DNA from: an uncultured Spirochaetota bacterium
Lineage (GTDB): Bacteria > Spirochaetota > Brevinematia > Brevinematales > JAOACQ01
Reading direction: 5' to 3'
Length of the DNA stretch: 64,000 nucleotides
NCBI GenBank assembly: GCA_963783575.1
Contig: CAWAOD010000005.1
Coordinates: 64,001-128,000 of the forward strand
Below the pieces are notes generated by a model. It was not told the DNA's origin. It saw nothing but the letters and a program-made list of their open reading frames with translations, and did no database searches. The translations under genes were made by a program, and so were the position numbers. This document shows positions 1 through 64,000 of this stretch, in pieces; the stretch's first letter is position 1; every line of letters begins with the position of its first letter.

Positions 1-414
1 AAAATCGGTATTCCTGTGATGGGCCACATCGGTCTCAAGCCTCAATCCGTTAATAAAACCGGCTTTAAAATCGCCGGAAAAACGGATAAGGAAATTGAAA
101 ATCTTATAAAAGACGCCCAATCGATAGAGAAAGCCGGTGGATTTTCGATAATTATCGAGGAAACAACGGAAGAAGCGGCCAAAGCCGTTACGGAAAGCGT
201 ATCAATACCGACGGTTGGAATAGGGGCCGGGAAATATACAGACGGGCAGGTACTTGTAATTACCGATATGCTCGGTTTGAATAAGGATTTTAAATCGAAA
301 CACACAAAAGTTTATGCAAACCTGAACAGGATTATTAAAAAGGCTGTTAAAACATACCAGGGAGAAGTTAAGGGCGGGAGCTTCCCGGAGGAAGAGCAGA
401 GTTTTCACAAGTAA
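1..414 (+). CDS. panB: 3-methyl-2-oxobutanoate hydroxymethyltransferase (C-terminal part; 5' end outside window)
   Basis: IPVMGHIGLKPQS, IPTVGIGAG and DGQVLV..D.LGL motifs typical of PanB. Confidence 0.95.
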   Translation, partial: KIGIPVMGHIGLKPQSVNKTGFKIAGKTDKEIENLIKDAQSIEKAGGFSIIIEETTEEAAKAVTESVSIPTVGIGAGKYTDGQVLVITDMLGLNKDFKSKHTKVYANLNRIIKKAVKTYQGEVKGGSFPEEEQSFHK

Positions 415-465
415 TCCCTTTTGTAAAAGGGAGAAAACGCTTACTTACTTTCTTTAAGAAAAATA

Positions 466-481
466 CCGCCCGAGAGGGCGG
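466..481 (+). terminator. GC hairpin after panB (possible terminator)
   Basis: ccgccc-gaga-gggcgg stem-loop; weak T tail. Confidence 0.4.
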
Positions 482-504
482 GTTATTGACGGGAGGTAAC
501 ACTC

Positions 505-720
505 TGCGCAATCGTTGCGCTGCCGAACTAGCGTTCGGCGTAACATAAAAAATTTGAAAAATCTCATGGGACATCCTTGTCCCCCTTTCTGGCTTCCATG
601 GAAAGTCCACTATTTATTAGACATAGTAACAATAGGCACAAGGATGTGCCATGAGAGCTTAATTTTTATTAATCAGACAATGGCGAACACTAGTTCGCCA
701 AACGACACGATGTTGTACGG
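505..720. repeat. Imperfect palindromic (attC/REP-like) element, copy A
   Basis: 524-537 pairs with 684-697 (13/14) and 563-580 with 638-655 (17/18); ends in CGACACGATGTTGTACGG; right half is homologous to 8690-8781. Confidence 0.6.
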
Positions 721-1095
721 GCACGCGCGAATCCTATCGCGCTCGCAAAAGTGACTTTCTTTCTCCGCTGTGCTTTCCCGTGAATCTTGTAAGGAAGAAC
801 AGCCGGACTTATTACAAACTATTCCTTATTAATTACAAATCAAATCTTTTATTATAATCATTCTATAGGTAAAAGGCCGGCTGTTAAGAGGATTTTTATT
901 TAACCCTCCTAAGGCATCTTGTACTTACTGAAATTTCATTTGTTAAATTTGAAATGACAATCATACTGTGGGGGGATGGCTAGCAAGATTGTGGAAAATT
1001 GATATTTAAAAACTGGTCTTGACAGTTTGAGGTGATCACGTTAAGATATATCTTATAATTTATATTTAGATTATACGAAAAAGATAAATAATAGG

Positions 1096-2938
1096 ATGAT
1101 ATTTATGTTTGACATAAATAACTTCAAAACAAAAAAACAATACTCCAAAAGATATGAAAAACGGCTTGAAAAATTAGATTTTAATACAGCTTGTATAGAA
1201 GAAGCTGTCATAGGTGCTGTTACAAATCTTAATAATGCTGTAAAATCATTCATAATATATGGTGAGCCTCAAAGTGGAAAAACGGAAATGATGATTGCTT
1301 TGACTGCAAAATTGCTCGACTTAGGTCACAAAATTGTTATAATTTTGTTGAATGACAATGTTGGATTACTTGAACAAAATCTTCGTCGCTTTGCAAAATC
1401 AGAACTTGATCCTGATCCAAAAAATTTTAAAGAAATATTGGATGATATTATGGAAATAAATGATTATGAATGGATTATTTTTTGTAAGAAAAATGCATCG
1501 GACTTGACCAAACTTATACGTAAATTAGAGGGACACAGTAATAGAGTTATTATAGATGACGAGGCTGATTATGCAAGTCCTAATAGTAAAATTAATCAAA
1601 ATGAAAAAACAAAAATAAACGATCTTGTTGGCCAACTATTGCTTGATGGGATTTATATAGGTGTAACAGCCACTCCAGCCAGATTAGATTTAAATAATAC
1701 ATTTGAAAATGCTAATGATCGATGGGTTCATTTTCCTCCACATTCAAATTATACAGGACAAGATGTATTTTTCCCTTTAGACCTTCAACAACCTAAATAT
1801 AAGTTAAATATCTTACCTCCTGATTATGATGATCCAAAACATTTACGTGAAGCATTGTTTCGGTTTATGATTAATGTAGCTTATTTAAACTTATATGTGA
1901 ATAAGCAAAATGATAACTTTTCTATGCTAATTCATACCAGTGGGCGTAAAAATGATCATTTGAAAGATCAAAATGCTATTTTATCAATATGGAATATTCT
2001 GAAAGATCAAAACCAATTTGAAAAATATGTTAAACAAATATGGGAAATAGCAAAAAAACAATATGATGAGATAAAAGCTGATGAGACGGTAAAATTTATT
2101 ATAGAAAATAGAAATAAAAACAAAGTACTTGTAATAAATAGTGAAAAAGACAAAGATAATCTTGAAAAAACTACAAATCCAATCGCTCTTTTTACAATAG
2201 GAATAGGTGGGAATATTGTTTCTAGAGGAGTAACATTTAATAATTTGCTTTCAATGTATTTTACAAGAGATGTCAAATCAAAGATTCAGCAAGATACTTA
2301 TATACAAAAGAGCCCGAATGTTTGGTAACCGCGGCAAATATTTATCATTTTTTGAATTATCAATTCCGGAACAATTATATCTTGATTGGCAAAAATGTTT
2401 TGCTTTTCATAAGTTGGCTTTAGATTCCGTAAAAAATGGGAATCCTCCAGTATGGCTTGAAGATAACCGGGTTAAAGCAACAGCTTCATCAAGTATAGCT
2501 AAAACAACCATCGAAATGAATAGCGGAGAAATGAGTTTTGAAGTATTTAATTATAAATCAGAGATTAATCAAATAATTAACCAATCTATAAAACCAATCG
2601 AAAAATTATATAGATTACAGTCTTTACTTGGAATGAATGTACTTCCTAACCATTTAATAAATTTTATAACTAATTTCAGCCCTGATGGTTCAGATTCACT
2701 TGCTATTCATGAAAGTACGGATATATCCAACCGTAAAGATGACACAAATAAAGTGAGTATCTATCGTGCTAAAGGATTGATAGGTACTAATGAAAGGGAG
2801 GAAAAGAAATATCCACATGCAATTCACCACATAAAAATTTTTTATAATAAAGATAATTTAAATGCTCGAGTTTTTTACAGGTTTAACGGTAGTATCAAAT
2901 TCTTGAAAAACACGAGGAAAAATGCTCAAACAAAGTGA
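1096..2938 (+). pseudogene. SF2 helicase-like ATPase plus Z1-domain protein, split by a +1 frameshift near 2305-2310
   Basis: Walker A GEPQSGKT, Walker B IIDDEAD, TATP, SMLIHTS and GGNIVSRGVTF; the Z1-type motif DTYIQ|RARMFGNR is split between ORFs 1096..2328 and 2270..2938. Confidence 0.75.
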
Positions 2939-3368
2939 TTTTTTTCATGGAGTTTTACTATCAAAACTCCTGGACCATACTGAATTGAACGTAAAAAAAC
3001 ATGATTATTTTTCTGCTTATATTATTAATAACAAGTCATTTTATATTAAATATTCTACAAGCAGAATATCACCCTGGACTTTTTCCTTTTCTGAAAGCCA
3101 TATTGCTGAGCTAGTAAATCTTTCAGAACAGTATGAGCAGATATATGTTGTGTTAATATGTAATGAAGATGGTATTTGTTGCTTAAATTTCATTGAATTT
3201 AAAACAGCTATAGCAATTGAAAATATGAATTTTCCTAAGTGGATAAAGGCTATACGGCAAAAAGGTGAAAAGTACTCAATTACGGGGTCTGACGGTAAAT
3301 TATTACACAAAATTGGTGACAGTTGCTTACAACAATCCATACTGAATAATGGAGAAAATAATGAATGA
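2922..3368 (+). CDS. Hypothetical protein (148 aa) in putative defence operon; possible nuclease-fold/specificity subunit
   Basis: Overlaps both neighbours (operon-like); YIKYS motif; function not recognised. Confidence 0.6.
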   Translation: MLKQSDFFHGVLLSKLLDHTELNVKKHDYFSAYIINNKSFYIKYSTSRISPWTFSFSESHIAELVNLSEQYEQIYVVLICNEDGICCLNFIEFKTAIAIENMNFPKWIKAIRQKGEKYSITGSDGKLLHKIGDSCLQQSILNNGENNE

Positions 3369-4623
3369 AATCACTAATCTATATAAAACTAATTTTGAAT
3401 CAATAAAAGCTGATGGATTTTGGAATATTGGAGCTGGAAAAGAACAAAAGATGCATCACATTCATACTTACCCAGCAAAATTTCCAGCATTTATCACATC
3501 AAAAGCGCTTTATTTTGCGCAGCAAAATAATATTAATGTAGCAAGAATAGCAGATGTATTTTGCGGGTGTGGGACAGTAGCTTATGAATCAAAACGAAAC
3601 AATATTCCTTTTTGGGGGTGTGATATAAACCCTGTTGCTACATTAGTTGCTAAAACAAAAAGCTGTAATTATAAACAACGATATTTAAATAATTATTATC
3701 AATCTATACTTAAGGAGTTTAATTCCGTTGTGCAAACTAACATTGAATACGATGTTGATGAACGATTAGGTTATTGGTATGATAATAACAATTATAAAGA
3801 GCTTTTAGTTTTAAAAAATGCCATCGAAAACAATATTCCACTTGGCAGTAGTTATAGATTTTTTTTTCTTTGCGCATTTTCAAATATTCTAAAAGCAACC
3901 TCACGCTGGTTAACAAAATCGATAAAGCCTCAAATTGATCCAAATAAAAAGCCAGCAAATGTAATTTCTGCGTTTCAAGAACAATGTAAATTTATGATGG
4001 CTGCATATATTGAAAATAGCTGTATAAAAAATGTAAAAACTGAAATAGTAACTGGTAGTTTCCTTAAAGAATCTATTAAACCACCAATTGTTGATATGAT
4101 TATTACAAGCCCTCCTTATGTAACATCATATGAATATGCGGATTTACATCAATTATCAACTTTATGGCTTGGATATTCAAATGATTATAGAAAATTTAGA
4201 GAAGGTTCTATTGGAAGCCTTTACCATATTTATGATTTTGATAAAGAATTAGATCAATTAAATTTAACTGGGAAAAAAATTGTTTCCGAATTACTTAATA
4301 AGCAAAAATCTAAAGCACGTTCTGTAGCAAAATACTTCTTAGATATGCAATCTGTTACAAAAAAATGCTATAATATGATCTCAATAGGTGGTATTGCAAT
4401 TTTTGTGATTGGGAATACTGAATATAAGGGAGTAAGAATTAATAATGTAAAACATCTTGCAGAGTCACTGAAAAATAGTGGTTTTAATAGACTTTTTGTT
4501 ACAAAAAGAAAAGTCCGGCAAAAGATACTTACACCATATCGCAATCTATTAGGGCGTTTTTCTACCGATAGTACAAATAGAAAAGTTTATAGCGAAGAAT
4601 TTATTTTAATTGGAATCAAATAA
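3349..4623 (+). CDS. DNA amino-methyltransferase, likely N4-cytosine (start may be 3361)
   Basis: HTYPAKFP, SAM-binding DVFCGCGT and catalytic ITSPPY. Confidence 0.85.
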   Translation: MEKIMNEITNLYKTNFESIKADGFWNIGAGKEQKMHHIHTYPAKFPAFITSKALYFAQQNNINVARIADVFCGCGTVAYESKRNNIPFWGCDINPVATLVAKTKSCNYKQRYLNNYYQSILKEFNSVVQTNIEYDVDERLGYWYDNNNYKELLVLKNAIENNIPLGSSYRFFFLCAFSNILKATSRWLTKSIKPQIDPNKKPANVISAFQEQCKFMMAAYIENSCIKNVKTEIVTGSFLKESIKPPIVDMIITSPPYVTSYEYADLHQLSTLWLGYSNDYRKFREGSIGSLYHIYDFDKELDQLNLTGKKIVSELLNKQKSKARSVAKYFLDMQSVTKKCYNMISIGGIAIFVIGNTEYKGVRINNVKHLAESLKNSGFNRLFVTKRKVRQKILTPYRNLLGRFSTDSTNRKVYSEEFILIGIK

Positions 4624-4813
4624 TACTTGTAATTTTAAATGCCTTGTAACTTTTTATTTTCTGTACGACTCGATATAAAGTCAGTTGTTATTCCTGTTTG
4701 ACATGATCTGAACAAGCTAGAGGGTTTCATACAGGGATGTATGAAACCAAGGAATCAGTTTGAGCCTGTCGTATTATAGGCGTCAGCCTGTATCGAAGTA
4801 ACCATAAACAAGA

Positions 4814-5211
4814 CGCTACTCAGTAACCGAAAAAGCCTTTATGCCGTATCTTTTTCGCGAGAGCCGGTAAATCAGTGTATCTTCCTTCGATTAAAGCTAT
4901 TTTCTTCTTTTTGCTATTCCCGGTTTGGATTCTAAAAGGACCTTATTTCCTCTCAAAGAATCTAACTTCTCACAAAAAGAGCCGGTTCCGGTTCTTTGTG
5001 AGGGAACTTTTCTTCCCGGAGTGGAAATATTCCCTCTGTGAAAGGAAATATTTAATCTCAAAGCAGGAATGTTCCCGCTAAAAGAGGGAACATTCCTTTT
5101 CCCGAAGGTAATTTTTCTTCCCGGAACACCAATGTTCCCCTTGAGAGAGGAAATATTGCTTCTTTAAGAACCAAGAATTGACCATGTTAAACATCCGCTA
5201 CTCAGTGACCG
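4814..5211. repeat. 16-bp direct repeats (4814-4829, 5196-5211) enclosing eight degenerate 21-bp tandem units (5002-5169)
   Basis: cgctactcagt(a/g)accg twice; GGAAAT-like unit starts at 5002, 5023, 5044, 5065, 5086, 5107, 5128 and 5149. Confidence 0.7.
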
Positions 5212-5254
5212 CAGCCTTCTTAATCGCCCCCCGTCTATGATAAAAGTAAAGAGT

Positions 5255-6325
5255 TTAAGCGGCTTTTTTTAAGAAATTATTGTACTCACACATTTTGCTT
5301 TCATAACACTTCTTATCAATGTAGTAAAACAACTCTTTCTTTTTAAGCATATGATAAATAGCTACCATGACTTTTCTTGCTAATGCAACCCTGACTTTGC
5401 CTTTTGACTTACCTTTACTTTTCTTTTCATAAAAATAATTAAATTTCTTACAATCCCGAAAGTGTTGAATGCTCTGGATTAATAACTCCATCGTTAAACG
5501 TCTTGACTTCTTATTAAGCTTTCCGATTTTCGTCATTTTATTCGAGGAATCCACTTTTGGAGCCGATCTCAGATAAGAACAAAAGTCTTTTACACTGTTA
5601 AAACGGTTAATATCAGCCACATCCGACATTATTCCTATCGCGGTAAATGGACTAATGCCTTTTATACTCATTAGTAATTTTATTTCCTCTTTGAATATCT
5701 TGCCTTTTACCAAGATCTCTTTCTTTATTTCATTAGCACTGTTAATCATTTCTTCCATCTGCTTGTACAATAGATTTATCTCAAATTTTACAGTTTCGCT
5801 TAAATCAAGCTGAAGAATTTGTTCTTTTGTACCTTTAACATTCAGGCTTTCCCGTTCCTGTTTGTAACCGTTCTGCTTTAATAATGAATGAATCCTGTTT
5901 TTCATTCTGACAATATCCGTCTTAAAAAGCTTATATGTTGTAAATAGCCCGCGGATTTCCCTTACTTCCAAATTAGGTATATAAATGGTATGTAAAGGTT
6001 CTCCGGTAATTACACTATATTTAAGCATTCTTACAATACTGATAGCGTCCCTCTTATTTGTCTTGACCATTGAGTTTGAAACCAATTGGAATTTACCGGG
6101 ATTGATTACATAACATTCTGCGATAAGAGGTTTAACCTGGTCATAAAACCAGAATGTGTTTGTTGATGCTTCTACTGCAATGTAATCATCTTTTGTTAAC
6201 CGGTTTAAAAACTTTTCAAAATACTTTGGCTCAAGGCTCGATCTGAATATCCTCGGTTCAGTTTCATTATCCCCAAGAATCGCAACCTTCAGATTATCCG
6301 AATGCAAATCAACTCCGTAATACAT
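5255..6325 (-). CDS. IS110-family recombinase/transposase
   Basis: N-terminal GVDLH...AVEAST...KTNKRDA RuvC-like domain; C-terminal SIKGIS...RF..P...SS domain. Confidence 0.92.
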   Translation of the reverse strand: MYYGVDLHSDNLKVAILGDNETEPRIFRSSLEPKYFEKFLNRLTKDDYIAVEASTNTFWFYDQVKPLIAECYVINPGKFQLVSNSMVKTNKRDAISIVRMLKYSVITGEPLHTIYIPNLEVREIRGLFTTYKLFKTDIVRMKNRIHSLLKQNGYKQERESLNVKGTKEQILQLDLSETVKFEINLLYKQMEEMINSANEIKKEILVKGKIFKEEIKLLMSIKGISPFTAIGIMSDVADINRFNSVKDFCSYLRSAPKVDSSNKMTKIGKLNKKSRRLTMELLIQSIQHFRDCKKFNYFYEKKSKGKSKGKVRVALARKVMVAIYHMLKKKELFYYIDKKCYESKMCEYNNFLKKAA

Positions 6326-6379
6326 TTGACACTCTCCTTCTTATGTTTTAGAATACTTAAGAAGAAATATAAAAAAGTC

Positions 6380-6630
6380 ACCTTGACGGGCTGAGTAATG
6401 GCAGCCATCCGTCTATTCGGGTTCAGGAGCTTTGCTCCGGTCCCATAATGTTGGTAAGGAAGAAGGCTGGACTATTCGCAGCTTCGGGCTTTATTCGGTA
6501 TTCTCAAAAAGAATCCCGTTATATCCCAGGGGAGCAGCCAGCCTTCTTCTGCCTTTTTATACCCATCTTGAGTATATCCGGGCAGAGTTTAATACCATCT
6601 CCCTCACCTGTCAAAATTTCTTTTTTTATT
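6380..6630 (-). ncRNA. Candidate bridge/seek RNA in the IS110 upstream non-coding region
   Basis: 12-bp stem 6459-6470/6538-6549; two parallel CCCGAA-N4-CG motifs whose N4-CG match the target flank and the donor junction. Confidence 0.6.
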
Positions 6631-6936
6631 TCCTCATTTTATCATAACATCGCAGCATGAACGCCATTTCTGATTGAGCTTTTATCAAACTTTAATAGAA
6701 CTTAGTATTACAATTGTTGTTATTCCCCTTTAATGATCAATCGATCTGTTCGTATTTCGCAGCCAGGACGGCTGCGACCCGAACGCAGCAGGACTGCAGA
6801 GTGAGGCTCTTTAATAATGAGAAAATCTTTAATAAAACCTGGAATAACAACACCTCAGGACTTAAAGACTGCTTTTCATGAAATGGCGTTAATGCGTAGG
6901 GGCGATTCTTTCTTGGCACACCTTCTTTCTGATCGC

Positions 6937-8664
6937 TTGTCTGTCGAAAAACCTTTAAAAAAGATAAAGCGATTCTTTTACATTCGTATATCAAAATTAA
7001 ATTTTTGAATAGCCGAAAATTAGTCTCTTATACAATTTTCTTTGCTTAAATTACATCATTATACTCCTGTATTCTTTTACTATCATCCTCATATGCTCAA
7101 CCTTTTGTAGGCTATTGCCTGTAAATACTTGTTCAAATTATGAGCTATGGAATTCCAAAGCCAGTCCATTCCTACTTTATCTTTTCCTCGATAAAATGTC
7201 TGGGAAAAATCTTTCTGTGTTTTTAGATTAGCAAAATTATGTTCTTTTCCAATTCTCTTGCAGTATATCTTTTGTCCTTTATCGTTTCTCAATTTGTTCA
7301 GATAACAGTCTACTTCTTTCCTGTTTTCTAACTCAAACAAATTGAAATTCACAGTCTTTTGGTTTCTTTTTGAGTTTATTTTCGCATAACATTCCTGATA
7401 AATTTTGCACCCCTTACATTGTGATCGGTTATAGAAAAAGTGGATTTTCCCTCTTTTATCATCCCTATATCCTTTTGTAATTATTCCGCCGCCGCATTTT
7501 AACAGGTAATTACCGCTACCTTCTTCTTTTATAATCTCAAAATTCTTCCTCTTTTGCACCTCTTTCCCAAAATCTTTTTCCTTTACATCAATATAACAAT
7601 CCAATCCTTTTTCTTCCATTTCCAGTATGTCAGGCATATTCTGAAATCCTGAGTCCAGTAAATATTTACTTCCCTTATCTACTCCCAATTTAGATTTCAA
7701 TTCTTCAACTTTTGTGATCATCGGTTTTGCGCTATACTTCTCATGAAGTTTTTCATTTTCACAACTTAATATGATATCATTATTACTGATCATCATTCGA
7801 ATATTATACCCCTGTATGAACCCGCTCTTATCTGAACCCTGGGTCAATGAGCTGTCCGGGACTGTCAGATTATAATGATCTTCACCCATAATAGTTGTAT
7901 CTCCGTCTTTCAATGTTTCATTTTCTAGCATCCCTTTATAAGTTTCCACCTGTTTGATCACACTGTTATATATCTTTTTTTGACGTTCGATCCTTTTCTT
8001 TTCCGCCTCATATTTCTCCGGTTCTAACTCCCCGCGATTGAGTTTCTCATCAGTATCCAAACCCCTCTGAATAATTTTTGATGCCATTTTACGGTAGGTC
8101 TTCAAAGTCTTTTCCGCTTTCTCCCTGTTCATTGTTTTGGATTTTGATGCATTTGCTTTTATTTTGGTCCCATCCCCAACAACTATATCCCAATCGATCT
8201 CTCCTATATTGTTCAATAAATACAATATTAAGGAAAAGAGTTTTTCAATTTCTTCACGGAACTGGATTTTGAAATTACAAAGTTTGGAGTGATCAATACT
8301 CAAACGGTTGGAAACATACATAAAACCTACATGACTTTTGAGAAGGTTTTCAACTTTTCTACTTGATCTAATCCCCATCAGATAACCGTATATGATCGCT
8401 GAGATAATATCTTGAGGATGTTTTCCTTTTCGCCCTGTTTTATCATTGAAATAATATTCATCGAAATTTTTCATGTCAATATATTTAGCCACAAATTCTT
8501 TGACCATGGTTTCCCGGCTGTCTTCTACATATTGATCATTGAAGTTGATTGTGATAAACTCGCCCTGCTCCAGATTTCCCCTCGTATATCTTGCCATAAA
8601 TATTAACCTCATTTTATTTTGCAACTAACTATTATAACATATTTTTGAGTTTTTCGACAGACAA
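6937..8664 (-). mobile_element. IS1182-family element, copy 1
   Basis: 15-bp terminal IR TTGTCTGTCGAAAAA; 4-bp target duplication TCGC (6933-6936 and 8665-8668). Confidence 0.92.
7089..8597 (-). CDS. IS1182-family DDE transposase (start probably 8597, MARY...)
   Basis: GRKGKHP..IIYGY..GIRSSR, DGTKIKANAS, GYN, DSGF and EHNFANLK motifs; start chosen by alignment with copy 2. Confidence 0.9.
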   Translation of the reverse strand: MARYTRGNLEQGEFITINFNDQYVEDSRETMVKEFVAKYIDMKNFDEYYFNDKTGRKGKHPQDIISAIIYGYLMGIRSSRKVENLLKSHVGFMYVSNRLSIDHSKLCNFKIQFREEIEKLFSLILYLLNNIGEIDWDIVVGDGTKIKANASKSKTMNREKAEKTLKTYRKMASKIIQRGLDTDEKLNRGELEPEKYEAEKKRIERQKKIYNSVIKQVETYKGMLENETLKDGDTTIMGEDHYNLTVPDSSLTQGSDKSGFIQGYNIRMMISNNDIILSCENEKLHEKYSAKPMITKVEELKSKLGVDKGSKYLLDSGFQNMPDILEMEEKGLDCYIDVKEKDFGKEVQKRKNFEIIKEEGSGNYLLKCGGGIITKGYRDDKRGKIHFFYNRSQCKGCKIYQECYAKINSKRNQKTVNFNLFELENRKEVDCYLNKLRNDKGQKIYCKRIGKEHNFANLKTQKDFSQTFYRGKDKVGMDWLWNSIAHNLNKYLQAIAYKRLSI

Positions 8665-8689
8665 TCGCTCAGAAAGAAGGTGTGAAAGC

Positions 8690-8781
8690 AACATTAGGAG
8701 CAGGATGCTCCATGAAGATTTTTTCAATTACCACAATCCAATGCAGTACGATAGTACTGCTGGCGACACGATGTCGCACGG
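8690..8781. repeat. Palindromic element copy B (homologous to 628-720)
   Basis: Same order of GGA-loop hairpin, 7-bp hairpin and CGACACGATGTYGYACGG, with compensatory stem changes. Confidence 0.6.
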
Positions 8782-8922
8782 CTTTACGGCAATAATACCT
8801 ATAATTTGACATCCCCATATTTTTAAATTAAATTATCAATACATAAAAGTTCTATCATTGTTATAAAAAATAATAATCAAGCTTATTCGAGACTCCATAA
8901 CATTTGTTAAAAGAGTAATTTT

Positions 8923-9550
8923 ATGAAAAAGATTATAGAAATTCTGGTTTCATTAATTATCATATTTACTATAAAGATTGGTTATTGCAAGACGGATTAT
9001 AAGGGCTTTATCAGTGAGGCGCCGGAGTCTCAGAATAACCGAATACATCAAAGTTATGCTGAAATCTTCGGATTATTTTACAAATTACCGTAATTATATC
9101 GAAACAAATGGATTAATATTTGACGGTACTTATGATTATATAATAAAAGATTTGTCGGTAAATAATGATTTTGCAAATTTAATTCTGAATACGCCATACC
9201 GGGGAATTCCCATTTTTTTTGAGGATTTTAAATTATTTTCAAAAATATATTCTTATTATATTTTTTACCGGCAGCTTCAGGGTAAATCCGAAGATGATTA
9301 TATTAAAAATCTGGATTTGCTTTTAATGAAATACCGTGACAGACGCAAGCAGGTTAAAACCGGCAGCGATGAGATTCGGCAGATTGACAGGGGAATAAGT
9401 TCTTTTGTTTTATTGAAAAAGAGAATGGAAGAATATAAAAATTTAAAGCGGTCCATAAAAAAGAAAGATCTGGACGCTGTGACAGCCCATGAACCTGAAT
9501 TGACAGAGATTTATCAAAGGATTATTATCACGGATGATAAAGAGCAGTGA
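8923..9550 (+). CDS. Hypothetical exported protein, probably frameshifted near 9010-9050
   Basis: ATG 8923 gives a signal-peptide-like MKKIIEILVSLIIIFTIKIGYC in a different frame from the ORF 8978..9550 body. Confidence 0.45.
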
Positions 9551-9565
9551 TAACGGTAAAAAATT

Positions 9566-9955
9566 ATGGTATTTGATTTAAAAAAGATTTGTAAAAGCTT
9601 TGTTTTTGCATTCAAAGGCATATTTCAGGCATATAAATCCGAGCAGAATTTCCGTTTTCATATAATAATAATTCCATTGGTCATAGCCGCCGGATTTTAT
9701 CTGCAATTAACCCCGGCCTCGTGGGGATTGATAATAATCTCTATTTTTTTTGTGCTTATTTCAGAATTGTGGAATACTGCAATAGAAAAGCTTTGCGACC
9801 TCACATTCGGTCTTAAGCGTGATCAGGGAATAGCGGTGGTGAAGGATATCGCAGCCGGGGCGGTTCTGCTCACCGCCGTCAACGCGGTAATTATCGGTAT
9901 AATCCTGATTGCCTGGCCGCTTATAAGAAAAGTTTCAATTTATTTTTTTAAATAA
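9566..9955 (+). CDS. dgkA: Diacylglycerol/undecaprenol kinase family protein
   Basis: SF.FAFKGI...EQNFRFH, ELWNTAIEKLCD and KDIAAGAVL. Confidence 0.9.
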   Translation: MVFDLKKICKSFVFAFKGIFQAYKSEQNFRFHIIIIPLVIAAGFYLQLTPASWGLIIISIFFVLISELWNTAIEKLCDLTFGLKRDQGIAVVKDIAAGAVLLTAVNAVIIGIILIAWPLIRKVSIYFFK

Positions 9956-9982
9956 TACTTTCAGGACAGGGTTAACTCCGGG

Positions 9983-10906
9983 TTATTTCATCAATTCATA
10001 GAGAATGGCTTTCTGGGCATGGAGCCTGTTTTCCGCCTGGTCATACACAATGGAATGCTCCCCGTCAATCACATCGGCGGCAACCTCTTCTCCCCTGTGA
10101 GCCGGCAGACAGTGCATAAAAATATAATTCTTATCCGCATTAAGTGTCAAACTGCCGTTGATTTCAAATCCCCGAAAAGCTTTTATTCTCCGGGCTGCCT
10201 CATCCTGCTGATCCATCGATGTCCATACGTCGGTATAAACGACATCCGCTTTTTCAATTGCCTGCAAAGGATTATTGGAGATATCAATTCTGCTTTTGGA
10301 TATTTTCGCATTGGCAAGTATTTTTTCCTTGATTTCCGGGTTCATTTCATAACCCTTCGGCGTGGCGATTGAGAAATCCATCCCGGTCTTGCTTGCAAGA
10401 AGGCCCAGTGAATGAGCCATATTATGCCCGTCCCCTATAAAACAAAGCTTTATGCCGGGCAGCCTGCTTTTTTTTTCTTTGATTGTCATAAAGTCCGCTA
10501 AGGCCTGGCAGGGATGAAGTAAATCGGTAAGCCCGTTTATGACCGGGATAGATGCAAACCCGGCCAATTCTTCAACATCCGCCTGCTTGAAGGTCCTGAT
10601 CATAATTCCGTCAATATACCTTGATAAAACTTTTGCAGTGTCTTTTATTGGCTCTCCTCTGCCGATCTGGATATCCCTTGAACTTAAAAATAATCCCATT
10701 CCGCCGAGTTCGTAAATTCCAGCCTCAAAAGAAATGCGGGTCCGGGTTGAAGATTTCTCAAATATCATTCCGAGCTTTCTATTTTTGAGAGATGCGGCAT
10801 ATTGCTTTTTGTCTTTTTTGATATTGGCCGCAAGTTCTATTAATGATAATAACGCTTCTTTTGAAAAGTCCTGGGTATCCAGAAAATCCTTTTTGCCTTC
10901 AATCAT
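9983..10906 (-). CDS. argF: Ornithine carbamoyltransferase
   Basis: STRTR, HPCQ, DVWTSM, FMHCLPAHRG and QAENRLH. Confidence 0.97.
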   Translation of the reverse strand: MIEGKKDFLDTQDFSKEALLSLIELAANIKKDKKQYAASLKNRKLGMIFEKSSTRTRISFEAGIYELGGMGLFLSSRDIQIGRGEPIKDTAKVLSRYIDGIMIRTFKQADVEELAGFASIPVINGLTDLLHPCQALADFMTIKEKKSRLPGIKLCFIGDGHNMAHSLGLLASKTGMDFSIATPKGYEMNPEIKEKILANAKISKSRIDISNNPLQAIEKADVVYTDVWTSMDQQDEAARRIKAFRGFEINGSLTLNADKNYIFMHCLPAHRGEEVAADVIDGEHSIVYDQAENRLHAQKAILYELMK

Positions 10907-11047
10907 ATGAAGCCTCCAATCTTATAAGCATATAGAGGAAATATTATAATTACAGAGGAATTATTTATCAAATACTTTCTCTGTTAATAAGTCCCTTAGT
11001 TACAGGTAAAAATAATATTTGTCTATTTATTAATAAAATTTGTATAA

Positions 11048-11170
11048 TGTCATTGCGAGTAGATTATTAGAATACCGCGACTGAGTTGACATACGTGGCA
11101 ATCCTCAAATTAATGAGATAGCTTTTTACTTCTTGAGATTGCTCGTACAAAATTATTTGCCCTCAATAAA
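11048..11170. repeat. Degenerate REP-like palindromic intergenic element
   Basis: gtcattgcgag...gtggcaatc...gagattgc pattern. Confidence 0.4.
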
Positions 11171-11394
11171 AATACTCTCACAATAACATTGATAAAAATA
11201 ATGATTCATTATAATTTTGAAACACTCATTTGATTTTCAAATTCCACCCGTAACTCTTGGATTACATTAATAACCGTTTTCGCCAAAAAATTACTGCATA
11301 ATGTTAAAATTCCGATAATTTAAAAAATGTCTATTATGGCGATTTTATATTATAATAATTAGCATATTTTTTTGTATTAACCGGAGGGGTTCCC

Positions 11395-12786
11395 ATGAAT
11401 GATCTGGACAAAAACAGGAAAATCTTTTTTATCGGCATAGGCGGAGTGGGAATGTCTGCGATTGCTGTTATTCTTCACAAAAGGGGATATAAAGTATCCG
11501 GCTCGGACAGGTCGGAATCTTCCACAATAAAGGATTTAATCCAGCTGGGGATTGAAGTTAAAATCGGGCATGATGCCGATAATATTAAAGATGACGTGGG
11601 ATCTGTCGTTTACACAAACGCGATCTCACCCGACAATCCTGAGTATGTGAAGGCTAAAAAAACAGGTTTGAAGATTTATGAAAGGGCAAAAATGCTGGAT
11701 ATGGTTGCCGGATCAAAGTTTGCCATTGGAGTTTCCGGAACGCATGGAAAGACGACGACAACTTCCATGGTATCAAAGATTTTCCTGAATGCGGGATACG
11801 ATCCTTCGCTTGCGGTCGGCGGTTTTTTGAAAGAAATTAACGGCTCAGGTTATGAGGGAAAAGGAAAGTATTTTATTTACGAAGCCTGCGAAGCTTTCAG
11901 TTCCTTTTTAAAGCTTCACCCGGATATTGCCATAATCACAAATATCGATGACGATCACCTTGATTATTACAAAAGCATGAGCAATATCAAAAAAGCCTTT
12001 AAAAAGTATATTTCAAGCAATATACCTCCTTATGGGATATTGATATATAACCGTGATGACGCAAATCTCAGGGGGGTTGTCGACAGGGTAAATCCCGTCC
12101 GGGTTATTTCCGTCGGAATCAATGAAAATGCAGATTATACAGCCGAAGCTATCCGCCTGGATGATTTTTCATCGTCTTTTATAGTAAAAAAAGGGAAAGA
12201 ACTGATCGGGAAATTTATTATCAATATTCCCGGAATGCATAATGTTTATAACGGGCTGCTGGCTATCGCCGCGTCTCTTGCGAACGGTATTTCCATTCAG
12301 GACATTTACAATACGCTGGCGAATTTTAAGAATGCTGACAGAAGGTTCCAGCTCAAGCTTAACATGAGCAATTTGATTGTAATCGACGATTATGCCCATC
12401 ACCCTTCGGAAATAGACGCCACATTAAAGGCGGCAAAACAGCTTTCACTAAGGAAAAATGCACAATTGATTGCGGTATTTCAGCCTCATTTATATTCCCG
12501 GACACAGCTTTTATATAAAGATTTCGCAAAATCGCTTTCGAAAGCCGATAGGATTGTTCTGATGGAAATCTATGCGGCTCGTGAAACTAATGATAACAAT
12601 ATAAGCTCGAAGATGATATACGATGAGATCGTGAAGATAAAGGGTGAAGAGAATGTTATTTATTCGAAAGATTTTAAAGATGTGCCTGAAAAAGTGAAGC
12701 TTCTGATGAATGGAAATAATATTGTTATTACCCTGGGAGCAGGTGATGTCTGGAAAGTATCGGAAATGTTTACCGGCAGTCATTAG
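11395..12786 (+). CDS. murC: UDP-N-acetylmuramate--L-alanine ligase
   Basis: GIGGVGMS, GTHGKTTTT, DDYAHHP and FQPHLYSRT. Confidence 0.96.
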   Translation: MNDLDKNRKIFFIGIGGVGMSAIAVILHKRGYKVSGSDRSESSTIKDLIQLGIEVKIGHDADNIKDDVGSVVYTNAISPDNPEYVKAKKTGLKIYERAKMLDMVAGSKFAIGVSGTHGKTTTTSMVSKIFLNAGYDPSLAVGGFLKEINGSGYEGKGKYFIYEACEAFSSFLKLHPDIAIITNIDDDHLDYYKSMSNIKKAFKKYISSNIPPYGILIYNRDDANLRGVVDRVNPVRVISVGINENADYTAEAIRLDDFSSSFIVKKGKELIGKFIINIPGMHNVYNGLLAIAASLANGISIQDIYNTLANFKNADRRFQLKLNMSNLIVIDDYAHHPSEIDATLKAAKQLSLRKNAQLIAVFQPHLYSRTQLLYKDFAKSLSKADRIVLMEIYAARETNDNNISSKMIYDEIVKIKGEENVIYSKDFKDVPEKVKLLMNGNNIVITLGAGDVWKVSEMFTGSH

Positions 12787-13444
12787 TATCTGTATTTTTC
12801 TTTTTTTTCCGGCTTTTGTCCATTCGGAAGATAACTCATTAGGCGGCCAATTAAGCAACTGGTTCTCTTTTCTTTTCAATAATCAGCAGAACCCGGTAAA
12901 AGTAACAGCAGTAAAACCCAACAAAACCGAAAATACCAAAGAAAAGATTATGATAAACGGATTTACCCCTGGAATATTAAACGGAAACGTTTTGCTCGGG
13001 CTGAGGGCTAAGGCGGTTGCCGACCTTTATTTTAGACAGGCGGATTATTCCCAGGCTTTAAAGTACTATGAACAGGCATCACGCCACATAACAAATGAGG
13101 CTGATATTTATTATAACCTGGGTAACATTTACGCATATGAAAAAGTCTATAATATGGCTCAAAGCTACTATTTGATTGCCGCTTCAAAATACAGGCTCCC
13201 CGAAAATTTCGGTAAAACTCAGAAATATTATTATCTGTCAATGATCCGCTACGGGTTCTCGCTTGAAAAAACCAGGCAGATTGATGATAATCACAAAAAA
13301 GCACTGGATGTTGCCGATTCTTTAAATGATAAAAAGAATGAGATGAAGCAGAATTACCCTGAAATATTTGAGGAATTTGATCAGTTTTACCGGATAGTTT
13401 ATGGTAGTGTAATGATTCAGAATATCACAAATACAAATCAATAA
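12710..13444 (+). CDS. Exported TPR-repeat protein (start likely near 12746)
   Basis: Signal-like N-terminus; TPR YYNLGNIY pattern. Confidence 0.7.
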   Translation: MEIILLLPWEQVMSGKYRKCLPAVISICIFLFFPAFVHSEDNSLGGQLSNWFSFLFNNQQNPVKVTAVKPNKTENTKEKIMINGFTPGILNGNVLLGLRAKAVADLYFRQADYSQALKYYEQASRHITNEADIYYNLGNIYAYEKVYNMAQSYYLIAASKYRLPENFGKTQKYYYLSMIRYGFSLEKTRQIDDNHKKALDVADSLNDKKNEMKQNYPEIFEEFDQFYRIVYGSVMIQNITNTNQ

Positions 13445-13466
13445 CATCTACCAGATTTTTTTAAAT

Positions 13467-14624
13467 CTACCAGATCTTATCAACGCTTGTTCCATGGTAA
13501 AAATAAGTCACAATGTCCTTATATTGATATCCCTGGCTTGCCATTCCAAAAGCGTCCCATTGTCCCATTCCCACGCCATGACCGTAACCTACGCCGGAAA
13601 TTAATACAAAATCGTTTGAAATATGGATGTTTGCCCTTGTGCTTTTCATAGATTGCGGGCCGACTATATTTCTGAAATCCTGTCCGGATATACGGATTTT
13701 ATTACTCAATTGATCATCTATCTCTATGGTTTTAATCCGTTTTGAAATTGTTCTGACAGGAACGCTTATTTTTATAATTGAGTTTGTTAATTTTAATTCT
13801 TCCTCCAGCTTCTTTAATGTTATGGCGATGTCCCATTTATTTTCTTTATAATAAGTGGAATATGGTGATGGTACCGGCGTTAAATAAGGTTTATCATCAT
13901 TAAATACCTCTCTGGATGATTCCGTCATTCCGCCGCTTGAAGCATGAAAAAATGACTGAATTATCCTGCCCTGGTATTTTAAAACCTCGCCGATGGTTGA
14001 ATAGATGGCCAGCGAAGTAAGCTCCGTTTCATTTTCAATACCGTTATATACCTGCGATCTTGTGTCGCTGTATAGATCAAATTCTTTATTGCTTTTTCTT
14101 GAGTTAGCGACCTCATAAAGCGCATAAGTTCTGGAAACAACGGCCTGGGCTTTCAAAGCCTGCAGATTCCAGCCTGTCGGAACCTCGTTGGGAAGTACCC
14201 CATGCAGATATGTTTCAATATCTATGATATTTATCAGCATCAGGCCTTTTTGAGTTTTTATAACGCTGGCATTTCCGGCATATTTTTTCCCCTGGAATTC
14301 AAAATACCGGGCCGGATAAATTTCTATGCTGTCTACTTCAGCGCAGACGCCATTTAATTCCATACGGTTGCTTATAAATGAAATATACAAAGGGCCATCA
14401 CCAACCTCTTTCCTGGAATTAACCGACAGAATATAGTTTTTAAAAGGTTTAATCTGAATTTCGTTGCCTTCGTATAACTGGACTTTAATCAAGGGTGAAG
14501 CCTGGTTCATCGGCTTACTGATGCTGCCGCAGCCTGATATGATCAATACTGAAACTGAAAAAATGAAAATTACGGCCAAACTCTTAACAATCATAAAATG
14601 CCTCTTGAAGACCTGAAAATACAT
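13467..14624 (-). CDS. SpoIID/LytB-domain lytic transglycosylase, lipoprotein-like
   Basis: YLHGVLPNEV...ALKAQAVVSRTYA, QVY.G and GYGHGVGMGQWDA. Confidence 0.92.
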   Translation of the reverse strand: MYFQVFKRHFMIVKSLAVIFIFSVSVLIISGCGSISKPMNQASPLIKVQLYEGNEIQIKPFKNYILSVNSRKEVGDGPLYISFISNRMELNGVCAEVDSIEIYPARYFEFQGKKYAGNASVIKTQKGLMLINIIDIETYLHGVLPNEVPTGWNLQALKAQAVVSRTYALYEVANSRKSNKEFDLYSDTRSQVYNGIENETELTSLAIYSTIGEVLKYQGRIIQSFFHASSGGMTESSREVFNDDKPYLTPVPSPYSTYYKENKWDIAITLKKLEEELKLTNSIIKISVPVRTISKRIKTIEIDDQLSNKIRISGQDFRNIVGPQSMKSTRANIHISNDFVLISGVGYGHGVGMGQWDAFGMASQGYQYKDIVTYFYHGTSVDKIW

Positions 14625-14676
14625 TTAAAATTCACAGATCCCGGTTATGATTATCGGAAGAGTTTTAAAAAACTTT

Positions 14677-15273
14677 TCAGTTAATGATAGATTTCATTAT
14701 TGCATCTATTTGTAAGTTGAGTTCATCGATTTGTCCATCGTTGACTAAAATAAAATCGCATTTTGACTTTAATTCGTCAAATTTTTCCTGGATCTTAATT
14801 ACATTTCGGGCTTTTTCTTCAGTCCACTTTTTTGAATTTATTGTTCTCTGAATTGCTTGATTTTCTTTTGAGTCAATATATATTGTAAAATCACAGAGAA
14901 TATTTAATTCCATCTGAAACAGCAGGGCCGCGTCAATAATAAAATTTTTATCGCCTGCTTTATTATTGATATATCCGGCAATTTCATTTTTCATGATAGG
15001 ATGAACGATGGAATTGAGGTCTGTAAGCTTTTCCTCATCGAAAAATACTATATTTCCCAATTTGACCCTGTCAATTTTACCTTCTGGATCAAGAATAACT
15101 TTTCCGAATTCTTTAACCAACATGTTTTTTGCCGTTTCCTGAGCGAGGTGTCCAATACTGTCGGCATCAATTCTTTCAAAATCGTATCTGTCCTTAAAGA
15201 TACCGGCAACGGTAGATTTTCCGCTTCCTATTTTTCCTGTGACGCCGATTACCAATTTATTGATGTTTTTCAT
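14677..15273 (-). CDS. coaE: Dephospho-CoA kinase
   Basis: GVTGKIGSGKST, IDAD, LNSIVHP and DAALLF. Confidence 0.92.
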   Translation of the reverse strand: MKNINKLVIGVTGKIGSGKSTVAGIFKDRYDFERIDADSIGHLAQETAKNMLVKEFGKVILDPEGKIDRVKLGNIVFFDEEKLTDLNSIVHPIMKNEIAGYINNKAGDKNFIIDAALLFQMELNILCDFTIYIDSKENQAIQRTINSKKWTEEKARNVIKIQEKFDELKSKCDFILVNDGQIDELNLQIDAIMKSIIN

Positions 15274-15276
15274 AGC

Positions 15277-15654
15277 TTAATTCCTTTCATTTTTAAATTC
15301 CCTGGCCAATGTACGCCGGATTGATGATACACTTTTATTCTTGTAAAGAAGAACAAGAAATCTTTTGACAACGTCATCGCGATGAATAAAACCGCATCCG
15401 CTGCAGTCCCAAACTCGCTTTCCGTTTTTCGTCCTTATCCATTTTCCATTACCGGGTCTGTTTCCGCAGGGATAAAACGGGCAGTAGCAGAAAAGACAAT
15501 TCAGCTCATCCTGAATTTGCGTAGATTTACCATCTTTACCGTAGAATTCAAGCGGAAGCCTGTGGCAAGGGTAAAAGGAACAGTTTTTATAACGCTGATT
15601 GCGGTTTGTAAAATCGAGCTGAACATTAAAATGTTTATTCTCACTTTTAATCAT
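15277..15654 (-). CDS. Cysteine-rich small domain (zinc-finger-like) protein
   Basis: CSFYPCH...CLFCYCPFYPC...VWDCSGC..IH. Confidence 0.8.
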   Translation of the reverse strand: MIKSENKHFNVQLDFTNRNQRYKNCSFYPCHRLPLEFYGKDGKSTQIQDELNCLFCYCPFYPCGNRPGNGKWIRTKNGKRVWDCSGCGFIHRDDVVKRFLVLLYKNKSVSSIRRTLAREFKNERN

Positions 15655-15911
15655 ATAATTACCTGATAATAATTATAAATTCGGCGAAAAGTAAAATTAT
15701 AGACAAAAACTTCATCAATATTTAAACATATTATAGTTGAAATGCGGATTATAATCAAAAGGAAATATCAATAAATAAATATAACAATAATAATGTGCCG
15801 TTTTCAAGATATAATTGAGTATAATGCCTTATCATTTCTTCAATAGATTTTTAAAGATTGGGATAAGCTCAATGCAGTATTTTATAATTAATGAAGCCAG
15901 TTTTGATTTGT

Positions 15912-16667
15912 CTATTCGTCTATTTCATTTATGAATTCATCAATAAACTTTTTCATTCTTTCAAAATGCGAACCTTTCCAGAAAACTTTACCGCATACAG
16001 CGCATTTTACAAATTTAAAGTAATATTTTCTGGTATCAGGCAATAAGAAATCATCGACTTCATTTTTATTGACTTCAATTAAATTCCCATTGCAGACAAG
16101 GCACCTGGTAAAAGACCTGATCAGATTGATAAGGCTGAAGCGAAGGACAACTTCTTTTAGCTGTTCTTCGGGAATCTGAGATCTGAGCCAGTAGCCATGA
16201 TCAACTTTTTTGTTTTTGAGAAGGCCTTTGTCACGTGTGAGGATGATTCTTTTTTCAGCATGTGCCGTATTTATTATATCCAGGTCTTCATAATCCCTGC
16301 CGTATAAAGAATCAAATCCGAAAATTCTGAGATATTTGCATAATTTTCCTATGTGGGTATCGAGTATAAATTTTATTACTCTTAAGGGTTCCGGCCTTAA
16401 ATGAGATATCGGCGAAATGTCAAGGCTTTCGAAAACTGGATAAACAGAAATTCTGTCCCCTGCTTCAAGATTGTAGCCGAAATTGACCGGATTGCTGTTA
16501 GCAAGTATAAGGTCAACTTCAGTGTGCGGTATTCCTATGGCTTCAATTACATCTTTAATCGACGGGCTTCCGTTAAACCGGTAAATAAATTCTTTTTTTT
16601 GTTTTTCCTGAGGCAGAAAATCGTTAAGTTCCTCATAAAAACGAAAATACGCGATGTTTTGATCCAT
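15912..16667 (-). CDS. Mut7-C RNase domain protein with N-terminal ubiquitin-like domain
   Basis: FRFYEELNDFL, GIPHTEVD, GKLCKYLRIFGFD, RCLVCN and C..CGKVFWKGSH. Confidence 0.9.
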   Translation of the reverse strand: MDQNIAYFRFYEELNDFLPQEKQKKEFIYRFNGSPSIKDVIEAIGIPHTEVDLILANSNPVNFGYNLEAGDRISVYPVFESLDISPISHLRPEPLRVIKFILDTHIGKLCKYLRIFGFDSLYGRDYEDLDIINTAHAEKRIILTRDKGLLKNKKVDHGYWLRSQIPEEQLKEVVLRFSLINLIRSFTRCLVCNGNLIEVNKNEVDDFLLPDTRKYYFKFVKCAVCGKVFWKGSHFERMKKFIDEFINEIDE

Positions 16668-17424
16668 TTTTAACTCTTGGTAAATTATTATTAAGCTTTG
16701 ATTTAAGAAAATGCTAAACCTAAATATTTCAGCGGTTTGACAGAGCCTGCACTGAGGAATCGAATGTGCTCACCGCATCGCTTAAAACTTTGTAACTTTA
16801 AACTTTCAACTTATAATTATAAATATTTGATCAATTTAGGGAATTATCTAATAATATTAAGTATAGTGGATATTTCAGTGAATACCACTTTTCAAAACAA
16901 AAACAATTCCAATATTATTGTAATCCAAGTGGCAGTTTTCGTCCAGAATCTTAAAATTAGTTTGAAAGATATACATTTTAATTTGCTTGACACATCTCCA
17001 TCGGGATAGCTTGACAAAATGGTGAGGGAGATTATTTTCGTACTTTTTTCGTGTACATTTTTAATATGAGTCAACGAAACGTTTTTGAGTACTTTAATTA
17101 TTAAGCAATTCGTTTAATTGAAATCCCTTCAAAATTCATTTATAATTTAAGAGTTAGGTTTTGATCTTATGCAATACAAATGATCATTTTTATTATATTA
17201 GTGCTTAATTATCCATATTAATTCCGGAGATAACCGCATATGGAACATAATACAAAACCTCAATTTTCAATAAATGAAATCATACAAATAATTAAAGCCG
17301 AAGCGGAGAAAAAGAGATCGATGACTTTTCATTGATCGGACATTCACCGGAGTGGAAAAGAGGAGATTTTATGTTTATTCTTTCTAAATTCAAATAATAA
17401 CTGAAAATAAAAAATGGAGTTTTT

Positions 17425-18066
17425 ATGAAAATTATATCAATTCAATCATTATCAATATCTGAAATCAAGGTTATTCGTTTTGCCCGTTTCTGCGACCAGA
17501 GAGGATATTTTACCGAGCACTTCCGCAGAAGCGATTTGAAAAATCATTTGGATTGTAAAGATTTTATGAAAAAGGTTGAGTTCTTGCAGTTCAATGAAAG
17601 TTATTCAAAAGCAGGTGTAATGCGTGGGCTTCATTTCCAGTGGAACCCGTTTATGGGCAAACTTGTCAGAACATTATACGGGCATATGATCGACATATTT
17701 CTTGATATCCGAAAAGGCTCACCGACTTTCGGCAAAGCCGCGATGTACGATATGCCGATAAGCCAGTCTCAGGATTATAGTGAATGGATATGGATTCCGC
17801 CCGGATTTGCCCATGGCAATTTCTTTACGGAAGACAGTATGATTGAATATTTATGCTCCGGTGAGTACAGCCAGGGGTGTGAAGCCGGAATATCTCCTCT
17901 TGCTGCTGATATAGACTGGTCACTTTGCGATAAAGAATTAAAAGCAAGCTTCGCTAGATTAATCGAAAATCAACTGATCATTACCGACAAAGACAGAAAC
18001 GGCTTTAATCTTGCGAATTGGGTCAATGACAGCCGGTCGGATAATTTTATATATGGAAAATGTTAA
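17425..18066 (+). CDS. rfbC: dTDP-4-dehydrorhamnose 3,5-epimerase family
   Basis: DQRGYF, RGLHFQ, DIRKGSPTFG and WIPPGFAHG. Confidence 0.9.
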   Translation: MKIISIQSLSISEIKVIRFARFCDQRGYFTEHFRRSDLKNHLDCKDFMKKVEFLQFNESYSKAGVMRGLHFQWNPFMGKLVRTLYGHMIDIFLDIRKGSPTFGKAAMYDMPISQSQDYSEWIWIPPGFAHGNFFTEDSMIEYLCSGEYSQGCEAGISPLAADIDWSLCDKELKASFARLIENQLIITDKDRNGFNLANWVNDSRSDNFIYGKC

Positions 18067-18797
18067 ACGGAGGAAAAATGCTGGATCAAAAAACAACCTT
18101 ATACACCGGTGGCAAAGGCCTTTTAGGGAGCGAATTCAGGAAACAGCTGCCGGATGTCAAATATGTTGATATTGAAGAATTCAATATTATAAATTATGAT
18201 GAAATCGATAAGTATTTTTCAGATAAGGATTTCAAACAAGTAATTCATGCCGCAGCTTTTACTTCGCCTCCAAGATGCGATCAGGAGCCGGAAAAAGCCA
18301 TTGATGTCAACATTATCGGTACTTCAAATATGGTTAAGATCTGCAGGAAATATAATATAAAGCTGGTCTACATATGTACCGATTATGTTTTCAAAGGTGA
18401 TAAAGGAAACTATAGTGAAGAAGACCCGGTTTACCCGGTTAATAAATACGCATGGTCCAAGCTTGGCGGCGAGTGCGCGGTCCGGATGTACGATAATTCC
18501 CTGATAATCAGGACCACTTTCGGCCCGAATGTTTTTCCTTATGAAAAGGCTTTTGTGGATCAATGGACATCAAGGGAAAGTGTAAAATCCATTGTCGGAA
18601 GGATAATAAAAGTTTTGGACAAAGACATAGCCGGGACAATTCATGTCGGCGGCAGCAGGAAGACTGTATACCAGTACGCAAAAAGTCTTGATATGTCGAA
18701 GTATATAAAAGAATTGTCAATTCATGATGTGAATTTTAAGGTGCCTGTTGATACATCTTTAAATATCGATAAGTATGAAAGAATTATAAAAAAGTGA
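18060..18797 (+). CDS. rfbD: dTDP-4-dehydrorhamnose reductase family
   Basis: TGGKGLLG, HAAAFT, TDYVFKG and YAWSK. Confidence 0.8.
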   Translation: MLNGGKMLDQKTTLYTGGKGLLGSEFRKQLPDVKYVDIEEFNIINYDEIDKYFSDKDFKQVIHAAAFTSPPRCDQEPEKAIDVNIIGTSNMVKICRKYNIKLVYICTDYVFKGDKGNYSEEDPVYPVNKYAWSKLGGECAVRMYDNSLIIRTTFGPNVFPYEKAFVDQWTSRESVKSIVGRIIKVLDKDIAGTIHVGGSRKTVYQYAKSLDMSKYIKELSIHDVNFKVPVDTSLNIDKYERIIKK

Positions 18798-18812
18798 TCT
18801 TGTGAGGATTTT

Positions 18813-19766
18813 ATGAAGATTTTAGTTGCGGGAGGAGCCGGTTATATCGGTTCAAAACTGGTTCCGGTTTTGGCGGATCATGGCTATGATGTGGATGTCA
18901 TCGATGCTTTATGGTTTGGGAACCATCTTCCTTCTGATATTAAGGTTGTAAAAAAGGATTTATTTGATTGCAATGAAGAAGATTTTAAAGGCTATGAACA
19001 GTTTGTTTTTCTGGCCGGTTTATCGAATGATCCGATGGCCGAATTTAGCCCGTCGACGAATTTTATTTCAAACGGCGCTTTACCTTCATATTTAGCTTTT
19101 ATTGCAAAGAAAGCCGGCGTCAGAAAGTTTATATATGCCTCATCCTGTTCGGTATACGGTTATACCGTCGATAAATTGTATGATGAGGAATCACCCGTTA
19201 CATGCGGATATCCCTATGGAATTTCAAAGCTTCAGGGTGAAAGGGGAGTGTTCCAGCTTCAGGATGAAAATTTCTCGGTTATTTCATTAAGGCAGGGCAC
19301 GATATGCGGATATAGCCCCCGAATGCGGATGGATTTGATTGTTAATACTATGTTCAAGACAGCAATGAAAGAGGGAAAAGTAGTTGTAAATAATGCGTCT
19401 ATATGGCGGCCTATTTATGATATCCGCGATGCCGTAAAAGGTTTTGTCCGGGCCATACAGGCAAATTATTCCATCAGCGGAGTATTCAATGTTTCATCAG
19501 GCAACTATACGGTCGGCCAGGTCGGGGATTATGTCAAAGAAGAAGTTGAATTATTGACGGGCAATAAAATAAAACTGGAAATAAAGAATGTTCAGGATTT
19601 TAGGAATTACAAAGTATCGATTGAAAAGGCTAGAACTGAGCTTGGTTTTGAACCGCAATATTCGATCAAAGATATTATCATAGATCTGGTAGATCATAAG
19701 GATGAATTCGGCGATTTTGAAGATGATTTATTTTATAATATCAGAGTTTTTAAAAAAATGAAATAA
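18813..19766 (+). CDS. NAD-dependent epimerase/dehydratase (extended SDR)
   Basis: GGAGYIG, ASSCSVYG and YGISK. Confidence 0.88.
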   Translation: MKILVAGGAGYIGSKLVPVLADHGYDVDVIDALWFGNHLPSDIKVVKKDLFDCNEEDFKGYEQFVFLAGLSNDPMAEFSPSTNFISNGALPSYLAFIAKKAGVRKFIYASSCSVYGYTVDKLYDEESPVTCGYPYGISKLQGERGVFQLQDENFSVISLRQGTICGYSPRMRMDLIVNTMFKTAMKEGKVVVNNASIWRPIYDIRDAVKGFVRAIQANYSISGVFNVSSGNYTVGQVGDYVKEEVELLTGNKIKLEIKNVQDFRNYKVSIEKARTELGFEPQYSIKDIIIDLVDHKDEFGDFEDDLFYNIRVFKKMK

Positions 19767-19785
19767 AATCAAATTTTCCAGGTGA

Positions 19786-20518
19786 AATACTTGTGTAGCA
19801 GTATGTCCAGTAAAAGCTATTGAAAACAAAATAGATACAGGTATCCCAATGATGTCAGAAGAAAGAAAGGATTATTGCTTAAAGTGCGGGCATTGTGAGT
19901 CATTTTGTAAGCAAAAGGCTCTTACATTTGATTTTTGGTCTGATTGAACCACAAAATCTTGCTTTATACATAAAAAAACACCGTTCTGTGCGGCATTTTT
20001 CTTCAAAACCTGTTAATAAAGAATTAATTACTCAGGTTATTGATGTAGCCAGGTATGCTCCTTCAGTAAACAACAGTCAACCAGTTAAATGGCTCATTAT
20101 TTATGATTCATCCGAGGTAAAACGTATTGCTGGTCTAACAGTCGAATGGATGCGAATTCAAAATACGTCTCATCCACTTGCTGGCTATGTATCACCAATA
20201 ATATTTATGTGGGATAATGGCGTAGATTTAATTAGTCATAATGCCCCTCATTTACTTTTTGCTCACATTCCATTTGAATCAGACTCAACTGACGCAATAA
20301 TTGCCATGACTCATTTTGACATTGCAGCGCCTTCATTTGGCTTAGGTACATGCTGGGTTGGATATGTTAAAATGGCAGCAGAAGTTTATAAACCAGTGCA
20401 AGATGCTTTGCCACTGCCTGCAGGACGCAAAGCTGCTTGTCCGATGTTATTCGGATATCCTTCATACGAAGTTGTATCTATTCCAAGACGTAATCGGGTT
20501 GATATTAAATGTATATAA
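19786..20518 (+). pseudogene. 4Fe-4S/nitroreductase fusion, 5'-truncated and frameshifted
   Basis: An upstream frame encodes NTCVAVCP...CLKCGHCESFC and then stops; the downstream frame has HRSVRHF, APS..NSQP and GLGTCW. Confidence 0.7.
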
Positions 20519-20803
20519 GTTTAAGCTTTTGTATCTTATATTCCTAGAAAAATCACTCTAAGAAATTTAGTTAATAATTGACTATTTTATCCCTCTAAGT
20601 TAATAATTTTTTAATTATAACATAGGTTAAATATGGGTTAATCTCATAATTCGGTGTTTATGAATTTTAAGAATTTTATTATCATTAAATGAAAAAATCA
20701 TATACTTTATAGTATTATCAAAAATTGATGTTATATGGAAGTATGCAAGAATATTTCTTGTTTGCCGTACTATTTTTCCAAAATCTTGAGCTGACACAAT
20801 GTT

Positions 20804-21194
20804 CTACTTCTTAATTATTTCCACTCTGAGGGAATGACCGATCACAGCATAAATATTGCCCATATTTTTTGCCACACATGTAATAGCCCTGCCGAACTTA
20901 AACATATTGGACATATCTTTCTGTTCTTTTCTCCTGGAGTCCCCATGAACTGGTCCATCAAAAACCAGGACATGAAATTGGTTATTTACAAGGTGTCGGG
21001 CAAGCAGTGCCATGTGACTGGCACGGGAACTCCAGTAAAATATTCTTCCCAATGCCCATAGAATAACCTTTCAATATACGATTTTCAAACTTGATATCCA
21101 GGGTTTTTGCATCAGCAAAAATCTTTTTGTCAAAATCGGTCTCCCCCTGTCGATGAGGAGTGCAGAATTGTTCAACAAGAATATCATGATTCAT
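20804..21194 (-). pseudogene. Alpha/beta hydrolase fragments
   Basis: Two overlapping short ORFs; FDGPVHGDS and AVIGHSL, then truncation. Confidence 0.65.
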
Positions 21195-22571
21195 TTTTCA
21201 CTGCTCCTTGGAATCCCCAAGGATCTGTTTTCTTTGTTAACAAAGAAATCAATGCAATTTTCTCTGCTAAACAATTGAATAATACTATTTTTGTGATTGT
21301 TTATATAATTATCAATGTCATACCAAGCATCCTTATTAAAGGCCGATGACAAATAAAACGCCGGCTTTATAAGGTCGCCGGATATTATATTTTCTGATCT
21401 GGCTATTGTTTCCAGTTCCGTATCCGGGTAGATACGTAAACCTATCATCATGAACACATTAGTAGGATCTGTTTCTTCGGCAATATCAAGGGTTGTCCTA
21501 ACTGTATCACGATCCTCTTTGGGGCCTCCTAAAAGCAAATAATACATAAACTGTTGCTTTCTTTTCCCGGCATAATTTAGCCGCATTTATGATATCCAAT
21601 ACTGAAAATGATTTTCTTAATGAAGTAATCATTTTATCACATGCAGTATCGATCCCAAATTCAACTTTGGTACAACCCGCGTTTATCATTTTGTCCAAAA
21701 GTGATTCAGTCATATAAGCCGGATTACATGTCGCGGACCATTTCACTTTTAAACCGGAACTGATTATTTTATCGCAAATTGATTCGGCAAAGTCAGGAGG
21801 ATAATTAAAAATGCTGTCTGCCATTTCAAACTCTATATCATTATATTTCTCAATTGTCATCTTCATTTCATTAACGATTGATTCCGGTTTTCGGTATCGA
21901 ATACTTCTCCCTTCAATCTGAGGGTAATTACAATAAATACAGTTAAAAGGGCAACCTCTTTTTGTTTGAACCCCTACTTTTAATCTGATTAATCCCATCG
22001 GTGTATTTTTAGAAAATGTAAAGTATCTATTGTCATATAAATCATAATCAGGTAAAGGAATTTCAGTCAAATCGGAAATCGGCCTCCATTTTTCGGAAGT
22101 GATAACCCCATTATGATATCCTACAACCCCTGGAATGTTATCTGTCCTGCTTTTTTCTTCAAGTGCTTTAATAAGTTTTGGCAAAGTTACTTCTCCTTCT
22201 CCCACTATTGCATAATCCGGTTCCAAATAACAAAAAGCCTTTTCTTTAAAACTTCCAACAGCAGCGCCGCCTATGACAACTATACAACCCGCTTTTTTAC
22301 AGATATCAATATATGGTTTTACACCATCAAGATAAAACTGCTGATTCACCATTATTACATTATCACTATTTCTTACACTGATAGCGACTATATCTGGTTT
22401 AGTTTCGTTTATTTTATTCTTTAAATCCTCGGCAGGAGAGTCACTGAAACAAAGGTCAAGAAACTTGACCGGCAAATTGTGCTTCCTTAAGGATGAAACA
22501 ATAATATTTGGACCCAAAGGTAAAACTATTGGTGCTTTCACTTGATTCGTAGATACAACTAATGTCATCAT
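21191..22571 (-). pseudogene. B12-binding radical SAM protein, frameshifted near 21560
   Basis: RGCPFNCIYC motif; the C-terminal part (YLLLGGPKE..GLRIYPDT) is in another frame. Confidence 0.8.
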
Positions 22572-22814
22572 ATAAAACTCCCTGTATAGAATATTTTTAA
22601 ATTCACTGTCTCTTATTTTAATTAGTTTATTTTGTTAAGAAATAAAAATATCATCAAATTCCATAAAACCTGTCAAACAATAAGGGGCATTTGCAATTCC
22701 AGTAATTTTCCAACATCAAAAATCAGCCTGGTATATTATTGCTAATATAGCCATTTCTTTTTGAAATTTATATCATGTTGATCTATACTATTGTGAAGCA
22801 AAAATGAGGATATC

Positions 22815-23165
22815 ATGAGCATAGGTATCATCAAAATTTTAAAGGCCCTTGCCGATGAAACAAGAATGAGGCTCCTCAATTTATTATATGATAAAAAACT
22901 TTGTGTCTGCGAACTTGAGGAAAGCCTTGGTCTGAACCAGACAAATGTCTCGCGTCATCTGAATAAATTAAAAGACGCTGGTATACTGCAGTCGGAAAAA
23001 AGGGCTCAATTTGTCCTGCATTTCATTGATCAAGATATCCTGAAGAATTATCCCTTTCTCGGGCAGTTATTGGATCAGGTACGGCAGATGGAAAAGTTCC
23101 AGTCCGACCGGAAAAAGCTCGATATCATTGCCGCCAAGAAAGGGCTTCATTGCGAATGTAAATAG
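22815..23165 (+). CDS. ArsR/SmtB-family transcriptional regulator
   Basis: KALADETR, LCVCEL and NVSRHL. Confidence 0.92.
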   Translation: MSIGIIKILKALADETRMRLLNLLYDKKLCVCELEESLGLNQTNVSRHLNKLKDAGILQSEKRAQFVLHFIDQDILKNYPFLGQLLDQVRQMEKFQSDRKKLDIIAAKKGLHCECK

Positions 23166-23173
23166 TTTTACCC

Positions 23174-23691
23174 TCATTCTTTTTTTTCATTTTCTTTCTC
23201 TTTTCCTTCTTCGGCCTTAATATTTATTTTACCCTTTTGTGCCAGTCTGGAGATAAAATAGATAGCGCTTTTCCTGGAAATTTTCAGATGCTTCGCTATA
23301 TCGTCAGGGTCAATGGAATTTTTTCCCTTCACATATTGCATTATTTCTTCATCTACTTCTTGAACCCATTCCTCAAAAAGTTCTCTTATCTCAGGTGTAG
23401 CAAACTCTGCAATATCCGAACTTTTTCTGATTGATCCCATCATGTTTGGCACATGTCCATCGGATTGAAGCTTTCCCCGGCGGATTTATTCCTTCCCATC
23501 ATCATCTCCATCATCCCCATCATTCCACCGCCTCCTGTCATTTTAGACATCATATCTTCCATGATCTTCTGCTTTTCCTCATTGGACATCCCGGAAAAGA
23601 AGTTTTCCATCATTTTATCCATCATCTCCTTCTTTTCATCGGAAGACATTCCATTCATCATTCCATCCATCATTTTTTCTTTTAATCCCAT
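23174..23691 (-). pseudogene. Met-rich N-terminal region plus C-terminal HTH-like protein, apparently one gene with a frameshift at about 23445
   Basis: ORFs 23440..23691 and 23174..23452 overlap; adding one A joins MDMCQ to NMMGSIRK. Confidence 0.5.
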
Positions 23692-23715
23692 AAATATCTC
23701 CTTAATAGATTTATT

Positions 23716-24054
23716 TTAACACCAATTGTCCTTCCACCAGCGTGGACGTTTAAACATAGTCTCTTCTGCCTTCAGATCGGCATTGCCGAATATCTCAAGT
23801 ACTAATCCCAGGGCATCTAGAAGCCGTATATCCTTAAGTTTATAATAAATAAAAGGGCCCTGCCGTCTTGTTTCAAGTATACCGTTTTCCCTCATGGTAC
23901 GAAGATGATGAGAAACCAGAGGTTGAGATAATCCTGTTTCTTCAATTATCTGCGTTACAGAACACTCCTCAACTCCTATAAACTTGATTATCTTGAGCCG
24001 GTTGGCATCGCCCAGTGTCTGAAATAAAATTTGAAGTTTTTGAGCATCTTCCAT
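23716..24054 (-). CDS. ArsR/SmtB-family transcriptional regulator
   Basis: FQTLGDANRL and SQPLVSHHL. Confidence 0.9.
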   Translation of the reverse strand: MEDAQKLQILFQTLGDANRLKIIKFIGVEECSVTQIIEETGLSQPLVSHHLRTMRENGILETRRQGPFIYYKLKDIRLLDALGLVLEIFGNADLKAEETMFKRPRWWKDNWC

Positions 24055-24102
24055 ATAAACCTTCTTTTATATAAATACACATATATATAAATGATAATTT
24101 AT

Positions 24103-24195
24103 ATAGTATCATTTAAATTCTGTTTTGTCAAGTACTTTGAAAAAAATTTAAATAATTATAATAAGATTGACAGGAATTAAAATATATATTACAAT
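24103..24195. promoter_or_regulatory. Divergent sigma70-type promoters
   Basis: + strand TTGACA(24167)-17-TACAAT(24190); - strand TTGACA(24131)-17-TACTAT(24108). Confidence 0.65.
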
Positions 24196-24225
24196 ATGAG
24201 AATATGTGAATATAGTAGAAAATTC

Positions 24226-25005
24226 ATGATAAACAAAACTATCGGGTTTATCGGCGGCGGCAGAATCACAAGGATCTTTTTAACCGCATTTCAAAAGAAG
24301 GGATTGAGTTTTAAAGATGTCTGCATAAGCGATTCAAGCTTAGAAGTGCTGGAAAGGCTGAAGAGGGAATTTCCCCAACTGAATAATTACTTAAATGATA
24401 ATTCCATACCGGCATCAAAAGATCTGGTATTTATTGCCCTGCATCCTCCCGTCATTCCGCAGGCTCTTCCGGAAATCACTAAAGCGATAAAACCGGATTC
24501 TATTATTATTTCATTGGCACCGAAACACACCATAAAGGTTTTAACAGGTATTCTAAATAGATTTAATAGAATTGTATGGGTTATTCCTAACGGACTAAGT
24601 TTTATTAATTCCGGATTTAATCCAATAGCTTATTCAAAGACTTTAAATAATAATGATAAAACTATTATCAACAATATATTATCTACCTTGGGTAATAGCC
24701 CTGAGGTCCCGGAAGAAAAACTGGAGTCATATGCGGTTCTTACAGCAATGGGCCCGACTTACTTCTGGTTCCAGTGGGAGGAATTGCGTAAAATAATGAA
24801 TTCTTCCGGAATAACAAATAGTGAATTTAATAGAGCCATTGAAGAAATGATAAACGGTGCAATGAAAACATATCTTTATTCCGGATTATCCTATGAAGAT
24901 TTAGTTGACTTGATTCCAGGAAAACCAATTAAAGAAGATGAGGAAACAATTAAAAGTATCTATCAAGCAAGGCTTAATGACATCTATCAAAAATTGAAAG
25001 CATAG
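24226..25005 (+). CDS. Pyrroline-5-carboxylate-reductase-like NAD(P)-binding oxidoreductase
   Basis: IGFIGGGRI Rossmann motif; AMGPTYF. Confidence 0.75.
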   Translation: MINKTIGFIGGGRITRIFLTAFQKKGLSFKDVCISDSSLEVLERLKREFPQLNNYLNDNSIPASKDLVFIALHPPVIPQALPEITKAIKPDSIIISLAPKHTIKVLTGILNRFNRIVWVIPNGLSFINSGFNPIAYSKTLNNNDKTIINNILSTLGNSPEVPEEKLESYAVLTAMGPTYFWFQWEELRKIMNSSGITNSEFNRAIEEMINGAMKTYLYSGLSYEDLVDLIPGKPIKEDEETIKSIYQARLNDIYQKLKA

Positions 25006-25112
25006 AAAGAAGCCGTATACCCGGTTATGCCCTCAATCCGCTGTAATTAACAAAATGGAAGACAGCGAGCCATTGGGGAGTGATTTGGAGAAAATAATTT
25101 AGTGAGTTATTT

Positions 25113-25346
25113 ATGAAAGTTCAGATTTTAGGTTCCGGCTGTGCCAACTGTAAACGGCTGGAAGCAAGCACTATAGAGGCCATTGAGGAATTGGGCATCA
25201 AAGCGGATATAGAGAAAGTAACTGAAATGGAAAAAATCATTGAATTCGGTGTGATGTCAACACCGGCACTTGCCATTGACGGTAAAGTGAAAAGCTCAGG
25301 AAGGGTTCTGAATAAAGATCAAATAATACAGATATTAAAGGGATAA
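25113..25346 (+). CDS. Small redox-active disulfide (thioredoxin-family) protein
   Basis: ILGSGCANC and GVMSTPALAIDG. Confidence 0.9.
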   Translation: MKVQILGSGCANCKRLEASTIEAIEELGIKADIEKVTEMEKIIEFGVMSTPALAIDGKVKSSGRVLNKDQIIQILKG

Positions 25347-25516
25347 ACTATGTGGAAATCGTTTGTTGACTGGCTAGTCTATCAGGTATTCGGCTTTTCA
25401 TCACTATCACAAATCGGGACCGCTCTAAATTTTTTTATTTATGACACCTTTAAGATATTTTTTCTGCTGGTCATAATTATTTTTGTGATTGCCATCATCC
25501 GCAGTTTCTTTCCGCC

Positions 25517-27242
25517 TTGTCTGTCGAAAAACTATAAAAAGAGAAAAAGCGATTTTCTATAACATTCGGATATCACATTTGATTTCTAGGATATCCGAAA
25601 ATTAATCTCATATACAATTTATTATAGCTTAAATTACATAATTACACTCCTGTACCATTTTATATCATTCTCATATACTCAATCCTTTGCATATTACAGC
25701 CTGAAAATATTTTCCCAAATTATGTGAAGTGGAATTCCAGAGCCAATCCATTTCTACTTTTTCTTTTCCACGATAATAGGTTTGAGAAAAATCTTTCTGC
25801 GTTTTAAGGTTGGCAAAATTGTGTTCCTTTCCAATTCTCTTGCTGTATATCTTTTGCCCTTCATCACTTCTCAATTTATTAAGATAACTGTCGATTTCCT
25901 TTCTGTTCTCTAACTCAAACAGATTGAAATTTACAGTCTTTTGGTTTCTGCTGGGATTTATGTTCGTATAACATTCCTTATTATTTTCACATTCCTTACA
26001 TTGTGATCGATTATAGAAAAAGTGGATTTTGCCTCTTTTATCATCAATGTATCCTTTGGTATTTAATCCACCACAGCACTTTAACCGATACTCTCTGTTA
26101 TCACCTTTTATGATTTCAAAATTCTTTCTCTTTTGTACCTCTTTCCCAAAATCTCTCTCTTTTATATCAATATAGCAATCCAATCCTTTTTCTTCCATTT
26201 CCAGAATGTCTGTCATATTTTGAAATCCCGAATCCAGCAGGTACTTACTTTCCTGCTTTACCCCCAATTCCTCTTTAAGCTTTTCCACTTCCTCAATCAT
26301 GGGTTTCGCACTGTATTTCTCATTCAATTTATCGTTTTCACAGCTTAGTATTATGTCATTGTTACTGATCATCATTCTTATATTATATCCCTGAATATAT
26401 CCGCTCTTGTCAGGCCCCAATGTAAGAGAGCTGTCGGGATCGGTTAAATTATAATGATCTTTGCCTGTAATGGTTTTGTCTCCTTCTTTTAATCTTTCTT
26501 CTTCAAGCATCTTTTGATAAACTTCCACCTGTTCCATCACTCTGTTGTAAAGCTTTTCCTGACGTTCTATACGCTTTTTTTCAGCCATATACTTTTCTTC
26601 TTCCAATTCACCACGATTTAGTTTCTCATCTGTCTCCAAACTCCTTTTAACTACTTTGGTTGCCATTTTGCGGTAAGTTCTCATCACTTTGTCGGCTCTT
26701 TCCCTGGTCATCGTCTTTGACTTTGATGCATTGGCTTTGATTTTCGTTCCGTCCCCCACAACTACATCCCAATCAATCTCTCCTATGTTATTTAATAAAA
26801 AAAGAATTGTCGCAAACAGATTTGTAATTTCGTCATCAAACTGGATTTTAAAATCGCAAAGCTTTGAATGATCTATGCTAAGACGGTTTGATACATACAT
26901 AAATCCTATGTGGGTTCTGAGAAGATTTTCTACCTTGCGGCTGGAATGGATTCCTTGCAAATAACCATAGAGAATCGCAGATATAACATCTTGAGGATGT
27001 TTCCCTTTCCGCCCTGTTTCATCATTGGAATAATATTTATCAAACCTTTGTATATCAATGTATTTCGCCACAAACTTTTTTAGAAGGACTTCACGGCTGT
27101 ATTCATCGAATTGTTCCTGCAAATTGATGGCTAACAATTCTCCCTGGTCTAGATTTCCTCTCTTATATCTCGCCATTGTCTTTCCCCTCTTTAATTTTGC
27201 AACTAACTATTATATCATATTTTCGGATTTTTCGACAGACAA
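25517..27242 (-). mobile_element. IS1182-family element, copy 2
   Basis: Same 15-bp IR as copy 1; 4-bp duplication CGCC (25513-25516 and 27243-27246). Confidence 0.92.
25671..27176 (-). CDS. IS1182-family DDE transposase
   Basis: Collinear with, but clearly diverged from, 7089..8597. Confidence 0.9.
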   Translation of the reverse strand: MARYKRGNLDQGELLAINLQEQFDEYSREVLLKKFVAKYIDIQRFDKYYSNDETGRKGKHPQDVISAILYGYLQGIHSSRKVENLLRTHIGFMYVSNRLSIDHSKLCDFKIQFDDEITNLFATILFLLNNIGEIDWDVVVGDGTKIKANASKSKTMTRERADKVMRTYRKMATKVVKRSLETDEKLNRGELEEEKYMAEKKRIERQEKLYNRVMEQVEVYQKMLEEERLKEGDKTITGKDHYNLTDPDSSLTLGPDKSGYIQGYNIRMMISNNDIILSCENDKLNEKYSAKPMIEEVEKLKEELGVKQESKYLLDSGFQNMTDILEMEEKGLDCYIDIKERDFGKEVQKRKNFEIIKGDNREYRLKCCGGLNTKGYIDDKRGKIHFFYNRSQCKECENNKECYTNINPSRNQKTVNFNLFELENRKEIDSYLNKLRSDEGQKIYSKRIGKEHNFANLKTQKDFSQTYYRGKEKVEMDWLWNSTSHNLGKYFQAVICKGLSI

Positions 27243-28041
27243 CGCCTGAAAGAACAAAGATATTCATCGGCTTTATAGAGGCCGGTATACCACTGGGAGT
27301 AACCTTTTCTTTTCTCGTTTCTTCACCGATGGTCAATGAGGTTGCTCTGATTATGCTATGGGGGCTTTTTGGATGGAAGGTTGCGGTTATTTATATTGCT
27401 AGCGGTATTGTCATAGCGATTGCCGGCGGATTGGCTATAGGCAGAATGAAGCTGGAGAAGGAAGTTGAGGATTATATTTATAAGCTTCAGACCGGAAATA
27501 AAATTATTGAAAAGCTGAACTGGAAAGATAGAATTCAATACTCTTCCGGTTATGTTCTGGAAATCATCAGCAAGATCTGGCCTTATGTGGTGATCGGCAT
27601 CGCCATCGGCGCAGTCATGCATGGCTACGCTCCTGATGGTCTGCTGTCAAAGATCGCCGGACCATCCAACTGGTTTGCCGTTCCGGTTGCGGTTTTAATC
27701 GGTGTACCGCTATACTCCAACGTTGCTGGAGTCATACCAATTATAAAAGTCTTGATGGACAAAGGAATGGCCATTGGAACCGCTTTATCCCTGCCAGATG
27801 CGATCATTCTCAGGAAAGTTTTGAAACCGCGTCTGCTTGTCATCTATTTCAGTGTGGTCGCTTTTGGAATTATGCTGACCGGGTATTTTTTTAACTGGAT
27901 TTTAAAATAATGAATTTTAATTTATTGGGTTTAACTTTCCCCACTGGCTTGCAATGGGGGATATTTATTTTACTAGATCTTCATCGTTTCTTAATAATTT
28001 TACAGTGTGATAATATAATTGTAAATTTGGAGGAAATTTCT

Positions 28042-28140
28042 ATAGAGCCAATTAAAGTTCTTTTCGTTTGCACTTACAATTCTGCCAGAAGCCAGATGGC
28101 TGAGGCGTTTCTCAATCAAATGGGAGGAGGCCACTTTTTA
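28042..28140 (+). pseudogene. ArsC/LMW-PTP N-terminal remnant
   Basis: GGAGG RBS, then [20 protein letters not shown]; truncated by an IS21 fragment. Confidence 0.7.
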
Positions 28141-28679
28141 CCTGCTTTGTATTCCTTCCAATTTATTGTAATGATAACAGAATTGCGTGAATCCATATCC
28201 GTTAAAATACTTCTGATGATACTCTTCCCAGAGTAATTTCAATATAATCCTTGTTTTCATTAATTCCTTGCCATATTCCGGGAATAGGTTGTATAGGGTT
28301 TCTTGATGATCACTTTTCACAGCGTTGTTTTGTTCGAATGCTTTAATCAGTTCAGAATCGCTCATTTCACTTATCTCGGCCAATGTCAGCCCGCTTTGTT
28401 CATATTTACAGACGTACTCATGGATTGTGGGCCTTGAAAAATTGAGTGCTTTTGATATCTTTCGATGACTGATTCGGAATTCCTCATACATTCGGATAAC
28501 TTCGCAGATTTTCTTCATAGATTTCCTCTTATTTGGCATATTAACTCCTTCCCCATTGTTATAGAAAGAGCCAGTCAAAATAATGGAGTAATTGTTGAGG
28601 TTTTGATAATATTTGTAAGGCAGGTGGTAATCTTTAACCGAAATACCCAGCAGGTTCGTCCGAATTTTCCAGTATGACA
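28138..28679 (-). mobile_element. Truncated IS21-family element (left end plus istA 5' fragment)
   Basis: MPNKRKSMKKICEVIR..SRPTI..Y..GL...LLWEEY....[14 protein letters not shown] end at 28679. Confidence 0.8.
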
Positions 28680-28896
28680 TGAAGTCATAAATTAATATAA
28701 TTTAAGACTTTGCATAATTATCAAATAATTTTATGACTTATTTAGATTATTTTTCTAATATAAATTAGCAATAAAATCATTTATTTTCTTTATAAAATAA
28801 TAAATATATGATAAATTAATGAAGTAAAAGAATTTGCAAAGTATTTTTTAGTTTATGACATTTTGATAAATATTAATTTTCTGTGGTACAGAATAT

Positions 28897-30159
28897 ATGG
28901 CGGAGGATTTCATGCGTCATGTAATAAAAATATTTTCCCTGTTATCAATAATTTTCTTTTCCAGTGTATTATATTCTGCTGGTGATACAAATAAATTGAC
29001 TTTAGCCGTGATGGATTTTAGAAATCTTAGTAAAAACAAGGGTTATGATTTTCTGGAAAAGACTATTTCCGAGTCTCTTATCACAAGTTTTGAAAGAAGT
29101 AAACACTTTAATATTGTTGAAAGGCAGCAGATATCAGCACTTATCGATGAAAAAAAGCTTATCCTTTCCGGTCTGGCTGAAGATGATGCGCAGGGAAAGC
29201 AAATCGGGGTTCTTTTAAAAGCCGACAATCTGGTTCTTGGAAGTTTTTCTACAATAGAAGGAAAAATTGAGATAAATGCCCGTCTTGTTAATATAGATAC
29301 AGGCGAAGTGTTGATGACCGAAAAGGTTGTTGAGGAAATGGGCGACAAACTATTTGCCAGAATTGATGAACTTGCCGAATCCATGATAATAAGACTATCC
29401 GATTCCAAATTCGGTTTTCTGAATCTTGATACAACCCCTCAGGGAGCCCAGGTTAAATTAGAAAATTCGATTATTGGGACCACACCAGTGTCTTCAAAAA
29501 AAATGCGTACGGGAAGTTATTCCGTAACAATTGTCAAAGACGGTTTTGAAATAAAAACTGTCGGTTTTGAGATCCAGGACAATAAAACAAAAGACATTGA
29601 TATTTCTTTAACTAAAAAGATCGGAGAATTGTTTCGAAATCATATTTCAATTTATTCGCATTTTATACAGTTTTTAAGCCCGGATTACCAGTTTGACTGG
29701 GGGGCTGTTTTTGAAACTTATTTGTCGGATTTTTCCATCGGATTAGATATGGGGGGGCATAATTTATATCACAATTATGAGGATAAAACCGCTCCCGGTA
29801 TTCCTTACAAAGATAATATGACCCTTGTATTTTTACGGCTCGCTGGTGTTTTGAAATACAATTTTTTTAAAGATTCTCAATATATTTCACCATATATCGG
29901 AGCTGGCGCCGGAGTTGATTATTTAAATGCGAATGAATACGGCCTGACAAATACTTCTTTCTATTACAAAGGAATAGCAGGTATTACACTTTTTCCTGCC
30001 GGAAGATGGTCGATTTATGTTGAACTTATTTATAATGATCTCGGATATATTGAAATGCATGAAAAGAAATTCAACCTTTTCGGAAATTATACATTTACAA
30101 AATTTAATTATCCGCTTAACAATCTTATGCTTGGTGCCGGTATTAGACTGGGATTTTAA
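28897..30159 (+). CDS. CsgG/FlgO-like plus PEGA plus beta-barrel-like outer-envelope protein
   Basis: AVMDF.N, FNIVERQQI, TTPQGAQV...IGTTP; C-terminal GAGIRLGF. Confidence 0.7.
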   Translation: MAEDFMRHVIKIFSLLSIIFFSSVLYSAGDTNKLTLAVMDFRNLSKNKGYDFLEKTISESLITSFERSKHFNIVERQQISALIDEKKLILSGLAEDDAQGKQIGVLLKADNLVLGSFSTIEGKIEINARLVNIDTGEVLMTEKVVEEMGDKLFARIDELAESMIIRLSDSKFGFLNLDTTPQGAQVKLENSIIGTTPVSSKKMRTGSYSVTIVKDGFEIKTVGFEIQDNKTKDIDISLTKKIGELFRNHISIYSHFIQFLSPDYQFDWGAVFETYLSDFSIGLDMGGHNLYHNYEDKTAPGIPYKDNMTLVFLRLAGVLKYNFFKDSQYISPYIGAGAGVDYLNANEYGLTNTSFYYKGIAGITLFPAGRWSIYVELIYNDLGYIEMHEKKFNLFGNYTFTKFNYPLNNLMLGAGIRLGF

Positions 30160-30173
30160 TAAGGAAGTGAAAT

Positions 30174-30641
30174 ATGAAAAAAATAAGTTTAATATTTTGT
30201 TTTGTAATAACAATTTTCATGACAGTATTATCTGCATGCAATACGGCCAAAGATATAACGGAACCAAAAAATCCTATTTTTTCCGGAACGGCGTTAATAG
30301 ATGTTTATTCGCCGGTCGATAGTACCGATAAAGATTTTCCCGATTTTACCTGGACTTCTACAGGACTGCCGTATGAAGTTGCAGGATTGTTTTCAAAACC
30401 GATCCGGACTTCGGGCCTTCAGATTGATAATACATCAGACTGCTTCGCAATGTGGACAACCGGGCTATCCGGGTCCGCGGGCAAGGTGCCTTACAGTAAT
30501 TTCAGGAAGGTTGTGAACGGAGAATTGACGGAAACCCCTGTCGATGCCCTTACTAATGGAACATACTACTGGGCGGTCTGGGCATATACAGCTCAAATGA
30601 CTCTCACAAACTCAAGTTCATTAATAACCTTTACAAAGTGA
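30174..30641 (+). CDS. Lipoprotein, hypothetical
   Basis: Signal peptide with LSAC lipobox. Confidence 0.7.
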   Translation: MKKISLIFCFVITIFMTVLSACNTAKDITEPKNPIFSGTALIDVYSPVDSTDKDFPDFTWTSTGLPYEVAGLFSKPIRTSGLQIDNTSDCFAMWTTGLSGSAGKVPYSNFRKVVNGELTETPVDALTNGTYYWAVWAYTAQMTLTNSSSLITFTK

Positions 30642-30719
30642 AAGTTCTATTCTAATCTAACAATCCGGTTCGATAATTGGCAAAAAATCATACTTAAATT
30701 TAATAATTTAATTAAACTA

Positions 30720-30763
30720 TTGACAATGAAGCAGAACATATGTTATAATACATATGTTATAAT
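30720..30763 (+). promoter_or_regulatory. Consensus sigma70 promoter with duplicated -10/operator
   Basis: TTGACA-18-TATAAT; ACATATGTTATAAT repeated in tandem; palindrome AACATATGTT. Confidence 0.7.
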
Positions 30764-30847
30764 ACAATAGTTATATTATTTTTGTATTATATTAAAGTGA
30801 TTTTTTCAGGACTCCCTTTTTGAAAATTTACAAAGATAGGAGATTAT

Positions 30848-31687
30848 ATGAATCTGTCGGGAAAATCATGTCTTATTACCGGTGCAAATTCGGGTTTAGG
30901 ATTTGCGGCCGCAAAGAAATTTGCAAAACTTGGGGCAAAAGTGGTATTAGTCTGCCGTGATAGAGACAAGGGGCAAAATGCTTTGGAATCAATCCGAAAA
31001 GAGTATCCGGATTCGAAAGCAGAATTGATGATATGTAATTTAGCTTCTCTTGCCTCGATCAGAGATTTTATCACTCAATTTAAAGAGAAATATTCAAGTC
31101 TAGAAATTCTTTTTAATAATGCGGCTGTTATGAAATCAAAGAGAACATTTACATTGGATGGTCTGGAAACAATGTTCCAGGTTAATTACCTTTCAGCTTT
31201 TTTGATTACAAATTCGCTGATTGATTTATTAAAGATAAGCGGTTCTTCACGTATTATAAACATAGCCGTTCCGCCTGATAACATAAGACTCGACTTTGAA
31301 GATTTGCAGGTGGAAAAACAGTACAGTATGTTTGATGCCTTTTTTAGAAGCAAGTTGTGTCTTCTTTTGTATAGTCTCGAACTTTCAGAAAGATTATCAG
31401 ATTTAAAAATTAGCGTAAATTTAACCGATCCAGGGCCTGGAAAATTCAGGTCAAATCTTGTAAAAGAAGCCGGTGTATTTGGAAGGCTTATCGACATATT
31501 TGCAAAATCTGCCGATCAGGCTGCTGAGACAATCTTCTTTCTCGCCTCTTCGGATGAAGTTAAGGATATAACCGGAAAAGTTTTTCTTGGGAAAAAAGCC
31601 AGGAAACTTGCGCCTTACTGGAGAGATAAAACAGTAAGGGAACGGCTGTTTACATTAACAGAGTCGTTGTTAATGAAAGTTATATGA
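30848..31687 (+). CDS. Short-chain dehydrogenase/reductase (retinol-DH-like)
   Basis: TGANSGLG, NNAAVM and FQVNYL. Confidence 0.9.
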   Translation: MNLSGKSCLITGANSGLGFAAAKKFAKLGAKVVLVCRDRDKGQNALESIRKEYPDSKAELMICNLASLASIRDFITQFKEKYSSLEILFNNAAVMKSKRTFTLDGLETMFQVNYLSAFLITNSLIDLLKISGSSRIINIAVPPDNIRLDFEDLQVEKQYSMFDAFFRSKLCLLLYSLELSERLSDLKISVNLTDPGPGKFRSNLVKEAGVFGRLIDIFAKSADQAAETIFFLASSDEVKDITGKVFLGKKARKLAPYWRDKTVRERLFTLTESLLMKVI

Positions 31688-31779
31688 AAAAAAGGAGAAA
31701 TTTATGAGAAAGTCGTTTTATTATATATCGATGGTTCAAAGGTGTAGGGGCTATTAGATGTTATTATTTACTATACAGG

Positions 31780-32583
31780 ATGAAAATAATGTATAAAAAA
31801 AGAAGTATAATTGCTTTAACCCGGATAAAAAAAGTACTGAAAATATTTGGCATAATACTTGTTGTAATATTTATTGCAGGGTCAATTGCATATTTATATA
31901 TAACCGGCACTTTTAAACCGGGAAATGCAATTCAATACAGCGTAGCACAAACTGAAGCACTTCAAAGCAGCCCTATATCCGGTAAAACCATATACTTTTT
32001 GGGATCATCTGTAACACAAGGGTTTGCGGCTAAGAACGAATCATTTGTTGATTATATACAAAAAAGGAACAATTGTACTTGCATAAAGGAAGCAGTCAGT
32101 GGGACCACATTGCTGGATAACGGCAGCAACTCATATATTCGGCGAATGTATAAGTTAAACAAAAAAGCAAAAATCAATGTGTTTATTTGCCAATTATCCA
32201 CAAATGACGCTCGTTTTAATAAATTGGGGAAATTAAGCAAGTCAAAAAATCGCAACGATTTTGATACAACTACTACAACCGGCGCAATAGAATTCATTAT
32301 TTCTTATGCATGTGAAACATGGAACTGCCCGGTGGTTTTTTATACAAGTACATATTACAAAGATAAAAATTACAAGGCGATAGTTGACAGGCTTCTTGAA
32401 ATTAAAAACAAATGGGAAATATGTGTTATTGATCTATATAATGATAAAGAAATGTATAATATTTCCAAAAAAGAACGCAATTTGTATATGAATGACTATG
32501 TTCATCCTGTCCGCGCTGGTTATAAGTTGTGGTGGACTCCCGTTTTTGAAAAGTATTTGTACAATTTGTTAGGGCATGGATAG
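31780..32583 (+). CDS. SGNH/GDSL hydrolase with N-terminal membrane anchor
   Basis: FLGSSVT, QLSTND and DYVHP. Confidence 0.85.
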   Translation: MKIMYKKRSIIALTRIKKVLKIFGIILVVIFIAGSIAYLYITGTFKPGNAIQYSVAQTEALQSSPISGKTIYFLGSSVTQGFAAKNESFVDYIQKRNNCTCIKEAVSGTTLLDNGSNSYIRRMYKLNKKAKINVFICQLSTNDARFNKLGKLSKSKNRNDFDTTTTTGAIEFIISYACETWNCPVVFYTSTYYKDKNYKAIVDRLLEIKNKWEICVIDLYNDKEMYNISKKERNLYMNDYVHPVRAGYKLWWTPVFEKYLYNLLGHG

Positions 32584-32627
32584 ATTCTCCCTATTGTGGA
32601 AATATATGCATTGAAAAGGAACTCATT

Positions 32628-33194
32628 ATGAGAATAACAACCATTTTAGGCAGCCCAAAAAGAAACGGCAATACCGCAGCTATACTCAAGGCTTTTGAAA
32701 AACTGGCCCAGGCAAATAATAGCATTGATAGAATAAACATTACGGAAATGACGATAAAGGGCTGCCGTGGATGCGATGCATGCCAACTAAAGGCTGATGT
32801 GCCCGGGTGCTTACAGAAAGATGATTTCCAGGAAGTTATTAATAGAATCATGAATGCCGATTTTATTGTCTATGCTTCACCGGTATACGTGTGGGATTTT
32901 CCGGCTCAAATGAAAACTTTGATAGACCGCCATTACTGCCTGGTCAAATGGAAAAATTATGATAAAGAGATATATCTACTTGAAAATAAACACACCGCAT
33001 TGCTTGCAACATGCGGCGGGGAGGCAGAAAATAACGCTGACCTGATACAGGAAATATACAAGAGAGAAATGAATTATTTACATTGCAATATAGTTGGCAA
33101 CTATATTGTGTCTCTCTGTACGGTCCCTTCGGAGCTAGGGAGTAAAACTGAACAGACAGCACAGCAAATGGCAAAAGATTTTATCAAAACATAA
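32628..33194 (+). CDS. Flavodoxin-family/NADPH-dependent FMN reductase (iron-sulfur flavoprotein-like)
   Basis: GSPKRNGNT, CRGCDAC and ASPVY. Confidence 0.88.
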   Translation: MRITTILGSPKRNGNTAAILKAFEKLAQANNSIDRINITEMTIKGCRGCDACQLKADVPGCLQKDDFQEVINRIMNADFIVYASPVYVWDFPAQMKTLIDRHYCLVKWKNYDKEIYLLENKHTALLATCGGEAENNADLIQEIYKREMNYLHCNIVGNYIVSLCTVPSELGSKTEQTAQQMAKDFIKT

Positions 33195-33259
33195 TTTCCA
33201 AGCCGGTCCGATAATTGGGATTACCTTGGAATTCGGAAAAAATAGTACGCTAAGGTTAT

Positions 33260-34243
33260 TTAGTCCAAATCATCGTAGCGAAGAAGTTGCGAACTTTTCC
33301 ATTTCTTTATCGAAACTATCCATAACAGGCATATCAATCCCCAATACTTTTTTCCTGAAACTCTTAGGTTATCATAAGATTCTTTTATTTCACGTGGATC
33401 ACCAAGCGCATGGAGAGAACTCCGTATGACACTTTTATTATGTTTGAATAAAAATTTCGACATAAAAAGGGCAATATTTCTGCCGATAATTGAATTATTT
33501 AAATACATAGATGTTTCAGGGTAGAGTTTTAAATTGACACCCATTTTTTTTGTTACCTCGAGGCATTCTTTAACGGTTAAGAGAGTCAATAATCCATTTT
33601 TCTTATCCTTTAACAGAGCTTCGATTCCTCCTGAACGGACAACAGGAGGCCAGAGGCCGGCGCTTACTGCATATTGCACCTGGATATATTCAAGTATGTT
33701 TTTCTGGATTACAGGTTTTAAGTCAGCCGATTTGAACAATGCTGTTATTGATTTAAGACAATCATTATCAAGACCCTGGACCTGTCCTATATCAATGCTA
33801 TTATATATTACTGCAATCAGCTTATCTCCTTTAAAAGCTCCGCCAGCTTTTGCATCACCAAAGATATATTTATTCCGGTCAATAATCCGGTCAATTTCAG
33901 AAGTTCCTTCCCAGTTCTGAGTTAGAAGAAGATAGTCCGCGTTTCCTGTAGCAGGAACAAGATTTTTTAAAGTGTTTATTAACTGATATGGTTTAGTTGG
34001 AATAATTACTATGCCATAAGGATCCCCATCGGTTTTTGTTGATTCTGTCATCTCAGGCCTGTATATACCTTTAAACCATTTTTTATGGCCGCGGCGGTTA
34101 TCCAGCATATCTATTTCTATGCCATTTTTGAAATTTCCTGACCTTCCGGATCTTACATAATGCACAACTTTGTGGCCGGTATTTGAAAGGGCCCATCCGT
34201 AAATTGTACCTATAACTCCCGTTCCCACAATTAGAACTTTCAT
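33260..34243 (-). CDS. Ketopantoate-reductase-family protein; C-terminus probably frameshifted near 33350
   Basis: IVGTGVIG; an alternative frame gives LGIDMPVMDSF at the C-terminus. Confidence 0.75.
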   Translation of the reverse strand: MKVLIVGTGVIGTIYGWALSNTGHKVVHYVRSGRSGNFKNGIEIDMLDNRRGHKKWFKGIYRPEMTESTKTDGDPYGIVIIPTKPYQLINTLKNLVPATGNADYLLLTQNWEGTSEIDRIIDRNKYIFGDAKAGGAFKGDKLIAVIYNSIDIGQVQGLDNDCLKSITALFKSADLKPVIQKNILEYIQVQYAVSAGLWPPVVRSGGIEALLKDKKNGLLTLLTVKECLEVTKKMGVNLKLYPETSMYLNNSIIGRNIALFMSKFLFKHNKSVIRSSLHALGDPREIKESYDNLRVSGKKYWGLICLLWIVSIKKWKSSQLLRYDDLD

Positions 34244-34893
34244 TTTATATCCTCCGTTTTTATTATTCTGAAAGAAGTTGTCAGCATTTTCAAAGAATAA
34301 CGCATATATTCCTCAAGACCTATACCGAACATTTCACTGAATCCATCGCGGTTTTTAGCCATTTCTGAAAATATACTGACTGTACTGGATACAAGGAAAA
34401 GAGTTCCAAGCCTTTGGTCTATCTCAGAATTTATGGTCTTATCAGTCTTACCGATGGTAATAATAGCTCCGAAGATTTCGAACATTCTCTGCTGAAGCTT
34501 TAATATGTCCTGATGATAAGAACTTTCCTTCTCACGTGTATGGATGAGCCTTGCCCTGCTCATTATCAGGAATTGGTCAGGCTCATCAATGAATAATCTT
34601 AAATAAGCCTCACCTACATTATAAAGTTTTTCATCACCTGAAACATTACTTTTAAGTATTTCTTCAAACACATTAACAAGTCTACCGAAAGTATTAAGTG
34701 CAAGCGCAAAATAAATATCTTCTTTAGCCTGAAAATATCTGTAAATTGTTCTCTTAGTAAAACCTGAAGCTTCAGCTATCTCATCCATTGAAGAAAAATC
34801 ATATCCTTTTTTTATAAATATTCTTTCAGCCGACTTGAGTATGATATTTTTTCTGGAATATTTTTTTACATCCCTGACTGAAATCTTTGCCAT
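34240..34893 (-). CDS. TetR/AcrR-family regulator
   Basis: SMDEIAEASGFTKRTIYRYF. Confidence 0.92.
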   Translation of the reverse strand: MAKISVRDVKKYSRKNIILKSAERIFIKKGYDFSSMDEIAEASGFTKRTIYRYFQAKEDIYFALALNTFGRLVNVFEEILKSNVSGDEKLYNVGEAYLRLFIDEPDQFLIMSRARLIHTREKESSYHQDILKLQQRMFEIFGAIITIGKTDKTINSEIDQRLGTLFLVSSTVSIFSEMAKNRDGFSEMFGIGLEEYMRYSLKMLTTSFRIIKTEDIK

Positions 34894-35139
34894 AAGCCCT
34901 CTTTATAAGGATACTAATAGTATACTTATTTTTTATAAAAATGTCAATTAAGAGATTTCTCTTGAAGATGCCCGTATATTGGGCAAAAAAATTGTCAGGG
35001 ATATAAAATCAGGTAAAAATATCAAAACCAATAATATTTTGATTTTTTGAGAGATAATGGCGATAATAAACAAATTGAAATATTTTTATGCCGAATGACT
35101 TGCACAATATAAAATTTGGCAGGATTTAGGAGAATTTTT

Positions 35140-35715
35140 ATGCCGCCTAAAACCACCTATGAAAAAAAAGAGATATTGAATATAGCCTTAAAGTTATTGC
35201 AAAATAAAGGGTTCAACGAGCTGACGGCAAGAAAAATAGCCGAAGAATTAAATACTTCCACTGCACCGATCTATACTTATTTTTCCTCAATAGATTCTTT
35301 AAAAAGGGAAGTGCTTAAGAATGTAAGTGAAATGATACTTGATTATTCCCGGAAATCTTATACTAAAAACACGGCATTGAATTGCGGTATTGGCTTCGTT
35401 TTGTTTGCACGGGACTATCCAATTCTATTCAGGGTTTTATTTCTTGAAAATACTGGGTTTAAAGATATAATAGAGAATTTAATCAAGGCTTTAAGAGAGA
35501 TTATGTTTTCAATGCCTAAATTGAACAGCTTGAAAAATAATGAAAAAGAAAACATTTACATTAATTTATGGATTTCTACATACGGCCTGGCGACACTGGC
35601 CTGTGTCGGTCTCCTTGAGGACAACAGCGAGGAATATATTATCGGTAAACTTAGAGAAATTTCATTATCTACTTTGAAGGCGGCTGTTGATTTAAATGCT
35701 TTTAAAGACAAATAA
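35140..35715 (+). CDS. TetR/AcrR-family regulator
   Basis: LTARKIAEELNTSTAPIYTYF. Confidence 0.9.
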   Translation: MPPKTTYEKKEILNIALKLLQNKGFNELTARKIAEELNTSTAPIYTYFSSIDSLKREVLKNVSEMILDYSRKSYTKNTALNCGIGFVLFARDYPILFRVLFLENTGFKDIIENLIKALREIMFSMPKLNSLKNNEKENIYINLWISTYGLATLACVGLLEDNSEEYIIGKLREISLSTLKAAVDLNAFKDK

Positions 35716-35725
35716 GAAATAAATT

Positions 35726-36952
35726 TTAAGATTCCCACTTGCTCCGGATTGCCTTGATTATGTCATATATCTCGAAAAATATCACTACCAGTTCAGGATC
35801 GAATTGTATTCCCGATTGCTGTTTTAAATAAAAAAGAACCCTATCCTCTTCCCAGGCATCCTTGTAAACCCTTCTGTTTATTAAGGCATCGTAGACATCT
35901 GAAATCGCAACAATTCTTGCCGATAAAGGTATTTCGGCGCTTTTTTTCCCTTCCGAGAATTTGATCTGATCTGAATTTATTGTTTCAATTCTTCCCGGGT
36001 ATCCTGTTCCATCCCACTTTTCATGGTGGTTCAGGCAGATTTCAGCCGCCATTCTTTCCCAGTCTGATTCCGAATTCTCAAAAAGCCTGGCTCCATAGAT
36101 CGTATGATATTTAATGGTATTAAATTCATCATCGGTAAGCTGGTCTTTCTTTTTTAAAATCGCGTCCGCTATACCTACCTTTCCGATGTCGTGAATCATT
36201 GACGCTATCTTAAGAATATCTTTATAACTATTTATTTCATTCAAAGGCACATTGTGATTTTCAGCCCATTTCTGGTAAATTTCAACCGAATAAGAACTGA
36301 CTCTATTGACATGTTTTTGGGTCTCTTCAGGATCTCTCATTTCCGACAGCTTTATCATCCTGTGCACTATATCCCTTACCATAAGCGCCCGTTCGATGGA
36401 GACAGCCGCCCAATAAGCAAATTGAGTGATCAGCATCCTGTCTTTTGATGTAAATGTGACAATTTTATTATCACCGCTCTTTGCATTTATCAATTCGATA
36501 ACTCCGATAACCTCACCCCTTGTATTCTTTATGGGTATGACTAGAATGGATTTTGTCCTGTAGGATGATATCTCATCAAAATATGCATTAAAAGAATAAG
36601 GAGCTTTTTTATTAATAATGTAAGCATCCGGTATGGACAGTGATTTACCGGTCAGCGCGGAATAGCCCACAATCGATTTTTCGCTGATATCCACCTCTCG
36701 ATTTGTGTAAATATATTTATTGGATAAAATATCCTTTTTAAAAACGACATCATTTTGAACATAGCTGAATTTTAAGATATTTTTCTCAACAAGAAAAATT
36801 GAACCTGCTTCTGCATTTGTAAAAATACGGCATTCTAAAAGGATATTGTTCAGCAGCATATTAATATCTTTAATGTGATAGATTTGTTCTATTTTCTCGA
36901 GCATAATTCCAAGTGTTTTTTTATCGCTTCCCCGGCCGAAAAACGGATCCAT
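35726..36952 (-). CDS. GAF plus HD-GYP cyclic-dinucleotide phosphodiesterase
   Basis: GAF region; HDIGK, HHEKWDGTGYPG and DVYDAL. Confidence 0.9.
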   Translation of the reverse strand: MDPFFGRGSDKKTLGIMLEKIEQIYHIKDINMLLNNILLECRIFTNAEAGSIFLVEKNILKFSYVQNDVVFKKDILSNKYIYTNREVDISEKSIVGYSALTGKSLSIPDAYIINKKAPYSFNAYFDEISSYRTKSILVIPIKNTRGEVIGVIELINAKSGDNKIVTFTSKDRMLITQFAYWAAVSIERALMVRDIVHRMIKLSEMRDPEETQKHVNRVSSYSVEIYQKWAENHNVPLNEINSYKDILKIASMIHDIGKVGIADAILKKKDQLTDDEFNTIKYHTIYGARLFENSESDWERMAAEICLNHHEKWDGTGYPGRIETINSDQIKFSEGKKSAEIPLSARIVAISDVYDALINRRVYKDAWEEDRVLFYLKQQSGIQFDPELVVIFFEIYDIIKAIRSKWES

Positions 36953-36965
36953 AATTTCTCCTTTT

Positions 36966-38243
36966 TTACTTTATCTCTTTGTCAAGAATCCTGGAATAAT
37001 CACTGGCTGATATATTTTTTTCTATTTCTATATCTCTTCTGATAAAATTAATTCTGTGGACTATTTTCGATGTATCATAACATGTTAATTTACCTTCTTC
37101 ATTTATATATAGATTAGGATTTCCTTTAATTAATTCTTTCAGTAAAGCTTCTCCTTCGTTTTTTGATAAACCTGTGAAATTCAAAATATCTTCAACCGTA
37201 AAATCAAAGGTGCAGGGCGTGTTTTTTTCAATCGGTACACGGTACTTCATCAATTGTGTATGCAGAGCATCATAAATTTTAAGCTCGGGATCAGTTATAA
37301 ATAGATTGGCGATCTGTAAATAAACCAGCCATAGCCTGTCGGCCAGTATCTCAAATATTCTTGTAACTATCGATGGATTGTTTTGGACTAAAGTTTCAAA
37401 ATTAAATCGCGTAACAGGCATTAATTTTACATCGCCGGCAGCTATGGCATTTGAGTTTCTGGTTTTATTCTCTATGATTGACATTTCACCGAATACATCT
37501 CCAAGAGGAAGAACATTCAACAGTACTTCTCTATCTTTATAAACTTTTGTGATTCTAACGTTTCCTGACTGAACGACATAGAGTTCTTCGCCGATTTCGC
37601 CTTCCATAAAAACGGGCTGATTTTTTTTATAATAATAAAAATGATCGTCCATTTCAGGTTCGAAGGGTATCATTAAACGTTCAGTCATATTGATGAGGTT
37701 AAGCATCTTTCTTGCATTACTGGCTTTTTCATTTGCTGTTGAGTATTGCAAATAACGTGAAAACGCATAACCTGCAAGACTGTAATTTTTATTTTTGAAA
37801 TAGTACTCACCGGCATCATATAAATGATTTATATTCTGGGGAAGAAGTATTTCAGGGGGCGATTTTGTGTTCAAAGTAGCTATTATTGAATCGTAATGCC
37901 GGAGCTGTTTGCTGAAATATTTAATTATTTTCATCGCTATATCGGTATTATTTTTAATCAGTTCTTCAAATTCATCCCTTTTAACAATTATAACTGAAGT
38001 ATCTTCCAGGGCAAGAACCGATTCCATCCTTTGCCGTTTTGCCATACAGGAAATGACCCCGAACAGGTCGCCCGCTTCCAGAATCCTGCATTTTCTCACT
38101 TCATTGTTGGTTATAAGGAATTTCGACATACAGCGCTCAACAGAACCTGTTTTGATTATATAAAATCTGTCAAGCTCATCAAGGCCATCAACTGTAATAT
38201 AAGAACCTTTTTTAAAATGATGTAATTCATAACCGGCGGTCAT
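36966..38243 (-). CDS. Protein with two cyclic-nucleotide-binding domains and a TPR-like linker (Crp-like)
   Basis: GDLFG..S....R and GDVFGEMS...R motifs. Confidence 0.82.
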   Translation of the reverse strand: MTAGYELHHFKKGSYITVDGLDELDRFYIIKTGSVERCMSKFLITNNEVRKCRILEAGDLFGVISCMAKRQRMESVLALEDTSVIIVKRDEFEELIKNNTDIAMKIIKYFSKQLRHYDSIIATLNTKSPPEILLPQNINHLYDAGEYYFKNKNYSLAGYAFSRYLQYSTANEKASNARKMLNLINMTERLMIPFEPEMDDHFYYYKKNQPVFMEGEIGEELYVVQSGNVRITKVYKDREVLLNVLPLGDVFGEMSIIENKTRNSNAIAAGDVKLMPVTRFNFETLVQNNPSIVTRIFEILADRLWLVYLQIANLFITDPELKIYDALHTQLMKYRVPIEKNTPCTFDFTVEDILNFTGLSKNEGEALLKELIKGNPNLYINEEGKLTCYDTSKIVHRINFIRRDIEIEKNISASDYSRILDKEIK

Positions 38244-38372
38244 AAAAAACCTGATCTAATAAAATATCGGCGACTTATAACAAAATCTGCTGATAAATAA
38301 ATTTGCTTGATCAAGATATTTTATTAATTGAATAAATTTTATGCAAATAAAGTTCAAGTTATTACATTAATT

Positions 38373-39029
38373 TTAGTTATTGGGGGTTAGTAATTTCCAT
38401 GCGCTTCTAAAACCAAAACCGAGCGGCTGCTGGATCATTATAGAGAAAAGTGCGAATTGTTCAAGCTGCCTTGAAAATTTTAAAGGACCTACATCCAGGG
38501 TGCGCATACCTCCGTCTTTGATTAATTTTTCAACAGTCGATTTGGCTTTAGTGTCATCTCCGGCAATAAAAATATCCAGCGGCAAATTATTTATGCTTCC
38601 TTCAAGAAGCGAAGATGAGAAAACAGTATTGAAGGCTTTTACAACAGGTATTTTATTGCCAGTTAATTTTTCGATTTCTTCGGCTGCGGAAGAATTTCCC
38701 GGTATGGAAAGCCCATCATAAGCATTGTTCAAAGGATTTGTGATATCAATGAGAATTTTGCCGTTAAGAGCCGGAAGGATAATTTTCATTACTTCCTCAA
38801 CTGCCGAATAGCCAAGTGCTAAAACAACCGCTTCGCCTTTTACCGCAGATACCTGAAGAAAAGCTCCTTCAGCAGGAATCTTCGGTCTAATGATTTTGTT
38901 CAATTCAGCGGCCAAACTTTCCGCTTTTAAAACATCCCTTCCAAGGACAGTAAGATGATGACCGCCCGCAAGCACCCTTGAACCGATTCCCTTCGCCATG
39001 TTTCCGTTACCAATAATTGTTATATGCAT
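38373..39029 (-). CDS. NADPH-dependent F420 reductase family oxidoreductase
   Basis: IGNGNMA, DITNP, VVKAFNT and DVGPL. Confidence 0.88.
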   Translation of the reverse strand: MHITIIGNGNMAKGIGSRVLAGGHHLTVLGRDVLKAESLAAELNKIIRPKIPAEGAFLQVSAVKGEAVVLALGYSAVEEVMKIILPALNGKILIDITNPLNNAYDGLSIPGNSSAAEEIEKLTGNKIPVVKAFNTVFSSSLLEGSINNLPLDIFIAGDDTKAKSTVEKLIKDGGMRTLDVGPLKFSRQLEQFALFSIMIQQPLGFGFRSAWKLLTPNN

Positions 39030-39181
39030 AAAAACCTCCTATAAGATTATTTAGAATTTACTAATAATTTAATTATGTGTCAAATTTTACAATAAATTGC
39101 AATGAATCGAATTTTCTTGAATTTTATCGATTTATTTATTATTATTCAGAAGAAAGCAGTATTGAAAAGGAGGAAAAGTTT

Positions 39182-39481
39182 ATGCCGATTATGGAAATCA
39201 GTTTTGTTCCTATCGGAACATCAGCGACTTCAATCAGCGGTTACATTGTCTCGGCGGAAAAGGCTCTTGAGAATACCGGGGTAAAAAAGCAGATTACCTC
39301 AATGGGGACGATCATTGAAGCCGGTTCTGTCGAAATTCTGTTTAATCTGGCAAAAAAGATGTATGAAAATGTTATGAAGGCGGGTTCCATGCGGACATTA
39401 ATTAATATAAAAATTGATGACCGCTTGGATAAAGAGGCGAGCATGGAAGGCAAAGTTAAATCTGTTGAGAATAAATTATAA
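39182..39481 (+). CDS. MTH1187/thiamine-binding protein family
   Basis: EISFVPIGT..SIS, MGTIIE and KIDDR.DK; RBS AGGAGG upstream of 39182. Confidence 0.85.
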   Translation: MPIMEISFVPIGTSATSISGYIVSAEKALENTGVKKQITSMGTIIEAGSVEILFNLAKKMYENVMKAGSMRTLINIKIDDRLDKEASMEGKVKSVENKL

Positions 39482-39822
39482 TAAAAAGCCGCCCCATCAA
39501 TAGATGGGACGACTCTATTCTATAGGAAGGAAGGATTATTAATCCGTAATGAATATTCTAAAATATTAAGTCTTTATTATTAATAAAAGATGCAGATATT
39601 TAATAAATTAATTTTCTAAAATAATAAGTTTACTTTCTTTATCGGAAAACCTGAACTATATGGAAATTGTAAGGCTTTTTAAATATTTGCATTAATCTTT
39701 AATCTATGCTATTTTATAGTATCAATGTCTAATAGAAAAATACGGTTGAGACTACTTTAAAATCAATGCTTCTATAAAAAATAAATATATTCAAATTATG
39801 AATAGTATTTCGGGGGAAAGAA

Positions 39823-41352
39823 ATGAAAATAATATTTTTTATAGGTGCGATATTCTTTTTAATAATATCATCCTGCGGGAGGCTTGTTGTTAATGAAGAA
39901 AAACCGGTTGCGGAAGAATACATAAATATTGAGACAAACAGCGTTTTTACAACCGAAGAAACTGTTGAAGTCTCCAATAAATTAAAAGTATTAATTTTGC
40001 CTTTTGATAACAAATCTGACCAGAAAGCATATCCTAATTCTAAAATCGTTAATACAATCCTGCAGAATGAAATATATCCATTTCTTTATATTATTCCTTC
40101 ATTTGATGTCCCAGACAAGACAAATCTGGCAGCTTTGAATTCAGATTTATTGAACAGGCAGGATTTGAATACTCAGGAAATTTACAGTAATTACCAGGCT
40201 GATATTATAATATTTGGTGATTACGATCTTCATGGCATAAGTACAAATACAACTGCTCAAATCCACCTCAAAATATGGAAAAAATCTTCAGGAAAAACAC
40301 TTGCCCAGGAATATAAAACTCCGATCGATCCTGATATTTTTGATGCTACAGATGCTATGCTTTCACAGATTATAAAGTTTACACTTAACGGAGAATTAAA
40401 AATTGCGTATCTCAATATCGGGAATCTCAAAATTGGAAACGGATCATATTCTCTGGCGATCAATAATAAACCGGTGGCAAAAATAACCAATGATAATTTT
40501 TCACTGAATTTGAAAATATTACCGAACGCTGTTTATTCGGTTAGATTACGAAACCTTGCCGATAAAAGGAATGTGATCAACACAACGCTAATGTTAAAAC
40601 CTAGTGACACTACAAATATCAGCTATGCAGCCCTTGGAAATATCCGATGCTCAATAACTAATAGGGCACCTGGGGAAGATTTTCAGCTTTTTCTAAACGG
40701 CAATGAAATTCCTTTGGATTCGGTTATATCAAACCTCCCTGCAGAAAGGGATTATCAGGTTAAAGTGGTTGATAAAAATAAAAATGAATATTCAAATACT
40801 TTCTATTTGTCAGACGGCGAATTCAAAAAATATATCCTGCCTAAAAATAGAATGGTTTTGTATGATTATATTGGAATTTACGCAATTCCTTTTAATTCTT
40901 ACAATAACTATAACAGCAGCGTAAAAATTGACTCATATAAAGATTATAAGGATGGTAAAAAATGCTGTACCTGGGCTTTCAATGTAGCTTTTCTTACAGG
41001 TTCCGACAGCGGCTGGGCAGGGATCAGGTTTAATTTTGGAAGAAAAGAAATGGACTGGGCAGAATTTAATACCTTAAAAATATGGGTTTATGGAATGAAA
41101 ACTTATACATCTTATTTTATTCAATTAGTAAATAATCGTAATAATCGCTATAAACACTGGATTATAGATGACTGGAAAGGCTGGAAACAACTGTCGATCC
41201 CAATTAATCTGCTTAAATTCAAAAAAATTGACTACCCTTTAAAAAGCCTGGAATTTGGGATGAATTCTTCCGCATATGGGCTGGAAGGAAGACTTTCCAG
41301 CTATGGTAATTTCAAGTTCTCAATAGGCGGAATGGAAGTCACAAGAGAGTGA
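39823..41352 (+). CDS. Lipoprotein with putative C-terminal carbohydrate-binding module
   Basis: ISSC lipobox; GWAG..., DW.....L.IW and DDWKGWKQLSIP resemble CBM11-type domains. Confidence 0.65.
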   Translation: MKIIFFIGAIFFLIISSCGRLVVNEEKPVAEEYINIETNSVFTTEETVEVSNKLKVLILPFDNKSDQKAYPNSKIVNTILQNEIYPFLYIIPSFDVPDKTNLAALNSDLLNRQDLNTQEIYSNYQADIIIFGDYDLHGISTNTTAQIHLKIWKKSSGKTLAQEYKTPIDPDIFDATDAMLSQIIKFTLNGELKIAYLNIGNLKIGNGSYSLAINNKPVAKITNDNFSLNLKILPNAVYSVRLRNLADKRNVINTTLMLKPSDTTNISYAALGNIRCSITNRAPGEDFQLFLNGNEIPLDSVISNLPAERDYQVKVVDKNKNEYSNTFYLSDGEFKKYILPKNRMVLYDYIGIYAIPFNSYNNYNSSVKIDSYKDYKDGKKCCTWAFNVAFLTGSDSGWAGIRFNFGRKEMDWAEFNTLKIWVYGMKTYTSYFIQLVNNRNNRYKHWIIDDWKGWKQLSIPINLLKFKKIDYPLKSLEFGMNSSAYGLEGRLSSYGNFKFSIGGMEVTRE

Positions 41353-41367
41353 ATTAAAGTTTATATC

Positions 41368-42723
41368 TTATATTATTGTTCCATCCGGAATCGCCGCATT
41401 TTTATTTACAACAACTATACCGTCAACAATCGCATAATTGGCTTCAACCTTGTTAACAATATTTGCCTCATTAATTATCTTAACATTTTTACCTATCCTG
41501 CAATTTTTATCAATAATAGCGTTTTTAATGATAGAATTGTCGCCAATCCCGATATGAGGCTGCTTCTTATCGCGGTTTTTTTTCTTATCTTCATCAGTCT
41601 CATAAAAATCAGCCCCGATTATGAAACTGTTTTCAATTTTCACCCCTTTTTTTATAACACTTCTGACCCCGATAATGGAGTTTTTGATTGCCGCATCCTT
41701 AATAATAACTCCATCGCTAATAATACAATGCTCAAGTTTACCTGACGCTATTTCAGATGGAGGCAGAAAACGCGGATGGCTGAAGAATGGCGCGGATGAT
41801 TCATAAAAATTAAAAGCGCCGTTTTCCTTGGTAAGTTCGATATTTGCTGCATGAAAAGATTTGATCGTTCCGATATCTTCCCAGTAATTGTCATGAATGA
41901 ATCCATATACATTATATTTATTCTGAATGGAATAGGGTATAACTTCCTTTCCAAAATCAAGCATTTCCGGGTGAGTTAATAGAATATCAAACAGAATATT
42001 GATATTAAAGATATACATGCCCATAGAGCCGAAATGGGTTTTACCCTCCAGATTACAAATCGATAAAAACTTTTCGGAAATTTCCCACCCATTAATCAAA
42101 TCCATGGATTTAGGTTTTTCGATAAAATTTGTGATCCGCAGATCGTCGTCTATCCTAAGAATGCCGCACCTTGGTATGTCATCCTGGGGGACAGGAATTA
42201 TGCCGAGTGTAATATCGGCGTTATTGTCTATATGGCATGCCAAAAGTTTATGGAAATCCATTCTGTAAAGCTGATCTCCGGATAATATCAAAACATATTG
42301 AGCGTCTTTAGAATCCCTGTAGCTTCTGAAGTGCTTCAGCGCCCTCCTAACCGCATCCGCCGTTCCTTGTGTAAATCCGCTGTCGGAAATATCTTCGGTC
42401 TGTTCGGTTGCCAGAATATCCACAAATCCGTTGTGAAAGATGTCAAATTTATATGTCTGTACAATATGCCGGTTTAATGAAGCCGAGTTGTATTGTGTCA
42501 TAACAAAAACTTTATTTACACCTGAATTTATGCAGTTGCTTATCGGTATATCGATAAGCCTGTAATTTCCTCCGAAAGGCACAGCCGGTTTTGACCTGTC
42601 TTTTGTTAAAGGGTAAAGCCTGGTTCCCTTTCCGCCTCCTAGAATAACTCCAAGAACCTGGTTAACCGGGTTATTATATCGTTGATTCTTATTACTGCAA
42701 TCATTCATGAAAACCTCCTTCAA
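41368..42723 (-). CDS. glgC: Glucose-1-phosphate adenylyltransferase
   Basis: GGGKGTRLYPLT..RSKPAVP, QGTADAVR, SGDQLYRMD and YWEDIGT. Confidence 0.97.
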   Translation of the reverse strand: MKEVFMNDCSNKNQRYNNPVNQVLGVILGGGKGTRLYPLTKDRSKPAVPFGGNYRLIDIPISNCINSGVNKVFVMTQYNSASLNRHIVQTYKFDIFHNGFVDILATEQTEDISDSGFTQGTADAVRRALKHFRSYRDSKDAQYVLILSGDQLYRMDFHKLLACHIDNNADITLGIIPVPQDDIPRCGILRIDDDLRITNFIEKPKSMDLINGWEISEKFLSICNLEGKTHFGSMGMYIFNINILFDILLTHPEMLDFGKEVIPYSIQNKYNVYGFIHDNYWEDIGTIKSFHAANIELTKENGAFNFYESSAPFFSHPRFLPPSEIASGKLEHCIISDGVIIKDAAIKNSIIGVRSVIKKGVKIENSFIIGADFYETDEDKKKNRDKKQPHIGIGDNSIIKNAIIDKNCRIGKNVKIINEANIVNKVEANYAIVDGIVVVNKNAAIPDGTII

Positions 42724-43025
42724 GATTTAATAATCCTTTATAAAATCATAATATCAATTATTATAATTCTTAAATATAGTATAGTTTAAAACCGGAAAAA
42801 GTCAACAAGAGAATATTATTTGTAAGGATCTCAACAATTACTTCTGTATAATTGAAATAAAGTCATGCCCGGCTCCATGCTTTTTTAAAATAAATCCGGA
42901 TATAATTGGGTTAGGGGAAATATGGCAAATTTTTTGCGTTTTTTTTGTCTTTTCTCTACATTATCATTGGGCAGAAATTATAATATTTTCTGTAAGCTGT
43001 ATTACCGGGTAAAACGGGAGCGTAT

Positions 43026-43553
43026 ATGAAGTCTATTGTACTGTATAGATCAATATCCGGCTACACGAAGAAATACGCGCAATGGATTGCTGAGGAACTC
43101 GGAGCCGATCTTTTCGGCTGCCGAAAGGTTGAACCCCATGCCCTCTCAGGCTATGACCTTATTATTTTCGGCGGCAGCCTTCATATGGGCAGAATAAACG
43201 GCATCGGAATAATCAAGCGTAACTTCGCAGCCCTCGCGGGCAAGCGCATCATTATCTTTGCCACCGGGGGTTCGCTGGTTAGAGAGAGTCTTGCCGGGGA
43301 GATTCTGGCGGCCAACTTTTCAGGGGAGCATCAGAAGCATTTGCGGCTCTTCTATTTTCGAGGCGGCTTCGACTTCAGCAAACTGGGTACTATTGATAAG
43401 ATCCTGATGATATGCAGGAAATGGAAGATACGGATGAAGAGGAGCGAAGACCTGACACCTGACGAGAAGGAGTTTTTCGCAGCCTACGCTAATCCCGCGG
43501 ACGGAACAAACAAGGAATCCATCCGAACGCTTGTTGACTATGCTCGTTCATAG
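43026..43553 (+). CDS. Flavodoxin-domain protein
   Basis: Y.S.SG.TKKYAQWIA and FYFRGGFD; more GC-rich than its neighbours. Confidence 0.85.
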   Translation: MKSIVLYRSISGYTKKYAQWIAEELGADLFGCRKVEPHALSGYDLIIFGGSLHMGRINGIGIIKRNFAALAGKRIIIFATGGSLVRESLAGEILAANFSGEHQKHLRLFYFRGGFDFSKLGTIDKILMICRKWKIRMKRSEDLTPDEKEFFAAYANPADGTNKESIRTLVDYARS

Positions 43554-43590
43554 GGCTTGAGTGATTATTCCCCGTATTTTATCTAAACGA

Positions 43591-44460
43591 TTATTTCGAA
43601 TAAATAATCTTTGTAGCCTTCTTATTTATTAACCTTTCGCTGAAATACACTCCTAATATTACAAAAATTGTATCAACAACAGCCCGTCCGACAATAAATT
43701 GTACAAATCTCAACACTGAGCTCTGATATACGAAAGGCCAGAATAAATTAAAAATTAACCAGTTAGTCCCAACATTTGTCAATCCAAAAAACACAGATTT
43801 TTTAATAAGGTTCTTCTCGCTTATATTCCGGCCAGTCAGTATATATAATGTCCCAAATGAAATTCCCGCAGCCAGCGTCCATATAAATGTTGAGACAGAC
43901 CTTTCAATAAACCCGGACTCAATTTTTAATATTGAATAAGAAAAATATCTGCCAATAATATAAAATAAGGTAACAGCTGACAAAATTAGACTATTATTTA
44001 GCAAAGTTGAAACATTATCCTTAATTTGACTTTTACTGCTTTGACTATCAGATGCCAAGAATTTTCCTGATAATATGCCGAAAACAATTACCGATATTAA
44101 ATCAACTAAACATAATCTAATATCCGCGATAATAGATGACTTCCCAAATACAGGATTTGTTTCAATTCCACCTAAAAAAAAGATTACTCCCCATGAAATA
44201 CCAAATTTCAAACCTTTGATTATTTTACTTCCATTTAGCCATTTTTCTATGATTAAAAATGTGACAGACATGCTGGAGAAAAATACAATAAAAAATATTA
44301 TAACAACTGTATCCATACCTATAGTTTTAGAAAAGATTGATAAAGGATCAATATTAGTCCACAATTCTGTTCCATCAATTATATGCCCCACGGCATTAAT
44401 AAAAGTCGCGATTAATGCTATAAGTAATATTTTCCACCAATTATTCTTTAAATTTAACAT
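43591..44460 (-). CDS. Multi-pass membrane protein, hypothetical
   Basis: About 8 hydrophobic segments. Confidence 0.7.
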   Translation of the reverse strand: MLNLKNNWWKILLIALIATFINAVGHIIDGTELWTNIDPLSIFSKTIGMDTVVIIFFIVFFSSMSVTFLIIEKWLNGSKIIKGLKFGISWGVIFFLGGIETNPVFGKSSIIADIRLCLVDLISVIVFGILSGKFLASDSQSSKSQIKDNVSTLLNNSLILSAVTLFYIIGRYFSYSILKIESGFIERSVSTFIWTLAAGISFGTLYILTGRNISEKNLIKKSVFFGLTNVGTNWLIFNLFWPFVYQSSVLRFVQFIVGRAVVDTIFVILGVYFSERLINKKATKIIYSK

Positions 44461-44699
44461 AAATAATCCTCCTATCTATAAATTTAAAAAAATATATAAT
44501 ACTGTAGCTGTTGTGTGAATTATGATTATTTGTTCATGTTTTGTGGGCAATGTATATTTAAACACTTTCTACAAAAATATGAAAAATATGCCTAATAATG
44601 CATTAATACTAAAATTAAACAGAAGAAATTTACCTTTGCAGATAAAACTTTCCTTCTATCACAGTGTTGTGCCATCGGTAAATTCATAAGAAACAATTT

Positions 44700-45236
44700 T
44701 TATTTACTCAGAACTTTTATAGTTTTCTCAATAATTTTATTTTTTACCTCATCAAACGCCTTATCATCATCGGTTAAGGAAGCTGAAGTAATTGCGTCGA
44801 TTTTCTTGCTATTTAAAACCATGCCGTAAGGGCTATTGAATATAGGTAAACTTTGAGTAGAAACATAAATAATATTGCCGGCGTAATTATTTGTTAAGAT
44901 ATATTCCACAGCCTTAGGAAGCGGATGAAATTGCCTGACTCCCGAAAGAAGGATCACCGAGCCGTAATCCGCCGGATTGTATTGACCGCCGTTGGAGATG
45001 CTATCAACGGTGACGCTAATCTCTTTTGCGTTAAAATTCTGCGCCAGGGCCGCCGTCAGGTTTTTCTTAAACTCGGTATCATACGCCAGTATACAGACAT
45101 TGGCTTTCGAATTTGTAGCCGGATAAGTTTCCGCAAAAAGCGATGAAACGGATACAACAAATAAAAAAATTACCAAAATAACCTGAAATGAATCTTTTAA
45201 TCCTATCATATGAACCTCCGTAATTACACAAGTCAC
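44700..45236 (-). CDS. Exported hypothetical protein, flavodoxin-like, with IDAITSAS motif
   Basis: Signal peptide; start likely 45209. Confidence 0.6.
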   Translation of the reverse strand: MTCVITEVHMIGLKDSFQVILVIFLFVVSVSSLFAETYPATNSKANVCILAYDTEFKKNLTAALAQNFNAKEISVTVDSISNGGQYNPADYGSVILLSGVRQFHPLPKAVEYILTNNYAGNIIYVSTQSLPIFNSPYGMVLNSKKIDAITSASLTDDDKAFDEVKNKIIEKTIKVLSK

Positions 45237-45243
45237 AATCTTT

Positions 45244-45810
45244 TTATAGTTTCATTTTTAAATTATTGCCAAAATCAAGGGTTCCTAATTCCCCGGCTTT
45301 ATTATAACCAGATAATGTACCAGTATCCCTAATCTCTTGATAAGGGAAATAATAACCTAATAATCCAAGTCCTAATATCAGGGTAGGGTTGCCGTTTTTC
45401 CGGTTAAAAAAGTGAAAATTGTACATGATTGGAAGATTTATACTATGCATGCTAAATGATCTTGTTCCATCAATATTTTTATTGGTATCTTTATAATTTA
45501 TATCTTCGAAGTAACTAATATAATCCAGACCCGTTTCTATAAAATGCCCATAAATATTTATCTCATTATGAATACTGCCATGTCCTCCAACCTTGCTTGC
45601 ACTTGTTATTGCGTCAATATTTCCTGATTTTACAATACTTCCGTAATTAATTCCGCCGGATATAATCAATGAAAACATGTTTGTATTTTCACAATAGGCG
45701 CTGACTAATGATAGTATCAAAAACAGCAATACTACAGAAAATATTTTCAGAACAAGAGAAATCCAAGAATAATCAGGGTCAATTAAAAAATGTTTTACCA
45801 TTTCATTCAT
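45244..45810 (-). CDS. Outer-membrane beta-barrel-like protein with IDAITSAS motif (possibly truncated)
   Basis: Signal peptide and alternating beta-strand pattern (GGINYG, IETGLDY, INLPIMYNF). Confidence 0.55.
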   Translation of the reverse strand: MNEMVKHFLIDPDYSWISLVLKIFSVVLLFLILSLVSAYCENTNMFSLIISGGINYGSIVKSGNIDAITSASKVGGHGSIHNEINIYGHFIETGLDYISYFEDINYKDTNKNIDGTRSFSMHSINLPIMYNFHFFNRKNGNPTLILGLGLLGYYFPYQEIRDTGTLSGYNKAGELGTLDFGNNLKMKL

Positions 45811-45856
45811 AATTGCCTCCTTATATAATTCGATATCGAACTATATATAAAAAAAA

Positions 45857-46131
45857 TTATAAGAAATTCTTGTGCAATTTTTCAAGAACTTTCCTGAAAA
45901 AACTCCATTCCTCTTCGGAGATTCCATCAATCGCTTTCTCAAATAGAACCTTTGTGATAGACTGGAATTCGGTAATAATCCCTTTCCCCTTTTCTGTCAG
46001 GGACAGAAAGCTTGAGCGGTAATCTGACTCGTTCTTTCTCTGCTGAACATAATCAAATTTCTCCAGCTTGGAAACCAGTGTTGTAACCGTCGAGCGTTCC
46101 CTGTTGATTTTATCGGTCACCTCCGACAGGG
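45857..46131 (-). pseudogene. MarR-family regulator, 5'-truncated at the IS21 boundary
   Basis: LSEVTDKINRERSTVTTLVSKLEK...D.R....LTEKG; the N-terminal helices are missing. Confidence 0.85.
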
Positions 46132-46246
46132 TGGAAATGATAAACTAATTTACCAGGGTAGCAATAAATGAAATTCCCATACCTGTCACAAACAGATTTC
46201 CCATAGAGAAGCTTGAAGATTACCTTTAATGAAAATTCATTAAAGG

Positions 46247-47809
46247 ATGGCAGGAATGGTGAAAAATATTATGTATCAGGACATAAAAAAACTGAAACTT
46301 TTGGGGAAAAGTAAAAATGGTGTATCCCGGGAACTGTCAATAGATATTAAGACAGTCCGGAAATATTGGACTATGAACGATGCTGAATACCAGAAAAGCC
46401 TGATGGAATTCTCTTTCCGTGAAAAAGAATTCGAAGGAATAAAAACAGATATATTGAAAGTATATGCAAAGAATGATTACATCCGGCTGAATATGTCTGC
46501 TTTGTATGACTATTTATTGGAGGTAAAAGGCAAACTACCGGCGAATGAAAATACGATGAGGAATTTCGTACATTACCTGATTGAAAGCGGGCAGCTTACC
46601 TTGAATGAAAAGCGACGGTATTACACAAAAGTGCCGGACATGCCATATGGAAAGCAGCTCCAGCTTGATTTCGGTCAATATACCGACAGATATGGCAGAA
46701 GGTATTACATATTTGCCGCGGTGTTATCCGCCAGTCGTTTTAAGTATGCGGCCCTCCAGGAGAGGCCATTCCGGACAGAAGACCTGATCAATCATCTGTT
46801 GGACTGTTTCGCATATATGGGCGGGATACCGCATGAACTTGTCATCGATCAGGACTGCACGATGGTTGCGAGTGAGAACTCAAGCGATATCATCTACACG
46901 AAAGACTTTCAGTATTTCATCGGGGAAATGGGTCTTAAAATGTATGTGTGCCGACCTGCTGACCCGGAAAGTAAGGGAAAGATTGAAAACGTAGTCAAAT
47001 TCATCAAGCACGGTTTCTTCTCAGTCCGGGAGTTCAACAGTTTAATGGAAGCGGAAGAAAGCCTGATGAAATGGCTGGAAAGAAAAGCCAACGGGAGAAT
47101 ATCCCAGGCTACAATGAAAATACCACTGATAGAGATTGAAACGGAAAGACCATATCTCCAATCTGTCAGGAATTCGATATTCCGTAAAGACAGGATAGGA
47201 GCAAGGGAAGAGCGCAGTGTAAGCGATAAATGCCGGATCGCAGTTGATGCAAGCCAGTATGATATTCCCGAAAAATACAGGAACGGTTCGGTGGACATCT
47301 ACAAGACGGGCAGTCGGCTTTTTGTCTTTGACAGGATAACGGGAGAGCAAATCGCCGAATACCGGCTTTCAGTGATTCCGGGGCAGATTGTAACCAACAG
47401 GGCAATGATCCGGGAAATGGGAAAGACTGTGCAGTTATTGAAAGAAGAAGTAAGCGGGTACTTTGATATTCCCGGCTGGAAGGATTTTCTTGAATGTAAT
47501 TTCAGGAAGTTCAATCGTTATGTAAGGGACCAATGTCTTTCCGGAAGAAAATACTTCAGGGACAAGATAATTGATACCGGGAAGCTTACACAAGCGATCT
47601 CAAACTGCCTGGAGAGTGATAGTTATTCCATGAAGGATTTGTGGGATAATTACCTGAACTGTTTTATAACAGAAAAGGCAGAAATACCCTTGAATGTAGA
47701 AAAGATTGTCAGGCCTTCAGTGAATCCTGAACACTATCTTGAAGTAGCTAAATCAGACATCGGGAAATACCAGAGTTTCTGTGACTCCATCGGGGGCCGG
47801 CAATGTTGA
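46247..47809 (+). CDS. istA: IS21 transposase
   Basis: HTH, QLDFG, L.ASRFKY and P.SKGKIEN.V. Confidence 0.93.
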   Translation: MAGMVKNIMYQDIKKLKLLGKSKNGVSRELSIDIKTVRKYWTMNDAEYQKSLMEFSFREKEFEGIKTDILKVYAKNDYIRLNMSALYDYLLEVKGKLPANENTMRNFVHYLIESGQLTLNEKRRYYTKVPDMPYGKQLQLDFGQYTDRYGRRYYIFAAVLSASRFKYAALQERPFRTEDLINHLLDCFAYMGGIPHELVIDQDCTMVASENSSDIIYTKDFQYFIGEMGLKMYVCRPADPESKGKIENVVKFIKHGFFSVREFNSLMEAEESLMKWLERKANGRISQATMKIPLIEIETERPYLQSVRNSIFRKDRIGAREERSVSDKCRIAVDASQYDIPEKYRNGSVDIYKTGSRLFVFDRITGEQIAEYRLSVIPGQIVTNRAMIREMGKTVQLLKEEVSGYFDIPGWKDFLECNFRKFNRYVRDQCLSGRKYFRDKIIDTGKLTQAISNCLESDSYSMKDLWDNYLNCFITEKAEIPLNVEKIVRPSVNPEHYLEVAKSDIGKYQSFCDSIGGRQC

Positions 47810-48552
47810 AGATAAGAGAACAAATCATAACTGCGCTTACAACTCTCGGGTTGAAGGGTATGATAAAACGGATTGATGAGGAAATTGGTGAGGCTGAAAA
47901 GGCAAAAGAGTCTTATCTGAGTTTTCTGCAGAGGCTGCTTTCTCTGGAATTGAATTATAGAGTGGAAAAACGTTTTCAGCGGAATATGGCAGGAGCACAC
48001 TTCCCGGTCCGCAAAGATGTGGAAGGTTTTAATTTTGAAAAAGTGAATGGAATATCTAAAATGGATGTTTCACAGCTATTGGATTTCTGCTGGATTGATA
48101 ATCATCATAACCTGTTGTTCTTTGGGTCTCCGGGGCTGGGGAAAACGCATCTGGCAATTAGTATCGGAATCCGGGCAGTTGAAAAGGGATATATTGTCTG
48201 CTTTGAAAGGATGACTACTCTCATTAAGTTTCTGAAAACGGCGGACATCCAGAGAAGCTCTGCTTTCAGGCTGAACCGGATGATGAAGTCACACTTATTA
48301 ATCATTGATGAGATAGGTTACACACCTATCGAAAAGAAGGAGGCAAATCTATTCTTTAGTCTTGTAAGTGAATTGTATGAAAAGACATCAATTGTGATAA
48401 CATCGAATAAGGGATTTCAGGATTGGGCTGAAATGATGGGAGACCCGATTATGACAACCGCTCTTCTGGATAGGCTTTTACATCATTCAAATATTTATAA
48501 CTTGAGCGGAGAATCTTACAGAATACAAAATTTGAATAAGGAGGTTGAGTAA
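47803..48552 (+). CDS. istB: IS21 helper ATPase
   Basis: GSPGLGKTHLA, LLIIDEIGY, TSN and LDRLLHH. Confidence 0.95.
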   Translation: MLKIREQIITALTTLGLKGMIKRIDEEIGEAEKAKESYLSFLQRLLSLELNYRVEKRFQRNMAGAHFPVRKDVEGFNFEKVNGISKMDVSQLLDFCWIDNHHNLLFFGSPGLGKTHLAISIGIRAVEKGYIVCFERMTTLIKFLKTADIQRSSAFRLNRMMKSHLLIIDEIGYTPIEKKEANLFFSLVSELYEKTSIVITSNKGFQDWAEMMGDPIMTTALLDRLLHHSNIYNLSGESYRIQNLNKEVE

Positions 48553-48693
48553 CCATTCTTTGCCTCCTCACTATGGGAAATACTCACGTGGAAGGTATGG
48601 GGAAAACTCTTGTGAAGCATATGGGAAATACTCTTGTGGAAGGGGTGGGAAATTACCCGAGCGCAGATATGGGAAAAACTCTTGACATTTCCA

Positions 48694-48743
48694 AGGCGTA
48701 GCAAAGCGTAGCCGAGCACCACAGCGCATGTACGCTGTTAGCT
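48694..48743. repeat. Truncated attC-like site (cut by IS21)
   Basis: gcacc(a/g)cagcgcat...GTTAGCT shared with the right end of 50312-50464. Confidence 0.65.
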
Positions 48744-48797
48744 GAAGGGCTTGGCAACGTCGGTATAAAAACGGCAGGACGCCGTTTGAAGCGTAAA

Positions 48798-49250
48798 TTA
48801 ATACTTCCATTTTTTAAAATCAGTAATTATTTGTTGATATAATCTATTAGCAACTTTAGGAAGTTCTTTTTTAATTGCTTCTTGAGGTGGAGTTATAAAT
48901 TGTAAATCTCTTTTTGTCATATTATATAATGATTTTATTTCTTCCATTAAATATATAACTTTTTTAGAAAAATACGGATAATATTCTATAAATGAATATA
49001 ATTCTTTTCTACAATTATATATAAAATCAGAATAAACACTAGCATTATCAGGCCATGTAATACCTTCCAAACCTTCTACAAATATTAATAATTTTTTATA
49101 TGCATTAATTTTATCTTTATCATGTAATTTTATTATTTCTAAATTTTTTTGAGTAAATGAAGTAATAACTCCTCCAATGAATACACCCAATAGTGTAAAA
49201 AAACCAAAAATAATATTTTTATCAATTAATATATCCATATACATCTCCAT
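48798..49250 (-). CDS. Hypothetical protein with N-terminal TM helix (cassette cargo)
   Basis: 150-aa AT-rich ORF; IFGFFTLLGVFIGGVIT. Confidence 0.65.
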   Translation of the reverse strand: MEMYMDILIDKNIIFGFFTLLGVFIGGVITSFTQKNLEIIKLHDKDKINAYKKLLIFVEGLEGITWPDNASVYSDFIYNCRKELYSFIEYYPYFSKKVIYLMEEIKSLYNMTKRDLQFITPPQEAIKKELPKVANRLYQQIITDFKKWKY

Positions 49251-49279
49251 TCCTGAATAATTTTATTATAAAATGATAT

Positions 49280-50194
49280 TTATCTATTAATTTTTAGATC
49301 ATTAAAAGTATGTACATTATTTAAATCATAAAAATATATGGTTTTTAATGTTTTTTTAGAAGAATAGTAATCAGTGTATATCAATTTGTATTGAAATTTT
49401 AGTGACTTATCAAAATAGATATATTCAGTCTCTGTTGCACCAGGTAAAATGTTTATTTCATATAATCTATTATATGATATTGTAGAAGATTTTGTCAGAC
49501 CCTCAATCAGAAAAAACTGATTTTTAGGATTAATTTTAGTAATATATATGCTGTTCGTGTTTACAATTTTAAGTTTCATTTCCATATTATCTGAATAATC
49601 ATCAATTATATTACTCACAATGCTTATTGAGCTTAAAGTATTATAATTATTATTAATAGAATATAGATTAAATCTGTTATATAGGTCATAGCAAAAAATT
49701 GATAAACTGGAAATATATTTTGAATCTGGATATTGATTTTGCAATTCAATCACAGTATTTTCCAAATTAAAATAATCAATATATTTTATAATGTTTGTAG
49801 ATTTATCCAATATATCAAAAATAAAAAATAATTTAGATAGTAGAATATTGTTGGTTATTAGATTTAATCTATTTGTGTAAAGTGAATTTGAGGTAAAGTC
49901 TTTGTTAATATCTTTAAGAAATCCGCTGTAAAATGCAGTAATATACATAATATCATCAAGAATATTTGTATTATCAATATTATTATTTATAAATCCATTT
50001 ATTTCATAAAGGTTTAAGATATAATTACTGATATTACTAATTGTATCTATATCATTTATGGAAGTATTTGTAATTATAGAAAATAATTTCATTAAATTTG
50101 ATTCTAAAAAGTTTTTATTAATATCTCCAAAAATATCTGAACAAAATAGGGTTAATAAGATAATAATAATAGTTTTCATTATTCTTTTATACAT
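49280..50194 (-). CDS. Hypothetical exported Asn/Ile-rich protein (cassette cargo)
   Basis: AGGAGG RBS before ATG 50194; signal peptide; very AT-rich. Confidence 0.6.
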   Translation of the reverse strand: MYKRIMKTIIIILLTLFCSDIFGDINKNFLESNLMKLFSIITNTSINDIDTISNISNYILNLYEINGFINNNIDNTNILDDIMYITAFYSGFLKDINKDFTSNSLYTNRLNLITNNILLSKLFFIFDILDKSTNIIKYIDYFNLENTVIELQNQYPDSKYISSLSIFCYDLYNRFNLYSINNNYNTLSSISIVSNIIDDYSDNMEMKLKIVNTNSIYITKINPKNQFFLIEGLTKSSTISYNRLYEINILPGATETEYIYFDKSLKFQYKLIYTDYYSSKKTLKTIYFYDLNNVHTFNDLKINR

Positions 50195-50311
50195 GTTATC
50201 CCTCCTGTATTTCAAATCACTAAATAAAAATAACGTTTTGTGTTTAATATCATTTCCAGTCCGCCACGATGGCGGACATTATTGTAATATTATAGCATTG
50301 CCAAGCTTTTC

Positions 50312-50464
50312 AGCTAACGTACATGTGTATGCGACGTTGCCAGGTCCGTAAGGACTGGCGTGAGCTTTGCCGCCGCAAAGCGAATGCCAGAGGGCAATGT
50401 GGCGAAGCCCGAGGAGCGCCCGCAGTTTACGAGGACGCACCGCAGCGCATACACAACGTTATGT
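50312..50464. repeat. attC-like recombination site (153 bp)
   Basis: AGCTAAC...GTTATGT outer boxes; inner perfect IR TGTGTATGCG (50324-50333) / CGCATACACA (50446-50455); GC-rich island in AT-rich DNA. Confidence 0.7.
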
Positions 50465-50977
50465 GCAGTGCTGGCGGTCGATTTTCATATAACCTTTTCT
50501 TTATCATATTTCATTTCTACATGAAAATTAATTATTGAAAATCGAGGCTTTAACCTGCCGCAATGTAATTTTAAATAAAATTTATAATAAAATAATGAAA
50601 ATTTTGACTATGACTTTGGTCACATTTTTATATCATTATATACAGTATAGAATAAAAACACAAAATATTTGAAAAAAAATGAAAAATAACCAGGCAAAAA
50701 TTTGCGTTGACTCTCCAATTTTGCTATCATACTAATCAGGAATTTGTCTCTGAAAACAGGCTTTCTCATCAAATTCCTGATTAGTATGACAATCATCTCA
50801 ATGATTGCTGGTTATTATTCATTTTTTCTCTTTTCCATTTGTGTTTTCTTATAAAAATGTAATTAATCTATCAAAATTTTCATTTTACCATAATTACATT
50901 GCGGGAGATCGTTTCATATATCTCCGATATATGATGCGTATCGTTACAGGTTAAAGCCAGCCAGCATTGCATATAAC
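50458..50977. other. ORF-less, cassette-like, 520-bp nested fold-back element
   Basis: At least 7 nested inverted-repeat pairs, including a perfect 20-bp pair 50727-50746/50770-50789. Confidence 0.75.
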
Positions 50978-51381
50978 TCGATATATACGCATTGCGTATA
51001 TTACTCTAATTTCGGAGTGATATGCGCACTATGTATATTACTTCAAAATACTTGTAAAATACAAACTTATTAAAAAACTTAGTAATATTATAACAAATAT
51101 TCTGCCGATCAACGGATATATTTCTATTATAGCATTTTAATTTATAGTTTGTCAATCACAATAAAATGCACAACTTATCATCCCAATGGTTTCCGGATAT
51201 TTGAAAATTTATTGTTGAAAATGTTGAAATTGAATACAGAATTAAATGAAATAAAGGCTATTATGCCATAGTACCCTTTATTTTTTGCTTAATCTGATAA
51301 TATATTATACAATATTAGTATTAATTAATGCCGAATAAGACGGATTATTTATTTACCATATTGTAATATAAAGAATTATCC

Positions 51382-51455
<74 letters not shown>

Positions 51456-51458
51456 ATG

Positions 51459-53093
51459 TTATTTTTTGAAAAGTTTTTCTTCCTCATCCTGAACAATTGA
51501 AGAGGCGCTGTTTAACAGGTTACCGATCTGGTTCATAATATTATAGTATTTTGAATGAAGCGTATTTAATGAAAAAAGTCTCCTGACATTGGTACGGAAT
51601 TGCTGAAATGTTCCGTATTTGTTGATTTTATCGGGTTCATTCGAATCCGATGAAATAAGTTTTTTAATTTCTTCGATAAATCTCCTTCCAAGGTCTATCC
51701 TGATACCCTCCACCCTGAATGGATAATCACGGATAATTTTATTAATACGGTCATAAAGCCAATATGTGGAATCAACTATCATCTGATCCTGTACCCGTGG
51801 GTCTGAAGCGTCATTTACGATGATCTTACCGTTAAAAACGAAATTTGAAGTATTTGTTCTTCTTTTTGAGGATTCCTTATTGAATCCTTCAAATCCATTC
51901 TTAAAATTGGTGACCATGCCTTCTTTGCTGTATTCAGGAGACAGGTCGCTTTCCATGCTGATAAGAAATTTATCCAGAAGGTTCAGGATATCCAGCGCGG
52001 GCCTGCATTCTATTTTCGGCCAAAATTTTTCCTCTGAAATTTCTTTCTGTTTTGGTTCCTCTTTTATTTCCTCTTTATTTGGTTCCTCTTCTTTTATTTC
52101 TCTTTTGAATAGATTAAGTATCCAATCAAAAATCTTAGATAATAAAAAGGTTTCCGGCTGTTCCTGATCCAGAAGCCTGAATTCACCAGCTTCAATCGAT
52201 ATGATTTTACCTATTGATAACGCGGCCGGCTTTAATAAATCTATTGTAAAGCAAAATACCGCATCTCTTAAGATTTCCAGTAATTTATTGATAAGAGATA
52301 AAATCGGAGGATATTTTTCCAGTTGAATGGCAGCCAGGCCCATTTCGGAAGCAGTTTCCCGGAAACCGGATAAAAAATAGTAAAGTCCGCTGATAAACGA
52401 AATTAAATGGCCTGATTTCAATTGAGGAAGTTTTATGCTTAAAGCGTAATCATATAATTCACACACCAATATACATATTGAATGAAGTTTTTCAAGGTCC
52501 CGGAAATAGCTGACCAGCTGCTCAAGTTTATGTGCCGATTCCTTGGAATTATCGCTTCCCAGAGAATTGAAATAAATTTGAGTCTCGACTTTAACCGTTT
52601 CCAATAAAATTGTGACCGGTTCAATGGGTTTACCGATAATATTTAGAAAATAGGTTTGTTCCGGTGTCTTTATATCTTTAAAATACCCGATCAACAGCGA
52701 GCGGTCTATAAAATCGCCGGGAGTCAGCTTCGTAAACTGGGAGAATTGAAAACTGCCTTGGTCGATAAGAGGGGGGTATTTTTTTTTATGCTTACGATAA
52801 TCCAGTTTAAAAAAGAAATTCTTGAATATTAAAAACCGGTTCTCCTGGAAGAATAATTTTTTATAATATTCGAAAGAAAGATGATTGATAATTTTATGAG
52901 CCTCTTTAGTCAGCTTCAGTTCGTTATCAAAACTGAAAAATTGAAACTTGGCCTCATCCAGATTTATTTTTAAAATTTCATAGGGAGTTTCTTTCGGGCT
53001 TTCCGTCATATAAAAACATCCTTCCTTGAAAAGGAAAATAAATAAGAGGAACTTTCCTGGTTTTTGAACTGCCCAAATATTATTTTCATTCAT
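51459..53093 (-). CDS. Hypothetical protein (start possibly 53009)
   Basis: Long ORF with no recognised motif. Confidence 0.65.
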   Translation of the reverse strand: MNENNIWAVQKPGKFLLFIFLFKEGCFYMTESPKETPYEILKINLDEAKFQFFSFDNELKLTKEAHKIINHLSFEYYKKLFFQENRFLIFKNFFFKLDYRKHKKKYPPLIDQGSFQFSQFTKLTPGDFIDRSLLIGYFKDIKTPEQTYFLNIIGKPIEPVTILLETVKVETQIYFNSLGSDNSKESAHKLEQLVSYFRDLEKLHSICILVCELYDYALSIKLPQLKSGHLISFISGLYYFLSGFRETASEMGLAAIQLEKYPPILSLINKLLEILRDAVFCFTIDLLKPAALSIGKIISIEAGEFRLLDQEQPETFLLSKIFDWILNLFKREIKEEEPNKEEIKEEPKQKEISEEKFWPKIECRPALDILNLLDKFLISMESDLSPEYSKEGMVTNFKNGFEGFNKESSKRRTNTSNFVFNGKIIVNDASDPRVQDQMIVDSTYWLYDRINKIIRDYPFRVEGIRIDLGRRFIEEIKKLISSDSNEPDKINKYGTFQQFRTNVRRLFSLNTLHSKYYNIMNQIGNLLNSASSIVQDEEEKLFKK

Positions 53094-53209
53094 TATACAC
53101 TATTCGGAAATAAAAACAAATAAATTTTTTTATATTTTTTTGTCATTTTTTATTAGTTTAATTATTATTGTTTTATAGTCAATAAAAGTATTGGCTAAAA
53201 GGAAGAATA

Positions 53210-53896
53210 ATGAAAAGAATTATAATGACTTTACTTATTGCCGTATTTGCTTTATCTATTATTCAGGCTAAGAATGTCAATATTATTATGAAGGACGGCA
53301 CGGTTTTAAAAGGCGATCTCATAGGCAAGACTTCGGAAGAAGTTTATATTCAGGACACTAACAGCAAGTCGGTTGAAGTAAAGGTAAGCGATATCAAATC
53401 GCTTTTTGACTCGGACACGGGCGATCAGATAAATCTGGCCGGCGACACGGCAGCTCCAAATTCAAATCAGCCCAATACGGCAGATACCAATGTTGTTATT
53501 TCCCAACCGGATGTAGCGGTAATTCCAAATACATACGTTTATTATTATTCGTATGATAATTACGACTGTTTCTATTATGCGGGTTACTGGTGGAGGCCAT
53601 GGCACAGGGTTTGGTACAGGTCTGCGGCTTACAACGGCGGATGGGTATTAATAAGCCCGGAATATGTACCGTACAATGTCATGCATCTGCCCCCAAGGTG
53701 GAGGGATGGAATTGCAATTGCCCCGAGGATAGGCTGGGGAGATGTGCGATACCACTGGCAGGAATGGGAAAGGACAAGGTATTGGAGTAAAGTCGGCTGG
53801 AGAAGGGAAGAAGTAATAAGGCAGAATAATAGGGCGGTTGTTAGGGATAAACGTACCGGTGAAAACAAAAAGAAAAAAGAATCAGATAGAAAATAA
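53210..53896 (+). CDS. Exported hypothetical protein with Trp/Tyr-rich region
   Basis: Signal peptide; YYAGYWWRPWHRVWYRS..YNGGW. Confidence 0.7.
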   Translation: MKRIIMTLLIAVFALSIIQAKNVNIIMKDGTVLKGDLIGKTSEEVYIQDTNSKSVEVKVSDIKSLFDSDTGDQINLAGDTAAPNSNQPNTADTNVVISQPDVAVIPNTYVYYYSYDNYDCFYYAGYWWRPWHRVWYRSAAYNGGWVLISPEYVPYNVMHLPPRWRDGIAIAPRIGWGDVRYHWQEWERTRYWSKVGWRREEVIRQNNRAVVRDKRTGENKKKKESDRK

Positions 53897-53923
53897 TTTT
53901 GACTGGTTTAACAGCCATTCTGT

Positions 53924-54262
53924 TTATTTATTGCTAATGAGAATTACGTTTGATAGATGGGCTTCGTAGTGTTTATACTTGTGATTGGGCGTTTCCAGTT
54001 TGATTATGTATAAATCACCGTGTACCCTTATAATATTACCGATAAACTTAGTTTCAGTTTTTTTCTTATCTTTAGGAAGATAAAAATCAATTCCGTTTGT
54101 ATCGGATACCACGAGCCGGGTAAACGGTTCACTGCCGACCAGCCTTAATATACCCTGAACATCTATTTTTTGACCGTTTTTATATTTGCTAAGCTTGTTT
54201 GGGTTACTGCTCATTCCTAGTGATAATAGTAAAATGATTAATAATAAAAATATTTTATACAT
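53924..54262 (-). CDS. Small exported hypothetical protein
   Basis: Signal peptide; G.LRLVGSEPF. Confidence 0.65.
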   Translation of the reverse strand: MYKIFLLLIILLLSLGMSSNPNKLSKYKNGQKIDVQGILRLVGSEPFTRLVVSDTNGIDFYLPKDKKKTETKFIGNIIRVHGDLYIIKLETPNHKYKHYEAHLSNVILISNK

Positions 54263-54299
54263 AGCTATCTCCGAAGTTAAACAAGAGTTCCAGAATATA

Positions 54300-55772
54300 C
54301 TATTGATGGCTGTTAGAATTTGGAACGATTAAGGTTCCGGCAGGCTTTATTTTAATGAGCTTGCCGCTTGTTTGCGGTTTTTTCCCGTTTCTGCCTACTA
54401 TAAAATCAATAGGGAAATGCCTCCCGGTACCGTCAGAAATAATTGAATAAGTTTTATCCATAAGAATGCCTGAAGCCGAAACGATACTTGCATTCGGCAA
54501 ACCGCTGACGGGTATACCGGAATCGCTTAAATTCGCATCGACATTGTAAGCCAGTAAAATGTTTCCGCTGTAACTTGTCCCGTTTGTATCGGCAGCGTTA
54601 TTTGATTGATTTATTCCGGCATAATAAATATTTACAATGGCCGTAGGGTTAACAGAACCTGTCCCGGAACTGCTTATCAAAGAATATATGCCGCTGCCCG
54701 GGGCTATATTGGCCGAAGTATGGGAATATATCGGCGGTATAACCGAAATGGCATTTGAATAACCCCACAAGCCGCCGCTTTCGCATAAAGCGTTCGCTAT
54801 ATACCAGTTCCCAAGGATTGTCTGCCAGTTCGCAGAGGATAATGAAGAAATATTGCTATTAACAGCGGAGACTACAGCCGTATAATCGGGGGCAGGATTG
54901 TCCCGGATGGTACGCAGGATTGGCGTATTATTCGCCAGAGAACCGCCCGATTGGATGCGGAGCCATTGAAAGAAAAGAAAATCGGTTACATAGTTCTCGT
55001 ATATCTCAGACCATGAGTAAAAACTTGTGCCGGCTGCAATAAGTCTGTTATAAGAGGTATTGTTATAATATGAAACCCTGTCGTCGTTTCCCGGTAAAAG
55101 ATTCTTCGATAATTCGTAAAGCCCTTCGGTGGAAACTGAAAGTCCTTCATTAATCCAGGTATCCTCTTCGGACCATGCATGAACCATAACTCTTTGATAA
55201 TAATTGATCATATGCTGAAGTTCATGCGCTGTAGTTTGATCGAACAATTCGTTTCCGGGGGTAGTCGCCGGAATGCCCGGAACATTATTCATATAAATCA
55301 TATTTTTCCCGTTTTGCCCCTCCTGTCCGGAGTATAATTGATTGAAATCAAAAAAACCGGCAAAATAACTTCCGTTGCCCAGGCTGCCCCCGGGAATATC
55401 ATATATAAGAATGGTCACCTTTCCCGTATTATCAACATCCGGGATGCTTCCATAAATGCCGGTATCCAGATTATAAACGTTAGTGTCGAATTCCTGTCCC
55501 GTATTGCTTATCTCTTGTAATGTTACATAATTGAGTGAATTATCATCTACATAAACCAGGCAATGTGCCCCGGAATAAAGCAGCTGCGCCGTGAGCTGAT
55601 AATAAAAAAGGTTATTAGGGTCAGTCATATCTAGCGCCCAGAATGTTCCTGGCCCCATAGACCCGCTGTTGGAACTGCTGCTGTTTTGATAAGGTGAACA
55701 TGAGAATATACCTAAAATTTCGAAAACAAACAACACTAAAATAGAAAATGACTTTAAACCTGGAATTTTCAT
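54300..55772 (-). CDS. Zinc metallopeptidase lipoprotein (M30-like)
   Basis: FSC lipobox; HELQH and WINEGLS. Confidence 0.8.
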   Translation of the reverse strand: MKIPGLKSFSILVLFVFEILGIFSCSPYQNSSSSNSGSMGPGTFWALDMTDPNNLFYYQLTAQLLYSGAHCLVYVDDNSLNYVTLQEISNTGQEFDTNVYNLDTGIYGSIPDVDNTGKVTILIYDIPGGSLGNGSYFAGFFDFNQLYSGQEGQNGKNMIYMNNVPGIPATTPGNELFDQTTAHELQHMINYYQRVMVHAWSEEDTWINEGLSVSTEGLYELSKNLLPGNDDRVSYYNNTSYNRLIAAGTSFYSWSEIYENYVTDFLFFQWLRIQSGGSLANNTPILRTIRDNPAPDYTAVVSAVNSNISSLSSANWQTILGNWYIANALCESGGLWGYSNAISVIPPIYSHTSANIAPGSGIYSLISSSGTGSVNPTAIVNIYYAGINQSNNAADTNGTSYSGNILLAYNVDANLSDSGIPVSGLPNASIVSASGILMDKTYSIISDGTGRHFPIDFIVGRNGKKPQTSGKLIKIKPAGTLIVPNSNSHQ

Positions 55773-55971
55773 ATTTCCGCCTAATAATTATTATAATAAG
55801 CTTAATGTTTTCCCGAAAAAAAATCAAAAAAGAAGTTGTAAGTACAAAAAAGTTAATAACAATAATAAGAAAAAGGAGTGAAAATGTTTTTAAATAAAAT
55901 ATAAGAGGGATTAAAATGATATCGGTAGTTCTTTATCCTTTTAATAATAAAGCAATTTAAAATTCAGTTAA

Positions 55972-56000
55972 TTGACAATTCCAGAAAGTGTTATTACAAT
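55972..56000 (+). promoter_or_regulatory. Sigma70-type promoter
   Basis: TTGACA-17-TACAAT. Confidence 0.65.
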
Positions 56001-56028
56001 TTTTCTTATTAACAATAAGGAGAACAAA

Positions 56029-56826
56029 ATGAAAGCATTGAAATTTATTGCTGCTATTATGTTTTTAGTTTTCGCTATTTCAGCGTCTTATGCGCAAACT
56101 TATTACATGGCAAATCTTATGAACTCTTCCCAGAGTGCAACGGTGACGGTTAACGGCTATCCTCTTGTTACTTCATCGCAGTTGCAGGATGTGTCATCTT
56201 CTGCGCCAATGAATCTCTGGATATGGAAAGGAGCCAATACCGTAAAAATCCACCTTGAAGCCAGGGATTCAAAGCATAGTCCTTCTCTGAGCGTTGCAAT
56301 TATAAAACAAACATCAGATCAAAAAGAAACGAGCCTGGTTAAATTCGTTTACCCGGCTAAAAATGAAAAGCCGGTTTACCCTTATGATAAAACCATCACA
56401 TTTGATCTTGCAGATGATACCCCTTCTGGTTTCTGGGGAGAGGCCGAACCGATAGTTCTTGACAACGCTTCTAAAAGCAATGCGGGAGATATTGTAGTAC
56501 AGATTTTTAACGCTTTTCAAAAAAAGGACCTGAAAAAACTGCATGAGTTGAGAGATTACCAATTGAAAGATATGGCTAAGACCTTCGGTCAGAATGTTGA
56601 AAATTTATCGAAAAGTTTTGATGAGGATATTACCGAAGCTTTTGGCAGTAAAGATTTCAAGCCGGTCCCTTTCAAAAAGGATGATTTAAACTTTAACCTG
56701 CTGGAAAACGGGAAGGTTATCATGATTACGCTTAAAGACGGAACTACTCCATTGTCATTCGGTTCTTTCAGCATCAAAGATGTTTTTATAGGGAAAGTTA
56801 AAGGAAAATATCTCCTGGTAAGATGA
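56029..56826 (+). CDS. Exported hypothetical protein
   Basis: AAGGAG RBS; signal peptide ending in ASYA. Confidence 0.75.
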   Translation: MKALKFIAAIMFLVFAISASYAQTYYMANLMNSSQSATVTVNGYPLVTSSQLQDVSSSAPMNLWIWKGANTVKIHLEARDSKHSPSLSVAIIKQTSDQKETSLVKFVYPAKNEKPVYPYDKTITFDLADDTPSGFWGEAEPIVLDNASKSNAGDIVVQIFNAFQKKDLKKLHELRDYQLKDMAKTFGQNVENLSKSFDEDITEAFGSKDFKPVPFKKDDLNFNLLENGKVIMITLKDGTTPLSFGSFSIKDVFIGKVKGKYLLVR

Positions 56827-56856
56827 GAGCATTCTATTCGAGAATTTACATAAAAT

Positions 56857-56894
56857 ATGGGCAATTCCAAAAAGTCATTTTTGGAATTGCCCAT
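56857..56894 (+). terminator. Strong hairpin downstream of gene
   Basis: atgggcaattccaaaaa-gtca-tttttggaattgcccat, 17-bp stem. Confidence 0.6.
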
Positions 56895-57087
56895 CCCATA
56901 ACTTGTTATCCTGCCTTAATAACTCCTGAGATGTTTTTCAACAAGCGTGCCGCTTGACCCGGGTATGATTCCCCGCAGTTTACTGCGTTAACTATCAAGT
57001 TGGCTTTACGCTATTCTGTATTAATAATACCCCGCAGCTTGCTGCGGGGATAGTTTATTCAAAATTTTGGATATTATATTCTTATGT

Positions 57088-57116
57088 TTGACATAGAGTA
57101 ATCATTTTACTATAAT
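57088..57116 (+). promoter_or_regulatory. Perfect-consensus sigma70 promoter
   Basis: TTGACA-17-TATAAT upstream of the kinase gene. Confidence 0.75.
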
Positions 57117-57221
57117 AATAAAACCTTTATGCAATATCCGGTAAAATTATTTTTCTAAATAAAATGATCGGCCTGCTTCAAATAAAAGGATTAATTCAGA
57201 TTTTATCCGTGGGGGGTATAT

Positions 57222-58886
57222 TTGAATATAGATATACGTACGCTCACCTTAATATTAAGTATTACAGATGCGCTTCTGGTTGGCGTATTTTTTTTCCAGT
57301 TTATATTAAATAATAACTTTCGGGGTCAAGGCTGGTGGGTTTTGGGGCTGGCCTCTCTGTCCATCGGCGTTTTTTTATTACTGATGCGTGATTTTATTAC
57401 CATCAGGTTTATTTATATTATACTCGCAAATTCAATGATTATTATGGGCGGGATATTTCTCTATATCGGTATTATGCGGTTTCTCGAAAAAAAAGAAAAC
57501 CTCCGGCTAATTTTATCAGTAATGATCTTGTTTCTATCATCATATTTTTATTTTACTTATGTGAACGATAATATATCTGTCAGGACTGGATTTCTGTCCG
57601 CCGCTATTGCTATTCTGGCATTATTCGGAGCGCAGAGTCTTTTAACATATAAAACACGATATATTAAAGCTTCCGCCTTCTTCAACGCGGTTGTTTTTCT
57701 ATCGTACGGATGTTTAATCGTGATCCGGGCTGTAGTAGTGCTGACCTATATTCCTGTAACCAACATTTTTACGCCGGGCCTGATGCAGACGGCTTTTTTT
57801 TTGGGAACGTTTATCTACCATATCATTTTAACATTTGGGCTTATTATTATGGTCAACCAGCGGTTAAATGGGGAAATGCGGGAAGCAAGGAATGAACAGC
57901 GGCTCATTTTCAACAGCAGCCCGGGTGCAGCTCTTATAACCCGCCTGAGTGATGGTATTTATGTAGACAGCAATGATAAATTCACCGAATTGACAGGTTA
58001 TAAAAGGGAAGAATTGGTTGGAACATCGAGTCTGGAAATCAATTTCTGGGAAAAACCGGCCGAAAGAGATATATTTACCAATGAATTGCGTAAAAATGGA
58101 TTTTGCAAAAATATGGAAGCCAGTCTTCATCGGAAAGACGGCATGGTCACTACTGCAATTATGTCTGCGAATATTATTACTCTTCAGGGCATTCCGCATA
58201 TCTTGAGCATTACGAGCGACATTTCGGAAAGGAAGCGGGAAGAAGAACAGATACAATCCCTCCTTAAGGACAAAGAATTACTGCTGAAAGAAGTTCATCA
58301 TCGCGTTAAAAACAATATGAATACTATAAACAGTCTCCTTTATCTGCAGTCGAATAATTTAAAAGAGCCTTCAGCCGTCGCCGCATTGCATGACGCAGCA
58401 AGCCGTGTTCAAAGTATGGCAATACTCTATGATAAACTTTACCAGTCCTCAAACTTTAAATCTATGTCTATCAGCAATTATCTTACACCTTTGATCGAAG
58501 ATATTGTTAGTTATTTTCCTAAAAACATCCCTGTTAAAATAGAAAAAAATATTGGTGATTTTCAGCTTCCGGCTGAAACCTTATTTCCGCTTGGAATCAT
58601 CACAAATGAACTTATTACAAATATTATGAAGTATGCGTTCGCTGGCAGAGATGACCGCTTGATTACGGTCTCCGCTGAACAAAACAAGGATCAAACCAAA
58701 ATCATAATCAAAGATAATGGAATAGGAATTTCCAAGGATTTCAACCCTAAAAATTTTAATCCGGAAAACTCAACCGGTTTCGGGTTAAAACTTGTCGGAT
58801 TATTAACCAAACAATTGGAAGGTACTTTACGGATAGAATCAGACAATGGGACAAAATTTATTCTGGAATTTGATACTCCAAAATAA
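57222..58886 (+). CDS. Membrane-bound PAS sensor histidine kinase (HisKA_2 type)
   Basis: About 7 TM segments, PAS domain, KEVHHRVKNN, NELITN..KYAF, DNGIG and GFGL. Confidence 0.9.
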   Translation: MNIDIRTLTLILSITDALLVGVFFFQFILNNNFRGQGWWVLGLASLSIGVFLLLMRDFITIRFIYIILANSMIIMGGIFLYIGIMRFLEKKENLRLILSVMILFLSSYFYFTYVNDNISVRTGFLSAAIAILALFGAQSLLTYKTRYIKASAFFNAVVFLSYGCLIVIRAVVVLTYIPVTNIFTPGLMQTAFFLGTFIYHIILTFGLIIMVNQRLNGEMREARNEQRLIFNSSPGAALITRLSDGIYVDSNDKFTELTGYKREELVGTSSLEINFWEKPAERDIFTNELRKNGFCKNMEASLHRKDGMVTTAIMSANIITLQGIPHILSITSDISERKREEEQIQSLLKDKELLLKEVHHRVKNNMNTINSLLYLQSNNLKEPSAVAALHDAASRVQSMAILYDKLYQSSNFKSMSISNYLTPLIEDIVSYFPKNIPVKIEKNIGDFQLPAETLFPLGIITNELITNIMKYAFAGRDDRLITVSAEQNKDQTKIIIKDNGIGISKDFNPKNFNPENSTGFGLKLVGLLTKQLEGTLRIESDNGTKFILEFDTPK

Positions 58887-58952
58887 TGGCACGGCTCATA
58901 AAAACCGGTGGTTTTGTTTACTGGTTTTAATATTGAGTAATTACACAATTAC

Positions 58953-60455
58953 TTATTCAAGTGCGGCTTCATGCTGTTTACTGTAGATTCTCTTAATAGT
59001 CCTGATAAATTCATCGCCTTCAATAAGATTTGTAATTTTCAATAAGAAATGGGTCACCGCATCTTCCCTTACGCCGGAAATGCTGTATATTTCAACATTC
59101 TGAGGTTTGACTTCATAGCTGTTCATTATCACTTCCATATCGGTCAATTTACTGAAAGGCACAGGCTCAATATGACGGTAAAAAACCACAAAAAAAACAC
59201 CCTTTGAATATACATAAAAGTCCTGGTGTTTATACATCAGGTTGAAATGATGCCGCGACAGAATTTTATTGCAGACGGAATCGAAGTTTTTATCCTCGTT
59301 TTCCTCGTTGCTTGTAAAATAATTTGCCAGGTAGCTGTGTGGAATAATTTTTTTAAATCTTTCATACATTATTCCGGAATCTTTGTAATCGGGTTTCATC
59401 ATATAAACCCTTTCAAAATTCTTAAGGGCTGAGAATTCCTCGCCTGTATTCCACAAAAGATTTGCGTATAAATACATTAGCTCGGTTTTTGTCTCCTCGC
59501 TTGACGGTTTGGACAGGTAATCCGAGACATAACGTATTCCAGTGTTATAGTCCTTAATTTTAATGAATAAGTTTATAATGGCGATCTGGCAGTTTTCCTT
59601 GATTTTTACCGGGTTATTATTTTCTTCCTGGTTGTTGATATCTGTTGTGCCGGTTTTAATTTCTTCCTGCCAATCCCTTGCAAGAATATTCTGATATGTT
59701 TCCTTGGCTTCGCGGTATTTTTTAAGGCTTTCAAGAGTTTTTGCCTTATAGTAAAATACCTCAATATTATTGGAATCGTATTTTTCAAGCAATTCGAATT
59801 GTTTTAACGCGCTACCGTGGCTCCCGTTCTCGAAAAGTATTTTTCCATACAGAAACCTGGCATCAATCAGCCCGCCTCTTTTACTTAAAAGTTTTTCAAG
59901 ATATTCCCTGGCTTTTTTAAGATTTTTGTTTTTGTATTGGATCCGGGCAAGGTCATATAATGTTTCGCAATGGTTTTCATCATGTTCCAGAAGCATCAGG
60001 TAATATGACAGCGCTTCTTTCGGCTTGTCCAGGAGACTGTAAATCCTGGCGATGTGAAGCAGGATTGATATATATAATTTCTTGTTGTTTACGGCAAGGA
60101 CGCTTGCCTCAATATAATATTTCAGCGCTAACGAAAGGGATTCCGTGGATTCGTAAGCCTGGGCCAGATAATATAAAACAAAGAGCAGGTCGGCTTTCTG
60201 GCGGGCCGGTTTGTTACCAATATAATCTTTAGCCGTTTTTATTACCTCGGAATACTGCTTGTTTCTTAATTTCCGTCCAAGCTGCCTTTCAATGGATTGC
60301 ATAAAGAACATTGATCTTATTACAATAAATATAATTCCTGCAAGCAGTAATGCGATTATGGAAAAAATTATTATCAGAAGATCGTCTTCAATCTTTAATT
60401 GACTGAGCGCGGCCGGCAAACCGGATATATTTTCATTCATAATAATCCTTCCCAA
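58953..60455 (-). CDS. TPR-repeat membrane-anchored protein
   Basis: N-terminal TM segment and multiple TPR helices. Confidence 0.8.
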   Translation of the reverse strand: MGRIIMNENISGLPAALSQLKIEDDLLIIIFSIIALLLAGIIFIVIRSMFFMQSIERQLGRKLRNKQYSEVIKTAKDYIGNKPARQKADLLFVLYYLAQAYESTESLSLALKYYIEASVLAVNNKKLYISILLHIARIYSLLDKPKEALSYYLMLLEHDENHCETLYDLARIQYKNKNLKKAREYLEKLLSKRGGLIDARFLYGKILFENGSHGSALKQFELLEKYDSNNIEVFYYKAKTLESLKKYREAKETYQNILARDWQEEIKTGTTDINNQEENNNPVKIKENCQIAIINLFIKIKDYNTGIRYVSDYLSKPSSEETKTELMYLYANLLWNTGEEFSALKNFERVYMMKPDYKDSGIMYERFKKIIPHSYLANYFTSNEENEDKNFDSVCNKILSRHHFNLMYKHQDFYVYSKGVFFVVFYRHIEPVPFSKLTDMEVIMNSYEVKPQNVEIYSISGVREDAVTHFLLKITNLIEGDEFIRTIKRIYSKQHEAALE

Positions 60456-61168
60456 ATGCGGGTAAGGTTTGTTTTATTGATCCAGCCTTCATGTCCGTCT
60501 ATTGTATTTATAAGATAGTAATCGCTGCTGGCTTTTTTTATAACGCATTCAAGACCGGCTGCCGCATCATTGATTTTAATGGAATTTTCTTCCGGCCTTT
60601 CCTGAAGTATTGAATCATTTATTAAAACTGCGTTCTTATTATCAAATGTAACATTATACCTTACAATTGCAGAAAGAATAAAAATAATGCCTAAAATGAA
60701 GAATATCAAAGAAAAGATCATTACCTGTTTTTGATGATTTTCTAAGAGTATGATTGTAAACCGGCCCAGAATAACTGATAATCCGCAACTTCCGGTCAAT
60801 AAAAAAAGCAGCCCGATGAATCCCGTCCAATTTATATTCAATATGAGAAATGGAAACAAAACAGCCTGTTCCAGCGGCGACAAATCCATAAGGTATGGCG
60901 GTATGCCAATTGAATCCCTGTAAGCGTTTAGCTGGTTTTTAATATCTTTGCTATAAGGATTTAAAAGGTTTGCGCGACGGAGATTGAGTATTGCCAACCC
61001 TTTATTACCGGCATCGCCGTATAGAATTCCGAGATTGTAATAAATTCTGTCGTCTTTAAATAATTTTGCCAGTTTTTCAAGCTGTGGTATTTCATAAGTT
61101 TTTTGTTCCTGGCCGAATACAATGTTTCCTATAAATAAAATCAATGATAAAATTATAATTTTCTTCAT
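60437..61168 (-). CDS. BatE-like TPR/TM/SH3 protein
   Basis: YYNLG...G.AIL..RRA..LNP; two TM segments; C-terminal G.EGWI. Confidence 0.7.
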   Translation of the reverse strand: MKKIIILSLILFIGNIVFGQEQKTYEIPQLEKLAKLFKDDRIYYNLGILYGDAGNKGLAILNLRRANLLNPYSKDIKNQLNAYRDSIGIPPYLMDLSPLEQAVLFPFLILNINWTGFIGLLFLLTGSCGLSVILGRFTIILLENHQKQVMIFSLIFFILGIIFILSAIVRYNVTFDNKNAVLINDSILQERPEENSIKINDAAAGLECVIKKASSDYYLINTIDGHEGWINKTNLTRIWEGLL

Positions 61169-61893
61169 TCCTGGCTTCCCCTTTCGTTTTGATTTAAAAG
61201 ACTTTCAGTATAGTTTTTTAATTTAATTTTGGCGTTTTTAATTGATTCAATCAGTGACGCCTCGGGATTTTCACAAATTTCACCGTGGCCCGGGAACATT
61301 CTTCTGGTTTTATAAGTATTGAGCCTTTCAAGGGAATTTATATAATCGCCGTAGCTGCCTGAATCTGATATCTTTGAAATAACGCCGTTTGCGAAAACAG
61401 TGTCGCCTGTGAACATAAATCTCTTAAACGGCTCATACAAACAAATACAGCCCGAGGTATGCCCGGGAGTATGAAGTACCTTGAGCTTATAATTGCCGAA
61501 GTCAAATAAAACCCTTGTTTCAAGCCAGATGTTGATTCTGGTTTTTATTGTTTCTTCTCCATGGATTGCGGCGTGTATAACGTATTCATCCTGAAGTTCG
61601 ATTTTGGTAGCGGCAAAGCGGTCGGCCGCGAGCATTGCCGTTTCGTAGAAAAAGCCGATCCCGCCGATATGATCGTAATGCTCATGGGTGCAAATTACCA
61701 GGTGAATATCGCTTATCTTTAAACCTACTTTTGAAATTGATTGTACAATATTGTTGAAATTACTTCGCGTACCTGTATCTACGAGCAGATTTTTGTAAAG
61801 GCCTTTAATTAAATAGGCGTGGGAACTGGGTTTATTGCCATATATTATAAAAATATTTTCTTCAATCTCGTCTAATAATTTATCCCCTGGCAT
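61165..61893 (-). CDS. Metallo-beta-lactamase-fold hydrolase
   Basis: THEHYDHIGG, HTPGHT, TGD and PGHG. Confidence 0.9.
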   Translation of the reverse strand: MPGDKLLDEIEENIFIIYGNKPSSHAYLIKGLYKNLLVDTGTRSNFNNIVQSISKVGLKISDIHLVICTHEHYDHIGGIGFFYETAMLAADRFAATKIELQDEYVIHAAIHGEETIKTRINIWLETRVLFDFGNYKLKVLHTPGHTSGCICLYEPFKRFMFTGDTVFANGVISKISDSGSYGDYINSLERLNTYKTRRMFPGHGEICENPEASLIESIKNAKIKLKNYTESLLNQNERGSQE

Positions 61894-63622
61894 TTTTCAA
61901 CCCCTCAATATTCTTAATAAGCCGGCCAATCTTTTTTTCAATCCTTGCTTTATCAAACTTTTCATATCTCTCATAAATCACTTTTTCTTTCATAAAATAA
62001 CGGTTTAAAAAAATCCACTCCGATGATTCTATCGCTGGAAATAACGAAGGATCAATTTTTAATTTACGAATAAAACCGCCAAGCCGGAAAACTCCCATGA
62101 TAATTTTATCGATTTTATTGAAATCTATCAAATGGTTGTCAAATAGTTTTTTTTTGTCTATCAATGGATAATTTTTGCACATTTCATTTACATAGTAATC
62201 AAGGTCTTCATGACGGAAATTTGTTATTACAGCGCCTGTTTTTGTAGCATTAACCAGATCGAGATGAGGATTAACACTGTGAATATTTTTTGCTGACTCT
62301 TCGAACCACCCTTTGAAATTGTTTAAAACAAAATCAGTATAAATTCCGCCTTCCACAGGGATGTTATTATCTGTTCCATCCGTTAAAGAATATTTTCTTG
62401 AGCGTAGAATTTTTAAAAAAACACTTTCCAGTGGAGTCAAACGGTTGTTCTTCTGTAAAATGCGGTAAAAATGCGATGTCGACGGCGAATGAGAAGTTTT
62501 GTATGAATAGGCCAGGTCCTGCCCGACCAGGATTATTTCTTTTCCACCGATTGTATAGGCAAAATGAAAACTTGACGTGGAAACCGACCCTCCCGATTCG
62601 ACATCTCCAAGCCGGATCCCCCCGTACGATTCGATCCAATTGACAAGTTCGCTCTTTATGAGAAAGGAATTTCCGCTGTAATCAAAATCCAGATGGGCCG
62701 TTGTCGCTATATATTTATTAATTTTTTTCCGGTTTTCATGCTTGTTGCATTCATCAAAATATGAGGGAAGTGATGTATTTACAACAATATCATATATCAG
62801 GTTTGTTTTTGAAATATATTTACTGTCGATAAGTGAAAAGTCACCCAGGTTATATACCTGCGAATCCAGCGAATAGATGAAATCTGGGATTATCCCGGCC
62901 TCAAAAAGAGGCAGAACAGCCGTGTCTACAGAGATTGTTATGCAATAAGGGCAGGCTCTTTTTATATTATCCAGTGAAAATTTTAATGATGGCCCTGCTG
63001 ATATAACCATTACAGGGGCATTTATTTTTTTAAAATCCATCTGGCTGACAGGGTAGGATGTTTTCAAATTGGGAATATTTTTTAAGATATTTATAAACCA
63101 AATCTCCTCAAAATTCAGTCTTGTGGTGAAATCCCCCAGTTTGACTTTAAGAAGCCTTTCTATCCTGTCTTCAAATGGTGTGTATGTTTCTTTATCATAT
63201 GCTCCTCTCAGGATAAGAGTTTTGATATTCTTAAAATTCTGTATTTCGATTAAAGAAAAAATTGTATCGAGCTTATCGGGCCGGTCGGTTGGTGAAATAT
63301 AAAAATAATTCGGCGGGATTTGATAGATTTTTTGAAAAAAAATATGAATATTCGGATTCAGTTCGATAATTATGATATTCTGAAATCCCTCTTTTTCAAG
63401 GATTTCAAGGTGGTAGCCGAAACCGGCACCAAGAATTATGATAAGCGTTTTATCTTTATCTAGAGAAAATAAAGAATTCACAAGTCTTAAGGCTTCCTTT
63501 CCCGGAGAATAGGAACTATGGACAGGCTTTCCTTGAACCCTGGGATAATAAAGTCCGTCTTCAGCCATAAATATTTCCGGGCTTATCTCCGAAAGATCCT
63601 TTAAAGCCCTGTAATTTATCAT
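61880..63622 (-). CDS. Maf/MptE-like (DUF115) motility-associated factor protein
   Basis: HSSYSP..EA, LGAGFGYH, SAGPSL, GGSVS and LVGQDLAY. Confidence 0.8.
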   Translation of the reverse strand: MINYRALKDLSEISPEIFMAEDGLYYPRVQGKPVHSSYSPGKEALRLVNSLFSLDKDKTLIIILGAGFGYHLEILEKEGFQNIIIIELNPNIHIFFQKIYQIPPNYFYISPTDRPDKLDTIFSLIEIQNFKNIKTLILRGAYDKETYTPFEDRIERLLKVKLGDFTTRLNFEEIWFINILKNIPNLKTSYPVSQMDFKKINAPVMVISAGPSLKFSLDNIKRACPYCITISVDTAVLPLFEAGIIPDFIYSLDSQVYNLGDFSLIDSKYISKTNLIYDIVVNTSLPSYFDECNKHENRKKINKYIATTAHLDFDYSGNSFLIKSELVNWIESYGGIRLGDVESGGSVSTSSFHFAYTIGGKEIILVGQDLAYSYKTSHSPSTSHFYRILQKNNRLTPLESVFLKILRSRKYSLTDGTDNNIPVEGGIYTDFVLNNFKGWFEESAKNIHSVNPHLDLVNATKTGAVITNFRHEDLDYYVNEMCKNYPLIDKKKLFDNHLIDFNKIDKIIMGVFRLGGFIRKLKIDPSLFPAIESSEWIFLNRYFMKEKVIYERYEKFDKARIEKKIGRLIKNIEGLKNARG

Positions 63623-63654
63623 AAATTCTTATCCTAACATTTAGCAAATGCCGA

Positions 63655-64000
63655 TTATATCGGCAGAATTAACGTTACGTTTATTCCAATCAAAGCGCTG
63701 ATAAAACCCAGTACCACGCCGGCCAGAACATCTGAAGGATAATGAAGGCCGAGATAAATTCTTGAAAATGCTATAAATGAAGCTATGATTAGCATCGGAA
63801 TAAAAAGTACCGGGTAAAAATAATAAAATACGAATACTATACCGAATGCGCCGGCCGTATGCCCTGAAGGGAATGAAAATTTATCAGGCGGGGCTATAAC
63901 ATTGGAAATATCTTCAAACTTAACAAACGGCCTTTGCCTGCTGAAAATATGCTTAATTATAGTTTGAAGAAGAACTTGGGTAATGGAAGTAATAGTCAGC
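63655..64000 (-). CDS. PAP2-family phosphatase (partial; 5' end outside window)
   Basis: R.RP, SFPSGH and SRIYLGLHYPSDV read on the minus strand. Confidence 0.88.
   Translation of the reverse strand, partial: LTITSITQVLLQTIIKHIFSRQRPFVKFEDISNVIAPPDKFSFPSGHTAGAFGIVFVFYYFYPVLFIPMLIIASFIAFSRIYLGLHYPSDVLAGVVLGFISALIGINVTLILPI

Follow-up and report, generated by a model that had tools for sequence, protein, structure and literature searches.

A predicted upstream two-loop bridge RNA in an IS110-family insertion sequence of an uncultured Spirochaetota bacterium

The insertion sequence and its recombinase

The window analyzed here is a 64,000-nucleotide stretch of contig CAWAOD010000005.1 (positions 64,001 to 128,000, forward strand) from an uncultured bacterium of the order Brevinematales (GCA_963783575.1). 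A complete IS110-family insertion sequence lies on its minus strand (Table 1). The recombinase scored 169 bits against NF033542 (cut-off 140), and the features of the family were present: a RuvC-like DEDD domain and a C-terminal Tnp domain with the catalytic serine, the aligned key positions being D6, E52, position 90, D93, and S261. The gene is preceded by a non-coding region of 325 nt, and the right end of the element lies about 20 nt past the stop codon. The length of 1,419 bp counts the left CG inside the element, following the IS1111 convention of a 7-bp left and a 3-bp right extension.

Table 1. Features of the insertion sequence and its surroundings in the window.
Feature	Position	Strand	Basis or remark
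Whole insertion sequence	5234..6652	-	1,419 bp; ends common to three genomic copies; empty repeat sites
Left CG core	6651..6652	-	Context TGCTG-CG-ATGTT
Right CG core	5232..5233	-	Context ATAGA-CG-GGGGGC; would derive from the target in our preferred reading
Left subterminal inverted repeat ATGATAAAA	6637..6645	-	7 bp from left end
Right subterminal inverted repeat TTTTATCAT	5237..5245	-	3 bp (AGA) from right end
IS110-family DEDD recombinase, 356 aa	5255..6325	-	PF01548, PF02371; alignment
Codon 90	6056..6058	-	Asn in window copy; Asp in the other two genomic copies
Target-loop closing stem, 5' arm	6538..6549	-	Fold; compensatory changes
Target-loop closing stem, 3' arm	6459..6470	-	Fold; compensatory changes
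Target loop, 5' guide	6529..6537	-	UGCUCCCC at 6536-6529; covariation
Motif CCCGAAGCTGCG	6488-6477	-	Present in the sequence
Target loop, 3' guide (N4 + core)	6477..6483	-	Covariation
Target loop, handshake-like dinucleotide	6475..6476	-	Tracks first donor bases right of core; 24/26 at first position
Donor loop, 5' guide AACAU(U)	6447..6452	-	Pairs with top strand (G)ATGTT of left end
Motif CCCGAATAGACG	6421-6410	-	Present in the sequence
Donor loop, 3' guide	6410..6416	-	5/5 in 26/26; changes in step in TAGT/TAGC variants
Donor loop, handshake-like dinucleotide	6408..6409	-	First base tracks first target base right of core; 18/24
-35 half, predicted circle-junction promoter	5245..5250	-	TTTACT here, TTGACT in most homologues; consensus match only
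-10 half (TATGAT), predicted junction promoter	6641..6646	-	17 bp from -35 in circle; consensus match only
Promoter-like TTGACA-17-TAAACT inside left end	6586..6614	-	Consensus match only
Antisense promoter-like TTGACA-17-TAGAAT at recombinase start	6326..6354	+	Points into guide region; consensus match only
Host repeat, ~260 bp, inverted terminal arms	6653..6902	-	Element in arm GCTG-CG-GGGRGC, last bases continue at 5231-5226
Flanks of one genomic copy			ATGCTG-CG..CG-GGGGGCGA
Flanks of second genomic copy			CTGCTG-CG..CG-GGGGGCAG
Flanks of third genomic copy			AAGTTG-CG..CG-GGGAGCAA

Three full copies of the element were found in the host genome, with identical 325-nt upstream regions and different flanks. 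The ends could be fixed because two further copies carry the same ends in different flanks and because 31 empty sites hold a single dinucleotide at this place, CG in 30 of them. All three insertions are at the oriented target G(C/T)TG-CG-GGG(G/A)GC, with one core dinucleotide and no true duplication. The inverted repeat of the window element is perfect over 9 bp and has the 7/3-bp end geometry. A 9-mer pattern search of five genomes stayed at background level and yielded no extra copies, and Rfam gave no match over positions 4000-9000. A contig from a DNA run joining position 5231 to 6651, with 1,419 bases skipped, was discarded; its 27-base side was 80% alike and may represent another copy of the repeat.

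Position 90 is the third residue of the DEDD tetrad, and it is Asp in the other 29 rows of the recombinase alignment. Because Asn replaces this residue, the recombinase of the window copy is probably catalytically impaired; mutation of D102 in IS621 abolished recombination (PMC11208158). The window copy would probably rely on recombinase supplied by the two Asp90 copies, C13 and C16. A PDB sequence search returned weak matches alone (E 0.02 and 0.51). No relative was found in viral contigs, where the donor-loop pattern gave one match without the rest of the layout. The four named genome matches of the homologue search were Spirochaetota records.

The target site

The original prediction had taken GCTG-CG for the chromosomal flank plus core at the left end. 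The match itself was confirmed, but the flank belongs to a dispersed repeat and not to unique chromosome. The target-side arm pattern of this repeat occurs at 33 genomic sites (31 empty, 2 occupied), and the third element copy, on contig C16, sits outside it. In the copies listed, the other arm of the repeat does not carry the target sequence. Exact guide-predicted sites, GCTGCGGGG(A/G)GC, number nine in the genome, all of them inside the repeat. Eight matches to the repeat were found in a genome of the same genus and one 22-base match in another genome, while it was absent from the other 28 relatives searched.

From its inverted arms, we infer that the host repeat is MITE-like. An autonomous partner of the repeat was not found; the two long spans carry other transposase-like genes. 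Rfam returned nothing credible over two loci with the repeat, and an integron attC reading of it was ruled out by the length (~260 bp) and the mixed orientations. About 190 bp from the repeat, the window encodes a transposase with DUF772 and DDE_Tnp_1_6 domains (7089-8624, minus), which we take to be IS1182-like. The motif CGCTACTCAGT(A/G)ACCG is repeated at 4814-4829 and 5196-5211 and adjoins several host-repeat copies; similar REP-like words stand beside many of the homologue insertions. In an AT-rich tract at positions 4925-5174 of the window, direct and inverted repeats are nested, with a spacing of 105 bp.

Guide matches in the non-coding region

All motifs named in the original prediction were found on the minus strand where it had placed them, including AACAT (6452-6448), CCCC (6532-6529), and the 12-bp stem (6549-6538/6470-6459). 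The stem was recovered at these positions in the fold and carries compensatory changes. The proposed match of TAGA-CG to the right end plus core proved correct and extends to 7 nt, ATAGACG. The weak CCCC match is indeed a target-side guide, but its extent had been underestimated: the guide is the 8-nt UGCUCCCC, whose pairing partner is G-GGGRGCR on the top strand, to the right of the core, where U can pair with either A or G. It fits the flank of the C16 copy at 8/8 and that of the window copy at 6/8 plus two wobbles. Along the RNA, the guides follow the order right-target, left-target, right-donor, left-donor.

When the 325-nt region was shuffled 5,000 times with its dinucleotides preserved, GCTGCG arose by chance in 2.4%, ATAGACG in 1.3%, and both together in 0.04%. 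AACAT alone arose in 24% and CCCC alone in 80% of the same shuffles; being so common, these two matches are uninformative by themselves, and their role as guides is established solely through covariation among the homologues. The guide region has a fold z of -5.3. Stem pairs with compensatory changes numbered 12 of 22, and the closing stem shows such changes in a 14-sequence subset picked for clean alignment. An inverted pair, TTGACAGG and CCCGTCAA (6614-6607 and 6390-6383, minus), encloses both loops and is kept in the nearer homologues.

Covariation across homologues

The DNA of 40 loci (L021-L060) was fetched through relatives of the recombinase, and 33 of them could be parsed; six were dropped for a truncated or interrupted upstream region (L034, L040, L050, L052, L055, L058) and one for a missing target loop (L041). 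Alignment columns served to locate the guides, and the left end was identified from its similarity to the right-end repeat; guide fit played no part in either. Identical guide pairs were collapsed, leaving 27 distinct pairs. The upstream region measured 214-418 nt among the 33 parsed elements. The parser searched upstream by design, but the right end lies 18-84 nt past the aligned protein end in the 31 elements having one; thus, the homologues lack a long downstream region. Inverted repeats with at least 8 of 12 matches were present in 29/31 elements.

Each guide fitted its own element better than those of the others. The N4 guide matched its own left flank at 3.63 of 4 positions, as compared with 1.13 for non-cognate flanks (27 distinct pairs), and the target 5' guide matched its own right flank at 5.21 of 7, as compared with 1.86 (n = 24). 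Margins were smaller for the donor guides because the donor is less variable: 4.07 of 5 against 2.84 for the 5' guide, which bears out the predicted match of AACAT to the donor side, and 5.0 against 4.72 for the 3' guide, with 5/5 in 26/26. None of 20,000 permutations, which ignore kinship, attained any of the four scores. Controls in the IS621 order were flat (2.19 vs. 2.06 and 1.12 vs. 0.98). N4 was exact in 19 of the 27 pairs and matched at 3/4 in seven more; L056, misregistered by one base, scored 1/4 and was excluded from the handshake counts. The target 5' guide fitted poorly in L054 (1/7), L031 (2/7), and L030 (3/7). The core guide equalled the left core in 26/26 elements, GG and TG variants included. 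Unequal cores occurred in four elements only (L028, L038, L042, L053), and in all four the left core was the guide core. The two-loop bridge RNA with a CG core, as originally proposed, is therefore backed by both loops, four guides, and a core that covary with flanks and ends; homologues with the same N4 and different flanks, the observation that would have spoken against it, did not occur.

The bases following the 3' guides were also informative. In 24/26 elements, the first base after the target-loop guide is identical to the donor base immediately to the right of the core. The first base after the donor-loop guide is identical to the target base at this position in 18/24, failing in 6/24; same-partner controls gave 3/24 and 2/26. 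The second base agreed in 23/26 for the target loop (reached in 23 of 20,000 permutations), while the 9/24 found for the donor loop were not significant (1,570 of 20,000).

Several loci deserve mention. In L041 (63% identical), the target loop is absent at about 190-260, the stem arms being joined by ~11 nt with the donor loop intact, which represents either a natural deletion or an assembly collapse. L063 and L065 (genome G216) are insertions of a more distantly related element that has this layout but an AG core; the two fit the 5' guide in registers shifted by one base. L040 (G000 C9:398656-399096) is a 3' remnant of a related element with a 64% identical protein and an intact right end.

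Comparison with IS621 and with the IS1111 group

The element has much in common with IS621: an upstream two-loop RNA with the target loop before the donor loop, a dinucleotide core, a DEDD and serine recombinase, a junction promoter (predicted here), and a repeat as the target. In both, the 5' guide is 9 nt long with UGGG after it, and the 3' guide consists of five bases, the core, and two handshake bases, as in the designer template of PMC11208160. In IS621, exchange leaves these two bases paired with the opposite DNA partner, and cleavage of the top strands occurs immediately 3' of the core (PMC11208158). The differences concern polarity. In IS621 the bottom-strand guide comes first within each loop (PMC11208160), whereas the order is opposite in our element; the long arm of the target lies right of the core, and the handshake-like bases track the right side. 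The core is CG instead of CT, 9-bp inverted repeats with 7/3-bp extensions are present, and the target 5' guide covers one core base, while that of IS621 covers both.

The reversal of guide order relative to IS621, noted correctly from the outset, is already in the literature: IS1111-type seekRNAs have this order, with the top-strand complement 5' of the bottom-strand match (PMC11187229). Elements of the IS110 group (IS621, ISEc21 type) have the bottom-strand match first and inverted repeats that are absent or 2-3 bp long. Our element departs from this pattern in its 9-bp repeats and in the flat IS621-order controls, and agrees with it in the upstream non-coding region. With the IS1111 group (IS5075/IS4321, ISEc11, ISPa11) it has in common the 7-bp/3-bp terminal extensions and the CAT-AGA right end. 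The named records of IS5075 and IS4321 contain all four matches, arranged identically and located in the downstream region, together with the same ATAGA end; IS5075 likewise targets an inverted-repeat arm. ISEc21 had the opposite guide order. IS1111 inverted repeats are usually 11-13 bp long, and the long non-coding region is typically downstream of the gene, with exceptions (PMC11187229). In contrast, the RNA region lies upstream here, the right end is short, the inverted repeat is slightly shorter, and the protein is too distant for a direct tblastn match among the matches listed (60 of 1,020 from plasmids).

The locus thus combines the IS1111 order in both loops and IS1111-type ends with an RNA region upstream of the gene. 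Among the exceptions described in PMC11187229, ISHvo10 and ISAcp5 have both regions, and ISMtsp17, called there the lone exception, is an IS1111-type element with an upstream region like ours; here, the upstream position spans a clade at 28-100% protein identity. On the clade profile, a haloarchaeal protein resembling the ISH18/ISHvo10 row reached 188 bits, IS5075 62 bits, and ISEc21 4 bits; the same donor-guide motif lies upstream of the haloarchaeal protein. Trees placed the clade (100/99) on the IS5075 side with support of 87/86 and an SH-aLRT of 94, IS5075/IS4321 being the sole literature-named IS1111 references, with ISEc11 and the named IS621 protein absent from the set. The alternative grouping with IS110-type references had a p-AU of 0.218, and the phylogenetic placement of the clade is not decisive.

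Proposed mechanism

Taken together, the data make it likely, as far as sequence comparison can tell, that the locus is an IS1111-type RNA-guided element with an upstream two-loop bridge RNA, which would use the IS621 scaffold with rotated DNA and exchange the bottom strand first. By analogy with IS621 and ISEc11, the element would circularize, and the joined ends would form a promoter, from which an RNA binding the recombinase would be made. The target loop would pair with GCTG-CG-GGGRGCR in the repeat arm; at the circle junction, the donor loop would pair with ATAGA-CG-ATGTT. The element would then be inserted by serine-linked strand exchange. Even for IS621, cut-out versus copy-out movement is disputed (10.1101/2025.10.25.684509; PMC13626964). 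The further steps are proposed here: the IS621-like scaffold would hold both DNA duplexes rotated by 180 degrees, and the bottom strand, relative to gene direction, would be exchanged first with the crossover just left of the core. The rotated IS621 complex is the simplest model because the handshake-bearing 3' guides pair with the bottom strand. It implies a donor-derived left core, and the guide core equals the left core in the four unequal-core elements; the published 7-bp left extension of IS1111 assigns the left two core bases to the element.

A consensus match to the predicted junction promoter was found in 27 of the 31 elements with both ends, the -35 half being degenerate in the copies of this genome. 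The promoter-like site inside the left end, which occurs in 5/27 homologues against 0.3 expected, could drive the RNA and the gene without circularization. The outer repeat TTGACAGG doubles as the -35 of this internal site.

A simpler organization would need the target loop only: a short processed RNA would suffice, the protein would read the ends via their inverted repeats, and the donor-like loop would be dispensable. SeekRNAs of 70-100 nt sufficed for ISEc11 and ISEc21 (PMC11187229), and the authors of that work describe a short RNA without the second loop in their reply to review (PMC11187229 supplement file 2). The loops can be uncoupled, since L041 and L058 keep the donor loop without an intact target loop. 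We nevertheless consider this organization unlikely. The donor loop covaries with both ends and, via its +1 base, with the target, which implies its use in a complex holding both DNAs; transposition with the target loop only was far weaker for IS621 (10.1101/2025.10.25.684509).

Less probable still is that the guides act as described but in the IS621 strand order, top strand first and crossover right of the core, in a divergent IS110-type branch whose ends have converged on those of IS1111. The upstream non-coding region, a hallmark of the IS110 type, would fit such a branch, as would the perfect inverted repeat of 9 bp, shorter than usual for IS1111, and the AU test, which does not reject the grouping. 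However, in the guide that pairs with the bottom strand, the handshake-like bases follow positions to the right of the core, and the left cores agree with the guide. The 7/3-bp end geometry and the ATAGA end common to IS5075 also argue against this origin, as do the profile scores of IS5075 and ISEc21.

The functional guide might also be an antisense (plus-strand) RNA made from the promoter-like site at the start of the recombinase gene. This site matches 11 of 12 consensus positions, points into the guide region, and is conserved in 9/27 homologues against 0.4 expected; the antisense strand folds at least as well in 17/27 homologues, the sense fold being more stable in just 10/27, so folding energy offers no choice of strand. 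The consensus stems, however, include G-U pairs, among them a U-G pair that never varies, and these would become A-C mismatches in the antisense; guide wobbles favor the sense strand by 38 to 20 (a modest asymmetry), and the sense strand matches both the IS621 scaffold and the sense strand of IS5075. From these G-U pairs and this homology, we infer that the minus strand is the RNA strand, and an antisense guide appears very improbable. Antisense RNAs at the same position, Asr9 and Asr10, are regulatory in ISPpu9 and ISPpu10 (PMC12288879). These are IS110-group elements with measured transcripts. Like our element, they have an antisense promoter that lies where the recombinase gene begins and is directed toward the guide region, which is represented here by a conserved consensus match only.

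Chance matches in a structured 5' leader, a reading to which the two individually common short matches might lend some credit, are practically negligible and were ruled out by the guide-flank covariation, in which 21 different N4 words each fit their own flank (17 at 4/4 and 4 at 3/4).

Implications for the IS110 family

Bridge RNAs are predicted in most IS110-family elements. One more bridge RNA is therefore ordinary, and the value of the present one lies in what its clade makes legible. Both loops and the handshake-like bases can be read by covariation, leading to a specific prediction: bottom strand first, with the crossover left of the core. PMC11187229 did not settle if the guide reversal of IS1111 elements reflects another mechanism, or if these elements employ a donor loop. 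On our reading, IS1111-type elements in general would employ a complete two-loop bridge RNA, handshake bases included, built on the IS621 scaffold, the reversed order being only a 180-degree rotation of both substrates with the bottom strand exchanged first left of the core; for the group as a whole, we see the chances as evenly balanced. Neither the rotated-substrate reading nor IS1111 handshake bases were found in the accessible text of PMC11208160 and its preprint, PMC13604230, PMC13626964, 10.1101/2024.06.21.599552, or 10.64898/2026.08.14.744561, although Extended Data Fig. 10 of PMC11208160, with the guides of three IS1111 elements, may show them.

If the proposed mechanism is true, RNA position and substrate polarity changed independently, and the clade may preserve an intermediate between the IS110 and IS1111 groups. 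RNA position is weakened as a marker for sorting the family. The unusually regular twin loops would then make the scaffold compact and simple to reprogram, and its core flexible (CG, TG, GG, and AG were seen). For tool development, the clade adds guides that have been reprogrammed in nature and go with several different cores.

Neighboring genes and a second IS110-family element

A restriction-modification-like cluster with an N6/N4 methylase occupies positions 1096-4623 (plus) of the window. Its Z1/ResIII protein is apparently split over two frames near 2270-2328, and the cluster includes a 148-aa gene without a Pfam match.

A second IS110-family element was found in five copies (L087-L091; G000 C9:168.6k, C11:124.7k, C11:180.7k, C14:300.6k, and C16:218.8k). 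Its ends are of the same kind, and it too has a two-loop region upstream. Each of the five copies interrupts a ribosome-binding site, AGG-AG, which stands 5-6 nt before an ATG. The same targeting was seen in all four inspected copies, of eight, in genome G285 (L061, L062, L067, L069) and in Thiospirochaeta (L077). Our literature search found no description of ribosome-binding-site targeting by an RNA-guided element; IS900 inserts at such sites. In L087-L091, AGGAG is restored by the core together with the right end, ATAGG, and TTGACA lies upstream; the downstream gene thus keeps a binding site.

Follow-up and report, generated by a model that had tools for sequence, protein, structure and literature searches.

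Integrons and related cassette systems

Classical integrons (IntI, VchIntIA/IntI4) are the closest described relatives of the locus analysed here. The order of promoter, attI and co-oriented cassettes, each a gene plus a hairpin, is the same, as are the crossover at GTT/AAC and the bottom-strand bias towards G·T pairs. The differences lie in the enzyme and in its sites. The recombinase described below lacks the I2 insertion and carries an extra N-terminal domain of about 80 residues. In classical integrons the ends of a cassette pair over 7-9 bp, whereas here they pair over about 22 bp, with a fixed G·T at position 11. A classical attC site has a short R box, an unpaired spacer and conserved extrahelical bases; the sites found here are 145-245 bp long and their spacer is mostly paired. 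The same phylum also contains chromosomal integrons with a co-oriented intI, which we take to be the Treponema type. In the loci that were fetched the integrase gene likewise runs in the direction of the array, but these integrons encode a full IntI (inter-motif spacing 99-100), have mostly 52-60 bp sites and show a median end pairing of 9 bp.

In the accessible part of PMC5027507 the classical R box is 7 bp and the bottom-strand G·T bias is an average skew; a G·T at a fixed position is a feature of the present arrays. According to the accessible text of PMC8138268 and PMC4792948, the I2 insertion was not found outside integron integrases and is essential for integrons. The former also deals with an 'integron-like' subgroup of tyrosine recombinases (compare NF040815); its accessible part holds the insertion to be essential for integron function and describes no arrays or sites for members without it. 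Cassette clusters without a nearby integrase are known as CALIN or In0 elements; the accessible part of PMC4889954 describes enzymes encoded elsewhere and splitting driven by insertion sequences. The literature covered, in which subscription papers are scarcely represented, yielded no description of cassette arrays with an I2-less enzyme, of long arms or of a wobble at a fixed position. CALINs were already known; the present analysis adds a measurement of the arms against controls, together with the solo promoter-attI heads and a cassette that folds as a rod.

The locus lies in a stretch of 64,000 nucleotides (the window, C5:64001-128000 of the source genome, a spirochaete by its top matches). 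It is probably a satellite array whose cassettes are swapped at GTT and are moved in trans by an I2-less recombinase, which would act on folded bottom strands marked by a fixed G·T and by 20-bp arms.

The array in the window

The array is read on the minus strand and consists of the following parts.

51126..51155, minus strand: predicted promoter of the cassettes (TTGACA, 18-nt spacer, TG, TATAAT), directed towards the attI-like site
50966..51040, minus strand: attI-like head, core 50966-50993 (11-bp arm, 6-bp spacer, 11-bp arm)
50458..50977, minus strand: cassette 1 body, 520 bp, gene-less; start arm 50960-50977, end arm 50458-50475
50316..50460, minus strand: attC-like hairpin site 1, part of cassette 1, AAC...GTT, 145 bp
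48737..50318, minus strand: cassette 2 body, 1582 bp; start arm 50298-50318, end arm 48737-48757
49280..50215, minus strand: orphan ORF, cassette 2 cargo, 311 aa (304 from ATG)
48798..49250, minus strand: orphan ORF, cassette 2 cargo, 150 aa
48694..48739, minus strand: attC-like site 2, first part, cut by IS21 (from the inner-motif scan; IS end at 48693)
46132..48693, plus strand: IS21-family element closing the array, istA 46247-47809, istB 47803-48552; hybrid copy with non-matching flanks

The promoter is a perfect sigma-70 consensus, the sole 12/12 match among 24 promoter-like matches in 48600-51500, and is predicted to drive the cassettes. In the attI-like head the GTT lies at 50977-50975 and two palindromic boxes at 50983-51001 and 51020-51038. 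The head is 92% identical over 63 bp to C5:458195-458257, a site directly behind a recombinase gene.

An earlier prediction for this DNA, made from its letters, had described a GC-rich attC-like palindrome of 153 bp with a perfect inner 10-bp inverted repeat and a second copy cut by IS21. Its coordinates and counts are exact. The palindrome (50312-50464, AGCTAAC...GTTATGT) has 61% GC between its cores, and the cargo alongside about 21%. Site 1 combines the perfect 10-bp inner arm with a 3-nt asymmetric loop beside the GTT and a branched GC-rich centre. Folded as DNA, the 153 bp reached z = -3.0 on both strands; of 200 shuffles, 0 and 1 did equally well. The end complementarity was also reported correctly: the ends of cassette 2 match at 19 of 21 positions, with G·T at positions 11 and 12, those of cassette 1 (50458-50977) at 16 of 18, and all four mismatches are G·T on the plus strand.

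The left flank of the IS21 element matches the right flank of the copy on contig C10, and both flanks encode parts of one MarR gene: the window flank continues the marR whose start borders the C10 copy. From the non-matching flanks and the split marR it follows that the rest of the window array was moved or lost via recombination between IS copies. As the element is such a hybrid joint, marR, OMP and the other genes to its left were not counted as part of the array. A role of the adjacent tRNA-Arg as a general target was dismissed, since among 11 array loci scanned tRNAs occur in only one (L058). Rfam searches of 48500-51600 returned a tRNA only and no family for the hairpin site or the rod described below.

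Within the window a complete hairpin site is accompanied by a cut one, and no recombinase is encoded there; if such sites count as attC under the defining model, this would be a candidate CALIN. No PF00589 match lies inside the window, all 15 in the genome being elsewhere. The array had been called integrase-less. This is right within the window, but a sister array on the same contig is headed by an I2-less recombinase, and orthologues of that enzyme head arrays in relatives.

Sites, attI heads and promoter modules across the genome

The same architecture recurs across the source genome. Motif scanning found 20 full hairpin sites of 145-245 bp, two of them identical, and the PWM/profile scan 47 half-sites, 45 of which fall in 8 regions and 2 are isolated. 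A preliminary de novo search for hairpins of up to 220 bp had given 7 sites and missed the long ones. Within the arrays, hairpin sites alternate one-to-one with co-oriented genes behind attI.

Nine attI-like heads are present. One stands behind a recombinase gene and eight, including that of the window, are solo. The promoter module occurs 11 times, 8 times upstream of an attI-like site and 3 times without attI within 520 bases. The largest array is headed by an attI directly behind the tyrosine recombinase gene C5:457129-458181, about 342 kb from the window; this attI (C5:458246) lies at most 70 bp from the gene end. In two solo heads (C4:27047-26976 and C13:218715-218635) the stretch from promoter to attI still codes for the final 24-27 residues of the recombinase, with best E values of 0.02 and 0.003 under permissive search settings. 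From these remnants we infer that the solo heads may be deletion derivatives of complete platforms. In such heads the recombinase gene would have been lost and a strong promoter gained, giving several capture and expression sites for one enzyme. The enzyme is most plausibly the I2-less recombinase, since its gene is followed directly by the same attI and its final codons survive in two solo heads. In contrast to CALIN and In0 elements, each satellite keeps its own attI and the shared promoter module (8 copies), and the distant enzyme is not an IntI. Judged by these parts, the satellites seem equipped for cassette capture.

The central parts of the hairpin sites are mosaic and modular, and lone decayed half-sites occur, as would be expected of dispersed REP/BOX-like hairpin repeats or MITE ends that have no cassette function. 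This explanation is extremely improbable, as it stands against the one-to-one alternation of sites with co-oriented genes behind attI, against arms that are specific to each cassette and against exchanges that are precise at GTT (both below).

Cassette exchange at GTT

The mobile unit is a cassette body together with its downstream hairpin, and the crossover lies inside GTT. A block at C5:472319 is identical over 2119 bases to C9:383977; the identity begins 2 bases before GTT, and different hairpins lie ahead of it. In the relative G011, two arrays behind near-identical recombinase genes share cassettes in a different order. These shared cassettes are identical from 0, 1, 1 or 8 bases before GTT, through the cassette and its hairpin, to 3 or 5 bases inside the unit that follows. 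The boundaries assign each hairpin to the cassette upstream of it, which is also the rule in integrons. The crossover is resolved to the GTT triplet plus the few flanking bases that are shared. The G011 contigs may come from different strains binned together; the rearrangement would show even so.

The original prediction had bounded the units by GTT...AAC. The ends were placed correctly, while the unit that moves includes the downstream hairpin and is not the body alone. Its reading of a minus-strand cassette array with an attI-like head agrees with the site scan and with the cassette junctions. It had also staked itself on further copies of the site, on units that vary and on junctions at GTT: other copies exist, the units are shuffled, and the junctions fall at GTT.

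A transposon of the MITE/TIR type was considered and rejected, as there is no shared terminal repeat (14 words in 14 cassettes) and a hairpin outside the repeats travels too. Among the 11 family genomes, cassette 2 of the window was not found and cassette 1 has one homologue, in G005.

Long cassette-specific arms and the wobble at position 11

Pairing between cassette ends was measured on cassettes whose limits had been set from the inner motifs alone, independently of the arms. For the source genome, 24 intervals less 9 broken by insertion sequences and 1 duplicate gave 14 cassettes; for the relatives, 16 intervals, with 2 and 3 dropped on the same two grounds, gave 11. In the source genome, positions 12-19 pair at 7.43 of 8 on average, versus 3.21 with permuted ends, and none of 5000 permutations was as high. 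The 14 cassettes have 14 different arm words, with a median run of 22.5 bp versus 6 bp for non-cognate ends. The relatives show the same (6.18 versus 2.82, 0 of 5000; median run 18). The control from the same phylum, an approximate set of 59 intervals at 8 canonical-IntI loci that contains a few false intervals, gave 1.93 versus 2.00 (3555 of 5000) and a median of 9 bp. Long end-pairing is thus general in these arrays and specific to each cassette, and the earlier claim that pairing of about 20 bp exceeds the classical attC model is supported against canonical-IntI controls.

In all 14 source-genome cassettes the start arm carries A at position 11 and the end arm C, which makes a G·T on the bottom strand and an A·C on the top strand. 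The bottom-strand G·T is also found in 8 of 11 cassettes of relatives, in 15 of 17 of the Bacteroidota type and in all 5 from Desulfitobacterium, compared with 31% of the controls. With both letters fixed, the wobble is kept in all 15 in-array sites examined. As position 11 is always G·T on the bottom strand and A·C on the top strand, the bottom strand is the one that would recombine, and the same bias suggests a system that works on single-stranded DNA. The predicted energy advantage of the bottom strand is about 1 kcal/mol, in 11 of 14. The sites pair over 15-25 bp, and their mostly paired spacers differ in length by 1-3 nt. A bulged base is not a conserved feature of the inner arm: some sites have one and others, that of the window among them, do not.

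The long arms might be a by-product of cassette making, in which one end is copied to the other and the same enzyme and system use the first 11-12 bp only. The medians vary by lineage, from 22.5 and 18 above to 18 in the 5 Desulfitobacterium cassettes and 15 in the 17 of the Bacteroidota type, the last two from arrays of distant orthologues; in-array sites do without long pairing and their cassettes move nonetheless, and only positions 1-3, 8, 10 and 11 are common to different cassettes. Plain copying would give perfect repeats, yet position 11 is mismatched in every one of the 14 cassettes. Positions 12-19 have 54% GC against about 21% in the cargo region, and the G005 homologue of cassette 1 has changed its arm sequence but kept the pairing. 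We regard the by-product explanation as unlikely. The shorter Bacteroidota-type arms do indicate that 20 bp are not required by the enzyme family, and they lend the by-product explanation some weight.

The I2-less recombinase

By sequence and by fold, the best match of the recombinase is VchIntI4 (PDB 2a3v). Query residues 251-276 span 181-248 of 2a3v, so that about 41 residues spanning the I2 insertion are absent, and the domain of about 80 residues is added at the N-terminus. The spacing between motifs is 58-62 residues in 79 I2-less proteins, versus 99-100 in 22 IntI and 65 in 2 Xer proteins. All 8 proteins scanned with TIGR02249 stay below its cut-off of 265, and 3 of 7 intact orthologues pass that of NF040815, the model of the 'integron-like' subgroup. 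In the source genome the gene has two frameshifts, both in homopolymer runs, and may be dead or mis-assembled. Intact orthologues of 345-353 aa occur in G011 (four copies, one of them cut by a contig end), G005, G004, G002 and G009; no array was seen at the last of these.

From a genome collection, 80 orthologue loci were drawn, of which 75 were analysable. The generic site finder undercounts (4 sites in locus L062 despite more there) and yields false sites, so the counts around these loci are approximate: the position-11 mark is carried by 39 candidate sites in the 216 kb downstream of the orthologues and by 1 in the 515 kb upstream. In 50 cases the contig breaks off within 2 kb downstream of the orthologue, and in 12 within 2 kb upstream. 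Among the 24 loci with at least 3 kb downstream, 9 have 0-1 site and 7 have at least 2 marked sites. Under a strict pattern, 10 of the 75 loci have an attI-like site behind the orthologue. I2-less arrays occur in Bacteroidetes and Firmicutes, phyla in which IntegronFinder 2.0 reports very few complete integrons, according to the accessible part of PMC9024848.

In a more ordinary explanation, the window array consists of leftovers of a canonical IntI integron missing from the 90%-complete assembly. CALINs are common (PMC4889954, accessible part), AAC/GTT cores and G·T bias are classical (PMC5027507, accessible part), and canonical IntI is present in 30 of 301 genomes of the phylum. No IntI was found, however, in the source genome or in any of the 11 family genomes; the attI lies directly behind an I2-less gene, the sites are longer, and the arms are sharply unlike those of the canonical controls. 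An ordinary CALIN is largely refuted on these grounds and very unlikely.

A second candidate is the host Xer machinery. Xer sites have an 11-6-11 layout, and pdif modules and Xer-exploiting phages use host XerC/XerD at dif-like sites. Units moved in this way, with the neighbouring recombinase as a bystander, would fit the 11-6-11 core of attI, the two Xer-like genes of the source genome and the frameshifts in the dedicated gene. The motif spacing of the I2-less enzyme also resembles that of XerC/D-dif and XerA systems, but the sites that go with it are imperfect hairpins that share little sequence and stand in gene arrays. Since the marked sites lie downstream and not upstream of the I2-less gene across phyla, and since two solo heads retain its C-terminal codons, movement by XerC/XerD is highly improbable. 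The dedicated I2-less recombinase remains the preferred enzyme.

The N-terminal 80 residues weakly resemble HARP/MotCF in profile and model. PF07443 (HARP) matches 2 of 7 intact proteins at E = 1e-4, below the cut-off. The best fold match of the model (pLDDT 67) is the C-terminal domain of T4 MotA (Z 5.4, rmsd 2.3, 62 aligned), and the same model matches the HARP of SMARCAL1 with Z 4.0, rmsd 2.0 and 46 aligned. Foldseek gave no match at E <= 0.001, and an Atlas search gave unnamed clusters only, all under 0.9.

Proposed mechanism

In the preferred reading, with the I2-less recombinase acting in trans, the bottom strand of a site would fold and would build attI-like arms from one strand, with the asymmetric loop of 1-3 nt beside the crossover. 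The arms of the attI core resemble the cassette-start consensus. The fixed wobble and the loop would mark strand and side, and exchange would take place at AAC/GTT. The predicted energies of the outer stems within the array average -7.6 kcal/mol (15 sites), while the own ends of a cassette pair at about -21.6. With so weak a stem in the array and so strong a pairing of the cognate ends, re-pairing of the arms would drive and lock excision. The excised product would be a stable single-stranded circle, primed for insertion at the attI next to the promoter. For cassette 1 the predicted circle form folds at -56.4, versus -46.2 for the array form.

A bolder version of this scheme is doubtful. Here the cognate stem would form first: the 20-bp ends of a cassette would pair on single-stranded DNA and, with the flanking hairpins, make a four-way junction, from which one exchange releases the cassette circle. 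The junction would be resolved by the Xer-type domain together with the HARP-like domain, without I2. The system (spirochaetes, Bacteroidota, Bacillota, Nitrospirota and some archaea) would be ancestral to IntI, the satellites would be non-autonomous capture sites, and the rod would be a new structured RNA or DNA cargo. IntI itself keeps an ancestral junction-resolving activity on double-stranded sites, according to the accessible text of PMC4792948. A quick tree places the 22 IntI as a single clade (support 100) inside the I2-less proteins; its deep supports are weak, and it permits an ancestral position of the I2-less proteins.

A possible second way of running an integron

As in integrons, attI stands beside the recombinase at the start of the array, the cassettes are co-oriented AAC...GTT hairpin cassettes, and exchange occurs at GTT/AAC. 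The I2 insertion and the classical attC geometry are missing. As these are two defining tests, the system was not filed as an IntI integron, integron-like though it is in its working, and it suggests that an integron can be run in another way as well.

If the I2-less enzyme moves cassettes, this would be a second, overlooked route of gene capture across several phyla, and one that I2-based profiles such as TIGR02249 would miss. The solo promoter-attI heads would explain how arrays without an integrase could arise and go on taking up genes. How integrons evolved from Xer-like enzymes could then be tested too, since the parts are defined: an intact enzyme of 351 aa, an attI core of 28 bp, and sites with an invariant wobble and arms that can be measured.

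Cargo and the rod cassette

Neither ORF of cassette 2 (311 and 150 aa) matched a family in Pfam or NCBIfam. In the Atlas nothing reached 0.9 for this cargo; the best score, 0.80 for the 311-aa ORF, is a lead only. The homologue search with the 150-aa ORF returned only itself among 43 candidates.

Cassette 1 has no credible gene, its longest sense ORF being 58 aa. Its RNA fold is one long rod of 500 nt (z = -15.2; 0 of 100 shuffles as good). When 19 cassette bodies were folded with 8 shuffles each, only cassette 1 (z -16 without its arms) and its G005 homologue (z -8) passed z -6; the next reached -5.2. Other gene-less cassettes gave z from 0.2 to -3.2, which shows that lacking a gene does not in general go with such a rod. 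A search of 401 genomes of the phylum for the rod found one real homologue, that of G005, the rest being short AT-rich matches at E 6e-7 or weaker. Three matches from a pattern search of metagenomes were rejected as chance hits inside one small unrelated ORF.

The G005 homologue is 69% identical, and in the alignment of the two sequences 31 of 118 pairs have changed on both sides. As a lead, the rod cassette may be a structured RNA or a structured single-stranded DNA element. It is the first cassette behind attI in both genomes, and in G005 it follows an intact recombinase.

Insertion sequences and rearrangement at the recombination sites

Several features of the genome that holds the window (G000; its contigs are written C5, C9, C10 and C15) connect insertion sequences and recombination with the cassettes and their attC-like sites:

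G000 C5:475054-476271 and 11 other places: IS1182-like element (216 bits, under the cut-off of 270)
Window 46132-48693 and G000 C10:70600-73163: hybrid IS21 copies, with flanks exchanged between the copies
G000 C5:472170-472321: recombination site with non-matching inner arms

In 12 of the 12 end matches, the IS1182-like element ends exactly at AAC (9) or GTT (3), and most of the triplets abutted in this way are site halves. Judged from these junctions, it looks like an insertion sequence that uses the cassette recombination sites as targets. The hybrid IS21 copies divide a marR gene between two contigs. Their swapped flanks, together with the split marR, show that an IS-mediated rearrangement took place. 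Exchange may also take place within a site, as the mismatched inner arms at C5:472170-472321 suggest a recombination between two sites inside the hairpin centre.

Cassette content

Window 50458-50977 and locus L040:1575-2055: rod cassette, gene-less, with a rod fold of about 500 nt
L036 and L037 (arrays of the relative G011): 428-bp gene-less cassette, five copies over the two arrays
G000 C5:469521-472079 and C5:476610-477279: cargo genes of the main array

The rod cassette is kept across two genera with compensatory changes between its copies, and has no match in Rfam. The 428-bp cassette is often found in tandem and displays no unusual folding (z 0.2 and -1.5). One cargo gene of the main array encodes a helicase-like protein of 852 aa that weakly matches the IscB family close to its C-terminus. 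The cargo also includes a RelE/ParE-like toxin gene, accompanied by a small partner. These are possible defence and stabilising cassettes.

Promoter modules and other tyrosine recombinases

G000 C15:196812, C15:199816 and C9:531558: copies of the predicted sigma-70 promoter module
Window 51382-51455: tRNA-Arg(CCT), in divergent orientation and separated by about 230 bp from the array promoter, which lies downstream of it
G000 C5:3402-32380 and C15:6573-27747: tyrosine recombinases of about 450 and 350-370 aa, paired in five modules

No attI lies within 520 bases of any of these three promoter copies, which may be heads that have decayed or promoters now serving ordinary genes.

On a Chryseobacterium plasmid (L046, NZ_CP041688.1), a related recombinase is followed by co-oriented small genes, with IS110 and a group II intron interrupting the series. 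On a Clostridium estertheticum plasmid (L047, NZ_CP077617.1), a related recombinase has an IS91-family transposase as its partner in place of an obvious array. Based on this pairing, part of the recombinase family may serve other single-strand elements. The five paired modules of G000, some of which are identical copies, are a mobile element family separate from the cassette arrays.
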